In this document: one piece after another, positions 1 through 12,364 of the stretch | Position numbering within the stretch: position 1 is the stretch's first letter | How the letters are laid out: each line of letters opens with the position of its first letter | Assembly (NCBI GenBank): GCA_043718025.1 | Contig: JAYSWN010000072.1 | Span: forward strand, 1-12,364 | Source of the DNA: Pseudomonadota bacterium | Lineage (GTDB): Bacteria; Bdellovibrionota; FAC87; UBA2466 | DNA: 12,364 nt | Reading direction: 5' to 3' | Translations under genes and position numbers: made by a program | Notes under the pieces: model-generated | The model's input: the letters and a program-made list of their open reading frames with translations, nothing else | Databases searched by the model: none | Told to the model about the DNA's origin: nothing

Positions 1-1
1 T

Positions 2-313
2 AGCGGCCTCGCTCTAAAGGTTCCGGCGGGTTCAGTACAGCGATTTGAAATGGGCGTGGTGCGGCGGCGAAGCGAGCAGAGCGTGTTGATGACGGCCTAT
101 GGGGCGGATGGAACGACGCTAATGCGGCAGTGTACAGTTCCCGCGACGTCATTGTTGTCTGGTGGCCACGAAACTACGGTGTGCGAGTTTGTATTCGCCG
201 AAAATAAATTGTTGCAACAGATCTTGTTAAGCTCAGCACTGCCGGTAACGATCTTAAGTCCTATCATCGTGCAACGGCCAGTGGATGAAGATGGCCCGGT
301 CGCCAGTCGATAA
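2..313 (+). CDS. Partial CDS (5'-truncated by the window edge), C-terminus of an unknown protein
   Basis: The frame of the 50..313 ORF is open back to position 2 (SGLALKVPAGSVQRFE-MGVV...) and ends at TAA 311-313, 7 nt from the convergent stop at 321. No recognisable motif. Confidence 0.6.
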   Translation, partial: SGLALKVPAGSVQRFEMGVVRRRSEQSVLMTAYGADGTTLMRQCTVPATSLLSGGHETTVCEFVFAENKLLQQILLSSALPVTILSPIIVQRPVDEDGPVASR

Positions 314-320
314 TTAGCCA

Positions 321-2240
321 CTATTCAAATACGCGAAGGTGTCCAAAGGCCATGGGAAAAGCATTAAACTGGGGACGAATGGCAATGGCATCGAATCCCG
401 CGGTTTGGGCCGGCCGTGGAATTTGAATCGTTCGAGTTAAGATTCCCAATCCTGCGGCCGCTGGTAGCGGGGCGATTCCCACTTCCTGGTCCCCTTTGAG
501 AAAGACCAGCGTTGCATTTTTTGAGCGATCCGCGCTCAACTCGACCCTAGGCGCGTGCGATAGTGAACCCATTTCGATGAGCAGGCCGTTTTGTCCCATT
601 GGGGTGAGGCCCGAAGCATTGCTAGCGGCGCTATCCCGTACCACGGCTTGAGTCTCCGCCAGCCGAACCGAATGGCCTCCGTAGCGGTAGCGTCTTTTGT
701 CGACTAGCTGATCGTAGCGACCCAAGTTCATACTTAAAATGGCGCCCCACCTCGCTTTTGTGAAGAGATCGCCGCGGGTGATGAGCATCACTTTTTCCCA
801 GAAAACACCGAGCGCAGGATCTTTGAGCCAATTTTTTCCCGCCAGGGCCGACTCAGGGTAGCCCTCGGGAACTTCCCGCTTAAAATGTCCAATTCGCCAA
901 GTCGCGTTGTACGAGGCCGGTAATCGAGACAGCAGTGGATCGGCCAGCGAGTGCAAGTCAATAAAGTGCGCCTCTGGCCCCGCCTGGAAACCACCCAAGC
1001 CAATCAGCGTGGTGGCAACTACGCGACGGCCTCCAGAGGGAGCAGCAACTCGCAGATCGTTTCGTGAGAGTGTGGTTAAGCCGAAATAAGGCACGTACCA
1101 CGCACGCTCGTCGGCGATCCCCGCCTTTTCAAGTTTATGGCGACTTGAACTTGCCGTGAGTTGCGACCCGTTTGTGCGCAGTCCCAGCGCAATGAGCAAA
1201 CCAGCGGCAGTTATTATCGTGGCCAGTGATTTTCGCCGTTCCAGCTTAAGTGAGAGCAAAGCGAACGTTGAAGACAGCACGGTCGTCGAAAAAAATCGGC
1301 CGGCCATAAAATCTCCGCCGACCCACAACACGTAGATTAGGTGAGAAAGAATTCCGAACGTAAGGGCTAAAGTCTTCGGATTACGAAACAACAATCCCGT
1401 GGCGACGGCGGTGAAAATTACGATCACGCCCAGCGGATCAAACCTCGCAAAATTAATAAAATAGAGCAGTCCCTGACCAAGGTATTCGCCGCGATTAATT
1501 CCGGTAAGCACTTTAGCGTAGTACGGCCCGGGCAAAAAATTTCCATAGTAGACCAGGGCGAAGAGTTCCCAGGCGAAAAGGGGCGACAGTCCCAAAGCGA
1601 GCCATCCAAAAAAGTTCGGACTACCCCGATGCTTCCACAGCCCGTAGCCCAGCGGCGGCAAGAGCAGCCACAGGTTATCGAGCCGATTCACCAAGGCGAG
1701 CGAAAAAAAGAGGGTGAGCGCAAAAACCTGGTGCGGTTTTTCGGTAGGGCTAAGAAGGCGTTCTACGAATTTTGCAATTAAGAAATAAGAAAGTGCGGTT
1801 TCAAGCCCACCGGCTCCATGCTCGGTGACGGCGCGAGAAAAGAGAAGCGCCGAGGCGGCAACCAGGGCGGCTAGCGGCCCGCGGGCGATTTGTCGGGTCG
1901 CCACAAAGAGAGTTCCCATCCAGAAAAAAAAGGAGATGGCGAGCGTCGTATAAAACGGTTCGCGGGTGATGGAGTAGGCAACGGTGAGCAATAAGACCCA
2001 CAGCGGATTGGTAAAGGCTTGAACCCGCTCGGCCACGTTCCATCTTAACCCGTAGCCATTTACAAAGTTATCGACCACCCGAAGGCAGATAAAAGCATCG
2101 TCTCCCATCCACGCTAAGCGCACAAAAACGATAAGCCCCACGGCCATGGTGGTGGCCACTACCGCGCGATGGCGGATGGCGAGCGAAAGCCCCCTTGTTC
2201 GGTCTGCAAACAAAAGAAAAGGGGACCGAACGTTTTCCAT
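321..2240 (-). CDS. AftB-like (arabinofuranosyltransferase-family, GT-C fold) polytopic membrane glycosyltransferase with an extra C-terminal soluble domain
   Basis: 639 aa with many hydrophobic segments. First-loop motif WMGDDAFICLRVVDNFVNGYGLRWNVAERVQAFTNPLW (DD at aa 47-48), plus YYGNFLPGPYYAK, VGGDFMAGRF and IDLHSLADPLLSRLP...WRIGHF, all resembling AftB-family motifs. Sugar specificity cannot be read from sequence. Confidence 0.8.
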   Translation of the reverse strand: MENVRSPFLLFADRTRGLSLAIRHRAVVATTMAVGLIVFVRLAWMGDDAFICLRVVDNFVNGYGLRWNVAERVQAFTNPLWVLLLTVAYSITREPFYTTLAISFFFWMGTLFVATRQIARGPLAALVAASALLFSRAVTEHGAGGLETALSYFLIAKFVERLLSPTEKPHQVFALTLFFSLALVNRLDNLWLLLPPLGYGLWKHRGSPNFFGWLALGLSPLFAWELFALVYYGNFLPGPYYAKVLTGINRGEYLGQGLLYFINFARFDPLGVIVIFTAVATGLLFRNPKTLALTFGILSHLIYVLWVGGDFMAGRFFSTTVLSSTFALLSLKLERRKSLATIITAAGLLIALGLRTNGSQLTASSSRHKLEKAGIADERAWYVPYFGLTTLSRNDLRVAAPSGGRRVVATTLIGLGGFQAGPEAHFIDLHSLADPLLSRLPASYNATWRIGHFKREVPEGYPESALAGKNWLKDPALGVFWEKVMLITRGDLFTKARWGAILSMNLGRYDQLVDKRRYRYGGHSVRLAETQAVVRDSAASNASGLTPMGQNGLLIEMGSLSHAPRVELSADRSKNATLVFLKGDQEVGIAPLPAAAGLGILTRTIQIPRPAQTAGFDAIAIRPQFNAFPMAFGHLRVFE

Positions 2241-2270
2241 AGTGATTTTTTTTAACCTTGAGGCTCTCGC

Positions 2271-2299
2271 ATTTTAGCCAGCTTTCGTAGGGCGTTCAA
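2271..2299 (-). promoter_or_regulatory. Putative sigma70-type promoter of the AftB-like gene
   Basis: Minus strand reads TTGAAC (2299-2294), a 17-nt spacer, then TAAAAT (2276-2271), ending 30 nt upstream of the ATG at 2240. Confidence 0.6.
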
Positions 2300-2382
2300 G
2301 CCGCGCGCCCGAAGCAAGCTGTCCAGCAATGATACCCCTGGCCTACCCATTTTTTAGTTAGCGTGCTTCCATCGCCCCTACG

Positions 2383-3561
2383 ATGAGTTTAGTCATAGTT
2401 CAGCCGCACCGCTCTGCAGTTAGCGAAACTTTTATCCGCGCCCACACCCGGCTGCCGACTGCGACTACGGTATTGCACGGGTTTCCCGCTGAGTACGTGG
2501 ATGGCCCCATCCTCAGCTCAAACTTTGGCGCGCGAGCCCTGCGCCGGATAGATCGGATGCTGAGTGGAAAAGGGGCGCAGTGGGAAATGACTCGCTCGCT
2601 TCTCATCGCCTTGAAAGACTGTAAGGCCGAAGCCGTACTCGCCGAATACGGCACCACCGGCGCCCACGCGGCCGAAGCCTGCCACATTTCAGGCGTGCCA
2701 CTCATCGTTCACTTTCACGGCTACGACGCCAGCCACACGCCAACGCTTCGCCACTATGGCGAGCGGTACCGGCAAACATTTTTAGTGGCTAAAGCCTTGG
2801 TCGTGGTCTCGCGCCCGATGCAGCAAGCACTTTTAGACTTGGGGGCGCCGGCCGATAAGATTCATTTTTGTCCTTACGGCGTCGATACCGATTTCTTTTC
2901 GCCACCACCGAGTCCGGAACTTAGGCCACCTACGACGGCGCCACTTTTTATCGCGGTGGGACGCCTCGTAGAAAAAAAGGCACCGCACTTACTGCTGCTG
3001 GCCTTTGCTAATGTGCTGGCCCAGTTTCCGAAGGCGCGATTGCAAATTATAGGTGACGGGCCGTTGCGCGGTGTTTGTCGGGATTTAGTGCCCGCCTTGG
3101 CGATGGAACATGCGGTTACCTTTCTTGGTGAGCGGTCGCCGCAGCAGGTGCGCGATGCGCTTCGCGGCGCCCAAGTTTTTGTGCAGCACTCAGTGACCGC
3201 GTTTGATGGCGATAGCGAGGGCACTCCGGTTGCCATTCTCGAGGCCAGCGCCAGTGGTCTGCCGGTAGTCTCTACGCACCACGCCGGAATTTCTGAAGCG
3301 GTAATTGAGGGGGCGACGGGTTTTTTGGTCGAGCCCGGAAATAGCCAGGCCATGGCCGAACGGATGACGTTTTTATGCCGCGATTCGGCGGCGGCCCAAA
3401 GGCTGGGCGCTAACGGCCGCCAACACGTTCTGGCTAATTACGCGCAAGGGCCGCAGCTTGCCCAACTTTGGTCGGTCATCCACCAAGCCATTGAGGCCGC
3501 AAAGCAGGCGAAAAGTGTCACCGCTCTGCATCAGAGTTTGGTAATGGTTCCGGTGGGTTAA
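2383..3561 (+). CDS. Glycosyltransferase family 4 (GT-B), WcaL/AmsK-like
   Basis: 392 aa. N-terminal SETFI, VHFHGYD, VGRLVEKK, IIGDGPL, and the retaining-GT EX7E motif GDSEGTPVAILEASASGLPVVST (E codons at 3217 and 3241), followed by HAGISEAVIEGATGFLV. Confidence 0.9.
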   Translation: MSLVIVQPHRSAVSETFIRAHTRLPTATTVLHGFPAEYVDGPILSSNFGARALRRIDRMLSGKGAQWEMTRSLLIALKDCKAEAVLAEYGTTGAHAAEACHISGVPLIVHFHGYDASHTPTLRHYGERYRQTFLVAKALVVVSRPMQQALLDLGAPADKIHFCPYGVDTDFFSPPPSPELRPPTTAPLFIAVGRLVEKKAPHLLLLAFANVLAQFPKARLQIIGDGPLRGVCRDLVPALAMEHAVTFLGERSPQQVRDALRGAQVFVQHSVTAFDGDSEGTPVAILEASASGLPVVSTHHAGISEAVIEGATGFLVEPGNSQAMAERMTFLCRDSAAAQRLGANGRQHVLANYAQGPQLAQLWSVIHQAIEAAKQAKSVTALHQSLVMVPVG

Positions 3562-3654
3562 TCGTCACGCGACGGCGCCCCACCGCGTCTTCGTTTCATT
3601 AGATCTATTTTTGCGTTTGTGCTAGTTTCACGCCCAATTTTCTTTGCATCCTTT

Positions 3655-3659
3655 AGAGG
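3655..3659 (+). promoter_or_regulatory. Shine-Dalgarno (AGAGG) for the MFP gene
   Basis: AGAGG lies 5 nt before the ATG at 3665, which favours this start over the TTG at 3644. Confidence 0.55.
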
Positions 3660-3664
3660 CTCCC

Positions 3665-4537
3665 ATGAATTTATGGTTCTCCCTATTTTTGATCTTAACG
3701 CCGTGGAGCGGTGCCTTCGCTGCCATCGAAAAGCCCGGTCCTCCTTTGGTTTTCGTGGAGAAGATGAAATCTGCGGCACTGCATGACGAACTTACTTATC
3801 CCGCGCGTTTAGTTTCTAAAACCTCGGCCGCACTGCTTGCCGAAACCGACGGGGTGGTTAGAAAAATTTCGGCGCCGTTGGGCCGTGCGGTGAAGCGCGA
3901 AGAGACCGTGCTAACCATCGCCAATACCGATCCCATTTACGAATACGCCCCGATGGCGGTTCGTAGTCCCGTAGCCGGCGTGGTGAGCTCGGTTGAGGTT
4001 ACCGAAGGTAGCCGGGTGGCAAAGGGGCAACGGCTCGCTTCGGTTACCGATCCGGCGCAAGTAAAAATTTTGGTCGAAGTGGCCGCGGCCGATCTGTTTG
4101 CCATCACGCGCGGACTATCCGGCGAACTTTCCGTAAATTCGCAAGTGAAACCAATCAACGTCACCGTGATTGGCATGAGCCCCTTTGTTGATCCGGGCAC
4201 GGGTACCGCCACGGTAGAGCTTTCACTCGTTGATACCAAGAGCAAAGTTCCGCTGCCGCCGGGGCTGGTGGGCAAGGTCAGTTTTAAAGTGCGTGAGCAT
4301 CAGGGGCTACAGCTTCCTGAAAGTGCGGTGGTCTACCGCGGCCGTCTGCCGGCGGTGCGGGTGGTTGAAAGCGGTAAGGCCCGCTACGCCCCGGTTACGC
4401 TGGGGCCTTCGCGCCAGGGGCTGGTCGAGATTTCGCAGGGAGTGAAAGAAGGGGCCGAGGTTATCTTACGATCGAGCGCCTTCGTGGCCGAAGGCGAAGA
4501 GGTAAAAGTTCAACCTGCCGAAGGGCCTAAATCTTGA
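3665..4537 (+). CDS. RND efflux periplasmic adaptor subunit (membrane fusion protein), lacking the alpha-helical hairpin
   Basis: 290 aa from ATG 3665. Signal-like N-terminus (...SGAFA/A), lipoyl halves ETDGVVRKI...G.AVKREE.VL.I and VRSPVAGVVSSVEVTEGSRVAKGQRL, beta-barrel SPFVDPGTGT and LPPGL, membrane-proximal LPESAV...VTLG...VEISQGVKEG. Its stop overlaps the RND start (TTGA). Confidence 0.9.
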   Translation: MNLWFSLFLILTPWSGAFAAIEKPGPPLVFVEKMKSAALHDELTYPARLVSKTSAALLAETDGVVRKISAPLGRAVKREETVLTIANTDPIYEYAPMAVRSPVAGVVSSVEVTEGSRVAKGQRLASVTDPAQVKILVEVAAADLFAITRGLSGELSVNSQVKPINVTVIGMSPFVDPGTGTATVELSLVDTKSKVPLPPGLVGKVSFKVREHQGLQLPESAVVYRGRLPAVRVVESGKARYAPVTLGPSRQGLVEISQGVKEGAEVILRSSAFVAEGEEVKVQPAEGPKS

Positions 4538-7500
4538 GCAAACTCTACTCGTCACCCCTCAGGGTCTATTTGATGCTGGGCTTTTTGGGTCTGCTGGGAA
4601 TCTACGCCGGATTCAATCTGCCGGTATCGCTGTTTCCCAACAGTTCAAAGCCGGTGGTGTGGTTCAGCATTCCTTACGGCAACCTGACCAGCGAAGAGTT
4701 TTTAAACACCCATGGCAAGGCCATAGAAAATCAGGTTCGTGGCATTACCGTCGACAAGGCGGAGGTTGAGGTCATTCAGGCGTTTTACGGAAGGCATAGC
4801 GCCGAATTCGAAGTATTTTTTAAATGGGGAGCCATTCCCAATACCGCGCTCAAAGAGGTGCAGACGCTGGTCAACTCGTACGTTGCGCGTTTGTCCGATG
4901 AGTCGCGCGATGGCTTAAGGCTCTGGCTCAATAACGAGAACTCCGGTTTTTTTGCGGTTAGCTTTTTTAGTGAAACGCGCGATCTCGACGATCTCTATGA
5001 TTATTTAGAGCCCTTAATTGGCCCCAAAATAGCAAAAGTGAAAGACGCCCAAGACCCCGTACTGTGGAATCCTTCGAGCAAAGAGGTGCGGGTAGAGTTT
5101 AATCCCAACACCATGGCGGCCTTGGGGCTGTTTCCGCGCGACGTTGACCAAGCCATTGCCACGTCACTCGGTGGCCGCAACGGTGGTGCCCTCACCATTG
5201 GAAATTCTCGTCTGCAAGTGGAGATGCCGCGGCAACTTCAAAAGGCCGAAGACTTAAAGCACGTGCCAATTATTTCCCCGGCCGGCCGCATGGTTCATTT
5301 AGGCGATTTCGCCCACATTAGCGTTGGCCCCAAAACCCAAGACTCAAAGAGTTTCAAAACCAACGGCGCCCCGAGTTTGATCCTATTCGCCACCCCGCGC
5401 CCCGGCGGCAACGTAAAACGCATGTCGGAAGAGCTGCTTCAGGTGGTGACCGAGCTGATGCCCACTTTGCCCAAAGACATTCAATACCGGGTACTGGTTG
5501 ACCCCTCCGAGTTCATCCGGTCGGCGGTTGAAAATGTGTTTCACGAAGTGGCGATTGCCGCGTTGCTGGCGGTGTTCATTCTTTTCTTGTTCATCGGTAG
5601 CGTGCGCAACGTGATTACGGCGGCCATCGAGATTCCGCTGAGCATGATCTTGGCCTTTATTCTCATGCGTTGGACCGGAATGAATTTGAATCTGATTTCG
5701 CTGGGCGGCTTGGCCCTTTCGGCCGGCATGAACGTAGATGGTTCGGTGGTGGTGATGGAAAACATTTTTCGTCATTTCGAACTTGAGCCCGGTCCGCACG
5801 ATGCGCCGTCGCGCCTGCGCCTGGTGATGAAAGCGGTCAGCGAAGTTCGTTTCCCGATCATCGCATCCACGATTGCGTCGTTGGTGGTCTTTTTGCCGTT
5901 AACCCTAACCTCGGATTTGAGTTACGCCATTTTAGGTGACCTTGCCTACGCCGTGGTCTTTTCGCACGGTTTTTCGGCGATCGTCGCTTTGCTGCTCGTG
6001 CCCACCGTGCGCTTGCACCTGATGCAATCGGGTAAAGACGTTGGCCATTCGCACTCGCCGATCGAAAAACAGCTTAAAGGGCTGGAGAGTTGGTACGGCC
6101 GGACGCTCGGCAGGTTTTTGCTTGCTCCCAAGTTTCGTCTCGGCAGTTACGCGGGCCTTTCGTTGGCGCTCGTGTTGCTAGTGCTGCTGGTGATTCCTCG
6201 TCTGCCAAAAGAGATCGTAGGGGTGCCCGATACTGACTGGATGGTGCTTTCGATCAACACCGAGGGCAACACCCTGGTAAAGCAGATGGAAGTGCAGACC
6301 GAGGAGATCGAAAAGCAGCTGCTAACCGAGTTTGGCTCTAAGGTCCGTTACACTTTCAGCCAAGTGCGCGATCCCAACCGCGGCAACTTGATGGCGCGGC
6401 TAAAAAACAAAGGCGAAATGCGCGAGGTGTGGAAGGCCCTGGAGAAGCGCTTTACCAACACGCCTCTACTTCGTTTTTGGGTCGGGCCGTGGAACCCCAG
6501 CGAACTTCCTATTCCTAACCCTCCCGACATGCGAATTGCGGTGCGCGGAGGTACGTTGCTTGATCGGGCTAGTGTGGCCAAAGAGATTAACGATTTGATG
6601 GAGGAGAAAAAAGTTTTTCCGCGTATCGAAATGCAGCCGAAAGCTGACATGACCTTCTCGTTAGTGCTGTCGCCGTACAACGAACAGTGGGAAAGTTTGC
6701 GGCAGCAGGGGGCCCGATTTAGCGCCGGCGATCTCGCCGACTTGGTTCGTGTCGCCACGCAAGGGCGGCGTACTGCCTATTTGCCCTTGAAAGATCGTCA
6801 GACCGAGATCGTTTTTCAGTTTCCGCAAAATTATGCCACCTCCGTCGAAGACGTGGCGGCACTACCGGTTGGGGTCAGTTCTAAAATTATTCCGCTGAAA
6901 GCCTTAGCGAGGGTCGAACGGCAAGAGGCCCTTCCCTCGTTATTCAGAGAAGACCAGCGCGAGCTTTTTGTGGTTAAGGGGCGAGTCCCGAGCAACGAAC
7001 TTAAGAAAGATACGGCCCCTTACCTGGCAAAGGCCAAGCTCGCGGTCGCGGAGTGGGAAAGCAAAAGACCTAAACCGGTACCCGGAGCGGTAGCCCCTAC
7101 GGTAACCTTCGAAGAGGCTTCAACCGAGCTGAAGGACGCTATCCATCAACTGTCGGTGGCGTTGGCGCTTTCGGTGGTGCTGATCTTTTTGACCATGCTG
7201 TTTCAGTTCGGCAGCTTTGCCGAGCCCTTGCTGGTGTTGGTATCTATTCCGCTCGGGTTTATCGGGGTGTTGATTTCGCTCTTTGTTTTTGGCAGCACGC
7301 TTTCGTTGAATTCGATCTTGGGCGTGATTCTACTCAATGGGATTTCGGTGGCGAACAGCATTATTCTCGTTGATTTCATCAAACGACTGGTGGATTCGGG
7401 CATGAGTCCAAAGGAGGCAGCGATTGAAGCCGCCCAAAAACGGTTGCGCCCTATTTTGATCACTTCGCTCACTACCGTGTTGGGCATGCTGCCGGTTGCC

Positions 7501-8982
7501 ATTGGCCTGGGTGAGGGCGGTAGAATTTTGCAGCCGCTGGGCATCGCGGTGTCGGGGGGGCTATGGGTTTCAATGGGGCTGACGCTCTTTTTGGTTCCCG
7601 CTCTGCAGGTGAGTTATCTCGAATGGCGAAGCCGTGAAAATACCGGCGATGGCTTCTGGATGCGAATTTTTAGCCTGGTGAAATGGCGGCGAAACACTGG
7701 AACCGTTCCGGCGGCATTTTTTCTCGCGGTTCTGGGCACTTTTTGGAGTCAGACCGTAGTGGCCGCGCCGGCTTCGTTCGAAGCCGCTTTGCAAACAATT
7801 GTAGAACGACATCCAGATGTTGGCATTGAAAAGGCGGCGCTAAATTCGTTAGAGAGTAAAAATCTGTCGTCGCATTTAAGTCTGCTTCCGAGCATTTCCT
7901 TGTTTGCTCGGCAACGTAATGACGAAGCCTTTAGTGCCACTTCGGTAAAAAAGGGCGTAGGCCTTTCGGCAGACATCAATATTTTAAAGTTTGGTGCCGA
8001 CGTGGCGGCCATGCGCGCTGCTTCCGCCGAAGAGTCGGCACAAGAGGCCAGTGTGGTGCTGTCGGTGCTGAAAGTCGAAGCCTTGGGCGTAAAGGCACTG
8101 GCGGCGACCATTCAAGCCGAGTTGGAATTTGGCGTGCAGAAAAAAATTGTAACGATGTGGGAGGACTACCTCAAAATAGCTAGGCAGCGTTACCAGCAGG
8201 GGCGACTGGCTTCGCAGGAGGCCGACAAGGTAGAAATTGATTTTGAAAATGCCCGCGCCCAAATGCGGGATGCGGAGTCGAATGCGGTGAGCGCCCACGC
8301 CGAATTAACCGCCTATCTCGGCCAGCCGGAAGTCGAAGTGAGTTGGCCGTGGCGTGCGCTTTTAGAAGGGTACGCCGAAAAGGGGATCGCCGAACCGGGA
8401 ATAGACCTGTCGCGCCGGCCCGATTGGATTGCCGCCGAAAAGCGCAGCGTGGCCGTGGGGCATCGCGAGTCTCAAGCATTGGGTAACGCCCTGCCTTCGC
8501 TAGACGCCAATTTCACCTACGGCTACTTTGATAACCGCATGGCGGGCGTAAGTTCGAACGGCCCCGAGTGGTCAGCAAGTGTCGCCTTAACTGTGCCGCT
8601 CTTTGATAGGCTAACGAAATACGGAGATTACCGGGCAATGGTGCACCGTCGCGCCGGGGCAGAATTGGAATGGGAAAAGACAAAACGCTTCGCCAAAGCT
8701 GACTGGGAGGCGGCGGTGGGATCGCTAAACGTCTCGCTAAAAACCGCCCACGCTCGCGAAGGCACCGTGGCATTGGCCCGGCGGCTCTATGAAGATAATT
8801 TAAAACGTTTTCGCCAGGGGCTTGCCGCAGTTACCGAGGTTAGCGTAGACCAAGACCGCCTGTACCGCGCCGAAATCTTAGCGATTCGGGGCTGGAACGC
8901 CGCCCACCTGAATTTGGTTCGTTTTTGTCACGCCAAAGGGGACCGTGTGGCCATTTGCCTGAGGAGCGCCTCGGCAAAGTAA
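4534..8982 (+). CDS. RND efflux permease (AcrB/CzcA superfamily) fused in frame to a C-terminal TolC-family outer-membrane factor
   Basis: 1482 aa with a TTG start overlapping the MFP stop. aa 1 to ~1030 carry RND motifs: LPVSLFP, LFLFIGSVR...IPLS, NLISLGGLALSAGMNVDGSVVVMENI, FQFGSFAEPLLVLVSIPLG, RLRPILITSLTTVLGMLP, LQPLGIAVSGGL, LTLFLVPAL. aa ~1078-1482 carry two OEP-like repeats: LLPSISL / ALPSLDANF, RYQQGRLAS / RFRQGLAA, RRPD, LTVPLFD. Confidence 0.92.
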   Translation: MSKLYSSPLRVYLMLGFLGLLGIYAGFNLPVSLFPNSSKPVVWFSIPYGNLTSEEFLNTHGKAIENQVRGITVDKAEVEVIQAFYGRHSAEFEVFFKWGAIPNTALKEVQTLVNSYVARLSDESRDGLRLWLNNENSGFFAVSFFSETRDLDDLYDYLEPLIGPKIAKVKDAQDPVLWNPSSKEVRVEFNPNTMAALGLFPRDVDQAIATSLGGRNGGALTIGNSRLQVEMPRQLQKAEDLKHVPIISPAGRMVHLGDFAHISVGPKTQDSKSFKTNGAPSLILFATPRPGGNVKRMSEELLQVVTELMPTLPKDIQYRVLVDPSEFIRSAVENVFHEVAIAALLAVFILFLFIGSVRNVITAAIEIPLSMILAFILMRWTGMNLNLISLGGLALSAGMNVDGSVVVMENIFRHFELEPGPHDAPSRLRLVMKAVSEVRFPIIASTIASLVVFLPLTLTSDLSYAILGDLAYAVVFSHGFSAIVALLLVPTVRLHLMQSGKDVGHSHSPIEKQLKGLESWYGRTLGRFLLAPKFRLGSYAGLSLALVLLVLLVIPRLPKEIVGVPDTDWMVLSINTEGNTLVKQMEVQTEEIEKQLLTEFGSKVRYTFSQVRDPNRGNLMARLKNKGEMREVWKALEKRFTNTPLLRFWVGPWNPSELPIPNPPDMRIAVRGGTLLDRASVAKEINDLMEEKKVFPRIEMQPKADMTFSLVLSPYNEQWESLRQQGARFSAGDLADLVRVATQGRRTAYLPLKDRQTEIVFQFPQNYATSVEDVAALPVGVSSKIIPLKALARVERQEALPSLFREDQRELFVVKGRVPSNELKKDTAPYLAKAKLAVAEWESKRPKPVPGAVAPTVTFEEASTELKDAIHQLSVALALSVVLIFLTMLFQFGSFAEPLLVLVSIPLGFIGVLISLFVFGSTLSLNSILGVILLNGISVANSIILVDFIKRLVDSGMSPKEAAIEAAQKRLRPILITSLTTVLGMLPVAIGLGEGGRILQPLGIAVSGGLWVSMGLTLFLVPALQVSYLEWRSRENTGDGFWMRIFSLVKWRRNTGTVPAAFFLAVLGTFWSQTVVAAPASFEAALQTIVERHPDVGIEKAALNSLESKNLSSHLSLLPSISLFARQRNDEAFSATSVKKGVGLSADINILKFGADVAAMRAASAEESAQEASVVLSVLKVEALGVKALAATIQAELEFGVQKKIVTMWEDYLKIARQRYQQGRLASQEADKVEIDFENARAQMRDAESNAVSAHAELTAYLGQPEVEVSWPWRALLEGYAEKGIAEPGIDLSRRPDWIAAEKRSVAVGHRESQALGNALPSLDANFTYGYFDNRMAGVSSNGPEWSASVALTVPLFDRLTKYGDYRAMVHRRAGAELEWEKTKRFAKADWEAAVGSLNVSLKTAHAREGTVALARRLYEDNLKRFRQGLAAVTEVSVDQDRLYRAEILAIRGWNAAHLNLVRFCHAKGDRVAICLRSASAK
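7660..7764 (+). other. Internal signal-peptide-like linker between the RND and OMF moieties
   Basis: MRIFSLVKWRRNTGTVPAAFFLAVLGTFWSQTVVA|AP has a basic n-region, a hydrophobic h-region and a polar c-region ending in V-x-A. Confidence 0.6.
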
Positions 8983-8990
8983 ACTATTTT

Positions 8991-8994
8991 GGAG
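8991..8994 (+). promoter_or_regulatory. Shine-Dalgarno (GGAG) for the ABC-F gene
   Basis: GGAG lies 5 nt upstream of the ATG at 9000. Confidence 0.6.
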
Positions 8995-8999
8995 TAAGT

Positions 9000-10580
9000 A
9001 TGATTAGCACAACAGATCTGTCATTGGCCTTTGCCGGGCGCCGCCTTTTCGACAACGTGAACGTAAAGTTTGTGGCCGGTAATTGTTATGGATTAATCGG
9101 GGCCAACGGCGCCGGAAAATCTACCTTTCTCAAAATTTTGGCCGGGCTAGAAACCCCCTCTTCGGGCACGGTAGCCATCACCCCGGGCGAGCGGCTCTCT
9201 TTTTTGCGGCAGGACCACTTTGCCTTCGACGACCGCACGGCTTTAAAAACCGTGATCATGGGCCAACCCAAACTCAACTCGTTAATTGAAGAGCGAGAAG
9301 CACTTTACGCTAAAGCTGAGTTTTCGGATGCCGACGGCGACCGTGCCGCCGAGCTGGAGTCTGAATTTGGCGACATGAATGGCTGGAACGCTGACTCTGA
9401 TGCGGCCACCATGCTCTCGGGGCTGGGAATTGATACCGAGCTGCACGAAACTAAAATGAGTGAGCTCAACGGCTCGCAGAAAATTAAGGTACTTCTGGCC
9501 CAGGCGCTATTTGGAACTCCCGACATTCTTTTACTCGACGAACCTACCAACCATTTAGACTCTGAGGCCATTCGCTGGTTAGAAGATTTTTTGTACGACT
9601 TCGAACAAGTAGTGATCGTGGTCTCCCATGATCGTCATTTTTTGAACAAAGTCTGCACCCACATGGCCGACATCGACTTTGGTAAGATTGAGCTCTATTC
9701 GGGTAACTATGATTTTTGGTATGAGTCGAGCCAGCTCGCGCTGCGTCTGCAACAGGAAAAAAATCGTAAGTCCGACGACAAGGCCAAAGAGTTAAAAGAG
9801 TTTATCGCCCGATTTAGCGCCAACGCGTCTAAGTCAAAACAGGCCACTTCACGCAAGAAGCAGCTTGAAAAGTTGACCCTCGATGACATCAAGCCTTCTT
9901 CTCGCAAATACCCGTTCGTTGGCTTTAAGCCCGAGCGCGAGGCGGGGGATCAGCTTTTGAAAGTAGAAAACTTATCGAAAGTGATCGACGGCAAAGAGAT
10001 CTTAAGCAACGTCACCTTTACGATCAAAAAGAACGAGAAGGTGGTTTTTGTAGGCGACGAAATCGCTAGCTCCACTTTATTTGAAATATTGGTGGGCAAT
10101 CTTTTACCCGACTCTGGAACGTTCAATTGGGGAATCACCACGTCGCAGGCCTACTTTCCCAAGGAGAACGCCAAATTTTTTGAGCGCAACGACATGAACC
10201 TGATTGACTGGCTTCGGCAGTATTCAGACGAGAAAAGCGAAACGTTTATTCGGGGCTTTTTAGGGCGAATGCTTTTTTCCGGTGAAGAGACCTTGAAAAA
10301 GGTGTCGGTGCTATCCGGAGGCGAAAAGGTACGCTGCATGCTTTCGCGTATGATGCTTGGTTCGGCCAATGTGCTTTTGCTCGACGGCCCCACCAACCAT
10401 CTCGATTTGGAATCGATTACCGCGGTTAACAATGGACTGGTGCGATTTGCCGGCACCATCTTGTTCACCTCGCACGATCATCAGTTTAACCAGACCATTG
10501 CGACGCGAGTGATTGAACTCGTGGCGTGGGGTGCCGAGAGTCACGAGATGTCGTACGATCAGTACTTAGAACAGAAGTAG
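9000..10580 (+). CDS. ybiT: ABC-F family ATP-binding protein (ribosome-associated, YbiT/YkpA subfamily)
   Basis: 526 aa from ATG 9000, with two ABC domains and no TM segments. Motifs: GANGAGKST, LLLDEPTNHLD, VSHDRHFLN, YSGNYDFW, linker FIARFSANASKSKQATSRKK, LSGGEKVRC, LLLDGPTNHLDLESI, SHDH. The subfamily call rests on recalled similarity. Confidence 0.9.
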   Translation: MISTTDLSLAFAGRRLFDNVNVKFVAGNCYGLIGANGAGKSTFLKILAGLETPSSGTVAITPGERLSFLRQDHFAFDDRTALKTVIMGQPKLNSLIEEREALYAKAEFSDADGDRAAELESEFGDMNGWNADSDAATMLSGLGIDTELHETKMSELNGSQKIKVLLAQALFGTPDILLLDEPTNHLDSEAIRWLEDFLYDFEQVVIVVSHDRHFLNKVCTHMADIDFGKIELYSGNYDFWYESSQLALRLQQEKNRKSDDKAKELKEFIARFSANASKSKQATSRKKQLEKLTLDDIKPSSRKYPFVGFKPEREAGDQLLKVENLSKVIDGKEILSNVTFTIKKNEKVVFVGDEIASSTLFEILVGNLLPDSGTFNWGITTSQAYFPKENAKFFERNDMNLIDWLRQYSDEKSETFIRGFLGRMLFSGEETLKKVSVLSGGEKVRCMLSRMMLGSANVLLLDGPTNHLDLESITAVNNGLVRFAGTILFTSHDHQFNQTIATRVIELVAWGAESHEMSYDQYLEQK

Positions 10581-10582
10581 AT

Positions 10583-11512
10583 TTGGCTAAACGGTTTCAA
10601 AAGGTAAATATCGAGATCAGCAACATCTGCAACTTGCAGTGTAGCTTTTGTCCCCCGGTTAACCGTAAAAAGGGGATGATGGAACCGGCGCTTTTTGCCG
10701 ACATTATTCGCGCCGTGGCCCCGCTCACCGAACAGGTCTGTTTTCATTTGATGGGCGACCCGCTAGTGCACCCTGAATTGACGACGCTACTCGACATCTG
10801 CCAACGGCATGCCACGCGCGTATTTTTTGTTACCAATGGGGTTCTGCTCAGCGATAAAGCCGCCGTCCTGCTTATGCATCCGGCCCTTCGACAAGTTAAT
10901 TTTTCTCTGCACAGCTTTCACGATAACTACGGTGACAAAGACCCAACCCCCTACCTGCAAAAGATTTTTGCATACACTGAACGCGCTTTTGAAATTAGGC
11001 CCGATCTCTATATCAATTACCGAATTTGGAATTTGCAAGAAGCGCGCGGTAGCACCGTGATGCAAACGGATATTCTTTCGGCCGTTGAAAAGCGTTTCGG
11101 AGTCACCGTAAATCGTGACCCCAACGTGCGGCACCGTAAAGGGCACCGCCTTAAGCATCGGCTTTATGTTCATTACGACACTGAATTTGTCTGGCCTGAT
11201 TTGAATCTGCCGCTACTCGGTGAAGAGGGGCGCTGCCATGGACTCAGCACCCATTTCGGAATTTTGGTGGATGGCACGGTGGTGCCTTGTTGTTTAGACA
11301 AAGAAGGAAAGATTGCTCTGGGAAACGTAACCTCGGCGCCGCTTACCCAGATTCTGGATTCTCCGCGCGCTAAGGCCATGGTTACCGGTTTCCAAAACGG
11401 GAAGTTGGTCGAAGAACTTTGCCGTCGTTGTCAGTACATTGAGCGTTTTCCGAAACTAAAGAAAAACCTACGGGCTAGCGATGAAAATTCGGCACGGGGA
11501 ATTGGGGCATGA
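10583..11512 (+). CDS. Radical SAM protein with a C-terminal SPASM/twitch-type Fe-S domain
   Basis: Likely TTG start at 10583, 2 nt after the ABC-F stop (MAKRFQKVNIEISNI..., 309 aa). CNLQCSFC is a CxxxCxxC motif (10628-10651), followed by MGDPLVHP, VTNG and C-terminal CHG...GILVDGTVVPCCLD...LGNV...LCRRC. Confidence 0.88.
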   Translation: MAKRFQKVNIEISNICNLQCSFCPPVNRKKGMMEPALFADIIRAVAPLTEQVCFHLMGDPLVHPELTTLLDICQRHATRVFFVTNGVLLSDKAAVLLMHPALRQVNFSLHSFHDNYGDKDPTPYLQKIFAYTERAFEIRPDLYINYRIWNLQEARGSTVMQTDILSAVEKRFGVTVNRDPNVRHRKGHRLKHRLYVHYDTEFVWPDLNLPLLGEEGRCHGLSTHFGILVDGTVVPCCLDKEGKIALGNVTSAPLTQILDSPRAKAMVTGFQNGKLVEELCRRCQYIERFPKLKKNLRASDENSARGIGA

Positions 11513-12068
11513 GGCTCTGTTCCACTTCGCTTAGCCGTTGCACGTCTTCTTGCGTACGCTGAATGATTGTGACGATGGTTTTTACATCGGCCCACTCCAG
11601 CATTTTGAGCCTGGCCAGAGCATCGTTGCGCAGGCTTGAAGCGGCCGATTCGTCGCCCAACATTAGGCGGCCGACCTTGGCCGACCAGCTGTCTAGCGTG
11701 TCTAAATAGAAGAACAACAGTTCATCTCGGCACAATTCGGTAAGTGCTTTGTTGCTGTCGTGAAACGAGATCATGGTAACCCGCCGATCTCTTTCTTCGC
11801 AACCTAAGGTGCGCCCCTTGGTTTCAACCCAACGGACCAGCTTTTTATCGAAGCTGGTCAGGCTGCTCTCTTTGGATCGGATGATGGCTTTGAATTGGGA
11901 AAAGAGCCTGAGCCAGTCGCCGTACCGGCTTATCACCGCGGCTTCGAGCGCCAATCTAAAAAGCGATAGCGAGGTGCCTTCATCGCTGCGGTTTGAGGCT
12001 TTTACTTCGCGTAACGATTTTAGGGCTAGATCCGAAAGGGTGATGACTAAGGATGAACTACGAAACAT
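11475..12068 (-). CDS. Hypothetical protein (197 aa, appears soluble and mostly alpha-helical)
   Basis: Long open frame with ATG at 12068, preceded by GGAGGT at 7-nt spacing and by a sigma54-like promoter. No recognisable motif. Its 3' end overlaps the rSAM gene by 38 nt. Confidence 0.75.
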   Translation of the reverse strand: MFRSSSLVITLSDLALKSLREVKASNRSDEGTSLSLFRLALEAAVISRYGDWLRLFSQFKAIIRSKESSLTSFDKKLVRWVETKGRTLGCEERDRRVTMISFHDSNKALTELCRDELLFFYLDTLDSWSAKVGRLMLGDESAASSLRNDALARLKMLEWADVKTIVTIIQRTQEDVQRLSEVEQSLMPQFPVPNFHR

Positions 12069-12075
12069 GCGACCG

Positions 12076-12081
12076 ACCTCC
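12076..12081 (-). promoter_or_regulatory. Shine-Dalgarno GGAGGT
   Basis: Minus strand reads GTGGAGGTCGGTCGC-ATG. Confidence 0.75.
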
Positions 12082-12100
12082 ACCTTGTGCTTAGTACTTC

Positions 12101-12116
12101 AGCAAGCCACATGCCG
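12101..12116 (-). promoter_or_regulatory. Putative sigma54 (RpoN) -24/-12 promoter
   Basis: Minus strand reads CGGCATG-TGGC-TTGCT against consensus TGGCACG-N4-TTGCW, with exact GG-N10-GC spacing. This predicts a TSS near 12090, just upstream of the SD. Confidence 0.7.
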
Positions 12117-12172
12117 AATTATTACCCGGTGTATTCACGCTTGGAATACGAAGGTGTCTTAAAGATCTCATG

Positions 12173-12284
12173 CCTACGCGCTTCTCAAAGGTGCCCAAAC
12201 GCGCTTTTTACTGACGCCGAGGTTCTTTTTTGCGCGAGGCTTCGATTGGAGTGGGTTGTTTCCTACGAGAGTTTCTCAAAAGTG
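12173..12284. repeat. Imperfect direct repeat pair CCTACG-N3/5-TTCTCAAARGTG
   Basis: Copies are 12173-12193 (cctacgcgcttctcaaaggtg) and 12262-12284 (cctacgagagtttctcaaaagtg). The 12-nt cores are 11/12 identical and 91 nt apart. Confidence 0.4.
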
Positions 12285-12320
12285 GTATTTCGCCGTCATT
12301 GCGTCTATGGAAAAGGAACA

Positions 12321-12360
12321 CAAGGGAAAAAGACTCCCCTGACAAGAGCTAGGCCCTTGT
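12321..12360 (-). terminator. Tandem hairpins, possible terminator or structured RNA element
   Basis: Minus strand reads ACAAGGGC-CUA-GCUCUUGU, then CAGGGGAG-UCUUU-UUCCCUUG (both fully paired with G-U), followed by UGUUCCUUUU. Context is cut by the window end. Confidence 0.3.
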
Positions 12361-12364
12361 TTTT

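Follow-up and report, generated by a model that had tools for sequence, protein, structure and literature searches.

The window, i.e. the whole stretch of 12,364 nucleotides analysed, corresponds to contig JAYSWN010000072.1 (positions 1 to 12,364, forward strand) of assembly GCA_043718025.1, from a Bdellovibrio-related bacterium (GTDB Bdellovibrionota; FAC87; UBA2466), whose genome is a MAG in 234 contigs. Two adjacent genes, reported with their parts in Table 1, are of interest here: one for a periplasmic adaptor, the other for a single chain, where an RND permease is followed by a TolC-like outer-membrane factor (OMF). GAGG is found upstream of the adaptor ATG, and the adaptor stop overlaps the start of the following frame by 4 nt (TTGA). 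The proposal of an earlier note, made from the letters of this DNA, that the two genes form a tripartite pump, is supported. Beyond the adaptor, flanking genes are not conserved: the largest cluster of unrelated neighbours is present at 6 of 80 loci, and genomic context therefore gives no substrate.

Table 1. Position of the two genes and of their parts within the window, with the basis of each assignment
Feature	Position	Strand	Basis or remark
Periplasmic adaptor (MFP), 290 aa, N-terminal signal peptide, no alpha-helical hairpin (BesA-like)	3665..4537	+	HlyD_3, HlyD_D23, RND_mfp above cut-off
TDPIYEYAP, short conserved loop at the usual place of the adaptor hairpin	3926..3952	+	D and P nearly invariant in a 63-row alignment
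RND-OMF fusion ORF, 1482-aa probable precursor, TTG start	4534..8982	+	no internal stop; ACR_tran and OEP matches
RND permease part, residues 1-1024, through TM12	4534..7605	+	ACR_tran 17-1024; hydropathy
Basic cytoplasmic loop after TM12, putative n-region of internal signal, residues 1025-1056	7606..7701	+	6 K/R vs 3 D/E
Residues 1057-1077, h- and c-region of putative internal signal peptide, with cut predicted after Ala1077 (7762-7764)	7702..7764	+	cleavage-site matrix
TolC-like outer-membrane factor in its predicted mature form: 405 aa, with two OEP repeats and four beta-strands	7765..8982	+	Pfam; AlphaFold2/Foldseek
Candidate internal starts ATG 7660 and GTG 7678, both in frame	7660..7680	+	no Shine-Dalgarno motif upstream; absent from same-genus L003

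The N-terminal portion of this fusion ORF is a full-length RND permease (PF00873): the ACR_tran match covers model positions 18-1016 (535 bits, E 3e-160), and hydropathy indicates a 12-helix layout with two periplasmic loops. OEP (PF02321), the lack of which would have counted against a fusion, matches twice from residue 1082 onward (E 4e-32), placing the C-terminal part among TolC/OprM-type OMFs. No other OEP match is present on the contig and, as already noticed, the window carries no separate OMF gene. The AlphaFold2 model of the C-terminal part (71-row alignment, mean pLDDT 91) has the predicted fold of an OMF protomer, with four strands and long helices; Foldseek matched it over its full length to TolC, OprM and CusC (best E 3e-18, TM about 0.7). 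The same alignment-based model is uninformative on the joint between the two parts (pLDDT below 55), which the other rows do not contain, and a single-sequence AlphaFold2 model from TM8 to the end (pLDDT 41) was set aside. In the ESM Atlas, residues 1000-1200 hit clusters of RND and TolC fragments and nothing else.

The fusion is real, and not an assembly error, because the frame runs on without interruption across the junction in the other three genomes of the genus, as it does in 14 of 19 ortholog-carrying genomes, out of 41 searched. In the sister family it is fused in 4 of 4 genomes, and the window belongs to an all-fused clade of 11 rows (support 96). Across 7600-7800 the other two frames are each closed by stops. 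Logan contigs from two runs span 3500-9200 with zero differences, these runs being possibly the source of the window DNA; among the contigs of all other runs none covers the junction, four runs giving scattered pieces only. An error or a recent stop loss, to which a 234-contig MAG, the frequency of split relatives and the possible origin of the sole junction-spanning contigs from the source data might point, has a negligible probability and is refuted for the window's lineage by the open frames across genus and sister family.

For the pump, none of the NCBIfam RND subfamilies (AcrB, MdtB/C, CusA/CzcA, RND_permease_1/2) scores over its cut-off, the best reaching 439 of 1250 bits; CusA/CzcA scores 278 bits, with a cut-off of 701. 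The AcrB-type HAE-1 proton relay, Asp-Asp in TM4, Lys in TM10 and Arg/Thr in TM11, is absent as such: TM4 features a single Asp, followed by Ala or Gly, in 90 of 92 orthologs (two not scored), and the TM10 Lys column contains Ala in 12 of 12 aligned sequences, while the TM11 Arg/Thr is kept. The putative cargo is most likely small organic compounds, exported by proton antiport; the present data suggest neither a new substrate nor clinical resistance.

The adaptor lacks the hairpin that commonly separates the two lipoyl halves: their distance is 47 aa, versus 114-118 in two hairpin-bearing adaptors. A span of 46-47 aa is found in 63 of 66 family adaptors, i.e. in all those covering the region, the other three ending at contig ends. 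The window adaptor matches PDB 4KKS at gap-free length over residues 30-280; it contains no Cys, and is therefore not a lipoprotein adaptor of the BesABC type.

Of the 92 distinct orthologs collected, mostly from Bdellovibrionota, 41 are fused and 51 split; the nearest relatives of the window, from the same genus, are fused. Fused forms do not constitute one clade (AU p 2e-85), and the state switches at least 9-11 times. A fused row that stands alone and comes from a single MAG could result from an indel error. RND-TolC fusions were mentioned in the earlier note for Bacteroidota, and they do exist. A tree with one clade of Bacteroidota and window-family fusions is rejected (AU p 0.0004, 27 rows), supporting an origin of the window-family fusions independent of the Bacteroidota CzcA-TolC ones. 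The suggested independent fusion event is thus upheld with respect to Bacteroidota, but not as a single event within the family. In 39 of the 51 split loci, the pump stop and the channel start overlap by 4 nt, by which split relatives probably approach a 1:1 ratio already. A slippery-like heptamer, of the kind used in programmed -1 frameshifting, is present in 12 of the 51 split tails (an uncontrolled count).

The segment joining pump and channel, overlooked in the earlier note, resembles a signal peptide. In the window it is 53 residues long (1025-1077), and consists of a short hydrophobic core preceded by a basic loop and followed by a polar, long c-region, which ends with a Val-x-Ala site. 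Potential cleavage sites were scored by a home-made matrix (not SignalP), trained only on the 51 split-channel signals, which superseded, along with its controls, a permissive -3/-1 rule passing nearly everything. The best site in the window scores 10.1 bits, the runner-up 4.6 (shuffle p 0.035). A score over the threshold is reached by 33 of 41 fused joints, 1 of 42 split RND tails, 59 of 459 RND transmembrane stretches and 9% of shuffles; 30 fused joints score better than their own shuffles (p <= 0.05), while the other 11 do not. Less favourable to cleavage are the median scores, 8.9 bits for fused joints versus 12.0 for free signals, with eight of the 41 joints below threshold, as well as the polar, long c-region of the window and its modest shuffle p. 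Ala is found at -1 in 33 of 41 joints, and small residues are kept at -1 and -3. The relatives share descent and are not independent, so that all these counts, like the others reported for the family, overstate significance.

The remaining features are in line with a signal of this type. A hydrophobic core (8-residue KD mean of 2 or above) is present in 40 of 41 fused joints and in all 51 split-channel signals, but only in 2 of the 42 split RND tails long enough to be counted (15 aa or more); the median apolar core is 10 residues long in fused joints, 9 in split-channel signals. The loop is net positive in 41 of 41 joints, versus 29 of 51 split RND tails. A Met within 8 residues of the core is found in 5 of 41 fused forms (background about 18%), versus 40 of 51 split ones. 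In six close relatives, identity to the window is 28-45% for the joint, 83-94% for TM8-12 and 46-75% for the channel: the joint keeps its properties, not its letters. Its length also varies, from 41 to 85 aa across fused forms. A lipoprotein signal at the front of the channel is ruled out, the lipobox pattern being found in none of the 41 fused and 51 split sequences (0 of 92). The mature OMF domain is preceded by an export signal with a signal-peptidase-I-like site, and this n/h/c signal lies between two proteins, as in signal-peptidase-processed bacterial polyproteins of the FbcH type; three signal peptidase I genes are present in the genome. Comparable joints are found in Bacteroidota: of 97 distinct ones, 81 follow the Q-rule, with Gln at +1 relative to the best site, a residue that according to PMC5837995 marks the substrates of signal peptidase I in this phylum.

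The 1482-aa chain is therefore likely a precursor; these patterns predict that signal peptidase I divides it into a pump and a channel of the usual kind. Both are encoded in one open frame. From the known topology of RND proteins, the C-terminus of the pump should be cytoplasmic, so that a 13th hydrophobic segment would be needed to carry the channel across the membrane; the joint, being arranged in n-, h- and c-regions like a Sec signal peptide, could provide it. Sec would then move the channel into the periplasm, and signal peptidase I would cut after Ala1077; the signal would remain attached to the pump as an extra 13th helix, unless trimmed. The channel trimer would be inserted by periplasmic chaperones and BAM, as established for TolC-type proteins, and pump and channel trimers, which probably dock directly, as in the model put forward for BesABC, would assemble with the adaptor lacking the hairpin. 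The arrangement may have arisen from split operons: as their stop and start codons overlap, the frames would be joined by a frameshift, or by loss of a few nucleotides, in the pump tail, which is poorly conserved, and the channel signal would stay in place. Such joining would have occurred, or been reversed, many times. As to the earlier note, the single frame is confirmed, but a mature two-membrane protein of 1482 aa is not the most likely product; since the joint appears to be an internal signal peptide, the fixed 1:1 RND:OMF ratio would hold for synthesis, not for the mature complex.

Alternatively, translation of the channel might mainly begin inside the joint, at ATG 7660 or GTG 7678, so that the channel carries a normal N-terminal signal; the long product would then be a by-product, or be cut as well. 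Both codons yield plausible signal peptides in the window; GTG-Lys, found in the joint of 3 of 4 genus members with DNA, occupies in L002 and L004 a position like that in the window. More generally, ATG, GTG or TTG is present within 20 codons of the core at 19 of 23 fused loci with DNA, and 58 of 95 Bacteroidota joints have a Met ahead of the core. Yet no Shine-Dalgarno motif, present at most split channels, precedes either codon; L003, L009, L034 and L084 have no such codon within 20 codons of the core, and a Met near it occurs in fused forms at background frequency. Full-length pumps, moreover, would each still carry a channel tail needing handling. An internal start is accordingly unlikely as the main source of the channel.

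Precursor cleavage might also be late, or due to another protease, keeping the channel by the pump during early assembly and so compensating for the missing adaptor hairpin, which elsewhere recruits the channel. The hairpin-less adaptor of the family, the somewhat lower cleavage-site scores of fused joints and the persistence of the fused state over deep clades fit with this. However, 47 split loci feature the same adaptor family, the complete ones sharing the hairpin-less span, which indicates that fusion is not needed; a Flavobacterium fusion is served by a hairpin-bearing adaptor, and neither sequence nor length of the joint is conserved. Such timed processing is very improbable. The broader idea, that making an inner- and an outer-membrane protein from one chain is a recurring solution, where a timed cut lets the pump deliver the channel above itself, in place of the lost recruitment by the adaptor hairpin, so that a directly docked pump without a hairpin would be built from a polyprotein, is speculative and rather improbable.

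Finally, the chain might stay uncut, the 13th segment serving as a permanent anchor of a two-membrane protein, or the channel part might be dead weight, another TolC serving the pump. Cleavage is here a prediction, the 19-residue hydropathy of joints (1.75) is little below that of TM12 (1.92), and seven other OMF genes are present in the genome. A channel placed in the outer membrane would, on the other hand, lie roughly 100 angstrom away, and the 6-22 residues between core and folded channel are too few to bridge this distance. The channel part is intact and conserved, its tree agrees with that of the pump (Spearman 0.79, 600 pairs), and small residues at -1 and -3 are kept; an uncut chain is thus hardly credible.

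Processed polyproteins are regarded as rare in bacteria. A literature search, mostly of openly available papers in their main text, found nothing on RND-OMF fusions or their processing, and no processed bacterial polyprotein whose products reach two different membranes. Fusion terms are absent from PMC10434189 and 10.1101/2022.11.11.516240, from PMC4446572 (passages), from the first 300,000 of the 747,818 characters of PMC8277102, and from the main text of PMC10872679 (6205 permeases), whose supplements may list fused proteins. Should the cut prove real, signal peptidase I is able to free an outer-membrane protein that follows a transporter of 12 helices, and a channel gene is hidden in many entries of about 1450 aa that carry the annotation of a plain RND permease. 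The family offers a natural experiment, with closely related fused and split versions of one pump that all have an adaptor lacking the hairpin; by it the benefit of 1:1 co-synthesis for assembly may be tested, as may the sealing of the duct by hairpin-less pumps, described in the review PMC4446572 as the biggest challenge for tip-to-tip models.

Compared to known systems, the locus resembles AcrAB-TolC, MexAB-OprM and MdtABC-TolC (HAE-1/NFE/HME) in combining an RND pump, an adaptor and a TolC-fold channel in one operon, and among solved structures MdtB (9LYQ, E 6e-67) is closest to its pump in sequence. It differs from pumps of the AcrAB-TolC type in that pump and channel are one ORF, in its hairpin-less adaptor, and in the presence of a single Asp in TM4 and the absence of Lys from TM10. 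BesA of Borrelia burgdorferi (PDB 4KKS; PMC3807786) likewise lacks the alpha-hairpin and has a nine-residue loop between the lipoyl halves; BesA, however, is lipid-anchored and besCAB are separate genes, while the window adaptor has neither Cys nor lipobox, and pump and channel are fused. The same succession of RND permease, internal signal and OEP is found in Flavobacterium sp. CBA20B-1 (WP_264563277.1, 1452 aa), annotated only as CusA/CzcA. This protein is 23% identical, and groups with metal-type pumps, apart from the window's family; its hairpin-bearing adaptor is encoded downstream, while the hairpin-less one of the window lies upstream. The closest parallel for the proposed processing is FbcH of Bradyrhizobium japonicum, a cytochrome b-c1 precursor reportedly cut at an internal signal peptide: there too, a polytopic inner-membrane protein is followed by the signal, and cleavage generates two proteins. 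Both FbcH products reportedly stay in the inner membrane, whereas the second product of the window's precursor would reach the outer one.

The fusion ORF bears out the permease-channel polypeptide described in the earlier note: Pfam places ACR_tran at residues 17-1024 and two OEP repeats from residue 1082. The C-terminal part, modeled from a 71-row alignment (pLDDT 91), is predicted to form two beta-hairpins and TolC-type long helices, and the model matches TolC, OprM, CmeC and CusC over its length. The source is a metagenome-assembled genome of 4.14 Mb in 234 contigs, one of which is the entire window; elsewhere in this genome, OEP is matched on a further seven contigs.

Features of the window and of the fusion product (nucleotides, unless residues are indicated)
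Feature	Position	Strand	Remarks
639-aa membrane protein	321-2240	-	no Pfam match; N-terminus weakly matches NF041481, a model of terminal arabinofuranosyltransferases (E 6e-9, well short of its cut-off); probably a GT-C type glycosyltransferase
GT4 glycosyltransferase	2383-3561	+	nearest model WcaL, score under cut-off; absent beside the pump in other loci
Adaptor	3665-4537	+	shares four bases with the TTG start of the fusion ORF; family-wide, BesA-like, no alpha-hairpin, no lipobox
Fusion ORF	4534-8982	+	uninterrupted for 1482 codons
TM4 motif	5737-5742	+	Asp, then Ala/Gly
TM10 motif	7348-7356	+	Ala replacing Lys
Basic loop after TM12	residues 1025-1056		
Hydrophobic core	residues 1057-1070		
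c-region	to residue 1077		ends TVVA; folded channel begins about four residues on
ABC-F ATPase	9000-10580	+	begins 18 bases past the fusion; best model PRK15064 (623, cut-off 762)
Radical SAM/SPASM	10526-11512	+	follows the ABC-F gene; neither adjoins the pump in other loci
202-aa protein	11475-12083	-	no Pfam or NCBIfam match

Orthologs were found in 19 of 41 searched genomes (14 fused, 5 split); the four genomes of the genus and the four from the sister family all have a fused form. Sampling across the phylum revealed an ortholog (E <= 1e-120) in 71 of 401 genomes; at 16 of these matches the frame is open for at least 1455 aa, the rest being split or cut by contig ends. A scan of species genomes contributed the best 80 of 265 loci, mostly under Bdellovibrionota titles, on which the assignment to this phylum is based, and a protein search 25 proteins of fused length (the window's own included) and 33 unfused pumps. 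After 16 of the 129 classified loci were dropped, for a missing pump end or channel, the remaining 113 and 24 fused proteins gave 137 entries, 92 of them distinct once 45 duplicates were removed. The comparison of fused and split homologs suggested in the earlier note found both states, 41 fused and 51 split, a fused share that is inflated because a search favoring fused lengths supplied 18 of the 41; restricted to genome loci, it is 23 of 74. Three loci, L030, L051 and L058, are titled WWE3, Sulfitobacter and Polynucleobacter, at odds with their placement inside the Bdellovibrionota pump family, and L051 is almost identical to a Halobacteriovorax locus: they are likely mislabelled or mixed bins. 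Loci L113 (genome G328), with one stop within the pump match, and L125 (G240), with an open frame of merely 723 aa, are possibly broken copies.

In split loci the channel carries its own signal peptide, and its start overlaps the pump stop by four bases in 39 of 51. Fused joints, 41-85 aa long, resemble such signals, in counts that are descriptive, since kin are not independent: 40 of 41 joints and 51 of 51 free signals have a hydrophobic core, but only 2 of 42 split pump tails do. With a cleavage-site matrix trained exclusively on split-channel signals, 33 of 41 fused joints reach the threshold, compared with 1 of 42 tails, 59 of 459 transmembrane stretches of the pump and 9% of joints after shuffling; 30 of 41 joints outscore their own shuffles (p <= 0.05). 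In the window, the top predicted site follows Ala1077 (10.1 bits, p 0.035). Against the signal reading, the median score is lower in fused joints than in free signals (8.9 versus 12.0), and 8 joints fall under the threshold. The loop has a net positive charge in all 41 fused joints versus 29 of 51 split tails, which is what the positive-inside rule would demand of a 13th segment oriented N-in, C-out. The joint diverges rapidly in sequence (28-45% identity in six relatives, where TM8-12 show 83-94%), and only 6-22 residues separate the core from the folded channel. No lipobox was seen among the 92 entries.

We consider it likely that the 1482-aa chain is a precursor, passing from Sec to signal peptidase I to BAM. 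Sec would insert the 12 pump helices, the 13th segment would thread the channel out, signal peptidase I (three genes in this genome) would release it, and BAM would insert it; the sequence itself shows the fusion and the signal pattern, while cutting, sorting and assembly of the products are what we infer. Production of the channel from an internal start within the joint appears unlikely: a Met within 8 residues of the core is found in just 5 of 41 fused joints, against 40 of 51 split forms. Such a start is more open in Bacteroidota fusions, where 58 of 95 joints keep a Met before the core. Timed or other processing of the joint, as an aid to assembly, is more doubtful still, the hairpin-less adaptor being common to split loci too; a channel left uncut or unused is slightly less probable again. 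An artefactual fusion is barely credible. At the junction, which the earlier note proposed to check, contigs from two runs, possibly the assembly's own source, cross with zero differences (contigs from four further runs cover other regions).

A FastTree phylogeny of the 92 pump domains requires at least 11 changes of state (9 with forks under 95 freed), versus 22 or more, mean 30, for shuffled labels. The channel tree (89 rows) likewise yields 11, and the two trees correlate at 0.79 in their path lengths. These counts pool gain and loss, and the true number may be lower, since some fused rows that stand alone and come from one MAG each may reflect indel errors. A single clade of fused forms was rejected, on 30 hand-picked rows, for both pump (AU p 2e-85) and channel (p 6e-5). 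The window belongs to a clade of 11 rows, all of them fused (support 96). Where the stop and start codons of an operon overlap, a frameshift or deletion in the pump tail would offer an easy route to fusion.

The pump scores below the cut-off of every NCBIfam subfamily and is roughly equidistant from all solved pumps, MdtB being the best. It has one TM4 Asp and lacks the TM10 Lys, a reduced proton-relay set that is family-wide. Its placement outside the metal-type clade prompts the guess that it may export small organic compounds.

No conserved neighbors of the pump were found across loci. As a homolog of the 202-aa protein directly abuts the fusion 3' end in the other three same-genus genomes (L002-L004), either the window gained the ABC-F and radical SAM genes by insertion or those three genomes lost them. 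In another RND operon of the window's genome (L132, contig C185), the channel gene immediately precedes the pump, with no adaptor between.

Flavobacterium plasmid protein WP_264563277.1 (1452 aa), annotated as CusA/CzcA only, contains ACR_tran and OEP, as do its best 120 listed relatives (120 and 119 of 120, respectively). Among 97 distinct Bacteroidota joints (from 121 proteins, all close relatives of this single query), the top-scoring site carries Ala at -1 in 82 cases and Gln at +1 in 81. Gln at +1 is described in PMC5837995 as a mark of signal peptidase I substrates in Bacteroidetes, so this lineage points independently to cleavage. Met-Lys is often retained right before the internal signal (locus L155:2334-6692, proteins P0061-P0180), unlike in Bdellovibrionota fusions, and is a possible nested start. 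Bacteroidota fused pumps, 23% identical to the window's, cluster with the two metal-type pumps of the window's genome, and uniting them with the window's family in a single clade is rejected (p 0.0004, 27 rows), in line with the independent fusion event that had been supposed.

The window's adaptor has 47 residues across its lipoyl halves, versus 114-118 in two hairpin-bearing adaptors; the span is 46-47 in 63 of 66 family adaptors, from fused and split loci alike, the other three being cut by contig ends. Literature searches and word look-ups of reviews and papers found no study of RND-OMF fusions. Among solved structures, 4KKS, identified as BesA of Borrelia burgdorferi, matches the adaptor from one end to the other with no difference in length. 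BesA, which likewise lacks the hairpin, has a nine-residue loop in its place, and its authors argue that direct contact between pump and channel is then a necessity (PMC3807786; PMC4446572). Since split loci share the same adaptor, compensating for the missing hairpin does not depend on fusion. All parts of the fusion are known folds, and the architecture is present, unremarked, in public Bacteroidota annotations. Bradyrhizobium FbcH, the cytochrome b-c1 precursor, is a processed bacterial precedent. The window adds an independent lineage with repeated switching between fused and split forms, in which the internal start is lost and the adaptor lacks the hairpin.

What the first reader, a model, noticed from the sequence alone, without database searches (positions are those of the whole stretch)
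3842..4040. Adaptor protein lacks the alpha-helical hairpin (BesA-like)
Seen: the two lipoyl half-motifs (...GRAVKREETVLTI and VRSPVAGVV...) are joined by only ~13 residues, ANTDPIYEYAPMA (3920-3958), which contain two prolines and no heptad helix. The whole protein is only 290 aa. Established: in AcrA, MexA and CusB a long coiled-coil hairpin sits at this position and contacts and opens the OMF; Borrelia BesA is the known hairpin-less exception. Inference: together with the RND-OMF fusion, this points to a non-canonical pump assembly with direct RND-OMF contact or another gating mechanism, and hairpin loss may co-occur with the fusion.
Basis: partly seen in the sequence, partly recalled or inferred. 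Interest (0 to 1): 0.75.

Follow-up and report, generated by a model that had tools for sequence, protein, structure and literature searches.

The report
Hairpin-less efflux pump adaptor family
This efflux-pump adaptor lacks the coiled-coil arm that normally opens the outer-membrane exit channel, as do all its many relatives whether or not their pump and channel genes are fused, so these pumps likely dock the channel through a short conserved loop, giving many new test cases for a pump design whose one solved adaptor comes from the Lyme disease bacterium.

Summary
Observation confirmed. The 290-aa adaptor (3665-4537) joins its lipoyl halves with a 13-residue loop. The AlphaFold model (pLDDT 93) has no hairpin, and Borrelia BesA is its best structural match, gapless across the loop. 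It is not decay: 72 of 72 close homologues and 137 of 139 complete distant representatives keep the spacing (two are shorter), with a conserved D-P-x-Y-x-Y loop. Titled records are mostly Bdellovibrionota.

The proposed link to the RND-OMF fusion fails. Of 57 non-redundant loci 18 are fused and 39 split, and the adaptor is hairpin-less in 18 of 18 and 37 of 37 readable ones. Fusion is scattered on the tree. Fused junctions keep the OMF signal peptide, with a linker too short for a tethered channel, so the chain is likely cut by signal peptidase I. The scan noted such a fusion before on other DNA.

The OMF lacks TolC's Y362/R367 lock (suggestive only), and no hairpin substitute lies nearby. Hairpin-less MacA-type adaptors occur in the same genomes. 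Verdict: a new variant of the BesABC-type pump; loop-to-channel docking is inferred.

The parts
3665..4537 (+). Periplasmic adaptor (PAP/MFP), 290 aa: membrane-proximal, beta-barrel and lipoyl domains, no alpha-hairpin
   Evidence: TIGR01730 116 bits over cut-off 94.9; AlphaFold model; BesA best match
3665..3721 (+). Predicted Sec/SPase I signal peptide ending A-F-A; no lipobox cysteine
   Evidence: Sequence; a lipobox-like pattern in only 10 of 208 Met-initiated family members; no signal-peptide predictor was available
3824..3919 (+). First half of the lipoyl domain (residues 54-85)
   Evidence: Model strands 54-58, 63-68, 81-86; matches to biotin carboxyl carrier domains over 53-128
3920..3958 (+). 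13-residue loop in place of the hairpin; family motif D89-P90-x-[YF]92-x-[YF]94
   Evidence: 72 of 72 same spacing; D89 90%, P90 93%, Y/F92 94%, Y/F94 97% among 141-143 distant representatives
3953..4048 (+). Second half of the lipoyl domain (residues 97-128)
   Evidence: Pfam Biotin_lipoyl 97-125; model
4534..7617 (+). RND permease part of the fused ORF (residues 1-1028); start codon overlaps the adaptor's stop
   Evidence: Pfam ACR_tran 17-1024 against profile 18-1016; N-terminal docking subdomain without insertion against solved RNDs
7699..7764 (+). Internal signal-peptide-like segment: basic stretch before it, hydrophobic core about 1058-1067, predicted SPase I site V-V-A/A between residues 1077 and 1078
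   Evidence: the cleavage is predicted from a simple rule, not shown
7765..8982 (+). TolC-family outer membrane factor, 405 aa after the predicted cut
   Evidence: Pfam OEP twice; family profile colinear with TolC 7-373
8809..8859 (+). H7/H8 tip of the OMF: Phe at the TolC Y362 position, no Arg at the R367 position, family-conserved Asn/Asp, Asp/Glu and invariant Arg further on
   Evidence: TolC gate residues from PMC8277102 section 62

Best explanation
This is an intact BesA-type adaptor with no alpha-hairpin, encoded in a conserved adaptor-RND-OMF operon, and it likely builds a shortened tripartite efflux pump in which the channel tip sits on the ring of lipoyl domains and their conserved D-P-x-Y-x-Y loops. 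Shown: no hairpin; a loop fixed in length and sequence across a large clade; operon order; hairpin loss in split and fused loci alike; no hairpin-sized insertion in RND or OMF; no fourth conserved gene. Inferred, step 1: the adaptor is exported by Sec, cut by SPase I and binds the RND head as a soluble protein through its MP, barrel and lipoyl domains. Step 2: where RND and OMF are one ORF, the retained signal peptide acts as a 13th membrane segment, exports the OMF and is cut by SPase I, giving the same three proteins as the split loci. Step 3: lipoyl domains form a ring and the aromatic loops seal against the OMF tip, possibly with the RND funnel rim. Step 4: the OMF lacks TolC's Y362/R367 lock and would need little force to open. 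The substrate is not known.
For: Hairpin absent and BesA the best match. Loop spacing identical in 72 of 72 and 137 of 139 complete representatives, the two others shorter. The loop is confidently modelled and conserved. P90 and the aromatic residue 94 are in register with BesA and with a Treponema adaptor. 18 fused against 39 split loci, all readable adaptors hairpin-less. Fusion is scattered on the tree. A hydrophobic core plus small-residue site was found in 14 of 14 fused junctions and 25 of 25 separate OMF N-termini. Core hydropathy of at least 2.19 was reached by 16 of 17 fused junctions (the other 2.0), 0 of 31 cytoplasmic tails of split RNDs and 1.6% of 1000 random OMF windows. Only 5-20 residues separate the core from OMF helix 1 in 13 of 14 fusions (14 here). 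Helix 1 sits mid-way up a 100 A barrel above a 70 A RND head. OMF tip: Phe in 49 of 50 at the Y362 position and Arg in 0 of 50 at the R367 position; breaking these bonds opens TolC, and BesC's gates are predicted weak.
Against: Nothing here shows a contact between loop and OMF, a cleavage, expression or transport. The 2.19 threshold was taken from the data themselves and no trained signal-peptide predictor was run. Loss of the TolC gate residues is not diagnostic: OprM and VceC use other locks, and a canonical NodT-type OMF also has Phe at that position. The family has its own conserved polar set (Asn 46 of 50, Asp/Glu 50 of 50, Arg 50 of 50) that could be a tight gate. A D-P pair also starts the hairpin in ordinary adaptors (MexJ alignment), so D89-P90 may be only a turn. 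BesA's loop is flexible in crystals. One fusion (L050) has a 53-residue linker. The RND lacks the D408 and K940 equivalents, so its energetics differ from AcrB's. ORFs under 120 aa were not examined for a helper.
Confidence: 0.55

Rival explanations
1. Direct RND-OMF docking (the model proposed for BesABC): the RND funnel rim binds and opens the OMF, the adaptor only clamps the RND, and the loop is a structural turn.
For: Proposed for BesABC by Bunikis 2008 and Greene 2013. D-P is also a helix cap in hairpin adaptors. Both docking subdomains are nearly constant in length (36 of 39 and 25 of 39 the same as here).
Against: No insertion lifts the docking domain above a lipoyl ring. Two aromatic loop positions are conserved, one of them shared with spirochaete adaptors. 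Hairpin-less adaptors also sit beside MacB-type ABC transporters, which are not RNDs and so have no RND funnel.
Confidence: 0.22
2. No sealed duct, or an unlinked helper: the RND-adaptor complex releases substrate near a permanently open OMF, or a coiled-coil protein encoded elsewhere supplies the bridge.
For: Greene et al. could not exclude an unknown factor. BesC conducts about four times more than TolC. The TolC lock residues are absent.
Against: The three genes stay together in all 54 non-redundant loci where the OMF could be seen, and repeated fusion to the RND implies tight 1:1 co-production. No fourth gene is shared widely (largest other families 11-12 loci). A helper elsewhere in the genome was not searched for.
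Confidence: 0.15
3. One reading: the RND-OMF fusion stays uncut, tethers the channel and so made the hairpin dispensable.
For: One open frame of 1482 aa; 18 fused loci; L050 has a long linker.
Against: 39 split loci have the same hairpin-less adaptor. The fusion is scattered on the tree. The signal-peptide features are kept. The linker is too short to reach OMF helix 1.
Confidence: 0.05
4. A decaying gene, a strain-specific deletion or an assembly error.
For: A few loci have broken frames (L014, L031, L039, L054).
Against: More than 200 homologues with the same spacing and motif; orthologues in 18 of 40 sampled relatives.
Confidence: 0.01

Closest known systems
BesA / BesABC of Borrelia burgdorferi (PDB 4KKS-4KKU; Greene 2013, Bunikis 2008) and related Treponema adaptors
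   Same: MP, barrel and lipoyl domains with no hairpin; the same loop length; Pro and an aromatic residue in register; an RND partner; an OMF without TolC's gate network; best structural match (Z about 20).
   Different: Only 20-25% identity. Gene order is adaptor-RND-OMF, against besC-A-B. The signal is SPase I type, against lipidated Cys26. The loop is D-P-x-Y-x-Y with an acidic residue where BesA and Treponema have Arg/Lys. The RND and OMF are fused in about a third of loci. The lineage is mostly Bdellovibrionota. A common origin is neither shown nor rejected (p-AU 0.50).
AcrAB-TolC, MexAB-OprM, CusCBA tripartite RND pumps
   Same: Three components; the same adaptor domains apart from the hairpin (Z 14-18); a colinear OMF; D407-, R971- and T978-equivalent residues kept.
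   Different: No hairpin; TolC Y362/R367 not kept; D408 and K940 equivalents are Ala/Gly and Ala/Asn; no lipid anchor on the adaptor.
Membrane proteins made as one chain with an internal signal peptide
   Same: A polytopic membrane protein followed by an internal export signal for a C-terminal domain (Streptomyces Rieske protein, Tat pathway; passage in PMC13186574). The cleaved Bradyrhizobium FbcH cytochrome b-c1 precursor is recalled only; one search did not find it.
   Different: Here the signal is Sec-type and the released part is an outer-membrane channel. RND-TolC fusions in Bacteroidota CzcA proteins are recalled, not tested.

Membership tests
Periplasmic adaptor proteins (RND MFP, TIGR01730) | Family score above the curated cut-off; MP, barrel and lipoyl domains | tested here: met
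   116.3 bits against 94.9; model and fold matches
Canonical AcrA/MexA/CusB adaptors | Alpha-helical hairpin between the lipoyl halves | tested here: not met
   13-residue loop; no helix there
BesA-type hairpin-less adaptors | Short loop in place of the hairpin, other three domains kept | tested here: met
   Gapless alignment with BesA and a Treponema adaptor; top fold match
BesA-type hairpin-less adaptors | Encoded with an RND and a TolC-family gene | tested here: met
   54 of 57 non-redundant loci show the OMF; 3 end at the contig edge
BesA-type hairpin-less adaptors | N-terminal lipidation (BesA Cys26); a BesA trait rather than the defining one | tested here: not met
   No Cys in the signal region here; lipobox-like pattern in 10 of 208
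BesA-type hairpin-less adaptors | Common descent with the spirochaete adaptors | tested here: inconclusive
   Not grouped in the free quick tree; grouping not rejected, p-AU 0.50; BesA itself was not in the tree
BesABC-type pump | Drug efflux and a wider, weakly gated channel | not testable with these tools
   Only sequence proxies at the OMF tip
HAE1 AcrB-type RND | Proton relay D407, D408, K940, R971, T978 | tested here: not met
   D 39/39, R 39/39 and T 36/39 (position 980) kept; D408 position Ala 36/Gly 3; K940 position Ala 36/Asn 3
SPase I-cleaved polyprotein | Basic n-region, hydrophobic core and small residues at -3/-1 at the junction | tested here: met
   (simple rule with controls)
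SPase I-cleaved polyprotein | Cleavage in the cell | not testable with these tools
   Needs proteomics or a western blot

The most novel reading that the evidence does not exclude
Bdellovibrionota use a whole class of hairpin-free tripartite exporters, RND and MacB-type alike, in which a lipoyl-loop ring gaskets directly onto a natively unlatched TolC-family channel. The RND version has repeatedly become a polyprotein that signal peptidase splits between two membranes. This would be a second, hairpin-independent way to build and open trans-envelope pumps.
Probability: 0.4. Interest if true: 0.75.

Novelty: new variant of a known kind. Interest (0 to 1): 0.52.

Why it matters
All solved tripartite pumps that I compared use adaptor hairpins to bind and open the exit channel. 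A 2015 review calls hairpin-less BesA perhaps the biggest challenge to the tip-to-tip model, and BesB could not be expressed for structural work. This clade offers dozens of complete three-gene sets from environmental bacteria and a conserved loop to mutate, which makes the question testable. The recurring RND-OMF fusion with a kept signal peptide would be a neat case of one gene feeding two membranes. Hairpin loss by itself is already known.

Tried and rejected
Complex prediction (two copies of adaptor residues 40-212 plus one OMF protomer, own 50-row alignments): no verdict, scores 0.08 and 0.06 against a mark of 0.32, controls not folded; it is used neither for nor against. A trimer was over the size limit.

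Sequencing runs: no RNA holder listed. The two further runs laid did not cover the junction.

Search for distant fusions with residues 1040-1482: only 3 proteins, all close relatives, among 7994 scored candidates. tblastn of the fused protein against plasmids: no place covering 80% among the 5000 best records. Fusions in other phyla therefore remain untested.

The C-terminal docking subdomain had no phmmer hit in the PDB. Absence of an insertion there rests on the Pfam span and on length constancy.

The careful RND tree did not finish, so the quick tree is reported (L031 and L019-type partial OMFs aside, L031's split RND was left out). In the adaptor tree P0081 was labelled hairpin-bearing but proved hairpin-less and grouped with the Treponema adaptor. 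The test that all hairpin-less adaptors form one clade did not finish; Bdellovibrionota RND-type plus MacA-type was not rejected (p-AU 0.149).

The first spacing pattern was off by one and was rerun. A charge-swap idea (acidic loop, basic OMF tip) was considered and left untested.

Literature searches that found no description of this clade, of RND-OMF fusions or of hairpin-less MacA adaptors. The library lacks most subscription journals, and Greene's supplementary figure 2 (list of hairpin-less sequences) was not seen.

Full report
Observation. The adaptor ORF runs from ATG 3665 to 4537 (290 aa) and passes the TIGR01730 cut-off. Residues 86-98 (3920-3958) join the two lipoyl halves and hold two prolines. 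AlphaFold2 on 72 homologues gives pLDDT 92.9 with no helix except 141-146, so no hairpin is hidden elsewhere. BesA is the best match by profile (E 1e-16, no gap across the loop), by Foldseek and by VIA-align (Z 20.0-20.6, next entries 18.4 and below).

Conservation. A protein search gave 110 hits, of which 77 (query included) form a clade above 170 bits, separated from the rest at 80 bits and below. I aligned 72 full-length members; all 72 have the same 29-residue span from G73 to S101. A profile search of 50%-identity representatives found 253 proteins at E 1e-30 or better and listed 150. Of the 146 new ones, 7 were incomplete, 137 have the same span and 2 are two residues shorter. D89, P90 and aromatic residues at 92 and 94 are kept in 90-97%. 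These searches favour sequences like the query, so they show a large hairpin-less clade, not the absence of hairpin-bearing cousins. Record titles are mostly Bdellovibrionota/Oligoflexia. Orthologues were found in 18 of 40 sampled relatives of this genome. The adaptor has an SPase I-type signal and no cysteine; 10 of 208 members show a lipobox-like pattern, whereas BesA is lipidated.

Does hairpin loss go with the fusion? No. Of 111 loci with the adaptor (and the window), 72 show the end of the RND. After merging RNDs at 97% identity, 57 remain: 18 fused, 36 split with the OMF gene next, and 3 split at a contig end. The hairpin-less motif has identical spacing in 18 of 18 fused and 37 of 39 split loci; the other two are cut off before the loop. 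On a quick tree of 39 RNDs (14 fused, 25 split) the fused label needs 7 changes, at least 4 forced by strongly supported branches; the direction is not determined. Most split loci overlap the RND stop with the OMF start, so small changes can join or part them. A Treponema saccharophilum locus has separate OMF, adaptor and RND genes and the same gapless span, with Pro and Phe in register.

What the fusion is. After the last RND helix comes a basic stretch, a hydrophobic core and a small-residue site just before OMF helix 1. This holds in 14 of 14 fused junctions examined, like the N-termini of 25 of 25 separate OMFs (mean core hydropathy 2.70 against 2.64). In the control, 16 of 17 fused junctions, 0 of 31 split-RND tails of 10 or more residues and 1.6% of 1000 random OMF windows reach 2.19, a threshold taken. 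The core ends 5-20 residues before the first conserved OMF residue in 13 of 14 cases (14 here, 53 in L050). That residue aligns with the start of TolC. Helix 1 lies in the equatorial belt mid-way along a 100 A barrel above a 70 A RND head, roughly 110-120 A from the inner membrane by my sum. Fourteen residues span about 50 A at most. An uncut chain therefore cannot form a normal pump, and I infer SPase I cleavage at 1077/1078 (about 80%).

What replaces the hairpin? Not an insertion: the RND covers ACR_tran with 1008 residues for 999 profile positions, its first docking subdomain aligns to solved RNDs without extra sequence, and the OMF profile is colinear with TolC 7-373. Not a neighbour: no other family of 120 aa or more is shared by more than 11-12 loci, shadow frames aside. 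At the OMF tip, the TolC Y362 position is Phe in 49 of 50 and the R367 position is never Arg. The aligned TolC chain 2xmn itself shows F362 and S367, the double change that opens TolC about tenfold in conductance according to PMC8277102, which also predicts weak gates for BesC. This is suggestive only: OprM and VceC use other locks, a canonical OMF also has Phe there, and the family has its own invariant Arg and acidic residues. The RND keeps the D407, R971 and T978 equivalents but not D408 or K940; the Treponema RND has the same single-aspartate pattern. The substrate is unknown.

Wider pattern. This genome has five intact adaptors over TIGR01730. Besides the window's, one beside OMF and MacB genes has a loop of the same length, one beside an ABC permease has a turn nine residues shorter, one has a mini-hairpin and one (HlyD-like) a full hairpin. 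Among ten further genomes searched, three have hairpin-less adaptors beside MacB (not every match was fetched), while ordinary hairpin adaptors also occur in several. On an adaptor tree without the loop columns, the RND-type clade (99) and the MacA-type clade (100) are separate and the deep branches are weak. Joining the RND-type clade with the spirochaete type is not rejected (p-AU 0.50), nor with the MacA type (0.149). The number of hairpin losses is open.

Mechanism. I commit to a shortened pump: a soluble adaptor on the RND head, a lipoyl ring whose conserved aromatic loops seat an easily opened OMF, and, in fused loci, release of the OMF by SPase I (0.55). Direct RND-OMF docking (0.22) and an unsealed or helper-dependent route (0.15) remain; a working uncut tether is unlikely (0.05).

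Literature seen. PMC3807786: parts 1-2 of 4 (abstract to discussion; supplements not seen). It reports hairpin-less adaptors in Borrelia, Treponema, Spirochaeta and rarely proteobacteria. PMC2279261, PMC4446572, PMC4827864, PMC13186574, PMC11559062 and PMC13328181: passages only. PMC8277102: passages and part 1 of section 62. Searches found no account of this clade or of the fusion; FbcH and Bacteroidota CzcA-TolC fusions are recalled only.

Verdict. The feature is real and conserved, and it works like BesA. The fusion is a separate, recurring trait and not its cause. New variant of a known kind; interest 0.52.

Noticed in passing
G000:C149:28334-29212 (L138:4335-5213), with OMF upstream and MacB downstream: MacA-type adaptor with no hairpin (28-29 residue span); relatives beside MacB in G006, G019 and G035 (L177, L185, L197) form a well-supported clade.
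   Followed up: partly
G000:C2:27282-28085 (L137:5283-6086): Adaptor whose lipoyl halves are joined by a very short turn (span 20), followed by an ABC permease and ATPase with no adjacent OMF; similar in L194 (span 21); L200 (span 23) groups with hairpin-bearing adaptors.
   Followed up: partly
G000:C199:130251-131219 (L139:4252-5220): MacA-type adaptor with a mini-hairpin (span 47) between OMF and MacB; conserved in L188 and L193.
   Followed up: partly
window 5737-5742 and 7351-7353 (RND residues 402-403 and 940): Single-aspartate proton relay: D407 equivalent invariant, D408 and K940 equivalents replaced across 39 RNDs.
   Followed up: partly
window 8926-8958 and 8344-8352 (OMF residues 1465, 1475 and 1271-1273): Two conserved cysteines near the OMF C-terminus (43 and 38 of 50; possible disulfide) and a conserved W-P-W motif.
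   Followed up: no
window 321-2240 (-), 2383-3561 (+), 8925-10580 (+), 10526-11512 (+), 11475-12083 (-): Neighbours: a membrane glycosyltransferase-like protein (weak arabinofuranosyltransferase hit), a GT4 glycosyltransferase, an ABC-F ATPase, a radical SAM/SPASM protein and an ORF with no family hit; none is a widely conserved neighbour of the pump.
   Followed up: partly
L007, L013, L018, L032, L054, L151 downstream of the OMF: Two gene families recur on the opposite strand after the OMF in 11-12 loci (duplicates included) of related genomes; one looks by eye like a cation diffusion facilitator (not scanned).
   Followed up: no
L014, L031, L039, L054: Broken frames in the RND or adaptor gene; assembly error or decay not told apart.
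   Followed up: no

Follow-up and report, generated by a model that had tools for sequence, protein, structure and literature searches.

An open reading frame in the stretch of DNA analysed here (12,364 nucleotides, hereafter the window) raises the question of how an outer-membrane channel can be made as the C-terminal part of an inner-membrane pump. The frame (4534-8982, plus strand, 1482 aa, TTG start) encodes an RND permease in frame with a TolC-fold channel and has no stop anywhere between 4534 and 8982. By Pfam, residues 17-1024 of the protein were assigned to ACR_tran and those from 1082 onwards to OEP. The TTG start, which is overlapped by the TGA of the adaptor gene, is supported by the consensus N-terminus of 53 aligned proteins. 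A preliminary description of this DNA had proposed that an internal signal peptide lies between the two parts and that type I signal peptidase (SPase I) cuts there to release the channel, i.e., the outer-membrane factor (OMF). The features are collected in Table 1.

Table 1. The adaptor and RND-OMF genes and the parts of the fused protein, with positions in the window.
Feature	Positions	Strand	Remarks
Periplasmic adaptor (MFP/PAP)	3665..4537	+	290 aa, ATG 3665; TIGR01730 above cut-off
RND permease part, residues 1-1030	4534..7623	+	MdtB/HAE1-like, divergent; TTG start; PF00873 17-1024, E 3e-160
Basic cytoplasmic tail after TM12, residues 1031-1059, acting as predicted n-region	7624..7710	+	Contains ATG 7660, an unlikely start
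h-region AAFFLAVLG, residues 1060-1068, predicted 13th membrane segment	7711..7737	+	Short helix in AF2, pLDDT about 50-55
c-region TFWSQTVVA, residues 1069-1077, predicted SPase I site V-V-A/A-P at its end	7738..7764	+	Best site of the matrix; coil in AF2
Outer-membrane factor, predicted mature form of 405 aa with TolC fold	7765..8982	+	Two OEP repeats; without lipobox cysteine

The linker reads as the preliminary description had it, with a basic stretch after RND TM12, an h-region and then TVVA/APASFEAAL, A1077 ending at 7764. It opens with W1031 at 7624 and includes M1043, encoded by ATG 7660, as well as a basic KWRR at 1050-1053. The c-region ends in V1075-V1076-A1077 (A1077 codon, 7762-7764), followed by A1078 at +1 and P1079 at +2, and 405 residues were counted downstream of Ala1077, in agreement with the size proposed for the released OMF. 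An assembly or frameshift artefact was rejected as the origin of the fusion: contigs from two sequencing runs, which may be the window's own source and are then not independent, cover 7300-8200 with no gap or difference, and other records contain fused relatives with 68-77% identity. Stops flagged within the matches of G010, G021, G035, G036 and G037 lie outside the junction, both domains sharing one stop-free frame. Candidates for an internal promoter or terminator were likewise rejected. Four promoter-like sites were found in 3400-9300 (shuffle mean 2.2), each of them on the minus strand, and a stem at 7697-7711 was one of 12 terminator-like stems, a number attributable to chance (shuffle mean 9.8).

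Both parts could be placed in known families. The permease part scored 535 bits with PF00873 over 17-1024 (cut-off 28), and its nearest solved relative was MdtB (9lyq, E 1e-66), aligned end to end; it fell under the curated cut-off of every NCBIfam family among the matches listed. The AcrB-type proton relay consists of D407, D408, K940, R971 and T978 (PMC8277102, accessible text). Asp402 is kept at the position of D407, as is the RLRP motif, with Gly403 at D408 and Ala940 at the TM10 lysine; Ala replaces the lysine in 45/54 loci, of both the fused and the split kind. The AcrB-type relay is thus not reproduced, which marks the protein as a divergent RND permease and not an AcrB orthologue. In an AF2 model of residues 894-1482, built from a 53-row alignment, the RND helices and the OMF were confident (mean pLDDT 91.9, pTM 0.69), the OMF mostly above 90 and with two beta-hairpins. 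The linker was modelled with low confidence (about 50-65) as helices at 1041-1054 and 1060-1068, the second of nine residues, and then coil up to OMF helix 1 at 1082. Foldseek matched the model to TolC (E 6e-17, TM by target 0.70-0.76), and both OEP repeats were above the PF02321 cut-off. F1082 falls at about residue 3 of mature TolC, profile position 12 aligning with mature TolC residue 14; if no gap intervenes, a cut after Ala1077 would therefore leave an N-terminus about two residues longer than that of mature TolC. The parts and the adaptor fall within the RND, TolC and adaptor families as ordinary members.

To place the fusion among its relatives, we turned to homologues and genomes. Both domains were present in 58 of the best 120 of 1184 homologues (own protein included), with RND only in the other 62, and the named homologues among the matches listed were labelled Bdellovibrionota, Bdellovibrionales, Oligoflexia or Bacteriovoracia. 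Among 301 genomes of the phylum, 55 yielded a total of 56 loci in a search with the OMF profile; 54 were classifiable, as 19 fused and 35 split, and two were not. The gene order is adaptor-RND-OMF, the adaptor being present in 45 of the 54 loci and the other nine being truncated stretches. A pattern scan of the genome contigs found two distant RND loci only. The OMF start and the RND stop share an NTGA overlap (ATGA, GTGA or TTGA) in 29/35 split pairs, and in 29/35 at least five open codons of the OMF frame overlap the RND tail. Fused and split loci differ little in the spacing between TM12 and OMF helix 1 (median 56 residues in the former, 60 codons in the latter), which is what a joining of the frames by a small frameshift in the RND tail would predict. 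A single clade of fused genes was rejected on the RND tree (p-AU 0.0018), and the RND and OMF trees called for at least six to seven changes of state, two of them forced by strongly supported branches. These were quick trees with midpoint roots, which do not fix the direction of each change, and the RND trees were built without seven of the 54 loci, in which RND was partial. On this sequence comparison, the fusion appears to have been gained or lost several times among the relatives. No description of a natural RND-OMF fusion or of its processing was found in a search of openly accessible literature that covered mostly titles and the openings of abstracts, and the accessible portions of PMC8277102, PMC4446572, PMC10434189 and PMC12669032 describe no natural RND-OMF fusion.

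The linker was then scored with a site matrix trained on the N-terminal signals of 38 split OMFs, a set of related sequences with G208 left out, and seeded with the -3/-1 rule. The split signals came mainly from the genome loci, a search for standalone OMFs having given 10 proteins. Distinct, de-duplicated fused linkers (n = 64) were compared with 750 hydrophobic peaks of RND parts as controls. Ala1077/Ala1078 was the top site of the window protein's linker at 7.2 bits, the next reaching 1.6. The median site score was 7.5 in the fused linkers against -0.6 in the RND hydrophobic segments, and the 95th percentile of the controls (6.2) was exceeded by 39/64 fused linkers and by 32/38 split signals scored leave-one-out, a poorer fit of the fused linkers than of true N-terminal signals. 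The observed mean of 7.8 was above all 500 shuffles of the c-region (shuffle mean 5.05), with the fused linkers coming from related genomes and hence not independent; among 40 representatives at 50% OMF identity, the mean was 6.89 versus 4.66 in shuffles, 0/500 of which scored as high, and 22/40 were above 6.2.

The n/h/c pattern, whose conservation the preliminary description had named as a check, showed the same layout in the fused homologues. An h-region was found in 64/64 linkers, the upstream region was net positive in 63 (net +3 in the window protein), and the -3/-1 rule (small -1, small or aliphatic -3) was satisfied in 55/64. Ala stood at -1 in 51 linkers, compared with 23% of control sites, and Pro at +1 in only two, the window protein having Ala there. 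There is no Cys in the window protein's linker, and a lipobox-like motif occurred in 1/64 fused linkers. The basic stretch described earlier as an n-region is present, but it is most likely the RND permease's own cytoplasmic tail rather than an old OMF N-terminus, as judged from the sequences. The signal also lies about 1040 residues from the start of the protein and not at its N-terminus, and the linker is unconserved in sequence and length (41-181 residues). Median 19-residue hydropathy was 1.77 in fused linkers, 1.56 in split signals and 2.09 in RND peaks, and the h-region of the window protein reached 1.61 versus 1.74-2.93 in its other strongly hydrophobic RND peaks. Going by these values, the higher hydropathy of fused linkers than of split signals is a drift towards an anchor.

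An alternative to cleavage is a nested start, with the OMF translated separately from ATG 7660 or GTG 7678 behind an ordinary N-terminal signal and the long frame being tolerated read-through. A complete n/h/c segment does follow ATG 7660. The preliminary description had seen no clear Shine-Dalgarno sequence before this codon, and ribosome-site energies (in kcal/mol; the tail of the genome's 16S rRNA carries the canonical anti-Shine-Dalgarno sequence) bore this out. ATG 7660 scored only -2.7 and GTG 7678 0.1, against a median of -6.1 for split OMF starts, 26/33 of which were at -4 or lower (G208 and G146 omitted, their start positions being unclear). A weak ribosome site does not by itself exclude a start, because -4 was reached by only 43% of 1156 likely true starts genome-wide, and by 14% of 2182 internal ATGs; 6 of the 27 candidate linker codons reached it, which speaks for a nested start. 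So does the presence of some in-frame ATG, GTG or TTG before the h-region in 16/19 fused loci (ATG in only seven), five of which have such a codon at -4 or lower: the congeners G001 and G003 share a GTG (-4.0 and -6.0), and the TTG codons of G021, G024 and G030 lie at -4.2 to -8.4. Counted against the polyprotein is also that the nearest protein (P0003), for which the codon is not given, has Val in place of Met1043. Against this, no such codon exists in G002 (a congener), G034 and G181, and no start codon is conserved. Met makes up 1.5% of n-region residues versus 2.0% of whole proteins, and it lies within 10 residues of the h-region in 11/64 linkers only. M1043 itself is probably part of the RND tail, since it stands 17 residues before the h-window, when split OMFs start a median of 3 residues before it (33 loci, maximum 19). 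Moreover, the long chain would still bear the same signal and would need cutting. We thus regard a nested start as improbable. A cut by SPase I after Ala1077, as first proposed, is supported by this comparison, in which it would coincide with the top matrix site, the -3/-1 pattern is kept and no start is conserved.

The adaptor bears on how the pump and channel might meet. It has a predicted SPase I-type signal of its own, with a site after Ala19 (score 9.4). In its AF2 model, it is nearly all beta, with a loop of ~10 residues between the lipoyl halves (mean pLDDT 93.4), and the top eight Foldseek matches were BesA chains. The adaptor profile aligned with 4KKS in one piece and with hairpin-bearing adaptors in two, ZneB for example showing an 80-residue gap where the profile has nine positions. 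The adaptor is accordingly predicted from model and profile to be BesA-like, i.e., to lack the alpha-hairpin. BesA of Borrelia burgdorferi has no hairpin and is incompatible with tip-to-tip assembly (PMC3807786, as far as its accessible text goes), and hairpin-less adaptors have been reported in spirochetes and rarely in proteobacteria (PMC3807786, PMC4446572, excerpts). The span between the lipoyl halves has a constant 37 residues in 44/44 covered loci, fused and split, which leaves no space for an alpha-hairpin; as the split loci share the hairpin-less adaptor, loss of the hairpin characterizes the family and did not result from the fusion.

A second alternative is that the linker is never cut, remaining as a permanent 13th helix that ties the channel covalently to the pump across the envelope, with direct docking through the hairpin-less adaptor as an aid. 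The RND headpiece measures about 70 Å. From the end of the h-window to OMF helix 1 there are 14 residues in the window protein (median 14, and 25 or fewer in 58/64 linkers), which at 3.6 Å per residue reach at most about 50 Å. Helix H1 lies in the equatorial belt, at mid-height of the ~100 Å periplasmic barrel (PMC8277102, accessible portion). With H1 thus about 50 Å above the tip and the headpiece in addition, these dimensions suggest that an uncut channel would be tethered too short. The linker is, furthermore, unconserved and of low confidence in AF2, and yet the -3/-1 pattern is kept. In favour of a tether, linker hydropathy falls between that of signals and membrane helices, six of the 64 linkers have at least 35 residues after the h-window, and a hairpin-less adaptor would bring pump and channel nearer (PMC3807786, in the text available). 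We consider a permanent tether very unlikely.

Similarly slight is the chance that the chain is separated not by SPase I but by a different protease of the membrane or periplasm, such as a rhomboid or RseP. RseP cleaves inside membrane segments (PMC9360617, accessible text), and the best sites of 9/64 linkers break the -3/-1 rule; on the other hand, the Ala-rich -3/-1 spacing and the distance to the h-region fit split signals better than shuffles do. According to the excerpts of the same source, exported proteins remain tethered at the inner membrane through their signal when SPase I is lacking (PMC9360617). The genome encodes three S26 peptidases with catalytic Ser/Lys motifs, one of them above the TIGR02227 cut-off, and a 780-aa Omp85-family frame that is BamA-sized (E 3e-48). 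That the fused OMF is a dead end, never assembled while the pump borrows another channel of the genome, is hardly credible, for although this genome (G000) has seven other OMF frames, the OMF frame is intact in 19/19 fused loci as well as in 58 fused clusters with identities as low as 23%, family-invariant columns are retained and the fold is confident.

Taken together, these comparisons make it likely that the RND pump and the TolC-type channel are synthesized as one chain that is cut by SPase I at a retained export signal, after Ala1077. We propose that the two frames were fused by a small frameshift or deletion within the unconserved RND tail, an event that either recurred or was at times reversed. 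The basic tail behind TM12 would stay in the cytoplasm, the h-region would be taken up by the Sec translocon as a 13th segment with its N-terminal end in and its C-terminal end out, and the OMF would be exported. SPase I would then cut V-V-A/A-P to give the 405-residue OMF, whose trimer would be assembled by BAM, and the RND permease would keep a short stub, which may be trimmed. The fusion would fix the synthesis of pump and channel protomers at a ratio of 1:1, and with a BesA-like hairpin-less adaptor the pump would likely dock to the channel directly. On balance, we also favour a wider reading in which a Bdellovibrionota-type pump family toggles between overlapping genes and a polyprotein, with SPase I cutting a start-less internal signal, a 1:1 supply of the parts and direct docking with the hairpin-less adaptor.

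Several known systems resemble this arrangement in part. AcrAB-TolC, MexAB-OprM and MdtABC are alike in combining an adaptor, an RND permease and a TolC-fold channel (PMC8277102, accessible text) and share the gene order adaptor-RND-OMF, but here an internal signal sits within a single RND-OMF frame, a lipobox is absent from the OMF and the proton relay is divergent. In BesABC, BesA joins its lipoyl halves by a nine-residue loop without a hairpin, like the adaptor described here, although the co-transcribed besC, besA and besB are distinct genes and lipidation of BesA has been described (PMC3807786, PMC4446572, in the excerpts available). In contrast, an SPase I signal is predicted for our adaptor, and the OMF follows the RND permease in a single fused protein. 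BesA was the only solved adaptor that the adaptor profile matched in one continuous stretch; at an identity of about 20%, this likeness does not imply common descent of the hairpin loss.

The proposed mode of synthesis may be likened to that of FbcH, the cytochrome b-c1 precursor of Bradyrhizobium japonicum. FbcH is reportedly a polytopic membrane protein with an internal signal peptide at which leader peptidase frees a second protein, both products being said to remain in the inner membrane. In our case, the outer membrane would be the destination of the second product, and fused and split genes appear to interconvert within the family. To our knowledge, polyproteins that signal peptidase cleaves are considered rare in bacteria, FbcH being one such case.

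If the proposed cut takes place, Sec and SPase I would handle a signal that lies behind about 1040 residues of a polytopic protein, BAM would accept a substrate born from a polyprotein, and the released products would be ordinary pump parts. The channel has been overlooked in annotation, since five fused relatives are named by NCBI only as RND permeases. That the fusion is conserved raises the question of whether a fixed stoichiometry of pump and channel is selected, and the occurrence of a hairpin-less adaptor family in non-pathogens offers a system for the study of direct RND-OMF docking.

Among the fused relatives, in which RND permease and TolC-type channel (OMF) form one frame, the proteins P0052, P0045 and P0042 carry long Ala/Pro/Ser-rich spacers, which separate helix 1 of the OMF from the predicted cleavage site by 134, 72 and 55 residues, respectively. 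A linker left uncut, with the channel still tied to the pump, could be long enough only with long spacers of this kind. At three other fused junctions, all from one clade (loci L008, L011 and L012 of genomes G024, G030 and G021), an in-frame TTG follows a purine-rich run within the linker, with energies of -4.2 to -8.4, and a nested OMF start may be used in this clade. A second OMF of the same family was found standing alone in genome G007 (locus L083, G007:C4:1174219-1175400), with its own signal-like segment and without an RND gene upstream; this genome also carries a fused gene.

In the window, the stop codon of the adaptor gene and the TTG start codon of the RND frame share bases (TTGA, 4534-4537), an overlap of the type found between RND and OMF genes in split relatives. 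The database call of the fused gene (P0002, 1469 aa) is 13 residues shorter than the TTG-started frame, its length matching a start at ATG 4573. The proton relay of the RND part (4534-7623; residues 402, 403 and 940) is divergent, i.e., TM4 has a single Asp and Ala replaces the TM10 lysine, as it does in 45 of 54 loci.

Other genes of the window
Feature	Position	Strand	Remark
Membrane protein, 639 aa	321-2240	-	No Pfam match
GT4-type glycosyltransferase	2383-3561		Adjoins membrane-protein gene
ABC-F-like ATPase (two ABC domains + ABC_tran_Xtn) and radical SAM/SPASM protein	9003-11512	+	
ORF, 202 aa	11475-12083	-	No Pfam match

The 639-aa protein gave only a weak N-terminal match, far under the cut-off, to terminal arabinofuranosyltransferase NF041481 (E 6e-9). 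The ATPase and radical SAM/SPASM genes lie directly 3' of the fused gene on the same strand.

The window adaptor (3665-4537) is predicted to lack the alpha-hairpin, as does BesA of Borrelia burgdorferi, and the same holds for all 44 covered family loci, both fused and split. This adaptor family would represent an occurrence of BesA-like, hairpin-less adaptors outside the spirochetes.
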